This document shows positions 1 to 43,951 of a stretch of DNA of 43,951 nt, piece after piece. Each line of letters opens with the position of its first letter. Positions within the stretch are counted from its first letter, which is position 1. The stretch comes from a virus. Below the pieces are notes generated by a model. That model did not search any database and had not been told where the DNA came from. It saw nothing but the letters and a program-made list of their open reading frames with translations. The stretch is taken from the IMG/VR virus record IMGVR_UViG_2799112916_000001, positions 1 to 43,951 of that record. One strand, given 5' to 3'. The position numbers and the translations under genes were made by a program.

Positions 1-219
1 ATGATCTACACTCCATATGCGTACTGTAATGTGTATCTTCTTCTTATGAATGATACTACTCCAGTAAAAACAATAACATCTGTTTTTGCTAAAAACACTT
101 TATTTGGATTAGTTGAGTTATCTTCAGTCTTTGATGTTTCTGCGGAAAAAGTTTATTTCAATATTCAAGTAATTGACGGTAGTGTTTATGTAGATAATTT
201 AATTTGCACTATTTTGTAA
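1..219 (+). CDS. Silent variable C-terminal cassette 0 (5' part outside window), CBM-like beta-sandwich class
   Basis: Ends ...SVYVDNLICTIL*, like SVYLDDLSVISQ* (661 cassette) and IIYTDNWKLLYE* (expressed tip). Its TAA stop lies inside the next GTAAAAGA site (216). Confidence 0.75.
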   Translation: MIYTPYAYCNVYLLLMNDTTPVKTITSVFAKNTLFGLVELSSVFDVSAEKVYFNIQVIDGSVYVDNLICTIL

Positions 220-629
220 AAGATAAAGATATTAACTACTTCTGTTATGAAAGTGAATTAATATCCTCCAAAACATATAACATTGATTTGAATAATACAG
301 ATTTTTATTTAGAATTTATAATCCATCCTACTGCAAATAGTGATACTGCATACATCAACATTGGTGATCCTTTAAATAACCTGCAAATTGGTGATATATA
401 TGGTAATGCAAATTGTGGATTAAACTTTACTGGGGGTACTTTTTATGGGAAAGCAATTAGTATGAATGTTGATACAAAGATAACCGTAACTCGTAAAGGT
501 ACAAATGTTATTTTAACAGTTGGGGGATCTTCATATAGTATTTCAAATATGAATATTATTTGTTCTACTCTAAAAAATGTAACCATAAATGGAGAAGTTA
601 TGGAAAAACTTATTGTTTATTCTATTTAA
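216..629 (+). CDS. Silent cassette 1 (137 aa, VKDKDINYFCYE...), divergent LamG/ConA-like class
   Basis: Open frame from GTA AAA GAT AAA at 216 to TAA at 629. Ends KLIVYSI, like the other cassettes. Confidence 0.8.
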   Translation, partial: VKDKDINYFCYESELISSKTYNIDLNNTDFYLEFIIHPTANSDTAYINIGDPLNNLQIGDIYGNANCGLNFTGGTFYGKAISMNVDTKITVTRKGTNVILTVGGSSYSISNMNIICSTLKNVTINGEVMEKLIVYSI

Positions 630-660
630 GAGTGTTTCATAGGGGTTTTAACTAATTTAT

Positions 661-1080
661 GTAAAAGATAAATCTAATTTATTAGATTATAATCTTTGGA
701 GCGGTACTGATTATCTTAAAAATATAACTGGTTTCACAAAACATCCTACGTCTTCAACTGAATGGAGTGTTAATGGTGAACGAAGCTTAAAATTAACTCG
801 AACAAGGGACCAATATGATGATTATACAACTGAATGGTTTCAATCAATTCCTACAGGGAATTATTTAGTTACTCTCAAACTTTATGCTCCAAATACTAAT
901 GGGCAGGTTTCATTATTTGTAGGGGCAAATGAATCAATTTCTGTAGGTTATTCTAAATCCAATACTGTGCAAAATATATCTATATCTGTTACAGACAATA
1001 ATATAATTGGAATGAGAATATCAGTACACTCTTCTTTAGAATCAGTATACTTAGATGATTTAAGTGTAATATCTCAGTAA
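661..1080 (+). CDS. Silent cassette 2 (139 aa, VKDKSNLLDYNLWSGTDY...SVYLDDLSVISQ), CBM-like class; missed by ORF track because it has no start codon
   Basis: Hand-translated open frame 661-1080. NLWSGTDYL and SSTEWSVNGERSLK match NLWSGTDYL and SSNEWSSNFEKSIK of the expressed tip. Confidence 0.85.
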   Translation, partial: VKDKSNLLDYNLWSGTDYLKNITGFTKHPTSSTEWSVNGERSLKLTRTRDQYDDYTTEWFQSIPTGNYLVTLKLYAPNTNGQVSLFVGANESISVGYSKSNTVQNISISVTDNNIIGMRISVHSSLESVYLDDLSVISQ

Positions 1081-1550
1081 AAGATAAGAATATTAACTAT
1101 ATTGCATATGATATTGGAGTTACATCAAATTATAGTGATATTTGGCAAGATAATAACAATATGATTTCTCGTCAATCCGATGGAACAGAATTAACTGGAA
1201 ACCAATGGAATAGCATATCATTAAAATTAAACAATTCAACCAATATACCATTTACTGATGATTTATGTATTGAATTTGACTTATTGGCATTAAGTGGGAA
1301 CTTTAGAATTAATTTCAACGATGGTTCAGACCATTATTACACTTGGAATAGTTCAGACCAATATCAAGACATAGGACATTGGAAATTCATTATAAATAAT
1401 GGAAAAATCACAAGACAATTAGATGATGGACAAGTGTATGATTTAAGCACTTTCGACAACACAGTAAGTACATTTACTTTTATGTTATATGCTTATCAAA
1501 ATTTCCAATTTGCTAAATTTACTAATTTTCAAATATATCAAAGTCAGTAA
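1077..1550 (+). CDS. Silent cassette 3 (157 aa, VKDKNINYIAYDIG...), LamG/ConA-like
   Basis: ORF-track 1161..1550 extends in frame to the site at 1077. Motifs YDIG, IEFD, HWKF, FTNFQIY. Confidence 0.85.
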   Translation, partial: VKDKNINYIAYDIGVTSNYSDIWQDNNNMISRQSDGTELTGNQWNSISLKLNNSTNIPFTDDLCIEFDLLALSGNFRINFNDGSDHYYTWNSSDQYQDIGHWKFIINNGKITRQLDDGQVYDLSTFDNTVSTFTFMLYAYQNFQFAKFTNFQIYQSQ

Positions 1551-2053
1551 AAGATAAAGATTTGAATTATTTATCTTATGATATAGGAGTATTATCCAAC
1601 AATAATGCAGGTTATTGGACTGGTAAAGATGATAGGATTACAAGTGAACTAACATCTACTGGAACAGTTTTAACAGGAAATAACAGTAATTTATACAATT
1701 GTTATCTTGGAACATCATCTACATCCGGACAAACTTGTTATCAGGGAAAATTATGTGTTGAATTTGATGTTGTGTCAGTAACAAGCGCAAATAGTATAAG
1801 ACCCCAATTAACAAATGGAACAACAAAAACATCTACATTTTATTTAAATGAGTTAGGGGTTGTTGCTGGAGATCATATTAAAATTGTTGTAGAAAATGAT
1901 TATGTAGATTGGTATATTGGTAATGCAGTTAATCCAGTTAAACATGATACTGTTACTTTTAGCGAAACAACATATGCTATTGGTTTCAGGGGGAAATATC
2001 CATCTGTTTTTAAATTCAGAAATTTTATAGTTTATTCTAATTTAAATATGTAA
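1547..2053 (+). CDS. Silent cassette 4 (168 aa, VKDKDLNYLSYDIG...), LamG/ConA-like
   Basis: ORF 1562..2053 extends in frame to 1547. Motifs YDIG, CVEFD, DHIKI, FRNFIVY. Confidence 0.85.
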   Translation, partial: VKDKDLNYLSYDIGVLSNNNAGYWTGKDDRITSELTSTGTVLTGNNSNLYNCYLGTSSTSGQTCYQGKLCVEFDVVSVTSANSIRPQLTNGTTKTSTFYLNELGVVAGDHIKIVVENDYVDWYIGNAVNPVKHDTVTFSETTYAIGFRGKYPSVFKFRNFIVYSNLNM

Positions 2054-2511
2054 AAGATAAAGATATCAATTATCTATTTTATGATATTGGAGTAACTAGT
2101 AATCACAACGATAACTATTCATTAAGCAACATAATTAAATCAGTTGATAATGGAGTTAAATTCACAAATGATACTTCAGTAGGATATGCTTATTTCAAAA
2201 ATGGGGACTCCTTCAATTATCCAATAACATTAGAATTTGATTATTTAGATGCTTCCAATAGGTCAAATGTAGGTATTGATTTGCATACTGATGGAATACA
2301 CAGATGGACTTTTGGAGAGTTTAAACTTAACACAGATACTCATGTTAAACTCATATATGATGGGGAGCACATAACCCCTTATATGGATGGTTCTATTATA
2401 TCAACTGGAATACAAGAGCAATCTGCATTAACTAATTTTAAATTAGGATTTTATGTTAGAAATGATGGTTACCTTAAACTAAAAAATTTAATTGTATACT
2501 CTAATCAGTAA
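2050..2511 (+). CDS. Silent cassette 5 (153 aa, VKDKDINYLFYDIG...), LamG/ConA-like
   Basis: ORF 2281..2511 extends in frame to 2050. Motifs LEFD, THVKL, YMDG, LKNLIVY. Confidence 0.85.
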   Translation, partial: VKDKDINYLFYDIGVTSNHNDNYSLSNIIKSVDNGVKFTNDTSVGYAYFKNGDSFNYPITLEFDYLDASNRSNVGIDLHTDGIHRWTFGEFKLNTDTHVKLIYDGEHITPYMDGSIISTGIQEQSALTNFKLGFYVRNDGYLKLKNLIVYSNQ

Positions 2512-2978
2512 AAGATAAAGATTTAAATTATATCTTTTATGATGTTGGAACAACTACAAATTACAATAATTGGACTAACACTTGGTCTGCTATATTGACC
2601 CGTGGTTCAGAATACAGTACAATCGAAGTTGATACTGGACAATCATTAGCAACATATTACAAGTCTGTATCTGGCGATAATATCTGTTTTGAGATTGATG
2701 TAATGACTACACAAGCAACAAACAAAGGATTGATTACTTGGAGAAAAGTAACAACAGTACAAGGGTCATTTGTATTATCAGAGTTTAATCTTTCTGCAAA
2801 TACTTGGTATCATTTTAAAATTGAGTTAAAAGACAAAATGTATGTTTATGTTGATGGAGTAGCACAAACACCTAAAAATTATACAAATGATTATGATAAA
2901 TTCTGCATACATTGTTCAAGTGAGGGCGCTACAAATCTTAAAACATACTTTAAAAATTTTATGATATATGGAATATAA
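2508..2978 (+). CDS. Silent cassette 6 (156 aa, VKDKDLNYIFYDVG...), LamG/ConA-like
   Basis: ORF 2595..2978 extends in frame to 2508. Motifs CFEID, WYHFKI, YVDG, FKNFMIY. Confidence 0.85.
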   Translation, partial: VKDKDLNYIFYDVGTTTNYNNWTNTWSAILTRGSEYSTIEVDTGQSLATYYKSVSGDNICFEIDVMTTQATNKGLITWRKVTTVQGSFVLSEFNLSANTWYHFKIELKDKMYVYVDGVAQTPKNYTNDYDKFCIHCSSEGATNLKTYFKNFMIYGI

Positions 2979-2982
2979 GACA

Positions 2983-3486
2983 GTAAAAGATAGAAGTTAT
3001 CATGGTTGGAATTTATTATGGTATGATTTAGCAGAGGATAACACAAAGGAGTCAAGTTGGTATATAGACATTACAAACACTTCTGTTTCATATGATAGAA
3101 ATGGAAGAACAGTTACAAAAATAGATAACAGTACAACTTGGAGATATTTCTATTATAACTCCAATGCAATTTCTACAACAACGGTGGGAACTAAATATAC
3201 TATTCCGACTGGAAATGTTATAGAATTTGAGATTACTGCGATAACTGGAAGTGTTGTCTTTGATGTTTTAGATAATTTAAATAATCACTTGGATAATCAA
3301 GGAGCAACACAAACTGGACATTATAAGATTGTACTTGATGGAACAGACTGTAAAATGTACAAAGATAATGCTACAACTCCATATGCAACAAAAACAATGA
3401 ATGGAACAAATGTAAGGTTCGGATTTATATTCAATGCTTACAATGAAAGCATTACTTATAAGAATTTCTTAATTTATACTCCGTAA
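2983..3486 (+). CDS. Silent cassette 7 (167 aa, VKDRSYHGWNLLWYD...), LamG/ConA-like
   Basis: In frame from GTA AAA GAT AGA at 2983. Motifs IEFE, HYKIV, YKNFLIY. Confidence 0.85.
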   Translation, partial: VKDRSYHGWNLLWYDLAEDNTKESSWYIDITNTSVSYDRNGRTVTKIDNSTTWRYFYYNSNAISTTTVGTKYTIPTGNVIEFEITAITGSVVFDVLDNLNNHLDNQGATQTGHYKIVLDGTDCKMYKDNATTPYATKTMNGTNVRFGFIFNAYNESITYKNFLIYTP

Positions 3487-3956
3487 AAGATAAAACTTTA
3501 ACTTATACTTTTTATGATATTGGAACATCTACAAATTATGCCCCCTGGACTAATTCGGATTTTACTGATGGTAAGCTCAATCGTGGAAACGATTATACGA
3601 TTCTAACTCCACAAGATAGTTTCAATGAACAGGATAAAATTATATCAATGAATGTTTGTATAGAATTTGATGTGAATACTTCATTTACTGCCAATAATCC
3701 TATTTTTAGATTTAGAAAGAATAGATGGGCTAGTATTAATGCAGATTTTGATTCAAATGGATTAAGTATGTCTACTGATGTATGGTATCATATAAAATTT
3801 GTTGCTACATCAAGTAAGATTACTCCATTTGTAGATGGAGTTGAAAAGCAATATAAAACTCCAAACGATACATTTGATACGTTTATGATTGCTTTAAATA
3901 ATGGTTCAATTTCAAATATGAAATATAAAAATTTTATAGTGTATGAAATTCAGTAA
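3483..3956 (+). CDS. Silent cassette 8 (157 aa, VKDKTLTYTFYDIG...), LamG/ConA-like
   Basis: ORF 3648..3956 extends in frame to 3483. Motifs CIEFD, WYHIKF, FVDG, YKNFIVY. Confidence 0.85.
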   Translation, partial: VKDKTLTYTFYDIGTSTNYAPWTNSDFTDGKLNRGNDYTILTPQDSFNEQDKIISMNVCIEFDVNTSFTANNPIFRFRKNRWASINADFDSNGLSMSTDVWYHIKFVATSSKITPFVDGVEKQYKTPNDTFDTFMIALNNGSISNMKYKNFIVYEIQ

Positions 3957-4366
3957 AAGATAAAGACAAAACATACCTGTTATATGATCTACCTGAAACC
4001 GTAATTACAACTAAAAATTATTTTTTATCTACCGATAATGATTATTATGATTTTGAAGTACCATTTAAAATTGAATATGATATAGCAAATATTATTAATC
4101 CATCTAATTTTAGATTTAGAGTATATCAAAAAGATGGAGCTGCAAATCAAACAATGGTGGATAGTTTAACACAATATGGTATTTCTGATACAAAATATCA
4201 TCATGTAAATGTTACTATACTTCAAAATAAGTATAGTGTTGTTGTTGATAATGTAATGGTTATAAATAAGGATACAAATTTCACAGATAAATTGCGTGTT
4301 AATTTTACAAGAACAAATACTTCTTCTTCATCTAAAGTTAAAAATATGGTAATTTATCATGATTAA
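3953..4366 (+). CDS. Silent cassette 9 (137 aa, VKDKDKTYLLYD...), LamG/ConA-like
   Basis: ORF 4154..4366 extends in frame to 3953. Motifs IEYD, YHHVNV, VVDN, VKNMVIY. Confidence 0.85.
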   Translation, partial: VKDKDKTYLLYDLPETVITTKNYFLSTDNDYYDFEVPFKIEYDIANIINPSNFRFRVYQKDGAANQTMVDSLTQYGISDTKYHHVNVTILQNKYSVVVDNVMVINKDTNFTDKLRVNFTRTNTSSSSKVKNMVIYHD

Positions 4367-4377
4367 CGATTAGGTTT

Positions 4378-4857
4378 GTAAAAGATAAGAATAAAAATTA
4401 TATTTTCTGGGATATTGGTAGATCATCAAATTATAATGTTTGGGATAATGTAACTTATTCTGCAAGTGAAATCAATCGTGGAGATGATTTTACCACATTA
4501 ACCCCCGATAGTGATTGGGAAAGGGTAGACAAGACAATATCAGATGATAATGATTTCATAATGGAATTTGATATTAACTATAATTATTCTACCAGTTTTA
4601 GTTCAATTAGATATTATGATGGTAGTACTGGTAAAACAAGTTGGGATATGTTAAATGAGTTAGGATTAATTAGTGGAAATTGGTATCATATTAAATTAGA
4701 GAGAAATGGAAATACAATTACTCCAACAGTAGATGGAGTAACATTAACCAACAGAGCAAAGACATTTACTGGGAGCATTAATAAATTCAGTATAATTACA
4801 GATAACACAAAATGTACTAATATAAAGTATAAGAATTTTATATTTTATTCTATCTAA
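4378..4857 (+). CDS. Silent cassette 10 (159 aa, VKDKNKNYIFWDIG...), LamG/ConA-like
   Basis: ORF 4561..4857 extends in frame to 4378. Motifs MEFD, WYHIKL, TVDG, YKNFIFY. Confidence 0.85.
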   Translation, partial: VKDKNKNYIFWDIGRSSNYNVWDNVTYSASEINRGDDFTTLTPDSDWERVDKTISDDNDFIMEFDINYNYSTSFSSIRYYDGSTGKTSWDMLNELGLISGNWYHIKLERNGNTITPTVDGVTLTNRAKTFTGSINKFSIITDNTKCTNIKYKNFIFYSI

Positions 4858-4860
4858 TTT

Positions 4861-5301
4861 GTAAAAGATAAGAACAATTTATTAGATTTTAACTATTGGA
4901 CTATGGGAGATACAGGAGTAAAACCTGTCTTAACAACATGGGGATATTTTACTTCTGAAATATCAATAGAACATGCAACTAATGGAGATAAATGTGTAAA
5001 ATTAACATTAACAAATAATTCTGAGAAATATTTTAGTTTTAGAAATTCAGAATGTATTGGTAAAAAAGTAAATTGGAGAGTAGATTTATATGCTCCTGAT
5101 TCTGTGAAATTAGTCATATATTATTATACAACTACTTGGATAACTGCATCTTCAGTAATAGTTCCCTCTGGAGCATCTACTACTACATTATCTGCAACAA
5201 TTCCATCTAATGCAACAAATATATGGTATAGAGTGGAATGTGGTAATCTAACTACAGGAGATGTTATTTTCACAGATAATTGGAGATTATTCATAGAGTA
5301 A
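4861..5301 (+). CDS. Silent cassette 11 (146 aa, VKDKNNLLDFNYW...VIFTDNWRLFIE), CBM-like class, tail-to-tail with expressed tip
   Basis: ORF 4903..5301 extends in frame to 4861. Its C-terminus parallels IIYTDNWKLLYE of the minus-strand gene, which it overlaps by 15 nt. Confidence 0.85.
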   Translation, partial: VKDKNNLLDFNYWTMGDTGVKPVLTTWGYFTSEISIEHATNGDKCVKLTLTNNSEKYFSFRNSECIGKKVNWRVDLYAPDSVKLVIYYYTTTWITASSVIVPSGASTTTLSATIPSNATNIWYRVECGNLTTGDVIFTDNWRLFIE

Positions 5302-5313
5302 TTTCCAATTATC
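5275..5313. repeat. 16-bp imperfect inverted repeat at the convergence point of cassette 11 and the expressed tip
   Basis: GATAATTGGAGATTAT (5275-5290), loop TCATAGA, GTAATTTCCAATTATC (5298-5313); 14 of 16 positions match. Confidence 0.75.
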
Positions 5314-6657
5314 AGTATAGATAATTCCACTAGTATTATTTGCAATTCTGAGTTGTAGTTGTGTTTCAGATCCTGTGAATTCATCACTTGTTATTCTTGC
5401 AGTTATTGTTTGTGTTGTTGTTGATGGTGCGAAACTTGCTGATTTCATAATAGTGTTGGTACTGTTTGGTTGGTCTCTTGCTATGAGGTATAGTATTCCA
5501 TGACATTGTGATGTTACATCAACACTTCCAGTATATGACTTTGTCCGGTCTAAATTGTATTTGAAAAATACGGTATAGTCACCTGCGGATAGGTCTGATT
5601 TTATGCTTTTCTCAAAATTTGAAGACCATTCATTTGATGAAACAACGTTGGTAAATCCTTTTGAGCATGAGAATTGGATATTATCATCTTTTTCAGCTGA
5701 AACAATTCCAAGATAATCTGTTCCGCTCCAAAGGTTGACTCCGCATAAGTTCCGTTTCTCTTTTACAAACATAGTCAAATCATCACTGCACTTATTGATT
5801 TTCACATCACTAAAGTAAGTGGTGGTTAAGTCTCCGGTTAATACAAAGCAGAAACTGAAATAACTCATTGCAGCGGATAATGTAACACTTGCTGTACTGA
5901 CAGCTTTAGTATCCAAATTAACTGCTTTGATGAAAACATCAGTACCTAATACGTTAATGTAGAATTTGTACCATTGACCATTGCTTGCATCTGTTAATCC
6001 TAATTGTGATAAGGTTATTCCATTCAATGTACCAGTCACAGTACCTGAACTGTTGGTTTCTATGAGGCCACAGAAACTATCGCTTGCTGCTGCGTCTACA
6101 AGTTTGGCTTTGAAACTGATTTCAGTATAACCTGATAAAACTGGACTATAAAGTAAGCTATCAAGACTGTCATCATCTTTATAGATCAATGTGTAGTCAT
6201 GGTAGATTTCCTGTACGATATTGCCTGAATTACCCCATGTAGCAGTATTATTAAGAATAGCCCCATCATGGAAGAGATAATCTTGTGATAATTTTGCTTG
6301 AACGCTGAAGATATCGGAATCTTCCAATCTGAAGTTATAGTATGCTTCTCCGTTTAGGTCAGTTATTCCTTGACCTATGACTTCACGTGTTTTGCGGTTC
6401 ACGAAATCTACGGGTACACCATAACAATTATTACTGTTACTGTCTGTTACTTTGGCTTTCAAAGTACCCACATCAGCAGTTGTAATCGCATTATTCGGAG
6501 TGGTTAAAGCAACATTTGCTGGTTCAGGTAAACCCACATGCAGTACACTATTATTATCCACAGTCACAAAGTTTTCAAGTATTTCTTTTGTCTGATCCCT
6601 ATCAAAGAAATGATTATTAATCATTTGTCTTAAATTATGTTGTTCTATATTAGGCAT
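5287..6657 (-). CDS. Adhesin/receptor-binding tail protein: constant part (297 aa; Ig-like Big domain + LamG-like domain) fused to a variable 159-aa CBM-like tip starting at FVKEK
   Basis: Ig-like motif TLKAKVTDSN...GVPVDF...GITDLNGEAYYNF. LamG-like YLFHDG...WYKFYI...FSDVKI. Tip homologous to cassettes 2 and 11. Last gene of the tail-fibre block. Confidence 0.8.
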   Translation of the reverse strand: MPNIEQHNLRQMINNHFFDRDQTKEILENFVTVDNNSVLHVGLPEPANVALTTPNNAITTADVGTLKAKVTDSNSNNCYGVPVDFVNRKTREVIGQGITDLNGEAYYNFRLEDSDIFSVQAKLSQDYLFHDGAILNNTATWGNSGNIVQEIYHDYTLIYKDDDSLDSLLYSPVLSGYTEISFKAKLVDAAASDSFCGLIETNSSGTVTGTLNGITLSQLGLTDASNGQWYKFYINVLGTDVFIKAVNLDTKAVSTASVTLSAAMSYFSFCFVLTGDLTTTYFSDVKINKCSDDLTMFVKEKRNLCGVNLWSGTDYLGIVSAEKDDNIQFSCSKGFTNVVSSNEWSSNFEKSIKSDLSAGDYTVFFKYNLDRTKSYTGSVDVTSQCHGILYLIARDQPNSTNTIMKSASFAPSTTTQTITARITSDEFTGSETQLQLRIANNTSGIIYTDNWKLLYE

Positions 6658-6677
6658 GAAAAATCCTCCTCTAATTT

Positions 6678-7544
6678 TTAGTAGTGGTATAATATGTTCT
6701 GGCGAATGTTAATACCAGTGTCTTTGTTTCCTTTACCGCTTATGTTATGTACACAGATGCTCCCGTCGGTTTCCACACGAAATACGAAATCTCCCCTGTA
6801 GAATGGTTGGCCCACACGTCCATTTGGTTGGTATGCTTCCGGTATTGCTCCGGCTGTGTGAAGATATATTGACCCGTTGGTTGCTGCACCTACAATCCAG
6901 TATGGGCTTGGATTGTTATCCTTGTTTTTACTGTCTTTACTGGAAGCCACTCCTTTTTTAACAGAAGTACGACTATATGTGACTCTTGCTAATCTTAATG
7001 CTTGATTGACATATAAATTACAATAATTTGCTACATTATTATGACCTGATAATGTGATTTTTTCCCATTTGCAGATGTTAGTTACTGCTTCGTCAATCTT
7101 GTCGGATAAGACTTTTCCTTGATAAGCTGCTAATGCTTCACCATCAATGTAATTGCTGCTTGTTAAGTTATTAATGAGTTTGTTATGTCCATAATTAGCA
7201 GGTGTTCCTTTGCCGTATACATCTTGTGGAGTGGCGTGATTGATTTGTGCATATTCACTGTGACTGTGTAATGCACGTGCAAAATCTGCTGGAACATAAC
7301 CTTGGAATCTTGTTGCATTGATTGTTAATGTTTCACTTGCATTCAATAGGATTGTGGTTAGTTCTTCTCTGTCGATGTAGGTGTCATCCATTTCCAGTAC
7401 TTTTTCAGCGATTTCTTTTAATTTGGATTCACTTGTGATGACAATATTGTCGATGTTTTCTCCTTCTTCGCTGTATAATTTTACTTCAGCACCCATCATT
7501 CCTGTTTCTGTTTCATAGAAAATTCTTGTCTTATAATCCACCAT
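6678..7544 (-). CDS. Tail fibre-like protein
   Basis: HSHSEY/NHAT...YGHNKL...ALAAYQGKVLSDKID motifs are typical of tail-fibre segments; position after the baseplate genes. Confidence 0.55.
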   Translation of the reverse strand: MVDYKTRIFYETETGMMGAEVKLYSEEGENIDNIVITSESKLKEIAEKVLEMDDTYIDREELTTILLNASETLTINATRFQGYVPADFARALHSHSEYAQINHATPQDVYGKGTPANYGHNKLINNLTSSNYIDGEALAAYQGKVLSDKIDEAVTNICKWEKITLSGHNNVANYCNLYVNQALRLARVTYSRTSVKKGVASSKDSKNKDNNPSPYWIVGAATNGSIYLHTAGAIPEAYQPNGRVGQPFYRGDFVFRVETDGSICVHNISGKGNKDTGINIRQNILYHY

Positions 7545-7550
7545 AAATTA

Positions 7551-10121
7551 TCACACCTTGTATTCTAAGTAGTTTGGAAGAATGCTGCATTGTTTGTTTA
7601 ATGCGGATTCTTTTCTTTTCGCATAATATCCAATTGCTAAACCGGTTTCTTCGATGTTTGGAGTGTACACGACAGTTATGATATCGTTCAAGTTTAAGCT
7701 TGTTGAATCGGTTTCAATGTTTAATAGGTTGAATTTTACTGTCTTGGTTAGGTAGTCGACTGTGAAATCAACGTCTTCAACTAATTCTTTTTCATTGTCA
7801 CCATCTTTGTTGAGGTAGATGTGACGTATTGGATCAACAGCTGATGCTCTTAGAACTATGTATTTGTCTTCAAGTATGTCTTGTGTTACTTGGATTGTTT
7901 CTTCGAAGTAGTCGAGGATTACAGGCATTTCTTCGTTGGTTAATCCTTGTATGAATACTGGATTATAGCTTACACTTAATTTACCTGGCACCATGTTATC
8001 GAGGACTGTTTCATCAAAGATTATTAAGTCATTGTCGTAATCAACTTTGTAGTCATACCATTCTCCATAAGATTGATAGTATCCTTCTCCGTTTGGTACG
8101 AGTTGGCATTCAAGTATTGGATAGGCAGGTATGTTGCTGAATTGGAATCCTGCTATGATTTGATTTTCATCTTCATCTAATCCTCCATCAAAACTGAGAT
8201 ATTCCATTGTGGTTTCATCAGTATAGAGGTATGGTTTGACATAGACATTGGATTTCTTGAATGTTTCAAGGATATCTGGGTTATCAACGAGATATGTGCA
8301 TCTGGCGTCATCATCGGTTTTGTTTGCAAAGTTGGTTTGATGTGTTTCACTTAACAAGTAGGTGAAGTCTGATACTCCAGAGACATTAATGACTTCAAAG
8401 TGTTCCTTGACAACTTTGTCCTGTATGATTTCGGCGCTGCAATCTATCTCCGTTGATTCAACTGTGAATGGTGCATTGGCTTTTCCCCAAACTGCAGCAC
8501 CTAGCATTGGAGTGATTTTAGGATTGTAAACTTTTGTCCTTACATACATGCTTGTTGGTAGTGTGCAGTAAACTTTAATGTTGACTTCCTGTATAGATGG
8601 AGTTAAAGCGTTATTTGTGGATGTTTGCCACATCTTTGCCCTTACAAACAATATTGTTGGTTTGCCGGTTATGGCTGCTCTTTCAGTACCAATGGTATGC
8701 CAGTCTTCAGGTTTATTCCTGTTACCTGTTGTGGAGTATTCAAATTCTAGGAATTTACCTTCGGCATGGTCGGTGTCATCCCATCCACTACATCTTGCAC
8801 TAATGTCAATTCCAGTTATTGGATTTGTGAAAATAGGTTTGAAATATAAGTAATTATAATCCTCTTCTTCACTATCGAATGGAACATACTCTTCACTATG
8901 AGCTACGATTTTACATTCAAAAGCAAAGTCTTGTGGAGTGTATTTACCGAGTTTATATTCAATTTTATCAGGGTCATTTTTACCATAACGGGTGAATGAT
9001 CTACCGTTATTCTCTGATAGGAATGCGTCACCGTTGTTGTATCTGTGACTGCAGTTACGACCCCAACCACCAATACGTGGCGCTTGCTCCCAATGAGCCA
9101 ATGGACATAAGATTACAATTGCATAATGTTCATTTGCGGTTACGTTACATGGATTGTCAAAGACGAAACTATGGAATCCAGGAGTTGCATATTTAGGGTC
9201 GAATTTAGCTTCTGCCAATGGATGGTAAATACTTGCGGAACCTGAACTGTTGACTTTTGTTGCAGGATAATAGATTGTTTCAGTTCTGCGGACATATGCT
9301 CCATTTTTGTTTTTAACATATTTTCCTTTGTTTTTACCAGAAGTGATTTTCTTATATCTTTGTTTTGTAGTACCGGCAGGTGCAGCATCATAAACATATT
9401 CAGATGATTTTGTTTTCTTGTTCCATGTGGTTACTGCAACTTCTTTAGCTACTGTAGGCCATATTTGAACATATAATGGACTTCCCCATCCTACCCATTT
9501 GCTGCCGTTGGTTTCCAGTTTTAATGAAACTGATTCCAACACACCGGAGGATAATGCTTTGAAAGTTTGAGCTCTTACAATAGATGGAATATTATTGGCT
9601 TTTTCGTTTTTCATCCATTCCGGATATAAGACATATGGTTTTGTTTTATTGTATCCCACATACCAGAATGTGTTTACATTTCCGTTGGCGGACATGTTTT
9701 TAGTGTTGAAATCTTCAGTTACCAGTTCATGTTTTGGTAGAACTGCACGTTTATGTATACTAACTATTCCATTGCTGACGGTGGAGTAGGATTCAATAAC
9801 ACAATCGCTTATGCTCATATCAAGTAATGATTCATCTGTAAAATCAATTGGGATCATCAGTTCAGTATCGCTGTTAAAGTTAACTGTCCCATCCAAACCA
9901 TTGATTTGATGCCCATAACTTTTCTCATCATCAACAAGTATTGGATTGAATCTTTTGCGGACATATGGGTTTATACGATAGTCCAGTCTTTCAACTTCCT
10001 GTTTCAAGTATTCATCATTTTCGCAGTTCTGGTCAGCCCATTGTGTAACGGCATATTTTTGCTCACCAGAGGAAGCGATTTTATTTAAGTTTTTATATAC
10101 TGGTTTACAGTTTTCTGACAT
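7551..10121 (-). CDS. Large baseplate/tail-fibre structural protein (856 aa)
   Basis: Long beta-rich ORF in the tail module, with a Lys-rich insert. Family not recognised. Confidence 0.5.
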   Translation of the reverse strand: MSENCKPVYKNLNKIASSGEQKYAVTQWADQNCENDEYLKQEVERLDYRINPYVRKRFNPILVDDEKSYGHQINGLDGTVNFNSDTELMIPIDFTDESLLDMSISDCVIESYSTVSNGIVSIHKRAVLPKHELVTEDFNTKNMSANGNVNTFWYVGYNKTKPYVLYPEWMKNEKANNIPSIVRAQTFKALSSGVLESVSLKLETNGSKWVGWGSPLYVQIWPTVAKEVAVTTWNKKTKSSEYVYDAAPAGTTKQRYKKITSGKNKGKYVKNKNGAYVRRTETIYYPATKVNSSGSASIYHPLAEAKFDPKYATPGFHSFVFDNPCNVTANEHYAIVILCPLAHWEQAPRIGGWGRNCSHRYNNGDAFLSENNGRSFTRYGKNDPDKIEYKLGKYTPQDFAFECKIVAHSEEYVPFDSEEEDYNYLYFKPIFTNPITGIDISARCSGWDDTDHAEGKFLEFEYSTTGNRNKPEDWHTIGTERAAITGKPTILFVRAKMWQTSTNNALTPSIQEVNIKVYCTLPTSMYVRTKVYNPKITPMLGAAVWGKANAPFTVESTEIDCSAEIIQDKVVKEHFEVINVSGVSDFTYLLSETHQTNFANKTDDDARCTYLVDNPDILETFKKSNVYVKPYLYTDETTMEYLSFDGGLDEDENQIIAGFQFSNIPAYPILECQLVPNGEGYYQSYGEWYDYKVDYDNDLIIFDETVLDNMVPGKLSVSYNPVFIQGLTNEEMPVILDYFEETIQVTQDILEDKYIVLRASAVDPIRHIYLNKDGDNEKELVEDVDFTVDYLTKTVKFNLLNIETDSTSLNLNDIITVVYTPNIEETGLAIGYYAKRKESALNKQCSILPNYLEYKV

Positions 10122-10123
10122 GT

Positions 10124-10825
10124 TTAATTCACCTGCACAACTATTTCTTCTTCGTTAATGTCTTTTATATGGGCAGAATCTTTAGTAGGTCTGATGTATA
10201 AGTTTTGAGACTCAAGGTCGTAGTAGTATCCGCCTTTGATTGTGTGTAAGTCTTGTAAGGTTGTTACTCTTCTGTATCCGTTTCCGGTATTGTTTTCAAA
10301 TACTCCTATTACATTATTTTTCTCGGATATGTAGAAGATGTTGTTTCCTTGTTGTGATTCCTGCCAACCACGTCTTATGGAACCGGTTGATAATTGGAAT
10401 CTGTATTCAACAGTAACTTCGCCAATGGCACCGGATAAGAATGTGTCGTCTATCTTTTCGTATCTGTCATGACTTATCATGATTTTATCATTGAATACTC
10501 CTATCTCTGATGTTCCTAGCATTTCACTTGCTTTGAATGCAGTTGTTAGGACTAATCTTTTGTTTTTCAAGTCTGCTTCGCAGTTGCATTTTCTCCTGCT
10601 GGTTTCATTGCCCAATGTCAAATCGGTTTTTTGTGGTTGGTTGCTACCATTACCGACGGCAATATATTCAATAGGGTCAAAGGCATCATTAATCCACCTA
10701 TTCAAAAAGAATGATTCTCCAAACTGGGTGATTATATTCTTGTTTGTGAATTCAATCCGTTCATTCAGGAACATTGTTTGAATGGGCATGCTGATTGTGT
10801 AAATTCCTATTATACCTAAATTCAT
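10124..10825 (-). CDS. Baseplate/tail-fibre attachment protein
   Basis: IEYIAVGNGSNQPQKTDLTLGNE...SEIGVF resembles the fibre-proximal baseplate domain of myoviruses. Confidence 0.55.
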   Translation of the reverse strand: MNLGIIGIYTISMPIQTMFLNERIEFTNKNIITQFGESFFLNRWINDAFDPIEYIAVGNGSNQPQKTDLTLGNETSRRKCNCEADLKNKRLVLTTAFKASEMLGTSEIGVFNDKIMISHDRYEKIDDTFLSGAIGEVTVEYRFQLSTGSIRRGWQESQQGNNIFYISEKNNVIGVFENNTGNGYRRVTTLQDLHTIKGGYYYDLESQNLYIRPTKDSAHIKDINEEEIVVQVN

Positions 10826-11106
10826 ATGAACACCACCTTTTTATCGTTTACAGTCATTTCCGTGAACACTCCCACATGATTGTCTGCAGGAACTGTTGTT
10901 GAATCAACATTCACATGAATAATCTTTGTCAAAGGCATGAGTTTCTGCAATCTCCTCTCCAAATTATACCCGCTTTCACGTGGAATATTTGAAGGAATTT
11001 CCAATGGATTGAAATAAATATCAAAATTGTTAGGAGTCATGAAAGGTTCATTATGGAAACATTTCTTGTTGATCTCTTCACTAAATTCATCACTCATAAA
11101 TATCAC
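10822..11106 (-). CDS. Hypothetical baseplate-region protein
   Basis: 94-aa ORF with overlapping start/stop coupling to both neighbours. Confidence 0.55.
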   Translation of the reverse strand: MIFMSDEFSEEINKKCFHNEPFMTPNNFDIYFNPLEIPSNIPRESGYNLERRLQKLMPLTKIIHVNVDSTTVPADNHVGVFTEMTVNDKKVVFI

Positions 11107-11642
11107 TCATAACCTATAGTTAAAATTAAATCAGAATCAATTGAGATACTGGAGATTTTATTATCCAATGCACCTTTAACAACCTTGTTCTGTACTGGAT
11201 TTGTACTGCTATCTGATAAGCTGGAATCAACAGTCATTTTGTTTTCAGTTGTAATTTTCCCGTTACTGTCAGTGACCACATTCTTATTGGCTTGAGCGGT
11301 TGATCCGACCTGACCATCATTCTGCAAGTTGCCATGAGTATGACTTTTAGGAGTGAATTGGGTGTTCTGATTATCGGTTAATTGTGAAACATCAGATGGA
11401 ATAGTGATGTTATCAAAGATATCAGTCTCCAAACTCTTCCAGTCATAAGTATTCCCATCTTTAATAGTATAATAAATATCTGTACTGGTAGGACTAACTT
11501 CAATGAATAACTTACCCATTGTCGATGCACTTGCCGTGCCTTTATCAGTTGTAACTTCGATAATGCCTCCAGCAGCAATTGCAGCTGCAATTTTACTTAG
11601 AATATAAGCTTCTAATTCTAGATTTTTAACAGTTTCAGTCAT
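11103..11642 (-). CDS. Tail fibre-like protein
   Basis: SHTHGNL and VDSSLSDSSTNPVQNKVVKGALDNK motifs recur in phage fibre proteins. Start set at MTETV (11642), after a GGAG RBS. Confidence 0.55.
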   Translation of the reverse strand: MTETVKNLELEAYILSKIAAAIAAGGIIEVTTDKGTASASTMGKLFIEVSPTSTDIYYTIKDGNTYDWKSLETDIFDNITIPSDVSQLTDNQNTQFTPKSHTHGNLQNDGQVGSTAQANKNVVTDSNGKITTENKMTVDSSLSDSSTNPVQNKVVKGALDNKISSISIDSDLILTIGYE

Positions 11643-11649
11643 CTTTATC

Positions 11650-14208
11650 TCAACTCCATTCAATATTTATAACTTTTTCACAACCAAGATAAGCAACACC
11701 ATCATCTACGAAACGTTCAAAGACAATACGGACAGTTCGACTGGTGTTCTTGTTTACTGGTATCGTGTAATCTGTATTATCAGCATAAGTGGCACTTGTA
11801 ACTTCACCGGTGTTTAATTCAAAAGTAATACTTTGTCCGGCTATTGGGTGTAGAACTGATGGACTTAAAACGAGATTATATGAATCTCCACTAGTCTGTG
11901 TTAAGCTGACTTGTGTGACGCTGCAGATATGCTGGATTTCAAATTCATCAACTCCACGTTCAGCATATTCATATAATTCATCCCCATATTCACTAACATG
12001 AATCAAACCATCACTTGCAACAGAGGATTCATCATCAGTAATACTGAAAACCGCACCGGTTAATTCTGCAACCGGAGCATAAGGAGAATTACGTCTTAAA
12101 TTATCCTCTCCTTCAGATGAATACTCAATGAATGTTAAGTCATCATCCAACTCCAAATTTAAGTTAGTGACAACACCGTCAAAATCAGATAACTTATTAA
12201 AGTCAGATGTAGGCACTTCTTTCCAAGATAAAACACCAGTTTCCTGGTCCAATGTCAAGTCTTTGATGAATTTGTCCACTATCAAATCTTCAATAAGAAC
12301 ATCATACTCATCAGTTTCCAATATGGCCGTAATAGTCTCATTCACACGATTTTCATTAGTGAATATTTGAGTATCAATCAACGTACTATAATTGCCTTTA
12401 ACAAAAGTAATGTCCTGCACAGTCAATTGTTTATCTTGAGAAATATAGAAAAAACGAGGATTAGTGAGATTGGTTATCTCTGCGGTTTCACAACCAATTA
12501 TTGTACAATTCTCACGGACAATGCAAGGTTCAGGTATAGTGATGCTTCCATATATTGCAATCAAGTCCAAGTTACCATTAACACTATTCAATGCTTTCTG
12601 CAATGTCTTGAATGGAGCATCAATTGCCCCAGAATTGTTATCATTACCACTATTGCAGACATAGAAATCCGCATCATCACAACCTCTTACATTAATTGTT
12701 ATTTCAACACTATCAACATCATTATTCTCACCATCTTTACAGACAAAAGTGAAAACATTAGGATTATCCTCATCCAATAAATCAGGATTACATTTCCATT
12801 GTTGATTAGCATAAATTGGATCATCCAATTCTACAGGTTCATCATTCAGGAATATTGTAACAGTATAATCATTACTGATATCTTCAGCAAGACTGTTCAA
12901 CACTTTAAAATTGAAAATAACTGGTTGTTTTTTGATTGGTCTTACTGTGCTTGCAGTTGCATAGAAGTATTCTCCAAGAACACTTTTACCATCAACCCAT
13001 TTATCTTTATGTTCCCATGGTTGTGGAGTCCAGTCATCAACAACTAATGTTTCATATTCCGCACCACTGCAAGGGTCAATTCTTGTCTCTTTGTGGTGCG
13101 GGTGTCTTAGGATATCAAACCATTTTAGGATGTATCTTTCACGATTGAGCATTACTGCATCAATACCATATAATTTCCATATTTCCAGTACTGGTGCAGG
13201 AGTGTTGTGTAATCTGACGTTATACTCCAACATTCTTTTCATGTAATGGTAATCATCTTCGGTTAGTTGGTTGTTGAATGGTGGTTCTGATGTATAGTAG
13301 TCACCAAGGGTATCGATTTGAATATAAGTTTTTCTTGGTATTCTGTTTTGTGCTCCGAAACTATCGAGACTTTCATCATGGTCGTAGTGGTCTTCTTGGA
13401 TGGTGTCGTTTTCAGGCCATCCTTTGAAGAGATGGTATTCATCATATGTTTCAACTTCGACTAAGAATCTTGATGATGTGATATATGATGCTTCGATTTC
13501 TGGTAGATATTTGGTTAAGACATCTTCTATGTCCCATAGTTCCACTTCAATGTAGAAAACATCATCCGGAGTATTGTTTTCTTCATCTTCATCAGTAACT
13601 CCCAAGTTTGTGATAGTGTTTCTGTAAGAATATTCAACAACTGTTTCATCTGCACTATCTTCATAGGAGTTAGTGTATATGACAGTATCATTTTTGTATA
13701 AAGTTACACTTTTCAGATGACTGAAACACCCATTGACATTAACATCAAAATTAAGATCATCAACATCAATACGCCAAAACAATAATTTATCCAATAAACT
13801 TTGAACTTCATCCGAAACAACAACAACATCACTATCCTCATCATCAGGATTAGTGAATAATAACTCATTACGAGTGTCATAAGAGTAATGATACTCACAA
13901 AGAGAAGTTCGATTATCGGCAAAATCTTCATTATGAACAAGGTTATCATCCTTGTAAATCTTAACAGTCTTCAAATTAGGGAAACTTGTAACAAAATTAA
14001 TCGTATAAACATAAGGCACAGTCTGTTCCTTCCAAATCATCAATCTTTTATTCAAACGGAAACTTTCCTTAACCCTAAACAAGTCATTATACAAATCTTT
14101 GAAACGATTATTAGTAACATCCTGCGATTTATAAAAATTAGATGCACTATCCTTATCAAAGAGATATGGAAACATATCCAAAAGACTTTTCACACTATTA
14201 CGAGGCAT
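11650..14208 (-). CDS. Baseplate wedge (gpI-like position) fused to an adhesin-type/pectin-lyase-like region
   Basis: Directly follows baseplate J. Contains FYVCNSGNDNNSGAIDAPFKTLQKAL, the DUF1565/beta-helix N-terminal motif common in methanogen adhesins. Confidence 0.6.
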   Translation of the reverse strand: MPRNSVKSLLDMFPYLFDKDSASNFYKSQDVTNNRFKDLYNDLFRVKESFRLNKRLMIWKEQTVPYVYTINFVTSFPNLKTVKIYKDDNLVHNEDFADNRTSLCEYHYSYDTRNELLFTNPDDEDSDVVVVSDEVQSLLDKLLFWRIDVDDLNFDVNVNGCFSHLKSVTLYKNDTVIYTNSYEDSADETVVEYSYRNTITNLGVTDEDEENNTPDDVFYIEVELWDIEDVLTKYLPEIEASYITSSRFLVEVETYDEYHLFKGWPENDTIQEDHYDHDESLDSFGAQNRIPRKTYIQIDTLGDYYTSEPPFNNQLTEDDYHYMKRMLEYNVRLHNTPAPVLEIWKLYGIDAVMLNRERYILKWFDILRHPHHKETRIDPCSGAEYETLVVDDWTPQPWEHKDKWVDGKSVLGEYFYATASTVRPIKKQPVIFNFKVLNSLAEDISNDYTVTIFLNDEPVELDDPIYANQQWKCNPDLLDEDNPNVFTFVCKDGENNDVDSVEITINVRGCDDADFYVCNSGNDNNSGAIDAPFKTLQKALNSVNGNLDLIAIYGSITIPEPCIVRENCTIIGCETAEITNLTNPRFFYISQDKQLTVQDITFVKGNYSTLIDTQIFTNENRVNETITAILETDEYDVLIEDLIVDKFIKDLTLDQETGVLSWKEVPTSDFNKLSDFDGVVTNLNLELDDDLTFIEYSSEGEDNLRRNSPYAPVAELTGAVFSITDDESSVASDGLIHVSEYGDELYEYAERGVDEFEIQHICSVTQVSLTQTSGDSYNLVLSPSVLHPIAGQSITFELNTGEVTSATYADNTDYTIPVNKNTSRTVRIVFERFVDDGVAYLGCEKVINIEWS

Positions 14209-14209
14209 C

Positions 14210-15370
14210 TTACATCATCTCAATAACAACATTATTACTAACTCCAATCTCCTCATCAAGAATACTAATATACTCAGTAGGAAGAGAGAAATTAATATCT
14301 TTCACTTCAGAAATTTGTTCATCTAAAAAAACAGCAAGCTTATGAGGAATGAAATCCTCACCAATACCTAATCCATTATACCAAACCTTTGTTTCAGATT
14401 CACTATCGTAGACATAACCACCATCAATAAAAATCAAAATAGCAGATTTAATCCTTGATTCAATCTCCTCTTTTTCAAGACTACTATATGGGTTAATCTG
14501 GTCAATATCAACATTAACTTTAATATAAATATCAATAGGTTTAGCAACTGGTGCAAACATCACAATATCTTCAGTAGCTTGAGAAACAGTTTTCTGCAAA
14601 TCATTATAAATACTATTCAATTGAGTGGATGTTCCAGGGTCAACAATTACTTTCATAGTACCTGTCTTATCCCAATTCGGAATTACCTTATAATCATCAA
14701 CTCCATCAACATTAGCAAAATAATACTCATAAGCTTCCAATGAACCTTTAATTAAAATTTTAGTCCAATTCATCAAGAAATACCTGTATTCATCATCAGT
14801 ATAAGTTTCACTTCCACCAGTACTGTTCTTATGATTAGTTACAGATAATGAATATGATGTTTGAGTTACAACTTCATTTAAACTACCTGCGGTAATTTTA
14901 CTATCCAAACCAGGAGTAACTGCTCTTGCCATAACAGTAGTGGTAACATATCCGGTTGCAATATAGATGGGTTCTATTGTTTCATACCTAACACCAGAAC
15001 TTGTTGAAACTATAACTCCTGCAGGAACATTAACATCTTCTTCCAAAATACTGGCTAATGTGAATTCACATTCCACCTCTGCACTAGTAGCTTGAGGTCG
15101 TAAAATCCCTAACTTATCCCCAAGATCATCTAAATCCTGACCCTCTGCATATTCAATCTTATCAGATTCATATACAGAAGTCATTGCAGTATAGACTTTG
15201 GAAACCATTAATGAGATTACTGATTTATCCATCACATAATAGTTGCTGATGTCCTCATGATTCTGAATGAAAGTGGGGAAGTCTTCAGCATGACTAATCA
15301 AGCCTTTTTCAAGACTGTCATTCAAAGCTTCTTCAAAGATTTCTTCATATTGCTTTTCAATATAATTCAT
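14210..15370 (-). CDS. Baseplate J-like protein
   Basis: AEGQDLDDLG...LGILRPQAT, GGSETYTDDEYR, VPAGVIVST motifs. Confidence 0.9.
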   Translation of the reverse strand: MNYIEKQYEEIFEEALNDSLEKGLISHAEDFPTFIQNHEDISNYYVMDKSVISLMVSKVYTAMTSVYESDKIEYAEGQDLDDLGDKLGILRPQATSAEVECEFTLASILEEDVNVPAGVIVSTSSGVRYETIEPIYIATGYVTTTVMARAVTPGLDSKITAGSLNEVVTQTSYSLSVTNHKNSTGGSETYTDDEYRYFLMNWTKILIKGSLEAYEYYFANVDGVDDYKVIPNWDKTGTMKVIVDPGTSTQLNSIYNDLQKTVSQATEDIVMFAPVAKPIDIYIKVNVDIDQINPYSSLEKEEIESRIKSAILIFIDGGYVYDSESETKVWYNGLGIGEDFIPHKLAVFLDEQISEVKDINFSLPTEYISILDEEIGVSNNVVIEMM

Positions 15371-15798
15371 AATATTACCTTCTGTTTTACAATTTCATCA
15401 TTAACACTAGTGATGCTAAATTCAACACTATATCCCTCTGGGATTTCAGCAAGTTTCAAATAATTGATTGTTTTAACTCTTCTCATTGTATTCAATGTCT
15501 CTGTTAGGTATGTTTCGATTTTGAATTTAGTTAATTTGTTTTGATTGTCTTTAATAAGTCCATGAACTCGACAACCAAAACCAGTATAAGTGGGATTGTC
15601 TTTTAATTCATTGTATCGTGTTAATATTGCGATTATGCAGGCATTCGCCAAAGAATTAACACCAGTAACATTAACATAATCATCATTGTCCATGTCCAAA
15701 TCATATTTACCATATTCATTACTCACAAGTTTCACGTCTTCATTCAAGGTTTTGTTATATTTGAAATCGTATCCGTTAGTGTCTATTGGCAAAGTCAT
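15367..15798 (-). CDS. Baseplate wedge/sheath initiator (gp25/gpW-like)
   Basis: Size, position before J, and GFGCRVHGLI motif. Confidence 0.7.
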   Translation of the reverse strand: MTLPIDTNGYDFKYNKTLNEDVKLVSNEYGKYDLDMDNDDYVNVTGVNSLANACIIAILTRYNELKDNPTYTGFGCRVHGLIKDNQNKLTKFKIETYLTETLNTMRRVKTINYLKLAEIPEGYSVEFSITSVNDEIVKQKVIL

Positions 15799-15820
15799 AA
15801 GTATTCTATCTCCCTTTTTT

Positions 15821-18301
15821 TTATTTTAGTAGATTTTGAACTAATTCGTATTTATCATACCCAATCATTTTATGATCTCTTCGTACTTGGCTTCCTGCCC
15901 AGACATAAACTTCCTTGAATTTCTTTTCAATTGCATCATCCATGGATTGTTTGATTAGTCTCCAGTATATCCTTGCATCTTCAGGGTATTGTACAAATCC
16001 ACCGAAGTAATGAAGGCGGTCCTCTGGGAATCCTAAATCTTGTCCGATGGTGTAAGCTTCTTTATGGTGTGGGCTTTCCCATATTACCCAGTCATAATCT
16101 TCAATCTGCAACACATCTAATTTGTTTGGGTTATATGCATCTTTCAAGTAATTGGCATCTTGCATCATTGCAGGAACACGGTCAACATCAGTAACAGATG
16201 GTGGGAAAAACAAGGCCATATACAAACCTTTACTATACCTATCCGATTTCACAACAGCCCTTAAAGAGTCACTATACTCACATAACTGTTTGTTTAACCA
16301 GAACATCATATCAGCATCATAATTAACATCCCATGATGTGGAGTATTCAGGAATGTTCTTGCCGAATTCATTATAGTATTTATTTCGTGTTGCTAGGTCA
16401 TAGAAACAAGGAGGTTGGTTTGGTCTGTCGTTTTCATTCCACCACCACCAAGCTTCACCCATCTGAAGTATTGGTTGCATGCCGTTAGCAACAACAATAT
16501 CCAAACAAGCTTCAGATACACTTTGCATATATGGAGCAACCTCACTATTGCAGGGACTGTAAAAGAATGTGGATGGAACCCAACCGGTTATTGCGTAGTT
16601 TCCGTTGCAATCCTTTTGCCTCCAACTCTGTGGACATTGTAAATTCTCCATCGATACGGATACAACAAGGTTAGGACAATCATTAGCTAATAACTCTCGA
16701 CTGTAACAATCCAACCAAGCAATGAAAGCCTTATTCAAAGGCACAGTCTTATCCAACACCATTTTCTCTGTCCTTGTATGATTGAAAGCACTTGCATCAA
16801 TCACATCATTAACAGTACCAGACTTTTCATAGAAATGGCTTGCACCAATGTATAAGTCACACCATTCAGTATAACCCAGTTTTCGCATCTCTTTACAGAC
16901 ACGATGAGGATTTAGGTTGTAGAAATCATCATAACCTTCGCAGATACGATATTTATGAGGAGCTAATGGTATATGCTCTTCACAGATAGCCCCATTAGTA
17001 ACTTCAATGTTAGTAATCTCACAGGTGAAGTCAACATTTTCCATTATATGATATGTTGTTGGATGCGCGGTGTTTGGATCATAATTTTCAGGTATCAAAA
17101 CAAGCATGATAAACTTGATGTCAGATGCATCAACTTTCTTTGTCTGGCCGTCAGGAACAGTTATTAGTTCTCCAGCAGCATTACGATATTGTCCACCAGC
17201 TCTTATGACAAGGTTATTGAATGGTATTGTAGCATGGCCGTTACTGATGAAATTGAACATGTTAAAGTAGTATGTTTCACCATTGCCTCCTGCAATGGTA
17301 ACGCTGACTGGATAGTTTTCAAGGTCATCATAACTGAAATCTTTACAGCCTTCCATCTCATAATCGAACTCTAATACAACATTCCTATAATCAGTTCTTT
17401 TACCATAGCTGATGTAGGGATGAGTAATCAAGTCTTCAGAATTCCAATATATACCAACAAGGTCTTGTTTTGTCCTGAATGTACCAGTAACTTTGAAATC
17501 TATTGTGCTTTCACTTGTGATTGCAGCGGAAGATTCGAAATTATTGTTGATAGTCCAGCAATCCCCACGGAAAAGGAAGTATTTGTTCTCATAAGACATT
17601 TGCTTATAATCTTCACTGGCCTCTAACAATTCAGTATAAATCTTCTCATCAAGATTAGTATCCTTGCCTTTTTGAGCTTCTTTTATCTTCTCATCCACTT
17701 CATCTTTAGAATAAGTTTCATCTGTAGTGTAATGCTCAATTGTCTGCATTTCATCTTCAAAATAACCCACTTCAGTTGAAGATTTCTTCGGTAATTTATA
17801 TGACAATCCATCTATACCAAACTTAATATAATAATCATTAGTTACTCCTATTGCTGCAAGTTTAGCATTTCCAGGACTGGCCGGATTAAACCCAACAACC
17901 TCATCTTTAAGGAAATATCCCAAGACAAGATTTTCCTGACTGTCATCATCATGAATTTTTAAAACAAGAACATTCTGATGAACACGTGGAACAATATACT
18001 TCTCACCTAACTTTTCATCAAACTCTACACGCTCAGCTAAAGGAGTGAAAAAATCAATTAACTCTCCACCATACCGGTGTAATATTCTGCAAAGAATTTT
18101 TTCATTAGTGTTATCTAATTTAACCTCTGCTCTGTCAATATAAGGATAAAATTTTGTGATAGTTCCGGTTCTTGTCCTGTCATTTTCAACAGCAGTTTTA
18201 ACTTTATCATTGACCTTTGGCATCATCAATTCTGTTGTTAAACTATCAACTGCCTTTTTTGCACGGCCTTCAGTTACAATTATATCTTGAGAATTAGTCA
18301 T
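15821..18301 (-). CDS. Baseplate spike (gpV/gp5 OB-fold N-terminus) fused to a glycoside-hydrolase-like TIM-barrel region
   Basis: N-terminal RTGTITKFYPYIDRAEVKL OB-like segment. C-terminal YDDFYNLNPHR...LGY...YIGASHF...WRQKDCNG...TGWVPST...QMGEAWWW. Start MTNSQ at 18301 follows the upstream stop. Confidence 0.65.
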   Translation of the reverse strand: MTNSQDIIVTEGRAKKAVDSLTTELMMPKVNDKVKTAVENDRTRTGTITKFYPYIDRAEVKLDNTNEKILCRILHRYGGELIDFFTPLAERVEFDEKLGEKYIVPRVHQNVLVLKIHDDDSQENLVLGYFLKDEVVGFNPASPGNAKLAAIGVTNDYYIKFGIDGLSYKLPKKSSTEVGYFEDEMQTIEHYTTDETYSKDEVDEKIKEAQKGKDTNLDEKIYTELLEASEDYKQMSYENKYFLFRGDCWTINNNFESSAAITSESTIDFKVTGTFRTKQDLVGIYWNSEDLITHPYISYGKRTDYRNVVLEFDYEMEGCKDFSYDDLENYPVSVTIAGGNGETYYFNMFNFISNGHATIPFNNLVIRAGGQYRNAAGELITVPDGQTKKVDASDIKFIMLVLIPENYDPNTAHPTTYHIMENVDFTCEITNIEVTNGAICEEHIPLAPHKYRICEGYDDFYNLNPHRVCKEMRKLGYTEWCDLYIGASHFYEKSGTVNDVIDASAFNHTRTEKMVLDKTVPLNKAFIAWLDCYSRELLANDCPNLVVSVSMENLQCPQSWRQKDCNGNYAITGWVPSTFFYSPCNSEVAPYMQSVSEACLDIVVANGMQPILQMGEAWWWWNENDRPNQPPCFYDLATRNKYYNEFGKNIPEYSTSWDVNYDADMMFWLNKQLCEYSDSLRAVVKSDRYSKGLYMALFFPPSVTDVDRVPAMMQDANYLKDAYNPNKLDVLQIEDYDWVIWESPHHKEAYTIGQDLGFPEDRLHYFGGFVQYPEDARIYWRLIKQSMDDAIEKKFKEVYVWAGSQVRRDHKMIGYDKYELVQNLLK

Positions 18302-18302
18302 T

Positions 18303-19460
18303 TTATGTTGCCTCCTCATCTGATGTTGTTTCACTATCTTCTTCAGTTTCTTCAGTTGACTCTTCTTCTTCAAATGTTCCGAAACTAGGAGGATAATCCA
18401 CTAATGTGAGACCAGTAACCCAAGGGGTGCTTCCGTCTTCATCTGCAGACATTCTGGTAATATACATGTAATCGTCAATATAAAAAGAGGGTAAGTATAC
18501 TCTTGCCCATAGGCCAGTTTTCCATTTACTGTCACCTTTGACTTTTAATTCAACTTGTCTTCCATCATCTCTGCGTATCTTATTCCATGCTCTTTGCAGG
18601 AACGAAACTGCATCATCATAAGTTTTCACAAATGCATCAACTTCAATAGTTTCAGCATTCACACCAAATCTTTTAATCAACAGATCATCTTGCAAGGTTA
18701 ACTCATAACCTTTATAATTACAAGTTAATTTATTGGTGGTTTGTGGATTGATGTCTGTTACAGTAACAGAGTCAAATTGAACATTATCAAACTCATTAAT
18801 AACAAGTTTAGTTTTGGTAGGGTCTTTAATCTTATTGACATAGACTGTGTCTAGTTCAACTCTGATTTCAGCATCACCATCCCAACCACTAACTGCTTTT
18901 TTTAAAGCTTCTTTAATGGTTGTTGCTGAAGCATTACTACTATTTTCACTTGAAGATGTGTCCCCACCAATTGCTTTAATGAAATTTTGTATAACATCAT
19001 TAAAACTACAACCTTTTTTACCACAGGCATATCCAATATACTGCTTATTCGCATCAAAATAAGATTTAGCTGATTTACCAACAGATTCAATATTTGAACC
19101 ACTATAATTATCATCATGAGCTCTAACAAGTGCTGTATTTGCTAATCCATTACAAGTAATCCATTTATCTGTAGTAGCAGTTTCACTTGCAAAAACAACC
19201 CACATATACTTATAATGATAATAACTTCGTTTCAAACCATCACGAAAATCAACATACATTCCGGCATCAGAGCCTCCAACAATAAACACTCCTATCTGTC
19301 CTTTTGAGGCATTTGATAAACCATGTGATTGAACAGTATTAGGTCCTACACCTCCATTAGTCGCAGTATGCCCATTTTTTTTTAAAGCTTGACATACCTC
19401 ATTTATTCGTGAGTTTTCTTTTCCATCAATATTATCACTGCAAACCCAAAAATCCGACAA
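18303..19460 (-). CDS. Alpha/beta domain of unknown (possibly cell-wall-active) function fused to baseplate hub C-terminal half
   Basis: N-terminal SDNI...GVGPN...VGGSDAG...RAHDDNYS, Ser-rich linker, then hub-like RQVELKVKG...WKTGLWARV...YITRMS. Confidence 0.55.
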   Translation of the reverse strand: MSDFWVCSDNIDGKENSRINEVCQALKKNGHTATNGGVGPNTVQSHGLSNASKGQIGVFIVGGSDAGMYVDFRDGLKRSYYHYKYMWVVFASETATTDKWITCNGLANTALVRAHDDNYSGSNIESVGKSAKSYFDANKQYIGYACGKKGCSFNDVIQNFIKAIGGDTSSSENSSNASATTIKEALKKAVSGWDGDAEIRVELDTVYVNKIKDPTKTKLVINEFDNVQFDSVTVTDINPQTTNKLTCNYKGYELTLQDDLLIKRFGVNAETIEVDAFVKTYDDAVSFLQRAWNKIRRDDGRQVELKVKGDSKWKTGLWARVYLPSFYIDDYMYITRMSADEDGSTPWVTGLTLVDYPPSFGTFEEEESTEETEEDSETTSDEEAT

Positions 19461-19475
19461 ACGATTCCCCTCCTT

Positions 19476-20534
19476 TTATTTTAAGTCATATTTGTTACCG
19501 CATTTGTTGTTTTCCCAAGTGTCATTGAATGCTCTTTGACTTCTTTGACCTTCAGACCAAGTTAAATCTGAATAATATTTTGTTCCGCCAATTTCAATGA
19601 CTGTGAAGTAATGTGCAGAGTCACATCTTAATACGATGTATGCGTTTAATCCACCGGATTTCATACAAGCTGTGGTTAATATTGCAGTATCTCCACAATT
19701 TAGGTGTTTGTGGTTTTCAAGACAGTTCTCGGGGGTATGATATTTTGAATTATAATAGTATGCATACCATATTCCTACTTCATCTCTTAAACCGGCGTGG
19801 ATTGCTTTGGCTTTCTCCAAGTCTGATGTTTTGCCTTTACACCATTTTGCGACAAGGTCATCGATTTTAGCATTTCCAATTCCTGGAGTATCACTGCTTC
19901 CACTATCCCCACTTGAAGAAGATGTTTTGAAATCGATAACATCATCAACAAGGCCGGTGACATCAACTTTTGCTTTTAAACCGCTAGCTTCAATAATCTG
20001 TTTAACAATTTCTGAACGTTTGGTTTGTGTGAACTCAAAAGTATGTTCTGTTTCCATTAATTTATCCATACCGGATATTTTAATATCTGCTTTGTTTTTG
20101 TTCCAAGTGAATTCAGTTACAAAACCCAATATTGCGGTTTCCATATGCTCCCAATTCAAAGGCCCATTTTGCCATGCTTTCTTCAAGGCCACTTTTTTAC
20201 CTTTGAAAAAAAGATTAACATACTTAATAGGAACACTAACAGTTGAATTACTGCTTAATTCACCGTAATCCATCTCATAACTGTCAGAGTATAATTCCCC
20301 AACATAATCTATTTGTTTTGTTTCACCATTTTCTAAAGTAAAATTAGTAGAAGGGTCAACATTAGCAGTAGTAGTTTCTTTTGTATCTTCTTTAGCTTCT
20401 GATGCAGCATCCCCTGCAACTTTCTCCGCTAATTTTTGCAAGTCAACATCTTTACCCGCTTCTTTTTTCACCATAGGCTCGGTGGTGTACACTTCAAGAC
20501 CCGCTTTGGAAAGTGAAAATTTAACAGACATCAA
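19476..20534 (-). CDS. Baseplate hub N-terminal half fused to a transglutaminase-like Cys-His-Asp peptidase (pseudomurein endoisopeptidase-like)
   Basis: Hub-like ILGFVTEFTWNKNKADIKISGMDKLM...QTKRSEIVKQII, Ser/Gly linker, then LNCGD...AHYF...YYSDLT triad. Confidence 0.7.
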   Translation of the reverse strand: MMSVKFSLSKAGLEVYTTEPMVKKEAGKDVDLQKLAEKVAGDAASEAKEDTKETTTANVDPSTNFTLENGETKQIDYVGELYSDSYEMDYGELSSNSTVSVPIKYVNLFFKGKKVALKKAWQNGPLNWEHMETAILGFVTEFTWNKNKADIKISGMDKLMETEHTFEFTQTKRSEIVKQIIEASGLKAKVDVTGLVDDVIDFKTSSSSGDSGSSDTPGIGNAKIDDLVAKWCKGKTSDLEKAKAIHAGLRDEVGIWYAYYYNSKYHTPENCLENHKHLNCGDTAILTTACMKSGGLNAYIVLRCDSAHYFTVIEIGGTKYYSDLTWSEGQRSQRAFNDTWENNKCGNKYDLK

Positions 20535-20537
20535 TAT

Positions 20538-21134
20538 TCACTTCCCTTTACTTTTACTTTTCTTTGTAATAGTTTTATTTTTAAAACCAGCATTCTTTGA
20601 AGCAGATTTCATTAGTTTTGTAATGGTACTGGATTGTTTTTTAGTATTAGTCTTTTTAGTAGTGGTCTTAGTTTTCTTTGATTGGACTTTACGAGTTTTA
20701 GGAACAGAAAACTCTTCACCAGGAATCAAACTTTTACTATCCGGAACCTCTTTAACACTAATAGTTAACTTTAAAGTGTTCAGTTTATCCCTTTCCGGTT
20801 TAATAACAACAATCGCCTTAAACCTACCTCCAAGGTCAGGTGAAACAACCTCTACAGGTTTACTCATCATTTCCTGAAATATACTATTCCATTCATCCGG
20901 CCTATCCGGATCAATGAAAACATGAGTAGTAACTGTGAAGTCCAATCCCACATAAGCACCAGGAGTAACATCTTGAGTTCCACCAACAACGGCACTAAAG
21001 TTATATTCACGTCTGCGATAAGCCTCATTAGGACTGACATTATCTGCATAGAACGGATAACCCATAATTTCCAAGTTACAACCATCAGTAGGAATACCCT
21101 CTTTACTATACATCACATCTGCTGATTCCACCAT
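20538..21134 (-). CDS. Tail tube initiator / DNA-circularisation-N-like protein with basic tail
   Basis: Position after tape measure; YPFYADNV...RRREYNF pattern; Lys/Thr-rich C-terminus. Confidence 0.5.
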   Translation of the reverse strand: MVESADVMYSKEGIPTDGCNLEIMGYPFYADNVSPNEAYRRREYNFSAVVGGTQDVTPGAYVGLDFTVTTHVFIDPDRPDEWNSIFQEMMSKPVEVVSPDLGGRFKAIVVIKPERDKLNTLKLTISVKEVPDSKSLIPGEEFSVPKTRKVQSKKTKTTTKKTNTKKQSSTITKLMKSASKNAGFKNKTITKKSKSKGK

Positions 21135-21136
21135 AC

Positions 21137-23383
21137 TTAAGCACCTCCTGTACCTTCAGGGTCTTTCAACGATTCTAATGCTAAAGTCACAACACCTTGA
21201 GCTTCTTGTTTAGTCATATTACGTGCATCAACAGGAACAGCACCTTCATGAACATGCACAATAGTAACATTACCATTACGCATACCATTAACACTATATT
21301 CTCCGTTTTCACGGACAACACCAAGTGTGCTCATTTTCATTTGAGGTGCATTGAAACCTTTAAGAATGTTACCTGCGTAGTCTTTTGCAGCATTGTATAC
21401 ATATTCACTTGACTCACCAATACGGCCAGGAATATCTGCAAACTCAATAGCTAATTTACGTTGAATAATACCAGGTGAAGCAATACCAAGAGCACCTAAT
21501 ACTGCATTTTTAATATCATTACCGAAATTGGTTGCAGCAGATACTGCACTACTTACAGAATCTCTGATTCTATCCCCAATTTTAATAAATTCATTATATA
21601 CTGAATCTGCCAAACCCATAATACCATTAATTACTGCTTGTTTGGCTTGATTAGCAAGACTTGCTGCGGCTGCAGCAGCAGCACCAGCAGCACTTGAAAT
21701 TCGACCTGGAATTTGGCGCATGAAAGCACCTACTCTTCCAGGTATTTGTCGAATATGATTAATGATACCGTTGAATATTCTTAAACCGGCTTGAACCGCA
21801 TACATAGCTGCGGTAATACCGAAGGATAATATTCTCATTGAAGTTTGTTGTAAGAATTGCCAAACCATTGGAGCAATTCTTCTTGCAGCATTAGTTATTC
21901 CTTGTAATAATAATTGACCTGCTCTTGCTGCAAGCCTACCTATTTGAGTTGATAATATTCCAAAGTTGGTTATGATTCCCATTACGGCCTGTTCAAATGA
22001 GATTTCACCACTAAACAATCTTGAGATAACAGTTATGATTCTACCAATTGTTGTTGCGATTGGAGATAATGCTGTGAACACTTGACCTGCGACATTGCTT
22101 ATTGTACCAAACACTTGAGATGCAATATCTCCTAATGTTCCGAATGCATCGATTATGCCTCTTACAATATCAGGGTTACTTCCACTATCTCCGAATAAAT
22201 TAGTCCATGCTTCAGTAATCCATGAGAATACTGGTTGCATGAATTGCCATAATTGATTCAATGCATCTTGAACTGCTTTGATAGCAGCTTTAACATGAGG
22301 GTTGTTTATGAATGCGCTCCATAACCTTTGCACACCGGCACTTATAGCAGCTAACATAGAGGATACATCTGTCCACCATCCGAAGTAGATTCCCACTTCA
22401 TATACTGCAACTGCGATTGCTGCTACTGCTGCAACTATTGCCCATAATGGAGCTCCTGCAACTGTTATGGCCATGAAACCACTTGCAGCACCATATAAGC
22501 TTGTGATGAAACCAGGCATTAATGCCATTAATCCACCTTCAGCTGCAGCTGCAACCGATAAAGCACCTGCAAATAAACCGAATCCAACTGCAAGACCACC
22601 TATGAGTAATGCTCCTTGAGCCCAACCATTATCTTTAACAAAATCAATAGCTCCAATAATTGCATTAGTCAATCCAAGGAAAGCAGGAGTTAAAGGTATG
22701 ACAACATCTGCTAATAATCGTCCACCTGCAACAGTTAATGCTGACCATGCATCATCTAAATTGGTAATGTCTTTTGCAGTTTGTTCATACCCCATTTCAT
22801 TCAAGGATTTATTCAACGCATCTATCAATCCTTTTTGGTCATTGAGGTCACCGCTCCAACCATTCTTCTTCAGAGTATCTTGAGTAATACCAATTTCCTG
22901 AAGTCTTTTGAATTGCCCATCTAATGCATCACTAACTGCAAGGATAGCATCTTCTTGAGTACGGCCTTCACCAACAAATGTTGATGAAAGTGTAGCAGTC
23001 ATTTTAGTTAAATCTGCAAGTTCAGACTTTGGCAAACCCAATTTAACTGCAATAGATTCTGCGGTTGCTCCTACTGCAGTCATGTCAACTTTACGGAAAT
23101 CTTTTTGAAGATCATTAATTTGACTTCTGAAAGTTTCAGTTTCTTTAGCAGAGAGATTTAAACGGCCACCGAAATAATCCAATTGTTGACTTGAATTTAT
23201 TGCTGCTCCGCCAGCTTCAACTAAACTGTTCACAAGGTCGTATCCAATCATCCCTGCAGCCATTCCTACAGCACTACTAACCATGCTTTTCATACTACTG
23301 GCTTTCTGCTCCACACTACTGAATGCACCGCCAGTATTGTCTTGTCCACGGATTCTGATTAAAATATCTGATACTGAAGGCAT
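21137..23383 (-). CDS. Tape measure protein
   Basis: 748 aa, Ala/Gly-rich helical protein with a central hydrophobic segment; position after the tail chaperones. Confidence 0.9.
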   Translation of the reverse strand: MPSVSDILIRIRGQDNTGGAFSSVEQKASSMKSMVSSAVGMAAGMIGYDLVNSLVEAGGAAINSSQQLDYFGGRLNLSAKETETFRSQINDLQKDFRKVDMTAVGATAESIAVKLGLPKSELADLTKMTATLSSTFVGEGRTQEDAILAVSDALDGQFKRLQEIGITQDTLKKNGWSGDLNDQKGLIDALNKSLNEMGYEQTAKDITNLDDAWSALTVAGGRLLADVVIPLTPAFLGLTNAIIGAIDFVKDNGWAQGALLIGGLAVGFGLFAGALSVAAAAEGGLMALMPGFITSLYGAASGFMAITVAGAPLWAIVAAVAAIAVAVYEVGIYFGWWTDVSSMLAAISAGVQRLWSAFINNPHVKAAIKAVQDALNQLWQFMQPVFSWITEAWTNLFGDSGSNPDIVRGIIDAFGTLGDIASQVFGTISNVAGQVFTALSPIATTIGRIITVISRLFSGEISFEQAVMGIITNFGILSTQIGRLAARAGQLLLQGITNAARRIAPMVWQFLQQTSMRILSFGITAAMYAVQAGLRIFNGIINHIRQIPGRVGAFMRQIPGRISSAAGAAAAAAASLANQAKQAVINGIMGLADSVYNEFIKIGDRIRDSVSSAVSAATNFGNDIKNAVLGALGIASPGIIQRKLAIEFADIPGRIGESSEYVYNAAKDYAGNILKGFNAPQMKMSTLGVVRENGEYSVNGMRNGNVTIVHVHEGAVPVDARNMTKQEAQGVVTLALESLKDPEGTGGA

Positions 23384-23428
23384 AAATTCAATCTCCCAAA
23401 TAATTATAAAAAAAATAATATTTAATTT

Positions 23429-23635
23429 TTAGTTAAATTCACTTGTTTTCTCCTTAATCTCTTCTGCATGCTTAACTTCCGCTCTAATTTGTTGGGAATA
23501 CTTCATAATTAAAAATTTAATGTCCCATGTGAATTTTTTCTGTATCACTTCCGAAACAGGAATGTTCAAATGTTTGGACACTCTGAAATAAACCTCTCCA
23601 TAGAAAGAATTAGCTAGTTGGAAATAATTTTTCAT
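23429..23635 (-). CDS. Tail assembly chaperone second ORF (gpT-like)
   Basis: Overlaps the 3' end of the chaperone by 26 nt in another frame, directly before the tape measure gene. Confidence 0.6.
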   Translation of the reverse strand: MKNYFQLANSFYGEVYFRVSKHLNIPVSEVIQKKFTWDIKFLIMKYSQQIRAEVKHAEEIKEKTSEFN

Positions 23636-24350
23636 CTTGTTGATCTGTTAAACCAAGTCTATCTTCAACCTTGAACATGATAGCTGATTTAACAATGAAT
23701 GGGAAATTAACCCAGAATTCTTTTCTAACTTCCACATCGGAACTGGAGTTAGGTAATCTTAATTGAGCTGCGAGGAATGTGTTCATTGAAGAAATTCTAT
23801 TTTCACTTTGTTTATCTTCAATTTCTTTTGTGATTTTGTCCACGATTTGTTGTTCTTCAGGACTTATCTCATGTCCTTGTTGTGACTTAGTCCATGCCTG
23901 CAATTCGTCCCTATTATAATCCTTGAATAAATCAACATGAGTTTGTAATGCAGGAACAACACTACTATCGTCCAATGGAAGTATTTCAAATTCCATAGGA
24001 TACCATTTTCCGTTTAATGGTACATTCACTTTTAACATTCTTGCGGATTTATCGTTCACTAATGCTAACCAGTCTTTTTCTGTTAAAATCATTTGTTCAG
24101 TATTTTCGTATGCTTCAACAGTTTCGGATGGTTTATGTTTACGGATATGTTCACGATATTTCTGCAATGTCATTTTCAGTAATGAAAATTCATCGTCGGA
24201 TAGCTCTTCATGATTAATACATTTAGTTACAACCGCTTGTTCTTCAGCATCTAATTTGTCGAAAGGTAATTCTTCACATTCTTTAGGGAATTGTGTTTTT
24301 AACAAGTGTTTTTCCATTTTTTCTGCTTTTTTGTCTTTTGCCATGTACAT
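23610..24350 (-). CDS. Tail assembly chaperone (gpG-like)
   Basis: Between tube and tape measure. Start at MYMAK (24350 or 24344) after a GAGGAGG RBS; the hydrophobic N-terminal extension in the ORF track is a poly-T artefact. Confidence 0.65.
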   Translation of the reverse strand: MYMAKDKKAEKMEKHLLKTQFPKECEELPFDKLDAEEQAVVTKCINHEELSDDEFSLLKMTLQKYREHIRKHKPSETVEAYENTEQMILTEKDWLALVNDKSARMLKVNVPLNGKWYPMEFEILPLDDSSVVPALQTHVDLFKDYNRDELQAWTKSQQGHEISPEEQQIVDKITKEIEDKQSENRISSMNTFLAAQLRLPNSSSDVEVRKEFWVNFPFIVKSAIMFKVEDRLGLTDQQDEKLFPTS

Positions 24351-24454
24351 GTCCTCCTCAAAAAAAAATAATCCATTAAAAAAAAATAATAATAATAATA
24401 AAAATCCCAAAAAAAAATTTAAAAAAAATAAAAGAAACAAAATTAATGGGATAT

Positions 24455-24850
24455 TTAACTTTGTTTCTTATAACCAGTAGCACCAAATTTGATACTGAAA
24501 GGTTTAACAGCATTCTCTTTACTTAACTCTTTAACATATGCTCCATACAAGACATCATCTTCAATAAGATTTCCTGTAGATTCTTCAAAATCATATGAAG
24601 CAAGAGTATCTCTGATTTTTTGTTCCATTGCTTTTTTCAATGGTTTTCTTAATGCTGGGTCAATACCACTTGCCTCTGCCTCAACGGTTTCTTTACCGAA
24701 TTGAGTGCCGTAAGGGGTGGAACTATTAGTAGCGGTCAAATCGTCACTATCCATTTTGAAAGAAATTTTAAATGACTCACATACAATTTCAATATCACCA
24801 AACATTAATTGAGATTCACCATAATAAATAGTATCAGCCATTATTACCAC
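24455..24850 (-). CDS. Tail tube protein
   Basis: 131 aa, immediately after the sheath gene. Confidence 0.7.
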   Translation of the reverse strand: MVIMADTIYYGESQLMFGDIEIVCESFKISFKMDSDDLTATNSSTPYGTQFGKETVEAEASGIDPALRKPLKKAMEQKIRDTLASYDFEESTGNLIEDDVLYGAYVKELSKENAVKPFSIKFGATGYKKQS

Positions 24851-24852
24851 CT

Positions 24853-26022
24853 TTAACTAGTTGCTATTGCTTTTACAGCAGGGTTTTTAATTTTAACGTT
24901 CACAAGAATTGCATTAGTACAGTTGATTCCTTGGATTTGACCGTTTAACTCCATATCATATTCTTCAGAATCAGATTCAACAAGAGTTAATTTGGTTCCG
25001 TCTCCAGTATCACTGTTGTAAGCAATCATTCTTTCAGCTTCAACTTCATCATCAATTACTGCATCAACTTTGGTCTGTGCTTTAACAAGATATGATGCAG
25101 TTTCATTTGCTTTGATTTGACTGAAAACTGCTTTGAACACTTCACGTAACAAGTGATCTGCATTAAATCTAGCATGGAATAAACTGTCTGCAGGTCTTGG
25201 GTTTAAAGCAAAAGCTGTGGAAGTACTGAGATTAATTCTACATACAACAAGGTCATCAACAACCTCATCAGTACCAAAGATAATACCTGCATTTTGCAAT
25301 GCTAAAATTTCAGCATCAGTTCTGGCTTTGAATTCACCAGGTTCAACACTACGGAATGGTAAGAAACCAGGTTCAATATAATATGGGGTGCAGCATAATC
25401 TTGCAGCATGTTTTCCAAAGAAATCAGGTTCAATTAAACCAAATCTTGATTTTAATATTCCTCCAGGATTTGGATTTAAAGCAATTAATTGAGCATCACT
25501 AGCACCGGCTTTGGTGGTGAATGCTGTACGAAGATTTAAGTTTGCAGTTTCAGTACTGATACTTGCACATGCAGCTGCAATGAAATCACTTATAGTATAG
25601 TTATTGTCAGTTATGCTTTCTGCTCCAACATAAAATTCAATGGTAGCTTTACGCATTGTTTTAGCAGTAGTTAATGCTGCTAACCATACATCTTTACTGG
25701 TTCCTGCACCTACATCAATAACATAGATGTATGGAATTCCAATCTGTTCACTTGACCTGACTTCAGCTTCTTCAAAAAAGTCTTTTAATGCAGCTAATAA
25801 AGGGTTAGTAGAAGTATCAGTTCCAATTCCACCATTTGCAATAGTACGGTTCACTTCTCCCCAGTTTCTAAAAGTTAATACTTGAGTACCATCAACTTTA
25901 TAACCAGTTGCAGCTGAATTCCCAGTTTTACCAATCCATACTGGGATTTTTCCACCATTTCCCTGTAATTCAAACTCAGTAGTTTCATTAAGATACAAAC
26001 CTGGTCGTTTTGTAATAGGCAT
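24853..26022 (-). CDS. Tail sheath protein (compact, 389 aa)
   Basis: N-terminal RPGLYLNE motif; C-terminal RFNADHLLREV sheath-like segment. Confidence 0.8.
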   Translation of the reverse strand: MPITKRPGLYLNETTEFELQGNGGKIPVWIGKTGNSAATGYKVDGTQVLTFRNWGEVNRTIANGGIGTDTSTNPLLAALKDFFEEAEVRSSEQIGIPYIYVIDVGAGTSKDVWLAALTTAKTMRKATIEFYVGAESITDNNYTISDFIAAACASISTETANLNLRTAFTTKAGASDAQLIALNPNPGGILKSRFGLIEPDFFGKHAARLCCTPYYIEPGFLPFRSVEPGEFKARTDAEILALQNAGIIFGTDEVVDDLVVCRINLSTSTAFALNPRPADSLFHARFNADHLLREVFKAVFSQIKANETASYLVKAQTKVDAVIDDEVEAERMIAYNSDTGDGTKLTLVESDSEEYDMELNGQIQGINCTNAILVNVKIKNPAVKAIATS

Positions 26023-26028
26023 AAATAT

Positions 26029-26241
26029 CTAGGCCTCCATAATTTTGTTAAATTCAGTTAAAGTCATACTTGGCTCAATGTCTAAACGGCCGTATACTTC
26101 AACTTCTTCTTCATATTGTCTGAGTAAACCTGCACGAGAAAGATTCATTATAATGAGTGGGTAGTGCAAATCGGAATTAGACACTAATTCCACTAAGGTG
26201 AATTTTTCTTCTGAGGTTTCCTTTTTAGTCTTTTTTGTCAT
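26029..26241 (-). CDS. Small neck/tail-region protein
   Basis: 70-aa coupled ORF. Confidence 0.55.
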   Translation of the reverse strand: MTKKTKKETSEEKFTLVELVSNSDLHYPLIIMNLSRAGLLRQYEEEVEVYGRLDIEPSMTLTEFNKIMEA

Positions 26242-26921
26242 AATAAGTCCTCATTAACATGTAAGTTTTCACTGACTGCACCACCGATATTATAATATTC
26301 GTAGTAGCTAAAGTAGACTCGAATAATACTTCGCAATACAGGTGGATTAGTAGTTGTATCGTCTTGATTATAAGGTGGAGCAACGTGGAATGTTGCTCTT
26401 ATAATATCAAATGCTGTGAAAATGTTTTTGTAATGATAATCGTATGGTTTGGGGCATTGGTTTTTAATTCCCCTTATAGAATGAGGGTTCACTTTACATT
26501 CTGTATCGAGAAATGTACAGTTTCCATTATCGTATTGTTGGCAGAATTTGTAATGATCCGATTGCACCATGTAAAATAATGTCCTGACTTTATTGGTGAT
26601 TTCTTCTCTTTGATGTTCATCATCACACCAGATGTGAACTCCTAAGTCTATTGCTAATTGTTCTTGTATGACTTGTTGAGAAATAGTTTTATCAGGCTGT
26701 TCAGGGTCATATTGAGGATGAGTGACGGGTATAGTGTAGTCACGGTTTGTGATGTGTTTGTTGATAGTTGCAGTTCCACCGGAATCGTCAATCGTAATGC
26801 ATGGAGTATGGTCATATGGGTAGTCTCTTTTTATCACATTGACTGGAGTACCATCGTTTAAAACGATTCTTCCTTGAAGTATTTTTAATAATGCTTGTAT
26901 TGGTTTAATCATTTTATTCAA
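26238..26921 (-). CDS. Tail terminator-like protein
   Basis: Position before the sheath; YPYDHTPCITI and GVHIWCD motifs; Cys-rich insert. Confidence 0.55.
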   Translation of the reverse strand: MNKMIKPIQALLKILQGRIVLNDGTPVNVIKRDYPYDHTPCITIDDSGGTATINKHITNRDYTIPVTHPQYDPEQPDKTISQQVIQEQLAIDLGVHIWCDDEHQREEITNKVRTLFYMVQSDHYKFCQQYDNGNCTFLDTECKVNPHSIRGIKNQCPKPYDYHYKNIFTAFDIIRATFHVAPPYNQDDTTTNPPVLRSIIRVYFSYYEYYNIGGAVSENLHVNEDLL

Positions 26922-27267
26922 GCACTCCTTTTTTAGCCAATTGAGTTTTAAAAGTTCTACTCATGTAATTCTCACTATACAAACTATTAACAACAACTTG
27001 CGGATAGTTACGAGCTTCCATTTTACTGGTTCCAAAAACAACAAACACCCAATAATCCTGCCGGTTCCTGACAGTACCCAACTCAGGAGATATTGAAGTG
27101 GAATGACCTCTCATCAAAGCCCCTGTATCATAAGGACAAATCTTTTTACAACGAGATTCCGCTTCCAAAGTAGTGTTCTTGACAGTTATAGCTTCACACT
27201 CTTTGATAATCGACCTATTTATCTTCTTACGAAAACTAGGCTCAATTTCAACATCAACATCAATCAT
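26914..27267 (-). CDS. HK97 gp10-like tail completion protein
   Basis: CPYDTGALMRG...YWVFVVFGTSKM motif. Confidence 0.8.
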   Translation of the reverse strand: MIDVDVEIEPSFRKKINRSIIKECEAITVKNTTLEAESRCKKICPYDTGALMRGHSTSISPELGTVRNRQDYWVFVVFGTSKMEARNYPQVVVNSLYSENYMSRTFKTQLAKKGVLE

Positions 27268-27640
27268 CGGTAATCACCTTTGTAGGTTTCCGTTGTTTTT
27301 TAAGAACAAGTTTCGTATGTCGTGTAGGTGTAAAATGAGTGTTAACCATAGGGGTTCCGGTAATCTCATAAGTGTCAGGTTCTCCTTTGACTTTAACCAA
27401 CATGCGAGGATTAACCTCAACATTAGAATCAATAATGGCCTTGTAAGTGTCAGTTAAAATCTCACCAAACTCTTTCAAGGAATCATTAGGAGTCATAGGT
27501 TGGAAATTACACGGAACAGTCTCTTTAAGTGTGTATTCTCGCAATGGTTCATAATAAGAATTGAATTCTGTGAGAGAATCAGTATATTCATATAACTCTA
27601 ATTCAACATTAGGGAAATACACCATCCTCATCACAACCAT
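27260..27640 (-). CDS. Head closure (stopper) protein
   Basis: Beta-rich, VPCNFQP...DTYEITG; standard neck gene order. Confidence 0.65.
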   Translation of the reverse strand: MVVMRMVYFPNVELELYEYTDSLTEFNSYYEPLREYTLKETVPCNFQPMTPNDSLKEFGEILTDTYKAIIDSNVEVNPRMLVKVKGEPDTYEITGTPMVNTHFTPTRHTKLVLKKQRKPTKVITDD

Positions 27641-28206
27641 CTAACTTTTGGAGAATAACAATTAATCTGTTTCAATGCATCAATACGACTGTAAATACGA
27701 CTACCAAGATTATTCTTAGTATCATAACTAACACTAGTGTCCATTTCATGAATGGAAGTAATCTCTCCCATATCCTTATTATCATTAGAAAGATGATAGA
27801 AAACCATATCAGAAATCAAAGGATTAATCTTACCCGCAATCACATCATCAGATATTTTCTGATGATATTCAATAACCAATAGGCCTTGTCTGATTCGAGT
27901 AAGATAGAATATTCCCGCAGTTTCATCAATGATATAGTCTTCATCAACAGTTAATTCAACATTATCAATCTTAAAAGAATCCACTTTACAAATAGGATAC
28001 CAATCCGTTTCGAAAACATCCCCTCTGAAACGTTTAATGATTTGTTTTCGAGTTACTGGATCAACTGGCAAACCAGTCAATGCAATAATCTCCTCTTTCT
28101 TCAAATCAATTAAACTTTGCAATACAGTTAAGTCTTCTAATTCAGAACTAGCAATCCCTTGTAATTCTAAAAATGTTTTCAAGTCTTCAGGAGTAATTAT
28201 TGCCAA
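27631..28206 (-). CDS. Head-tail adaptor (connector)
   Basis: IITPEDLKTFL N-terminus. Probable TTG start at 28206 after GGAGG. Confidence 0.7.
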   Translation of the reverse strand: MAIITPEDLKTFLELQGIASSELEDLTVLQSLIDLKKEEIIALTGLPVDPVTRKQIIKRFRGDVFETDWYPICKVDSFKIDNVELTVDEDYIIDETAGIFYLTRIRQGLLVIEYHQKISDDVIAGKINPLISDMVFYHLSNDNKDMGEITSIHEMDTSVSYDTKNNLGSRIYSRIDALKQINCYSPKVRWL

Positions 28207-28230
28207 TTTTAATTCCTCCCAGTTTTTCAT

Positions 28231-28260
28231 TTAAAAAAAAAATAATAATAAAAAAAAATA
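28231..28260 (-). terminator. Oligo-T/(TAT)n tract, probable archaeal intrinsic terminator (similar tracts at 24361-24430, 23401-23428, 37578-37600)
   Basis: TATTATTAT followed by T8-10 on the coding strand, just downstream of gene ends. Confidence 0.45.
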
Positions 28261-28275
28261 ATATGAAATTAATTT

Positions 28276-28551
28276 TTATCCATTATTTTCCAATGCTGCT
28301 AATCTTGCAAGAATAGTACCTTCAGCAGGTTCATCTGCATCACCAATTGCAGCTTTAACATCAACCATATCTTTAGCTAAACCACCAGCACCGTCACCAG
28401 ATGCTTTGCCCACAGTAGTTTTCAAAGTAGCAACATCTTCAGAAATACTGGATTCACCAGTTTCAGCAGCTTCAATTTCAGCAGCAAGAACATCAAAACG
28501 GTCTTCCTTACTAGCTTTTTGTTTTGTAGATAAATCATTAAATCTAACCAT
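28276..28551 (-). CDS. Small capsid-associated (decoration/head fibre-like) protein
   Basis: Follows the MCP; start MVRFND at 28551; Ala/Gly/acidic composition. Confidence 0.5.
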   Translation of the reverse strand: MVRFNDLSTKQKASKEDRFDVLAAEIEAAETGESSISEDVATLKTTVGKASGDGAGGLAKDMVDVKAAIGDADEPAEGTILARLAALENNG

Positions 28552-28587
28552 AAATAAGCACGCTCCAAATTTAAAAAAAAAATATGG

Positions 28588-28612
28588 GCAAAATCTAGGA
28601 GTTAGATTTTGC
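28588..28612 (-). terminator. Hairpin spanning the MCP stop codon, followed by a T-tract
   Basis: GCAAAATCTA-ACTCC-TAGATTTTGC (10-bp perfect stem), then CCATAT and T10 on the minus strand. Confidence 0.6.
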
Positions 28613-29677
28613 ATTTTTAGTGTAAGGTACAACAAGAGTGTCTTGGTCGTAATGGATTTTAGCGTCAGCTTTAGCAAGACCAACTACTTTGTAACCAATT
28701 TCATCAATATCAAATTGGTTTAAAACATCCATATCACGCATCATACCAAATACGATGTTGGAAGGTTCACCAATGAAAGCGTACCTTAATTTATCAATGT
28801 TGGAACCATTACCAGCCATTTTACCGGTGGTTGTGTTGAATTTTTGATTGTCCCAACCATGTCTGGTGCTTCTGAGAATGTTGTCTTGTTTAACTTCCAT
28901 TCCCATAACCATTGGGATTTTACCATCCTTAAGGACTGCTTCTCCAAGGTTGTCTTCACGAGCTGCAATGTCCCTTACAAGTTTAGTGTACATGGAAGGT
29001 GGGACAACAATGTTAGCGTTTTTCATGTTACCGTCTTGTTCAACGTAGATTTCTGCTGCATCAAGTAAACCATCCAATGCAGTATTACTGTATACTAATG
29101 GTGCGAAACCTTCAGCATCAGTAGTAGCATCTGCTTGAATAGCTTTTGCTTGAGCAAGTAAACCATTGGTTGCAGTGAAACCAGTTCTTTCACCAGTTTG
29201 AGTGGCAACACTAGTGTCAGCGTAGATACCGTATCTTTCCATAGCAGGACCCATTTCAGTACCTAATAAACCTAACCATTTAGCAAGGAAGTCTTCGCCT
29301 TCAATGTTTTCATCGATGAAGTTTAAAGGAATAATGGTTTTAGCTTGTAAAGGTTGAGCTAATAATTGTTTCCTTTTTAATACTGGTGCGGTTTCGTTAC
29401 TGGTTAAACCAGTAGAAGCACCGGTGGATGCATTTCTTTGAATGTCGAAATCTAATTCAATACCGAGGTCATCAATATCATGTTGTAATGATCTCATTTT
29501 AATTACTCTGGATTGTTCGAGTAATACAGGTTCATCAGTTACTCTGGTGAAAAAGTCATCAAAGGTAGGTTCAGCCCAACCAGGGTTGAGGTCACCAGAA
29601 GCATTGAAAGCTGCGTCTGCAAATTTCATGTTAAAATTTTCTTGACTTAAAATTTTTTCTTCAATTGTAGTTGACAT
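28595..29677 (-). CDS. Major capsid protein (HK97 fold)
   Basis: Follows the protease. Start MSTTIEEK at 29677 with GGAGG RBS. Typical size and sequence pattern. Confidence 0.85.
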   Translation of the reverse strand: MSTTIEEKILSQENFNMKFADAAFNASGDLNPGWAEPTFDDFFTRVTDEPVLLEQSRVIKMRSLQHDIDDLGIELDFDIQRNASTGASTGLTSNETAPVLKRKQLLAQPLQAKTIIPLNFIDENIEGEDFLAKWLGLLGTEMGPAMERYGIYADTSVATQTGERTGFTATNGLLAQAKAIQADATTDAEGFAPLVYSNTALDGLLDAAEIYVEQDGNMKNANIVVPPSMYTKLVRDIAAREDNLGEAVLKDGKIPMVMGMEVKQDNILRSTRHGWDNQKFNTTTGKMAGNGSNIDKLRYAFIGEPSNIVFGMMRDMDVLNQFDIDEIGYKVVGLAKADAKIHYDQDTLVVPYTKNAKSNS

Positions 29678-29862
29678 AAAAAATATCCTCCATAATAGGT
29701 GTTTTTTAAAATGGTCTTCCTTTTTAGCAAAAGAATATTTTTTAAAAGGTAATCCTAGCATTAGCTAACTGGGATTTAGTTTTTTGCTAAAAAGAGTAAG
29801 TATCAAATAGTTTTTTGTTTAAAAAATAAAAATACAAACAATTAAAACATTAAATTAAATTT

Positions 29863-31050
29863 TTAGATGTAATTGAGGTTTCTGCCGTAAGCATCACGCT
29901 TAGGTTTAGTTTCAGAATCAGTTTTTGTTTTAGATTCTTTTTTGAACCTGTTAAATTTGGAAGAAATAGATTTTTCACTAAATTTCTCATTGAATTGTTT
30001 AACAATCTCATTATGGACTATTTCATCCAATGATTTTTCTTCAATTTCCTCTTCTTCTGGTTCGGATTCTTCAACTTCTTCTGAATCAACTTTATCTTCT
30101 TCTTCAAGGTCACCGGTTGTAGGTTCACTTGCACCTGCTTCAGATTTATCTTCCTCTTCAATAGGTGTTTCAACTGGTTCAGAAACTTCTTCAATTTCCT
30201 CTTCTTCTGTTGGCAATTCTTTTTCTTCAACAGTATCTTCTTCCTGAACAGTAGTAGTAGCTTTTAATTCTGCAACAATCTTATTAGCCACTTCTTCAGC
30301 AGCTTTATTGGCAGCAGAATCTGCCATGCTTTCAAGTTCAGGTTTAAGATTTTCAATAATACGAGGTTCTAATTCAGCTATAACCTCATTCATTATATCT
30401 TTCACTTCATTTTTTTGAGCATCAGATAAACCAGCATCGTTATTCATATCTTTTTCATCAATTACTGGTTCTTCTTGAATAGGCTCAGTTTTGGTTTCTT
30501 CTTCACTCATAATTTCACCATCATTTAACGCATGATAACATGCACCAGTCAAACAATTGCTGGCTATCAAATTCTGAGATTTATACTCAACAGTACCGTA
30601 GGTATCCCAGTTCATTGGGATGTAAGTTAAGGTAATGTCTTTCAAGTCATAATCAACAATCAGTAGGCCTTCTGGAGTTCTTTGTTTCTTAGGGAATCCG
30701 GATATACTGAAACCAAAGTTCATACCTATGTCAAGGCGCTCTTTAATTCCAGGTGCATATTCTGATAGGATTTTTCCTTCGATCCAAAGTTGATTGTCAG
30801 TTACCCATGCTCGGGTAACTGCTCCTATTCCACCATCGTAATGCCGGTTGTGGTCTCGATATATGTTGATTCCAACGGCTTGCTGTGCTAATGATTCTAA
30901 AACTTCTGGTGATACTATTTCATTAGCATAGTCTTTGTTGGTGGTTGATGCAACACCTACAATTGTTAATGTTCCATCGTCGTTCATGTCATAGGATTTT
31001 GCCTCGATGGGTAATCCGTAGACACGATACTCTAAAGCTTCGGTTGTCAT
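29863..31050 (-). CDS. Prohead maturation protease with acidic scaffolding C-terminus
   Basis: RDHN (His), GFSISG (Ser), LKDITL; Glu-rich C-terminal half. Confidence 0.85.
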   Translation of the reverse strand: MTTEALEYRVYGLPIEAKSYDMNDDGTLTIVGVASTTNKDYANEIVSPEVLESLAQQAVGINIYRDHNRHYDGGIGAVTRAWVTDNQLWIEGKILSEYAPGIKERLDIGMNFGFSISGFPKKQRTPEGLLIVDYDLKDITLTYIPMNWDTYGTVEYKSQNLIASNCLTGACYHALNDGEIMSEEETKTEPIQEEPVIDEKDMNNDAGLSDAQKNEVKDIMNEVIAELEPRIIENLKPELESMADSAANKAAEEVANKIVAELKATTTVQEEDTVEEKELPTEEEEIEEVSEPVETPIEEEDKSEAGASEPTTGDLEEEDKVDSEEVEESEPEEEEIEEKSLDEIVHNEIVKQFNEKFSEKSISSKFNRFKKESKTKTDSETKPKRDAYGRNLNYI

Positions 31051-31584
31051 TTTGTATCACAAAAAATGTTTAATTTAAAAGGGGTGTTCTTTTCACTAGC
31101 TTAAAAGTTAAAAAAGAACATGTTTGACTAATTTTTGAAAAGGTTTGAAAAATGAAAAAAACCCCAAAAACGATGAGGAACAATTTTGGGGAAAAACATT
31201 TTTCAAAAAAAAAAACTTGGAATATTTTTTTTTGGTTTTCCCTTAATATTACGCAGATGTAAAAGAGGAGGGCGTTTTGTAGATTACGTGTTTTTAAAGC
31301 ACATATAGAGCTACATTTTATTGTTGCGGAAAATGCACAAAAAATAGGCAGTTATGTTTGGAGGATAAAATAGGACAGTTTATTGACTTAACTTTTTAAT
31401 CCTCTGTAATGTTGGTCATAGCGGTGATTAATGCATTTTTGTGTTCGAATTTAGAAAACGATTTTTTTTCTCCAGTTTTTTTTGGAGGTTTACCGGACGA
31501 ATCTATTATGTGTGGAATAGTTTAGCCACTTGTTCCAGGTGGAGTCACAAAAGGTAGCGAAATGACCATGATAGATATTGGAGG

Positions 31585-31613
31585 AAAAAAAAGGAGGAGA
31601 TTAATCCTCCTTT
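31585..31613 (-). terminator. Stem-loop plus T-tract in the long intergenic region
   Basis: AAAGGAGGA-TTAATC-TCCTCCTTT (9-bp stem), followed by more Ts on the minus strand. Confidence 0.55.
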
Positions 31614-31924
31614 ATTCTCATAGAAACTATTTTGATGTAAAAACGATGAAAATAAAATAAATATATTTTATAGGAGGAGGTGGTTTTTTGATAATGGAGA
31701 AACCACCACAAAAATGGTCTATAAGAAAACTCCAAATTCGTACTTTTATATCCTTAAAATTTCGGAGATTAAAATATGGTCTTATATTTTTGAAAATATA
31801 TTAGATTTTTTTGACAGAAGAAAATATATTTTATAAAAAAACACACACCATTTTTTTTGTGGATGAAAAGTAAGTTCATCACCATGATATAGTTATATGA
31901 TAACATTGACTTTTTTGTAACACT

Positions 31925-32800
31925 CTAGGCAGTAGCATTAGGCAATGTCATTCTTTGAGTTAAGTCAATGATAACGGGATTGTCTTCAGGGAAATACAAT
32001 GGGGTTTCCACTACTGGTCCATAGCTGCATCTGCAATTTGGATGAGCGGGCAACAATAACATTGCTTCCTGTAGAGTATAAGGATTATTATCTGCTAAAT
32101 CAAGACAAATATCACAAACATGACTATCTCCAACAGTAATTATCTCAACATGCTCCACACCATAATTAGCATAAGCCTGTAAAGTACCTGTATTAACTGC
32201 TCTTGCATGTTCAGTACGGGCAATCATCCTTGCTCTTGCACGAGGAGAAATCAACCGGACAACTTCACCTTTTTTATTTCGTATTGGTAGAGGTTTGATT
32301 CCAAGGTTTAATATTTCACGTGTGGTTACATCGGCACCATGACCTGCTGCAACAGTATTAAATATTGTCTCTTGAATACCCTCAAACAATTGATTATTCA
32401 AATCTCTTATCAAATCAAAATTATACTGAGTCACATGAAACAATGCTTTTTTATCTGCAGGAGTATACAGTAACTTTTTATGAATGTCTCTGTAACCCAA
32501 CTGTGAACCAACCTTGTAAAATTTTTCAATCAGATCATCACTATCACTTGCATTATAATCAATAATGTCACGAAGTTGTTGTCTGATTCCGGACTCCTGG
32601 AAGAATTCCCTTATCTCACTTTGTTGAGTATTGAAAAATTTCTTAGCTTCATCTGTACCTAACCATTCAGCAGCAGTTAGCATTTGATTATCCAAACCAG
32701 ATAATAATCTGCGAAGATATTCTTGCTCTCCACGACTTAACTTTTTATCATTTGGAATATGTAAGTCTGTAATGTTAGGTATCATTTTTAAAACATCCAA
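31925..32800 (-). CDS. Head morphogenesis protein (SPP1 gp7/Mu gpF family)
   Basis: RARMIARTE...HPNCRC motifs. Confidence 0.9.
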   Translation of the reverse strand: MDVLKMIPNITDLHIPNDKKLSRGEQEYLRRLLSGLDNQMLTAAEWLGTDEAKKFFNTQQSEIREFFQESGIRQQLRDIIDYNASDSDDLIEKFYKVGSQLGYRDIHKKLLYTPADKKALFHVTQYNFDLIRDLNNQLFEGIQETIFNTVAAGHGADVTTREILNLGIKPLPIRNKKGEVVRLISPRARARMIARTEHARAVNTGTLQAYANYGVEHVEIITVGDSHVCDICLDLADNNPYTLQEAMLLLPAHPNCRCSYGPVVETPLYFPEDNPVIIDLTQRMTLPNATA

Positions 32801-34122
32801 TTTTCAAGTAATCCGGATTTGTATAAGTTGTTTTTGTATCTTTGAGTATTTTCTAAGCTTTTCATATTAAACTCATCAACATTGGAACTGGTATTGTTGA
32901 GTGGGTAATCCCCCCAGTCAACTGGTTCCCATCCATAATCTTTACGAACTTCATTAACAGTACGCACACCATCCCTTACCTGTATAGATTCAATGTTAGC
33001 ACGTTTCAATTCATCTTCAATATCAATCTCATTAAACTGGAAAACCTCATTAAACCCATTACGGCCCAATGCTTTGTTGAATCCAGCTTCATAAAATTTG
33101 GCCTTTGCATTCATCACATTTTTGAACTGTTCCTTTTGAGCTTCACCATTACCACTTCCAAGGTTAGCAGTTTCAATGATTCCCACAATAGCCGGAGGAA
33201 CACGGAATAAACTGATTATCATGTCTCTGCACATGTTCATCATATTAACATAATCCATATCCTTGTTATTCATATTCGCAGACTGATAACTGGCTCCTTT
33301 AACAGCCAACATTCCACCACGTTTACGAACTTCAGATTGGATCATAGCTTGTAATCTTAAAAGTTCAGTATTGAACTCATCATTATCCATATCCTTATCA
33401 AAAGCCAATATCGCTGTAGGGTCAATACCCTCATTCTCCATGAGTTTCTGATTGTAATCCATTCCCAGAAACATCATCAACAATGGCTTTTGAATTGTCT
33501 CTAATTTGGACACTCCAAACTTACTGTCATGAAATTCCGTTGAAGGTTCATAGATATGAATCAACTCATCCGGCTCATAACGGATATGAGGCTTGTTACG
33601 AAAACCGTACTGATCTGTATCATCAAAGTATCTGATGAGACTTGCAGGAATATACTGCAAACCATTAATGATATGATAATTGTTATGGTCAAAATCAAAT
33701 TCTTCATAGTTGACTTCAATAAAAGTATCACCAACGAGTTCTTGACTGTTTACGATTTGTTTGATGAATACAGGGAAAGTGATACTGGATTCATTAGATA
33801 CCGGATGATTAAACAAGTTAGTTAAATATCTTCTATTATTGATGTTCACTTTGAAATCATCAGGATTATTAATTTTAAATCCATTAATCAGGAAAGTATC
33901 ACTGATTGCGTTTACACAACTGTAGACATATGGATTATTTTTAGCTTGTTTGAAGAAACCATAATGTCCAGCTGTTTTATTTACTGTATTGAATATAAAA
34001 TGATAATCACGAATATATTGTTGGAATAAGCTATCCTCATATGGTTTTCGGAGTACTGGCATTACAGCATTCCAGAATTTGGATTTCATATTCATACGGA
34101 AATTATCTAACATAATAAACAT
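32788..34122 (-). CDS. Portal protein (HK97-like)
   Basis: YVYSCVNAIS, GDTFIEV, DELIHI, FGVSKL, FRVPPAIVG. Confidence 0.9.
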   Translation of the reverse strand: MFIMLDNFRMNMKSKFWNAVMPVLRKPYEDSLFQQYIRDYHFIFNTVNKTAGHYGFFKQAKNNPYVYSCVNAISDTFLINGFKINNPDDFKVNINNRRYLTNLFNHPVSNESSITFPVFIKQIVNSQELVGDTFIEVNYEEFDFDHNNYHIINGLQYIPASLIRYFDDTDQYGFRNKPHIRYEPDELIHIYEPSTEFHDSKFGVSKLETIQKPLLMMFLGMDYNQKLMENEGIDPTAILAFDKDMDNDEFNTELLRLQAMIQSEVRKRGGMLAVKGASYQSANMNNKDMDYVNMMNMCRDMIISLFRVPPAIVGIIETANLGSGNGEAQKEQFKNVMNAKAKFYEAGFNKALGRNGFNEVFQFNEIDIEDELKRANIESIQVRDGVRTVNEVRKDYGWEPVDWGDYPLNNTSSNVDEFNMKSLENTQRYKNNLYKSGLLENWMF

Positions 34123-34145
34123 GTCTCCTATTCATTAATTTTTTT

Positions 34146-35459
34146 TTAGAAGTAGATTACACCTAATGGTGTTGCATTATTTGTAGTATTAGCTGGACCA
34201 TATAATCCGCCACGCCACATGTCTGGGCAATGGTCGTTTAGTTTCAATGGTCTATCTTCACCACGTTGTTGGGCTTTTTTATCCCAACTGTAAGTTTGAG
34301 CTTGACTGATACTGTTAGTACAGTCTTGATGTATTAGGAATTTGTTATTATTGAATAAATCTTGAGTTTTCTTGATGTCTTCATATGTATCTGGTGCATA
34401 GGTTTTGATTTTGAGTTTAACACGACTGTCTTTTTGACAAGCAGTCTTCAGACTTGCTGCATCGTGAGGTAAAAATATTGTACTGTTGCTGTCCAAGTGA
34501 TATTTGTCTTGCAACATTACAATGTCATCAACTCTTTCGGAATCTGATTGCGCTACACCGATGTCTTCTTTGTCATAATAAGTTTCCTCTAACAGGTAGT
34601 AGGTGTTACCATGTGCCATGTCACGATGTATTCCCATCACTCCAAAAGTTGTAACGGTACTAACACCATAGTCGCAGCATAAATTGATTTCATGAATACG
34701 TTGATTATCTGGGAATTCATCTTTCAGGTAATTCCATGTGAAGACATTCTGTTTTGTGTCGAACATGTCATAGATTGCTCCTTCGGCAATAACCCATTCA
34801 CCCAATATATTTCTTTTGTAGAAGACTTCACTTTTCTGATTAACACGTTTCAATTCTTCTACATATTCCGGTGGTAAATTAGGATTATCATCCAAGAGGA
34901 ACTTCCATGTCTTGACAGTTCCGGCTTCCAATAATTCCTTGTCATTAATGTAATTAGTGAAAATGTAATGGTAAGGACTATCTGGGTTGGTGTTCCAGAA
35001 CATTTTAGCTCCAATGTCAGAACATCGACTGATTGCCATTTCAACTGCAGATTGCGGACATCTTGCTATCTCATCAGCATACCACCCACCAACACTCATA
35101 CCTGCAATAACATCAACAGCTTTCTCATCATTGAAACCCATACAATAGCATACTTTATCTTCAATATACAATTCACCATCATGAGCTCGGAATTCATGAG
35201 GAATATCCTCAGTATTCATCATAGCTATTAATGGATTAATCACATTTCTTTTCAAAGATGATGATGTCTTACCAGATATCAAGAATTCATCAGAATCAGA
35301 TTCAGCAAGAAATGTTAACCATCTGGCATTACATGTAATAGTCTTACCAGACCTGACTGATCCATGGGCAATGTTAATCCAAGCATTACTATTTTCAAGA
35401 AAATTAATGGCAGTTCTTCCAAACTCACCATATTCAAAATAATTCTTACTCGGCCTCAT
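34146..35459 (-). CDS. terL: Terminase large subunit
   Basis: Walker A GSVRSGKT, Walker B WYADE, TNP coupling motif, nuclease DYG...DHCPD. Confidence 0.95.
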   Translation of the reverse strand: MRPSKNYFEYGEFGRTAINFLENSNAWINIAHGSVRSGKTITCNARWLTFLAESDSDEFLISGKTSSSLKRNVINPLIAMMNTEDIPHEFRAHDGELYIEDKVCYCMGFNDEKAVDVIAGMSVGGWYADEIARCPQSAVEMAISRCSDIGAKMFWNTNPDSPYHYIFTNYINDKELLEAGTVKTWKFLLDDNPNLPPEYVEELKRVNQKSEVFYKRNILGEWVIAEGAIYDMFDTKQNVFTWNYLKDEFPDNQRIHEINLCCDYGVSTVTTFGVMGIHRDMAHGNTYYLLEETYYDKEDIGVAQSDSERVDDIVMLQDKYHLDSNSTIFLPHDAASLKTACQKDSRVKLKIKTYAPDTYEDIKKTQDLFNNNKFLIHQDCTNSISQAQTYSWDKKAQQRGEDRPLKLNDHCPDMWRGGLYGPANTTNNATPLGVIYF

Positions 35460-35853
35460 CTTCTCGCCTATGCTTCTCTTTACTTGCAGATATAGCATCA
35501 GCTAGACCAGATAAACCTTTATGTGTAACATCAGCTTCGATTTTATCTCGTTTACCATACATGTTAGGATGCCTACGCTCTAACATCCATGCTGCAGCTT
35601 GCCAATGTTCCGTACTTGCCCTTGTAATCACTTGTTCAAAATTATGCAATGCTTTTGCTTTCGCTTTATCAACACATTCTTTGAACTTAACAAATTTACT
35701 TCTGCCTTTAGCTTCCTCTGCTTTTTTCATCCACTTATAATAAGTGGACTCATCTATTCCCACATATCCACATGCACCAAGAATACTATCCCCATTCTCA
35801 ATAGCGTCACAAAACTTCTTCTGCAACTCTGGAGTTAATTTAGACTTAGCCAT
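35446..35853 (-). CDS. terS: Terminase small subunit
   Basis: N-terminal HTH (GIDESTYYKWM), WQAAAWMLERR motif, adjacent to TerL. Confidence 0.8.
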   Translation of the reverse strand: MAKSKLTPELQKKFCDAIENGDSILGACGYVGIDESTYYKWMKKAEEAKGRSKFVKFKECVDKAKAKALHNFEQVITRASTEHWQAAAWMLERRHPNMYGKRDKIEADVTHKGLSGLADAISASKEKHRREDEAE

Positions 35854-35915
35854 ATAGTATTCCTCCCTCTCTTTTTTTTTAATACTTGAAAAACTTGATA
35901 CAATAAAAAAAAAAT

Positions 35916-36896
35916 TTATGAAATTTTTTCCAAGACATTCACTCGGATATGCTCTGCAATGGCCCTCATCAAGTTAGGTGGTACACTATTACCAATCCTT
36001 TCTTTGACTTGATTATCCGAACCAATCCAATTGAATTCATTATCCTCATATGTGAAACTTTGAAGTATGCTTAATTCTTTCACATCTAATTCACGATTTT
36101 CTTTATAGTGAACTAATTGAGGTTTTCTGGTTATGGTTGGGCATGGCCTATTTGGCAGTAAACGATATATGTCTCTGGTCTTTGTTGGGAAGTTTGGAAC
36201 ATCACCACTTTTCTGACCAGGTTTAAGATATTTTGCATATCTTGTGATGCTTGAATTGTTAGGTTTAATCTTACCCTCCAAATGTCCAATACTCTGTTTG
36301 CAGGTTATTGGTTTATTTTGAGGTTTTGGATGTGACGCTGGTATACCAAGGTCTTTACGGACTCCTATGAATATCATTCTTTGCCGACTTGTTGGACAAT
36401 TGTAGTATTGTGCATTCATCAGTTTGGCTTTGACATCATAACCTGAGTTTTTCAATTCGTGTAGGATGTCTTTGAAGATGATCTTCATATTGCCTTTAAC
36501 CATACCAGATACATTTTCCATTACGAATGTTTTTGGATATAATCCTCTTAGTAGTCGGACGTATTCATGGTATAGTTGGTTTTTGGTATCGCAGAAGTCA
36601 CGGGCTCCAGCAGTACTGAATCCTTGACATGGTGGTGACCCATCGAAGAGGTCTAGTTCTCCTGGTATTAATCCGGTTATGTCAAGGACTTTTTCAACAC
36701 TTAGTTTGTGGATGTCACCATAGTAGATTGGTGTATTGGGGAAGTTTCTTTGGTATGTTGCTACGGCATGTGTGTCCATTTCAACTGCTAGCAGGACTTT
36801 GTATCCTGCTAACTTATATCCATAACTGGAACCTCCGCATCCGCTGAATGTTGATATAACCTTAGGTTTCTGAGTAGTCTTGTTTTGGGATTTCAT
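35916..36896 (-). CDS. DNA cytosine-C5 methyltransferase
   Basis: Motifs FSGCGG (I), GSPPCQGFS (IV), ENV (VI), RQR (VIII), IGNSVPP (X). Probable start MKSQN at 36896. Confidence 0.95.
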   Translation of the reverse strand: MKSQNKTTQKPKVISTFSGCGGSSYGYKLAGYKVLLAVEMDTHAVATYQRNFPNTPIYYGDIHKLSVEKVLDITGLIPGELDLFDGSPPCQGFSTAGARDFCDTKNQLYHEYVRLLRGLYPKTFVMENVSGMVKGNMKIIFKDILHELKNSGYDVKAKLMNAQYYNCPTSRQRMIFIGVRKDLGIPASHPKPQNKPITCKQSIGHLEGKIKPNNSSITRYAKYLKPGQKSGDVPNFPTKTRDIYRLLPNRPCPTITRKPQLVHYKENRELDVKELSILQSFTYEDNEFNWIGSDNQVKERIGNSVPPNLMRAIAEHIRVNVLEKIS

Positions 36897-37503
36897 ACCC
36901 ACACCTTGGACAAGTGACTGTTTCAATACCGTCAGCTATGGATTCATCGTATTCTGGTTCGTCTTCAGGGATTATCATATTAGTGTCTAGGTTGATGTCC
37001 TCTTCTTTTACTGTTGAGGTTTCTTCAACTGTAGTAGTTTCTGTTAATCCTTGGAATCCGAGAATATCTTCATTGTTGAATCCTGTTAAACTTGTGTTGA
37101 AGCCGGATTCAGTTAAATCAGTGAAGACTTGAACGAGTTTGTCTTCATCGAAACTACCCATGACCTTGGTATTGTTTAATACTAGGTTGAGGGCTTTTTC
37201 CATGTCCTCGGAGTCTAGTGTGATGTCATTGTCTGGGAATACCCATCCGTATGAATCATTTAACTTCAATAAGTTTAGTTCTGCATATAAGTCATTGTCG
37301 AGGAGGTATTGTTCCCATAATATTTGGAATCTTTGATGTCCTCCGATGATCTGATTATTATTTTGCAGGGCTATTAGTATTGGTTCGACTATTCCAAAGT
37401 GGTCAATACTATTTTTGAGTCTTGTTTTTTCATCAGCTGTGATTGTTCTAGGGTTGTATCCTGCTGGGGATATATCAATGATTTTTATTTTTTCTATTTG
37501 CAT
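36862..37503 (-). CDS. ParB/Srx-like N-terminal domain protein with C-terminal Zn ribbon
   Basis: YNPR...SIDHFGIVEPI...IIGGHQR; CPRCG at the C-terminus. Confidence 0.85.
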   Translation of the reverse strand: MQIEKIKIIDISPAGYNPRTITADEKTRLKNSIDHFGIVEPILIALQNNNQIIGGHQRFQILWEQYLLDNDLYAELNLLKLNDSYGWVFPDNDITLDSEDMEKALNLVLNNTKVMGSFDEDKLVQVFTDLTESGFNTSLTGFNNEDILGFQGLTETTTVEETSTVKEEDINLDTNMIIPEDEPEYDESIADGIETVTCPRCGYEIPKQDYSET

Positions 37504-37605
37504 TTTAGTTGTCCTCCGATTAAAATATCGATATATACCAAACCCTTATATTCATTAAATCATGATTTAATGAGCATTAAAAAAATAATAATAAATAAAT
37601 AAAAT

Positions 37606-38025
37606 TTATATAAATTTGAATAACACACCAACAACAATACTAATAATGATTGGCGCACCAATAGCAACCGTATTACGGAAACTTCTCTGTGATGCTGTGA
37701 AATCAGTTAACTCTTGTTTGGTTTCAGCTAATTCATCTGATACCTTGTCGAATTTTTCTTCAAGGTCTTTGAATTTCTTTTCAATATCTTTGTTGTTTTC
37801 ATCTCTTGATTTTTGACTTGCTTTCAATAGAACTGTCACTTCAGTAACCTTCTCAATGAGTTCAATCTGTTGTTGTCTGTCTGTAGTAAGTTCTTTGTTG
37901 ATGTTATGAATGTCTTCTTTTTTATTATCCATTCGTGCTTTTAGTTCCGCATTTTCTTTTTCGAGGTTTGCGAATCTTTCTTCGTATAAGCATCCTGGAT
38001 GGTCTTGACTAACTGGTGGTGTCAT
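37606..38025 (-). CDS. Coiled-coil protein with C-terminal membrane anchor (XhlA-like, putative lysis)
   Basis: Long heptad region, then TVAIGAPIIISIVVGVLFKFI. Confidence 0.5.
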   Translation of the reverse strand: MTPPVSQDHPGCLYEERFANLEKENAELKARMDNKKEDIHNINKELTTDRQQQIELIEKVTEVTVLLKASQKSRDENNKDIEKKFKDLEEKFDKVSDELAETKQELTDFTASQRSFRNTVAIGAPIIISIVVGVLFKFI

Positions 38026-38107
38026 TGTTATCACCTGTTAGTTCTTCGTATTCTCCGGCTGGGTCAATGTCTTCAATGATGTTTTCATCAGGTTTAGCAG
38101 CCTTCAT
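38009..38107 (-). CDS. Possible 32-aa acidic microprotein (MKAAKPDENIIEDIDPAGEYEELTGDNNDTTS)
   Basis: ATG preceded by GGTGAT RBS. Fills the gap between, and overlaps, both flanking genes. Confidence 0.35.
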   Translation of the reverse strand: MKAAKPDENIIEDIDPAGEYEELTGDNNDTTS

Positions 38108-38417
38108 TTTCATCACCAACTACCATATCAGCATCATCATAGGTTAATATTTCATCTTCATTGATAGTTGGATCAACATCATTTTCGAATTCATTTTTAT
38201 AATCTTCGATTGCTTTTTGTTCTGCTACAACGACTCTGTGGTCTTCTGTTTTTTGCGCTAGAATCCATGATGCCACGCCTGTTAATATAGGTATTATCCA
38301 GATATATTCTTCTGGTATGATTTGTGTCAATCCATCTTTTCCGAGACTTACTATTATCATAGCTATGAATGCTATTGCTGTTGCTATTTTACTTTTATAT
38401 TTGAAAGATTCAACCAT
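38094..38417 (-). CDS. Holin-like protein (2 TM helices, acidic tail)
   Basis: Two hydrophobic segments and a charged C-terminus; 107 aa. Confidence 0.55.
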   Translation of the reverse strand: MVESFKYKSKIATAIAFIAMIIVSLGKDGLTQIIPEEYIWIIPILTGVASWILAQKTEDHRVVVAEQKAIEDYKNEFENDVDPTINEDEILTYDDADMVVGDENEGC

Positions 38418-38795
38418 GGTTAATCACTTTGTTTTAGTTTTTTTTCATAAAAAAAATTAGTTGTAAAGTGTTATGGAGAGGATTTGCACCCCCTCAGCCT
38501 ATTTATAACACCAAATATGAAATTCTTAGATGCAATACGTTTTTTTTAATCGAAATTAAAGAATACAACATTTTTTTGGTGTTATGGTTCGCCCATAACA
38601 TCTTGATATATGAAAAAGGGAGTAATGGAGTAAAAAAAAGAAAATGTGGAAGTAAAAATTTGTATATGAAATTCGAAAAAGCAAAGTTTTTTGATGAAAG
38701 TACCTGGAAACGAAAAATCTCTTTTTTTTACTCTCTTGACTCCTTTTTTCATCTCTAATTGAGGTAATCAAATGATAAGAATAAAAAACTAGTAT

Positions 38796-38996
38796 TTATA
38801 TGATGAGTAATCCATATGGTAAGTCGAATTTGATTCCGGCGCTATAGTTGTAACTAGCACGGGTGATTAAACCACACTTTGTACAGTATTCATAGCTGCG
38901 GTCTTCACTACGGACTATTGTTAATGTCTTGCATTCGGGACATTTGTCAGTATTTTCGACTTCTTCTATTTCATCTTCAGGAATTTCATCACACAT
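38796..38996 (-). CDS. Stand-alone TFIIB/TFB-type zinc ribbon protein
   Basis: CPECKTLTIVRSEDRSYEYCTKCGLI matches the TFB ribbon pattern CPxC-x(17)-CxxCGL. Confidence 0.7.
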   Translation of the reverse strand: MCDEIPEDEIEEVENTDKCPECKTLTIVRSEDRSYEYCTKCGLITRASYNYSAGIKFDLPYGLLII

Positions 38997-39195
38997 ACTA
39001 ATAATCTCTTATATTAGTAAGTTACATCGTCCTGGAAAGATTAATCTGACTTTATAATCTTTTCCAGTCTTGACTAGTCAATACCCTAAAAAAATAAGTA
39101 ATATATTTATACTAGTACATATAGATTACATATCAGTATAAAACTTTTTTTGATTCTTTTTTTATAAAAAAAAGAATAAGATGACAAAAAGAGTT

Positions 39196-39540
39196 TTAGT
39201 CATAGTAAGCAGGCTCCCACTCAAAAAACCAGAAAAAATTCTTACCAATAACTATCTCATGCACACTACCATCCAACAAACTAAAAATCAATTTATCCGA
39301 ATAAACTTCCACTTTAACAAGACTATTCAACGGGAACGTGAAATCCTTTCTTTTACGACCTCCCTTAATATCTTCCCATTCATTATTAGAAACAGTTAAA
39401 TCCGCAAGAAAAACCACATTGCGTTGACTAAAGAATTCTGCTAAAGCATCCAGTAAACTATCCACTTCCTCATTTTTTTCACGATTTTGGTCCACCATGC
39501 ACATAGGTGGTTTTAAAGTAATATTATCTGCTCTAATCAT
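39196..39540 (-). CDS. Hypothetical protein
   Basis: 114-aa ORF coupled to the upstream gene. Confidence 0.55.
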   Translation of the reverse strand: MIRADNITLKPPMCMVDQNREKNEEVDSLLDALAEFFSQRNVVFLADLTVSNNEWEDIKGGRKRKDFTFPLNSLVKVEVYSDKLIFSLLDGSVHEIVIGKNFFWFFEWEPAYYD

Positions 39541-40010
39541 CGTTTACCCTCTCTTATTAAAACATCATGCGCATCTTTACTGGTTTGACGAGGTACAATT
39601 GGAACACGCTGCATGAATTTCAAAGCTAATCTGCATAAAATGTTCTCAAAGATTTGGTCTGTTAACTTATATTTTTTAGTGATCCTGTAATTGGATAACT
39701 TGATTCTTGGAGTTTCTAATTTTTTCACAAAGAATATGAAAGCAAGTATAATGCATTCTTCACTTGCTTGACGGTGCAGGTTCTGGAAATCAGAATTGAA
39801 ATCATCTATTAAATCTCTTACTAATTGTTTCTGATTTGGAGTTAGCACTAATATCTTTGCTTCCAGTAACAGTTCATCTAGTATTAAGTGTCGGTTTTTC
39901 CTTTTGCTTTCAATGTTAATCTTGTTTTTTGTATCATTGCTTCTTTTTTCACCTTTCACATAGGGTTGTTTATATAAATCTAATAAGAAATCAATGTCTC
40001 TTTCACTCAT
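39537..40010 (-). CDS. Helical protein resembling a single TFB cyclin-like repeat
   Basis: NLHRQASEECIILAFIFFVKK resembles the TFB core LxRGRSxExxxAAxxYxxxR; all-alpha character. Confidence 0.4.
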   Translation of the reverse strand: MSERDIDFLLDLYKQPYVKGEKRSNDTKNKINIESKRKNRHLILDELLLEAKILVLTPNQKQLVRDLIDDFNSDFQNLHRQASEECIILAFIFFVKKLETPRIKLSNYRITKKYKLTDQIFENILCRLALKFMQRVPIVPRQTSKDAHDVLIREGKR

Positions 40011-40016
40011 AGGGTA

Positions 40017-40631
40017 TCACCTGATTTGTTCTATTTTCCCGTCTGTGTTTACTGTGTATAGTTCGAAGTCATCATTGCATAGGATGTTGTGTGCTGCGCA
40101 TGCTCTGATTGCGGTTGCTACAATGTATCCTTTTGATGTTATGTAGTCATCTTGATTGGTTGTGTATAGGCTGCCTAATGCAATATCTCTTGGTGCTCCA
40201 ATAGCATAATATGGGGTTGTGATTTCGAAGATTCCAAGGTTGTATTCTACTTTGAATAACTGGTTTTTATATGCTAGGAGTAGTTCCCATTCCACACCTG
40301 TTTGTCCATTATTATAGCTTCGGATGAACTGGTATTCTTGCAGATAGGAATTTAATGAAGGAACAAATTTATCATATAAATATTCTATAAAAGATTCATT
40401 GGAATTTTTAAGTGGTACGGTGAATGTTTTAAGTAATTCAAATAAGGTGTATAATCCGCTGAATGCTATTAAGAATTTTTCATGTTTTATTGTATGGGAA
40501 TTTTCAATGGTCAAATCTTTTATTAGTATTTTTGATGATTCTTCTGAGACTATTGTATCGTCTTCAATTACTCTTTTATCCGCACCTATGATGATATGTT
40601 CATCTGTTTTCACGGCCACTATTACTGTCAT
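40017..40631 (-). CDS. Ntn-hydrolase, proteasome-beta/HslV-like
   Basis: N-terminal M-T, IIGADKR, downstream Lys (SSK), IAFSG, YYAIGA...IALGSL. Confidence 0.7.
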   Translation of the reverse strand: MTVIVAVKTDEHIIIGADKRVIEDDTIVSEESSKILIKDLTIENSHTIKHEKFLIAFSGLYTLFELLKTFTVPLKNSNESFIEYLYDKFVPSLNSYLQEYQFIRSYNNGQTGVEWELLLAYKNQLFKVEYNLGIFEITTPYYAIGAPRDIALGSLYTTNQDDYITSKGYIVATAIRACAAHNILCNDDFELYTVNTDGKIEQIR

Positions 40632-40644
40632 AGTATCCCCCCCA

Positions 40645-40938
40645 TTAGTCTTTGATGTTTAGTTGAGTTCGTATTTGACTGTTTAATCTGTGCATTGTTT
40701 CAATAGCTAATTGGTGGCATGCTTCTTCTTTGAATACTTCATTTGGATAGAATTTAACAAATGGAGCACCTTGGAATATTAGTGTAGGGTAATCTGCTGT
40801 TGTAGATAATTCGATTTTCAAGTCTTCGTATATTTGGCGTATTAATTTTTCTCCATCTACATTAAGTGTTACGGTGTCTTTTGTTATTTTTTCTATGTCT
40901 ATGCATTCTTTTATTTTAACTGAATCAAGGTATACCAT
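40645..40938 (-). CDS. Hypothetical protein
   Basis: 97-aa ORF in a tightly packed operon. Confidence 0.55.
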   Translation of the reverse strand: MVYLDSVKIKECIDIEKITKDTVTLNVDGEKLIRQIYEDLKIELSTTADYPTLIFQGAPFVKFYPNEVFKEEACHQLAIETMHRLNSQIRTQLNIKD

Positions 40939-40939
40939 T

Positions 40940-41116
40940 CTATAACTCTCCTATGCATCTTCTTTTAGCTTTTACTCCTAATTTAACATAATCTGTTTCA
41001 TCAGGGTTTTCTGCTATTACTTCATTAATTATTCTTTCAATTTCTTTCTTGTCCGCACAACGGTAACTGTCCCAGCATGTGCGGACATACCAATGTACTT
41101 TTTCATGCAATGTCAT
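40940..41116 (-). CDS. Hypothetical 58-aa protein (MTLHEKVHWYVRTCW...)
   Basis: Hand-translated; exactly fills the gap between neighbours with an overlapping start. Confidence 0.5.
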   Translation of the reverse strand: MTLHEKVHWYVRTCWDSYRCADKKEIERIINEVIAENPDETDYVKLGVKAKRRCIGEL

Positions 41117-41429
41117 CAACTACTTTAAATTGAATATAATAAATTCGTGTGAGATTATCTAAAGTCGGATAGATGTCTAATAGTTCTGATTTTAATTTTT
41201 TAACAGATGTGTATCCTTCTCTTTTCGCATCTTCATCATTCACATATTTGAATTGCTTATAACCGGAGTGGGTTATTTGGATAAAGCATTCATTTTCACT
41301 TCCTGGGAAGATTGCTTTTACTATTTCACCATCTTTGAATTTTTTATTATGTTTTCTGATGGTCTGTGTTTTTACTCCAGATATGATATCTGCGTAGTAT
41401 TTTTTGTTGAATTTCAGTAATTCGTACAT
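41103..41429 (-). CDS. ASCH domain protein
   Basis: IISGVKTQTIR (GxKxxxxR) and DAKREGY motifs. Confidence 0.85.
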   Translation of the reverse strand: MYELLKFNKKYYADIISGVKTQTIRKHNKKFKDGEIVKAIFPGSENECFIQITHSGYKQFKYVNDEDAKREGYTSVKKLKSELLDIYPTLDNLTRIYYIQFKVVDDIA

Positions 41430-41432
41430 TGT

Positions 41433-41657
41433 TTATTGTCTCCTTTTTTCATAGTATTGGCATGCAGCGTCATTGAATTTTATTTTTAATATTGGTACTT
41501 CATGTTTTGTTTTTTCTGCTGAGTCTGGTTGTGGTTCAGATTCCTCTGGTTGTGGTGGGAATAGTTCATCTGCTTTATTGCAGTAATGATAAAAATATCC
41601 ATCATTGGTTGTTTCGCTTCTCATGAAGTGTTTGCATTTTCCACAAATATTAACCAT
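41433..41657 (-). CDS. Small Cys-rich protein
   Basis: CGKCKHF...YCNK...ACQYY. Confidence 0.55.
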   Translation of the reverse strand: MVNICGKCKHFMRSETTNDGYFYHYCNKADELFPPQPEESEPQPDSAEKTKHEVPILKIKFNDAACQYYEKRRQ

Positions 41658-41659
41658 TA

Positions 41660-41911
41660 TTATTCACCTTCTATTTCTTTTAATTTTATAGATAAGTTGT
41701 AATGTTTTCCACCTTGATAATTTAAAAAGAATACTCCTCCGATAGTATGCTCTCCATTTTCAAAGGTATTATCAACTAATTCTTTGAAATTATTACTTCT
41801 TAATTCTCTTATTTCGTTAAGATGATTTTCATTTACTCCATCGACTCTTAATGCAAAATAATCAATGAATACTTGGGTTAGCATTTCTTTTGCTTCTTTT
41901 TCATTCATCAT
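41660..41911 (-). CDS. Hypothetical protein
   Basis: 83-aa coupled ORF. Confidence 0.55.
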   Translation of the reverse strand: MMNEKEAKEMLTQVFIDYFALRVDGVNENHLNEIRELRSNNFKELVDNTFENGEHTIGGVFFLNYQGGKHYNLSIKLKEIEGE

Positions 41912-42410
41912 ATCTTACCCTCATTTCATCTTCGTATATTTTTTTCAAATGACCGCAGTAGTCAATTGCTTTAACCATGTCTTCTGAAGCATTATGTTTA
42001 TGCCCCGCTCTTGTAACATATTTGATTATGTTTCCTTTGATGAATCCTATTGTTTCTTCACGTGATAGTAATCCTTTTTTGAATGCTTCCAATGGACTTA
42101 ATCCATTGCCTGCATAATAGTCCGGTTCAGCTAATCTTTTAGTTGGTTCATTTTTATGTTTTTCTTCAAGTTCTCTAATATTCATTGGTATGTCTTCCAT
42201 ATTATCCGCTCCTTTGCTAATACTTTTTATTAAATCTTGTTGATATTGCTCTAATTCTTTATCAGAAACTCCTAAACTAATAGAACCATCAGGTGATGAA
42301 TGCATCTCTTTTATTAACTTCTGTTTAAACTGCTCCAATTCATCTCCAACTAATGGTACTGGTATACATCTTCCGTTATAAAAAGACTGCTCAGGCATTT
42401 CAAATCCCAT
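41901..42410 (-). CDS. DUF3310 family protein (T7 gp1.7-like nucleotide kinase domain) with N-terminal extension
   Basis: PDYY...GFIKGNIIKYVTRAGHK...EDMVKAIDY. Confidence 0.8.
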   Translation of the reverse strand: MGFEMPEQSFYNGRCIPVPLVGDELEQFKQKLIKEMHSSPDGSISLGVSDKELEQYQQDLIKSISKGADNMEDIPMNIRELEEKHKNEPTKRLAEPDYYAGNGLSPLEAFKKGLLSREETIGFIKGNIIKYVTRAGHKHNASEDMVKAIDYCGHLKKIYEDEMRVRYDE

Positions 42411-42412
42411 TT

Positions 42413-42694
42413 TTAGATCACTCCTAAATTAATAACATCTTCAGCATTAATCACAGCATATTCCACAATATTTTCATAACTAATGAAAACATGACAATTT
42501 TTCTCTTGAGCAATATGCAGCATATCTTTACGGAATTCAATTAACTGCAAATGTTTTAAATAAAAAAGAGTATTGGTATCCTTGTAATCTAATTGTAAAC
42601 TTAAAACATAATTCTCAATATCGGATAATCCTCCAATAATTTCTTTAATTTCATCTCCAATGCTTGGAGAATCAATACAAGTTTTCACTTCCAT
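42413..42694 (-). CDS. Hypothetical protein
   Basis: 93-aa ORF. Confidence 0.55.
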   Translation of the reverse strand: MEVKTCIDSPSIGDEIKEIIGGLSDIENYVLSLQLDYKDTNTLFYLKHLQLIEFRKDMLHIAQEKNCHVFISYENIVEYAVINAEDVINLGVI

Positions 42695-42697
42695 TTT

Positions 42698-43366
42698 TCA
42701 TTCTCTCCTTTTTCCTTTAATGGACCTCATAACAATACCTGCTGTTTTACTTCCTATCCCTTTTATTTCCTGTAGACTGTTATTATCTAACTCCAGTAAA
42801 TCTGTTAAAGAGTATAAATCTTTGTTTTCAACGATTAATTCTGCGGTATCATCGCCAATGTGTTTAACCAATGCTAACCAGTTGAAAGCAGGGTTGTCTG
42901 TTTTCTGTTTTAATCTTTTTATGACTTTTTTGTTGTCTAAGCATTTTCTTGCTTGTTGTCTCATGAATCGTATTGCTCTTTCTTCAGTTGAACATTCCTT
43001 AACAGTTGTAAATGTGTTCAATCGAGCAATAGCTCCGTCATAATTATCCCATCCGAATACATATGCTTCTTCATCGAATCCATCAAGATATTCTTCTTTT
43101 TCTTTGTCGCTTGCAACAATTATCACAAAATGATATGAATATTGAGCGGATTGGTCTATCGCTTGGTTAAAGACTCTTCCGGATTCAACGCTTTGGATGA
43201 AGTCGTTCATTGTTTTATACTCAAAGGCCACTTGGTTGTTGAAAACATAGTCTCCTACTAATAGTTCTTTGACTTTTACATCGTCTCCTTTGCTTTTGTA
43301 ATAGTATGCTGCTTCTTGTATTCTTTCATCGTTTTCTCGATGATCTATTTCTATTTGGAATTTCAT
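42698..43366 (-). CDS. Short-form ERCC4/XPF nuclease with tandem HhH
   Basis: IDHRE, GDY, EYKTMNDFIQSVESGRVFNQ; HhH motifs HIGDDTA and IKGIGSKTA. Confidence 0.85.
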   Translation of the reverse strand: MKFQIEIDHRENDERIQEAAYYYKSKGDDVKVKELLVGDYVFNNQVAFEYKTMNDFIQSVESGRVFNQAIDQSAQYSYHFVIIVASDKEKEEYLDGFDEEAYVFGWDNYDGAIARLNTFTTVKECSTEERAIRFMRQQARKCLDNKKVIKRLKQKTDNPAFNWLALVKHIGDDTAELIVENKDLYSLTDLLELDNNSLQEIKGIGSKTAGIVMRSIKGKRRE

Positions 43367-43523
43367 TGTCTTTGCTCCAGTCATATTCGGATAGGTATTT
43401 GCATATGTAATAGTTGTTTATTGCTTTTTGTAGTTGGTTTTGGAATACTTCAAAGGCGAATGCAACGCCAATGAAGATTCCACAAGCTAATACAAATATA
43501 TAGTTTATTAAAATGGTTAACAT
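43326..43523 (-). CDS. Small membrane protein
   Basis: Hydrophobic N-terminal helix. Confidence 0.5.
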   Translation of the reverse strand: MLTILINYIFVLACGIFIGVAFAFEVFQNQLQKAINNYYICKYLSEYDWSKDNEIPNRNRSSRKR

Positions 43524-43525
43524 AA

Positions 43526-43951
43526 TTAATCTTGCTCCAATCTAGGTGCGAGAAGATATTTTACTCTACCGTCACCTGTTGGTAGTTCGAATGTTACAAC
43601 AATAGGCATGTCATTTCCTAAACCTATCTTGCATTCTTTACTGAATTTACTGGCCTTGAAAATGTCTTTTAATTTGTCAATGTTGTATACTGATTGTGCA
43701 ACTTCAAGAATGTTTTCTCCGTGCAAGTATTTTATATCAACATCTCCAAATTCTCCGTCGGATATGATTTTGAGATAGTTTTCATCTATGAGCAGTCGTA
43801 GTTTATCGCTGAATATTAACATGTCATTTAATGCGTCTTGCATCATAGTGGAAGGTACTTTTATATTGATGTTATGATTAATATTTGGAGGGACTTGTGT
43901 CTCATACTCTGTATCTATTACACGGATTTTAAATCTCCTTGTAGCATCACC
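43526..43951 (-). CDS. pcn: PCNA sliding clamp (5' end outside window)
   Basis: Frame open to the window end: GDATRRFKIRVIDTEYE...FSDKL...DGEFGD...KYLHGE...LGNDMP...KYLLAPRLE. Confidence 0.9.
   Translation of the reverse strand, partial: GDATRRFKIRVIDTEYETQVPPNINHNINIKVPSTMMQDALNDMLIFSDKLRLLIDENYLKIISDGEFGDVDIKYLHGENILEVAQSVYNIDKLKDIFKASKFSKECKIGLGNDMPIVVTFELPTGDGRVKYLLAPRLEQD

Follow-up and report, generated by a model that had tools for sequence, protein, structure and literature searches.

A putative shufflon-type switch that exchanges the receptor-binding tips of a tail adhesin by multiple inversion in a provirus of a Methanobrevibacter-like methanogen

The window, i.e., the whole stretch of viral DNA that was analysed (43,951 nucleotides, IMG/VR record IMGVR_UViG_2799112916_000001), belongs to a tailed provirus whose host is a gut or rumen methanogen, Methanobrevibacter-like. 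On the minus strand there is an adhesin gene (5287-6657) encoding 456 amino acids, which comprise, behind a promoter-proximal start signal, a constant part of 297 amino acids and a last domain of about 150 amino acids that begins at a short sequence, the core. The genes before the adhesin encode baseplate J, a non-contractile-tail-sheath-type protein and a tail-fibre-repeat protein; the last of these keeps its position in all relatives and is a probable shaft or adaptor for the adhesin, i.e., context that lies outside the switch. Beyond the array of silent cassettes there is a lysin with pseudomurein-binding repeats. The features of the locus are collected in Table 1.

Table 1. Features of the adhesin locus and its array of silent cassettes (positions in the window).
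Feature	Position	Strand	Remark
Silent cassette 0, 3′ part; type B, 152 aa	1..219	+	starts 239 bases upstream of window base 1, C23:12996
Silent cassette, 137 aa, divergent type A	216..626	+	begins at core site 216-223
Silent cassette, 139 aa, type B (CBM-like)	661..1077	+	frame from core site
Silent cassette, 157 aa, type A (ConA/LamG-like)	1077..1547	+	frame from core site
Silent cassette, 168 aa, type A	1547..2050	+	98% identical silent cassette in metagenome contigs L027, L028
Silent cassette, 153 aa, type A	2050..2508	+	frame from core site
Silent cassette, 156 aa, type A	2508..2975	+	predicted fold, pLDDT 81; weak Pfam Laminin_G_3 match
Silent cassette, 167 aa, type A	2983..3483	+	site reads GTAAAAGATAGA (VKDR)
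Silent cassette, 157 aa, type A	3483..3953	+	frame from core site
Silent cassette, 137 aa, type A	3953..4363	+	matched by expressed tip of P0011
Silent cassette, 159 aa, type A	4378..4854	+	frame from core site
Silent cassette, 146 aa, type B	4861..5298	+	convergent with expressed tip, few-base overlap
Expressed "default" tip, 159 aa + stop, type B	5287..5766	-	deviant site GTAAAAGAGAAAC (VKEK)
Crossover core GTAAAAGA of expression site	5759..5766	-	in frame, codons GTA AAA GA-, within the 456-aa adhesin gene
Adhesin constant part, 297 aa	5767..6657	-	helical N-terminus, Ig-like (Big_1-like) domain, lectin-like beta-sandwich, linker ending DDLTMF
Shine-Dalgarno-like GAGGAGG ahead of adhesin ATG	6665..6671	-	sole translation start signal for the whole system
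288-aa tail-fibre-repeat protein	6678..7544	-	Phage_fiber_rpt; upstream neighbour of adhesin

The silent cassettes from position 216 onwards are the frames that open at the 11 plus-strand copies of the core, whose first bases are the starting positions in Table 1; their lengths upon translation from each site match those of the 11 complete plus-strand reading frames of 137-168 amino acids in the original prediction. These frames had been said to have no start or ribosome-binding site of their own, and indeed none of the 11 is preceded by a Shine-Dalgarno-like motif, while only two contain an in-frame ATG within the first 50 codons, both again without such a motif. The further cassette that had been seen to cross the edge of the window proved to be real, and the same contig carries six plus-strand sites upstream of the window (C23:10761-12996), corresponding to cassette 0 and five whole cassettes. 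In this genome there are 17 silent tips and one expressed tip, i.e., a repertoire of 18 (six of them upstream of the window), and in relatives there are 14 to 34 or more; the earlier figure was at least 13 tips, from a view of part of the array. Open frame in register with the sites makes up 99% of the 7.8-kb array. Given the base composition, a run of 137 stop-free codons has a chance of about 3e-6, and none of 3600 shuffled windows was open. The GC content of the silent cassettes is 0.24-0.305 versus 0.348 in the expressed tip.

The tips fall into two fold classes, type B (CBM-like) and type A (ConA/LamG-like); the expressed tip and cassettes 0, 2 and 11, for which homology had been claimed, are all members of one family (type B). 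The predicted fold of the expressed tip (residues 298-456) matches both CBM16/61/22/4 modules and C-terminal domains from phage tailspikes and fibres (Z 14-15, rmsd 2.5-2.8 Å over about 140 residues), and that predicted for the type A cassette at 2508-2975 is a ConA/galectin/CBM66-like jelly roll. The fold-aligned ranges begin at the joint (residues 297-301), just after a dip in pLDDT at 291-294; in the model, the joint coincides with a predicted domain boundary. Judging from these folds, the tips may recognise different glycans on the surface of hosts with a pseudomurein wall and thereby shift adsorption specificity, and swapped tips should alter which cells the virus can attach to.

The core occurs 17 times in the window, where 2.7 +/- 1.6 copies are expected (0 of 100 shuffles reach 17). 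The only inverted copy of the region was found, as predicted, in the frame of the adhesin gene, where the joint reads F/VKEK; the core is generally read V-K-D/E. Its eight bases are identical in 18 of 18 sites of this genome, and the Val codon is GTA in all 18 despite GTA making up only 26-36% of the Val codons in this virus; thus, the DNA is conserved beyond the need of the protein. In the diverged lineage of G177 and L036, the core has changed in concert, to ATAAAAGA, at every site (34 of 34 in G177). The sites are asymmetric, with an invariant core, a semi-conserved arm on the cassette side and a variable arm on the other side. Conservation of the cassette-side arm could be due to constraint on the protein (VKDKxxNY) rather than to binding of a recombinase.

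There are 23 public homologues with the constant part up to ...DDLTMF, followed by complete divergence after VKDK. In 12 of these proteins, which have different tips, the constant part is 91-96% identical, and at least 11 different tips are found on constant parts that are at least 91% identical. The expressed tip of P0005 is 96.7% identical (over 152 aa) to silent cassette 0, and that of P0011 (contigs L027 and L028, constant part 94.6% identical) is 92% identical over 138 aa to the cassette at 3953-4363. A relative of the tip expressed here, 66% identical, is found in a lineage with a constant part only 44% identical.

Contigs L027 and L030, from two samples of one project, are 99.85-99.99% identical; the order is const-A-B in L027 and const-B-A-inverted in L030. 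Neighbouring alignment blocks share just 12-14 nt, which lie at the sites, and it is precisely at the core that left flanks and cassettes have changed partners. L033 and L034 (99.8-100% identical) form a second, independent pair with the same kind of rearrangement, again with breakpoints inside the core, and the end of L033 holds a further junction variant. That near-identical viruses in other samples have different tips implies that the switch is active. The assembly of G179 (constant part 96% identical) forks at the core, and contigs end or begin exactly there: C23 stops right at it, C41 (2.9 kb) has a core at either end, the two in inverted orientation, and the 141 nt shared by C31 and C41 begin with the core. 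Together with the assemblies of G206 and metagenome Ga0310696, which break at or just beside the joint, this makes three forked assemblies; shufflons are known to break genome assemblies (PMC5430464). Alternative junctions at the core, which had been named as a check of the original prediction, are therefore present in related genomes, and the order of cassettes across relatives is not invariant, cassette orders being less certain than single junctions because contigs from mixed metagenome populations may be chimeric paths; fused products and alternative junctions in relatives support the inference that inversion joins a new tip to the 297-residue constant part.

Very probably, the locus switches the receptor-binding tip of the tail adhesin by multiple inversion, in the manner of a shufflon, a reading strongly supported by comparison with related genomes. 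Each of the 17 start-less cassettes opposite the gene encodes a complete domain of carbohydrate-binding type, which opens with an identical core in an identical frame. In the mechanism proposed, the core of the gene and that of a cassette k, which lie in inverse orientation, would undergo conservative site-specific recombination. The intervening DNA would be flipped, cassette k would be read on from the constant part in the same frame, and the tip expressed until then would join the silent cassettes. Comparison of genomes shows fusion products that are in frame, and reciprocal, non-duplicative rearrangements with breakpoints in the core; it also shows that the core of a sister lineage has changed in concert and that the joint coincides with a domain boundary.

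The array could instead be an evolutionary relic, i.e., paralogues rearranged by rare illegitimate or homologous recombination, without a dedicated recombinase or switching on a population timescale. Despite the lack of an adjoining recombinase in the array of every relative examined and the one arrangement in the assembly of this genome, this is unlikely: the two contig pairs are 99.8-100% identical yet rearranged, so that rearrangement must greatly outpace point mutation; the forks of three assemblies lie at the core or right beside it; the invariance of the 8-nt core includes synonymous positions and the core changes in concert between lineages; and 17 start-less frames have been kept open. 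A single expression site, many start-less silent cassettes and, in this genome, silent copies all in the same orientation would also suit non-reciprocal gene conversion, as in Neisseria pilE/pilS or Borrelia vlsE. Conversion rather than inversion is, however, very unlikely, since the displaced tip reappears once, inverted, at the position of its partner, the intervening cassettes change orientation (i.e., the exchange is reciprocal and non-duplicative), and no more than 8-14 nt are identical at the joints, where the left side lacks adjoining blocks of homology.

It is extremely improbable that the plus-strand frames are independent small genes for tip or decoy proteins, with non-canonical starts and the motif as a conserved N-terminal peptide. 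The frames are long and intact and VKDK is conserved at the protein level, but there are neither Shine-Dalgarno-like motifs nor start codons at or near the motif, Val is always GTA, other genomes have the same cassettes as in-frame fusions with the constant part, and the stop codon of a cassette often lies within the next core, leaving no intergenic space. Finally, the relatives are mostly metagenome assemblies or MAGs and repeat arrays are hard to assemble (PMC5430464), so that repeat-driven mis-joins might mimic alternative junctions. Such an artefact is scarcely credible, as the shared repeat of 8-14 nt is far below assembly k-mers (several record names have the prefix k141), the cassettes are mostly only 20-40% identical to one another, and the same in-frame architecture is found in more than 10 independent assemblies from different assemblers.

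The assembly of this genome has the array in one arrangement only, namely the ground state, with the deviant "xKEx" tip expressed. In nine of nine informative arrays, the xKEx cassette either occupies the expression site or comes first among the inverted cassettes that follow the direct run (the pivot), and the latter is what a single inversion would be expected to produce; thus, every arrangement is 0 or 1 inversion from the ground state. The 34 cassettes of G177 are one expressed, one direct and 32 inverted. The pattern of the nine arrays suggests either a preference for the deviant site or the expression site as partner, or a bias towards the ground state. Such a hub-and-spoke pattern is unlike the outcome of a freely shuffling R64-type shufflon.

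Neither the window nor the 13 kb before it contains a recombinase, none adjoins the array of any relative examined, and this genome has no serine recombinase (PF00239). The "candidate recombinase" of the original prediction is neither in the window nor in this assembly, and none flanks the arrays of the relatives examined. The provirus integrase is seen only in relatives and is absent from this assembly; the enzyme may be supplied from elsewhere, the best candidate being this divergent integrase, at the far end of the genome. The far end is close to the array once the genome is circular. By analogy with Rci and sfx, the enzyme may be a tyrosine recombinase acting on asymmetric sites.

Switches of this kind are known from R64, Min and Rin, and inversion by Int1 of phiCh1 was already known in archaeal viruses. 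Min, Gin and Cin are serine invertases that are encoded beside the segment and need an enhancer and Fis, whereas this genome lacks PF00239, and the site architecture also differs. What is shared is the exchange of tail-fibre C-termini through site-specific inversion: in the account given in PMC6109161, p15B Min is a multiple-inversion tail-fibre system, and Mu Gin and P1 Cin likewise exchange tail-fibre C-termini, and with them host range. The R64/IncI shufflon (Rci, sfx, pilV) is similar in having a constant N-terminal part with alternative C-terminal adhesin segments, and many short crossover sites in both orientations, with an invariant core, one conserved arm and one variable arm; in sfx, a core of 7 bp lies between two arms of 12 bp, one variable and one conserved, and this asymmetry is believed to limit Rci to inversions (bioRxiv 10.1101/2024.10.25.620183). 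Both regions break assemblies (PMC5430464). R64 is a conjugative plasmid with four two-faced segments, seven sites, seven PilV ends and an adjoining rci, whereas the archaeal virus has 18 tips (14 to 34 or more in relatives), each cassette a single whole domain, no adjacent recombinase, and unscrambled arrays.

In the Rin shufflon of Bifidobacterium prophages, a receptor-binding protein has a constant Rc and tandem variable C-terminal Rv regions (6-30% identical to one another) with 11-bp crossover sites, its inversions were inferred from genome comparison and virion DNA, and a second locus has an 8-bp crossover site and no flanking recombinase (PMC6109161). Prophage receptor-binding protein, tandem variable tips, short sites and gut setting are common to both; however, Rin has five alternative tips and a dedicated flanking tyrosine invertase, whereas here the tips number 18-34 and belong to two fold classes, the array lacks a flanking invertase, and the host is an archaeon walled with pseudomurein. 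In the haloarchaeal myoviruses phiCh1, phiH1 and ChaoS9, inversion by the tyrosine recombinase Int1 exchanges tail-fibre C-termini and alters adhesion specificity, as summarised in later papers (Rossler 2004; Klein 2012; cited in PMC10791045, PMC8371274, PMC6471424). The original prediction knew of no characterised archaeal-virus system like the present one; phiCh1 Int1 is the one characterised archaeal-virus case of tail-fibre inversion, and it swaps the ends of two genes and has no cassette array. By description, int1 of phiCh1 lies between two convergent fibre genes with repeat clusters and yields variants of those two genes, whereas here there is one expression site, a long, one-sided, start-less array and no recombinase in the locus. 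In Mycoplasma pulmonis vsa (HvsR), and likewise in the hsdS invertons of type I R-M systems (PMC7672463), a tyrosine recombinase acts through short sites to recombine a single expression site with many silent start-less segments. Those are cellular genes for surface antigens or specificity subunits, with smaller repertoires, whereas here it is a virion protein that is varied.

The original prediction was of a shufflon-like switch for the tip of the tail adhesin, a 456-aa protein with a 297-aa constant part and a swappable C-terminal tip. The 8-bp crossover core, GTAAAAGA, is strongly over-represented in the window (17 copies observed vs 2.7 expected), and both the plus-strand array of cores and the lone minus-strand copy in the frame of the adhesin gene are where they had been predicted to be. 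Translation from each plus-strand core gave the expected frames of 137–168 aa, which end at or just before the next core; at seven of the 11 window sites, the TAA stop of the previous cassette falls inside the core itself. As had also been claimed, the cassettes have no start of their own: neither a Shine–Dalgarno-like motif nor a usable start was found on the cassettes examined, while the adhesin gene has GAGGAGG and ATG. Further sites lie upstream of the window, so that the whole array of the source genome (G000) comprises 17 silent cassettes over 7.8 kb, 99% of which is open frame in phase, with 17 plus-strand sites and one minus-strand site. An open frame of 137 codons at 28% G+C has a chance of about 3e-6, and none of 3600 shuffled windows was open.

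The core is identical in all 18 sites of this genome and its Val codon is always GTA, which accounts for only 26–36% of the Val codons here; thus, the sequence is conserved as DNA. When the 18 sites are aligned, GTAAAAGA is invariant, TAAA on its cassette side is nearly so, and an A/T-rich arm on that side is conserved more weakly; the opposite side shows no conservation. Judged from this alignment, the site is asymmetric (invariant core, semi-conserved cassette-side arm, variable other arm), and the conservation of the cassette-side arm could be due to recombinase binding or equally to coding constraint. In two lineages, the array is delimited on its outer side by two features: a conserved small ORF of 88–92 aa with a faint fn3-like match, and a conserved leader of about 170 nt (...QQKNADYESDN, followed by VKDK).

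A search of 5.8 billion proteins returned 23 homologues, in the alignment of which the constant part is conserved up to ...KINKCSDDLTMF-VK and is unalignable beyond. Among 12 proteins with constant parts 91–96% identical to that of G000 there are at least 11 different in-frame tips, and these fusions to near-identical constant parts are among the evidence for the shufflon-like interpretation, which is supported with the amendments described below. The tip of one public homologue (P0005) is 96.7% identical to the silent cassette that straddles window base 1, and that of another (P0011) is 92% identical to the silent cassette at 3953–4363. Two related array contigs, L027 and L030, originate from different samples of a single project; their identity is 99.99% across 10.9 kb of tail genes and 99.85–99.97% across the array. 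In L027 the constant part is followed by cassette A and then B, and in L030 by B and then inverted A; their alignments share just 12–14 nt, at the sites, and the same left flanks and the same cassettes have exchanged partners exactly at the core. Deletion between direct sites may also separate L027 from L030. A second pair from another project (L033 and L034; 99.8–100% identical) has the same kind of difference in arrangement, and L033 ends in a further, different junction, suggesting that its sample contains a mixture. Thus, in these two pairs and the two public homologues, alternative tips or junctions at the core do occur and the order of the cassettes is not invariant, in keeping with the original prediction.

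Assemblies also break at or close to this joint, and shufflons are known to break assemblies (PMC5430464). In the related genome G179, with a constant part 96% identical to that of G000, contig C23 stops precisely at the core, the 2.9-kb contig C41 has inverted cores at both ends, and C31 and C41 share 141 nt in an overlap that starts at the core, which is the assembly-graph signature of an invertible segment. In a further genome (G206) and in metagenome Ga0310696, the assembly is likewise interrupted at the joint or immediately next to it, making three samples in all. The core has changed in concert in a more distant lineage (genome G177 and contig L036), the constant part of which is only 44% identical to that of G000 and in which every site, including the one in the gene, is ATAAAAGA (I-K-D); here, G177 has 34 cassettes, i.e., the expressed one, one direct and 32 inverted. 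DGR-type hypermutation was set aside, as the variation lies between whole unrelated cassettes and not within a template/variable repeat pair.

The arrays have a common topology. In G000 and G179, the expressed tip is at the deviant site GTAAAAGAGAAAC (VKEK), and all remaining cassettes are opposed to it. Seven other arrays are of sufficient length for their order to be judged (G177, L027, L030, L033, L034, L035 and L036); in these, the gene is followed by 1–11 direct silent cassettes, then by the inverted xKEx cassette and then by the remaining inverted cassettes. This order is exactly what a single inversion, recombining the expression site with a distal cassette, would yield from a ground state like that of G000. 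Since two arrays show the ground state and seven the product of one inversion, all nine are zero or one step from it, and the members of each near-identical pair (L027/L030, L033/L034) are different one-step derivatives. The tip expressed by default differs from the others in composition (G+C 0.348, vs 0.24–0.305 for silent cassettes), and across lineages it is better conserved than the constant part (66% vs 44% identity).

Assignment of the cassettes to families by HMM scoring gave a clean split in two: type A (...YxFYDIG ... KNFxIY), with 11 members in G000, and type B (...NLxxxNxWS ... YxDNxxL), with seven, among them the expressed tip. In AlphaFold models built from the cassette alignments, type A is a jelly roll like those of ConA, galectin and CBM66 (pLDDT 81), with Foldseek matches (probability 1.0, TM 0.57–0.68) to a galectin-like protein, CBM66 and L-type lectins, and with weak Laminin_G matches in Pfam. 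In a model of the full-length adhesin, residues 298–456 (pLDDT about 90 or more) superpose on CBM16, CBM61, CBM22 and CBM4 and on the C-terminal domains of phage tailspikes and fibres (CBA120 TSP4, Klebsiella K2-2 TSP, Kp7 gp52, Douge central fibre), with Z 14–15 and rmsd 2.5–2.8 Å over about 140 residues (138–142 for the CBM modules). In these superpositions the aligned ranges begin at 297–301, which is the joint, and run to 456, and the pLDDT dips at 291–294. The constant part contains an Ig-like domain and a lectin-like sandwich, and the BFVD matches are minor tail, tail-fibre and CBM-containing phage proteins. On these models, what is exchanged at an interdomain linker is a whole putative carbohydrate-binding domain, of either of two folds. 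One silent cassette in L030, of 250 aa, has an extra Ig-like (Big_1) domain ahead of its type A domain; thus, cassettes need not be single domains.

Annotation of all larger ORFs with Pfam and PHROGs showed that the window (G000:C23:13236-57186) holds most of a tailed provirus, encoded on the minus strand. Upstream of the window on the same contig (C23) are the remaining cassettes, followed by an Ig-like protein (232 aa) and a lysin of 586 aa that carries pseudomurein-binding repeats and, beyond the lysin, by cysE and tRNA-Cys. The attribution to a virus of a methanogen is justified, because McrB is encoded by the host genome, the annotation of the nearest public homologue gives a Methanobrevibacter sp. 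MAG as its source, and the lysin of one relative also has a Pei peptidase domain. The mcrB match is split into two parts that lie in different frames where a contig begins, and mcrA (PF02249) was not found in the G000 assembly, probably owing to a contig-edge or assembly problem in the mcr operon. The array has a G+C content of about 28–30% with positive GC skew (window 1–6000), vs 32–38% in 6001–43951, and the default tip and constant part are at 35–36%. A C5 cytosine DNA methylase and, beside it, a protein with an N-terminal ParB domain lie immediately upstream of the terminase; the two may have a role in anti-restriction or packaging. No DNA match to window 1–7000 was found in the phage GenBank collection, and no relative of the adhesin constant part in IMG/VR.

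Locations of sites, genes and related features in the window, the source genome (G000) and related contigs and genomes
Feature	Location	Strand	Remarks
Core GTAAAAGA, 11 copies	window 216 to 4861	+	spacing 416-503 nt
Core GTAAAAGA, one copy	window 5759-5766	-	in adhesin frame, at F/VKEK
Six further sites	G000:C23:10761-12996	+	upstream of the window
First genes, in order	window	-	PCNA, ERCC4 nuclease, ASCH domain protein, C5 methylase, ParB-like protein
Next genes	window	-	terminase, portal, Mu-F-like protein, capsid
Tail genes, next	window	-	baseplate J, non-contractile-tail-sheath-type TIM-barrel protein, transglutaminase-like hub
Last genes	window	-	tail-fibre-repeat protein, then 456-aa adhesin
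C5 methylase and ParB-domain protein	window 35916-37503	-	
Array-border small ORF	L005:10429-10707	-	G000:C23 coordinates
Array-border small ORF	L030:18209-18475		
Silent two-domain cassette	L030:16445-17194	-	250 aa
cysE	G000:C23:5942-6646		
GTAAAAGATAA copy in cysE	G000:C23:6603-6613	-	outside the window, 5' part of cysE
Divergent tyrosine integrase	G179:C23:38840-39883		348 aa
mcrB matches	G000:C29:1166-1850		two pieces
Tandem recombinase pair	L024:12464-14588		= G179:C23:42463-44587
Tandem recombinase pair	G177:C81:17399-18989		
Tandem recombinase pair	G206:C73:3-1536		
Convergent type A pair	G187:C17:118-998		
Convergent type A pair	G208:C192:8044-8894		

The enzyme that would act on these sites was sought by profile search. 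There was no PF00589 match on C23 and there were three in the G000 genome, all on other contigs; PF00239 (Resolvase) had no match in G000, G179 or G206, and only fragments on unrelated contigs in G177; PF01548 (DEDD, Piv/IS110-type) had no match in G000. No recombinase flanks the array in G177, L030, L034, L035 or L036. The regions bordering the G177 array and the terminus of the G179 provirus were also searched with Pfam and PHROGs, and the sole recombinase that emerged is a divergent integrase at the far end of the G179, G177 and G206 proviruses. In G179, this is a tyrosine integrase of 348 aa with a SAM-like N-terminal domain, adjoining tRNA-Ser and tRNA-Arg; it is 40% identical to paralogues that do match PF00589, and its orthologues in G177 and G206 have 73–74% identity. 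A PDB sequence search with the integrase gave no match. The G000 contig stops about 1–2 kb before the corresponding position, and the far end of the provirus is absent from the assembly. If the genome is circularised, no more than a few kb would separate the integrase end, on the far side of the lysin, from the array, and therefore the integrase is the leading candidate for the invertase, albeit a rather doubtful one. The alternatives are a host recombinase or an unrecognised viral protein. A search for att sites revealed no convincing repeat shared by the two ends of the provirus in either G179 or G177. Just beyond the tRNAs flanking the provirus integrase are strong tyrosine recombinases in tandem, beside an N6-methylase fragment; these pairs, for which there is no counterpart in the G000 assembly, may belong to a phase-variable type I restriction locus, which for the pair in G179 is the more probable reading and would be a separate locus, or may themselves be candidate invertases.

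Several known systems share the principle of this array. The R64 shufflon also has sites in both orientations and a constant 5′ part joined in frame to alternative 3′ parts, but there a dedicated tyrosine recombinase of the Rci family lies beside the segments, whereas no such gene adjoins the array here. The sfx sites of Rci resemble those described here in their asymmetry (invariant core, semi-conserved arm, variable arm), which is thought to restrict Rci to inversions (bioRxiv 10.1101/2024.10.25.620183). The Min system of p15B works on the same principle; in Gin, Cin, Min and Pin, however, a serine recombinase (PF00239) adjoins the invertible DNA, and Piv/IS110-type systems use a DEDD transposase-like invertase, whereas G000 has a match to neither profile. 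The closest known system is the Rin shufflon of Bifidobacterium prophages, in which a constant Rc is followed by five Rv cassettes with sites of 11 bp, and a tyrosine invertase gene flanks the cassettes (PMC6109161). The array described here is built in the same way (8 bp of its site are invariant and 12 bp near-invariant) but has no invertase at its flanks. The claim that no characterised system of this kind is known from archaeal viruses did not hold, as Int1 of phiCh1 is a characterised archaeal tail-fibre inversion system (Klein 2012, as cited in PMC10791045 and PMC8371274). In phiCh1, the recombinase lies between two convergent fibre genes that exchange 3′ ends, whereas the system described here has one expression site, no gene between that site and the array, and no second start-bearing fibre gene opposite. 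No account of a methanogen virus with a shufflon or an invertible array of tips was found in a full-text literature search that did not cover Medvedeva et al. (2023, Nat Microbiol 8:2170), and neither is mentioned in the MSTV1 paper (PMC11375127). Several features of the present system are new: it occurs in viruses of methanogens with pseudomurein walls, offers from 14 to at least 34 tips (vs 2–7 elsewhere) of two fold classes, lacks an adjacent invertase, and has the topology of a ground state with the xKEx site as pivot.

That every array is zero or one step from the ground state may be due to site preference (with almost all events involving the deviant or the expression site), to selection for the default state, or to a small sample. 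On a bolder reading, somewhat less likely than not, this would be a shufflon without an invertase of its own and the largest natural programmed library of whole domains known for a virion protein, on which the integrase of the provirus or a recombinase of the host acts in trans, with the xKEx site involved in nearly every inversion. If so, the system would not scramble its tips but would toggle from a default state to one or another of many alternatives and back, and this would be the first such system in viruses of methanogens, with 18 tips here, 34 or more in a relative, and two different folds.

Methanobrevibacter is the main methane producer in the rumen and human gut. To our knowledge, very few viruses of methanogens have been cultured, and we know of nothing reported on host choice by Methanobrevibacter viruses. 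A repertoire of 14 to 34 or more alternative predicted sugar-binding tips implies a large and rapidly varying diversity of host surface glycans, and provides a concrete list of candidate receptor-binding domains, which bears on virus-based control of enteric methane. It also bears on metagenomic host assignment of archaeal viruses, as the tip region misleads similarity-based linkage and breaks assemblies. An array within one step of a ground state, without an adjacent invertase, poses a clear question of how sites are chosen, and raises that of whether archaeal integrases can also serve as invertases. In synthetic biology, too, there is a demand for shufflons of dozens of modules (bioRxiv 10.1101/2024.10.25.620183).

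An extended form of the site, GTAAAAGATAA, has a further inverted copy in the serine acetyltransferase gene (cysE), in frame (A-VKDKD-PAARS) and about 1 kb beyond the lysin. This 11-mer has only three other occurrences in the 2.4-Mb genome, and its copy in cysE may be a chance product of a common CysE motif or may be tied to the provirus border. Elsewhere in the genus, type A domains occur singly or in convergent pairs; these pairs may represent simple switches that invert between two tips and are akin to the large arrays, which look like an expansion of a simpler switch.
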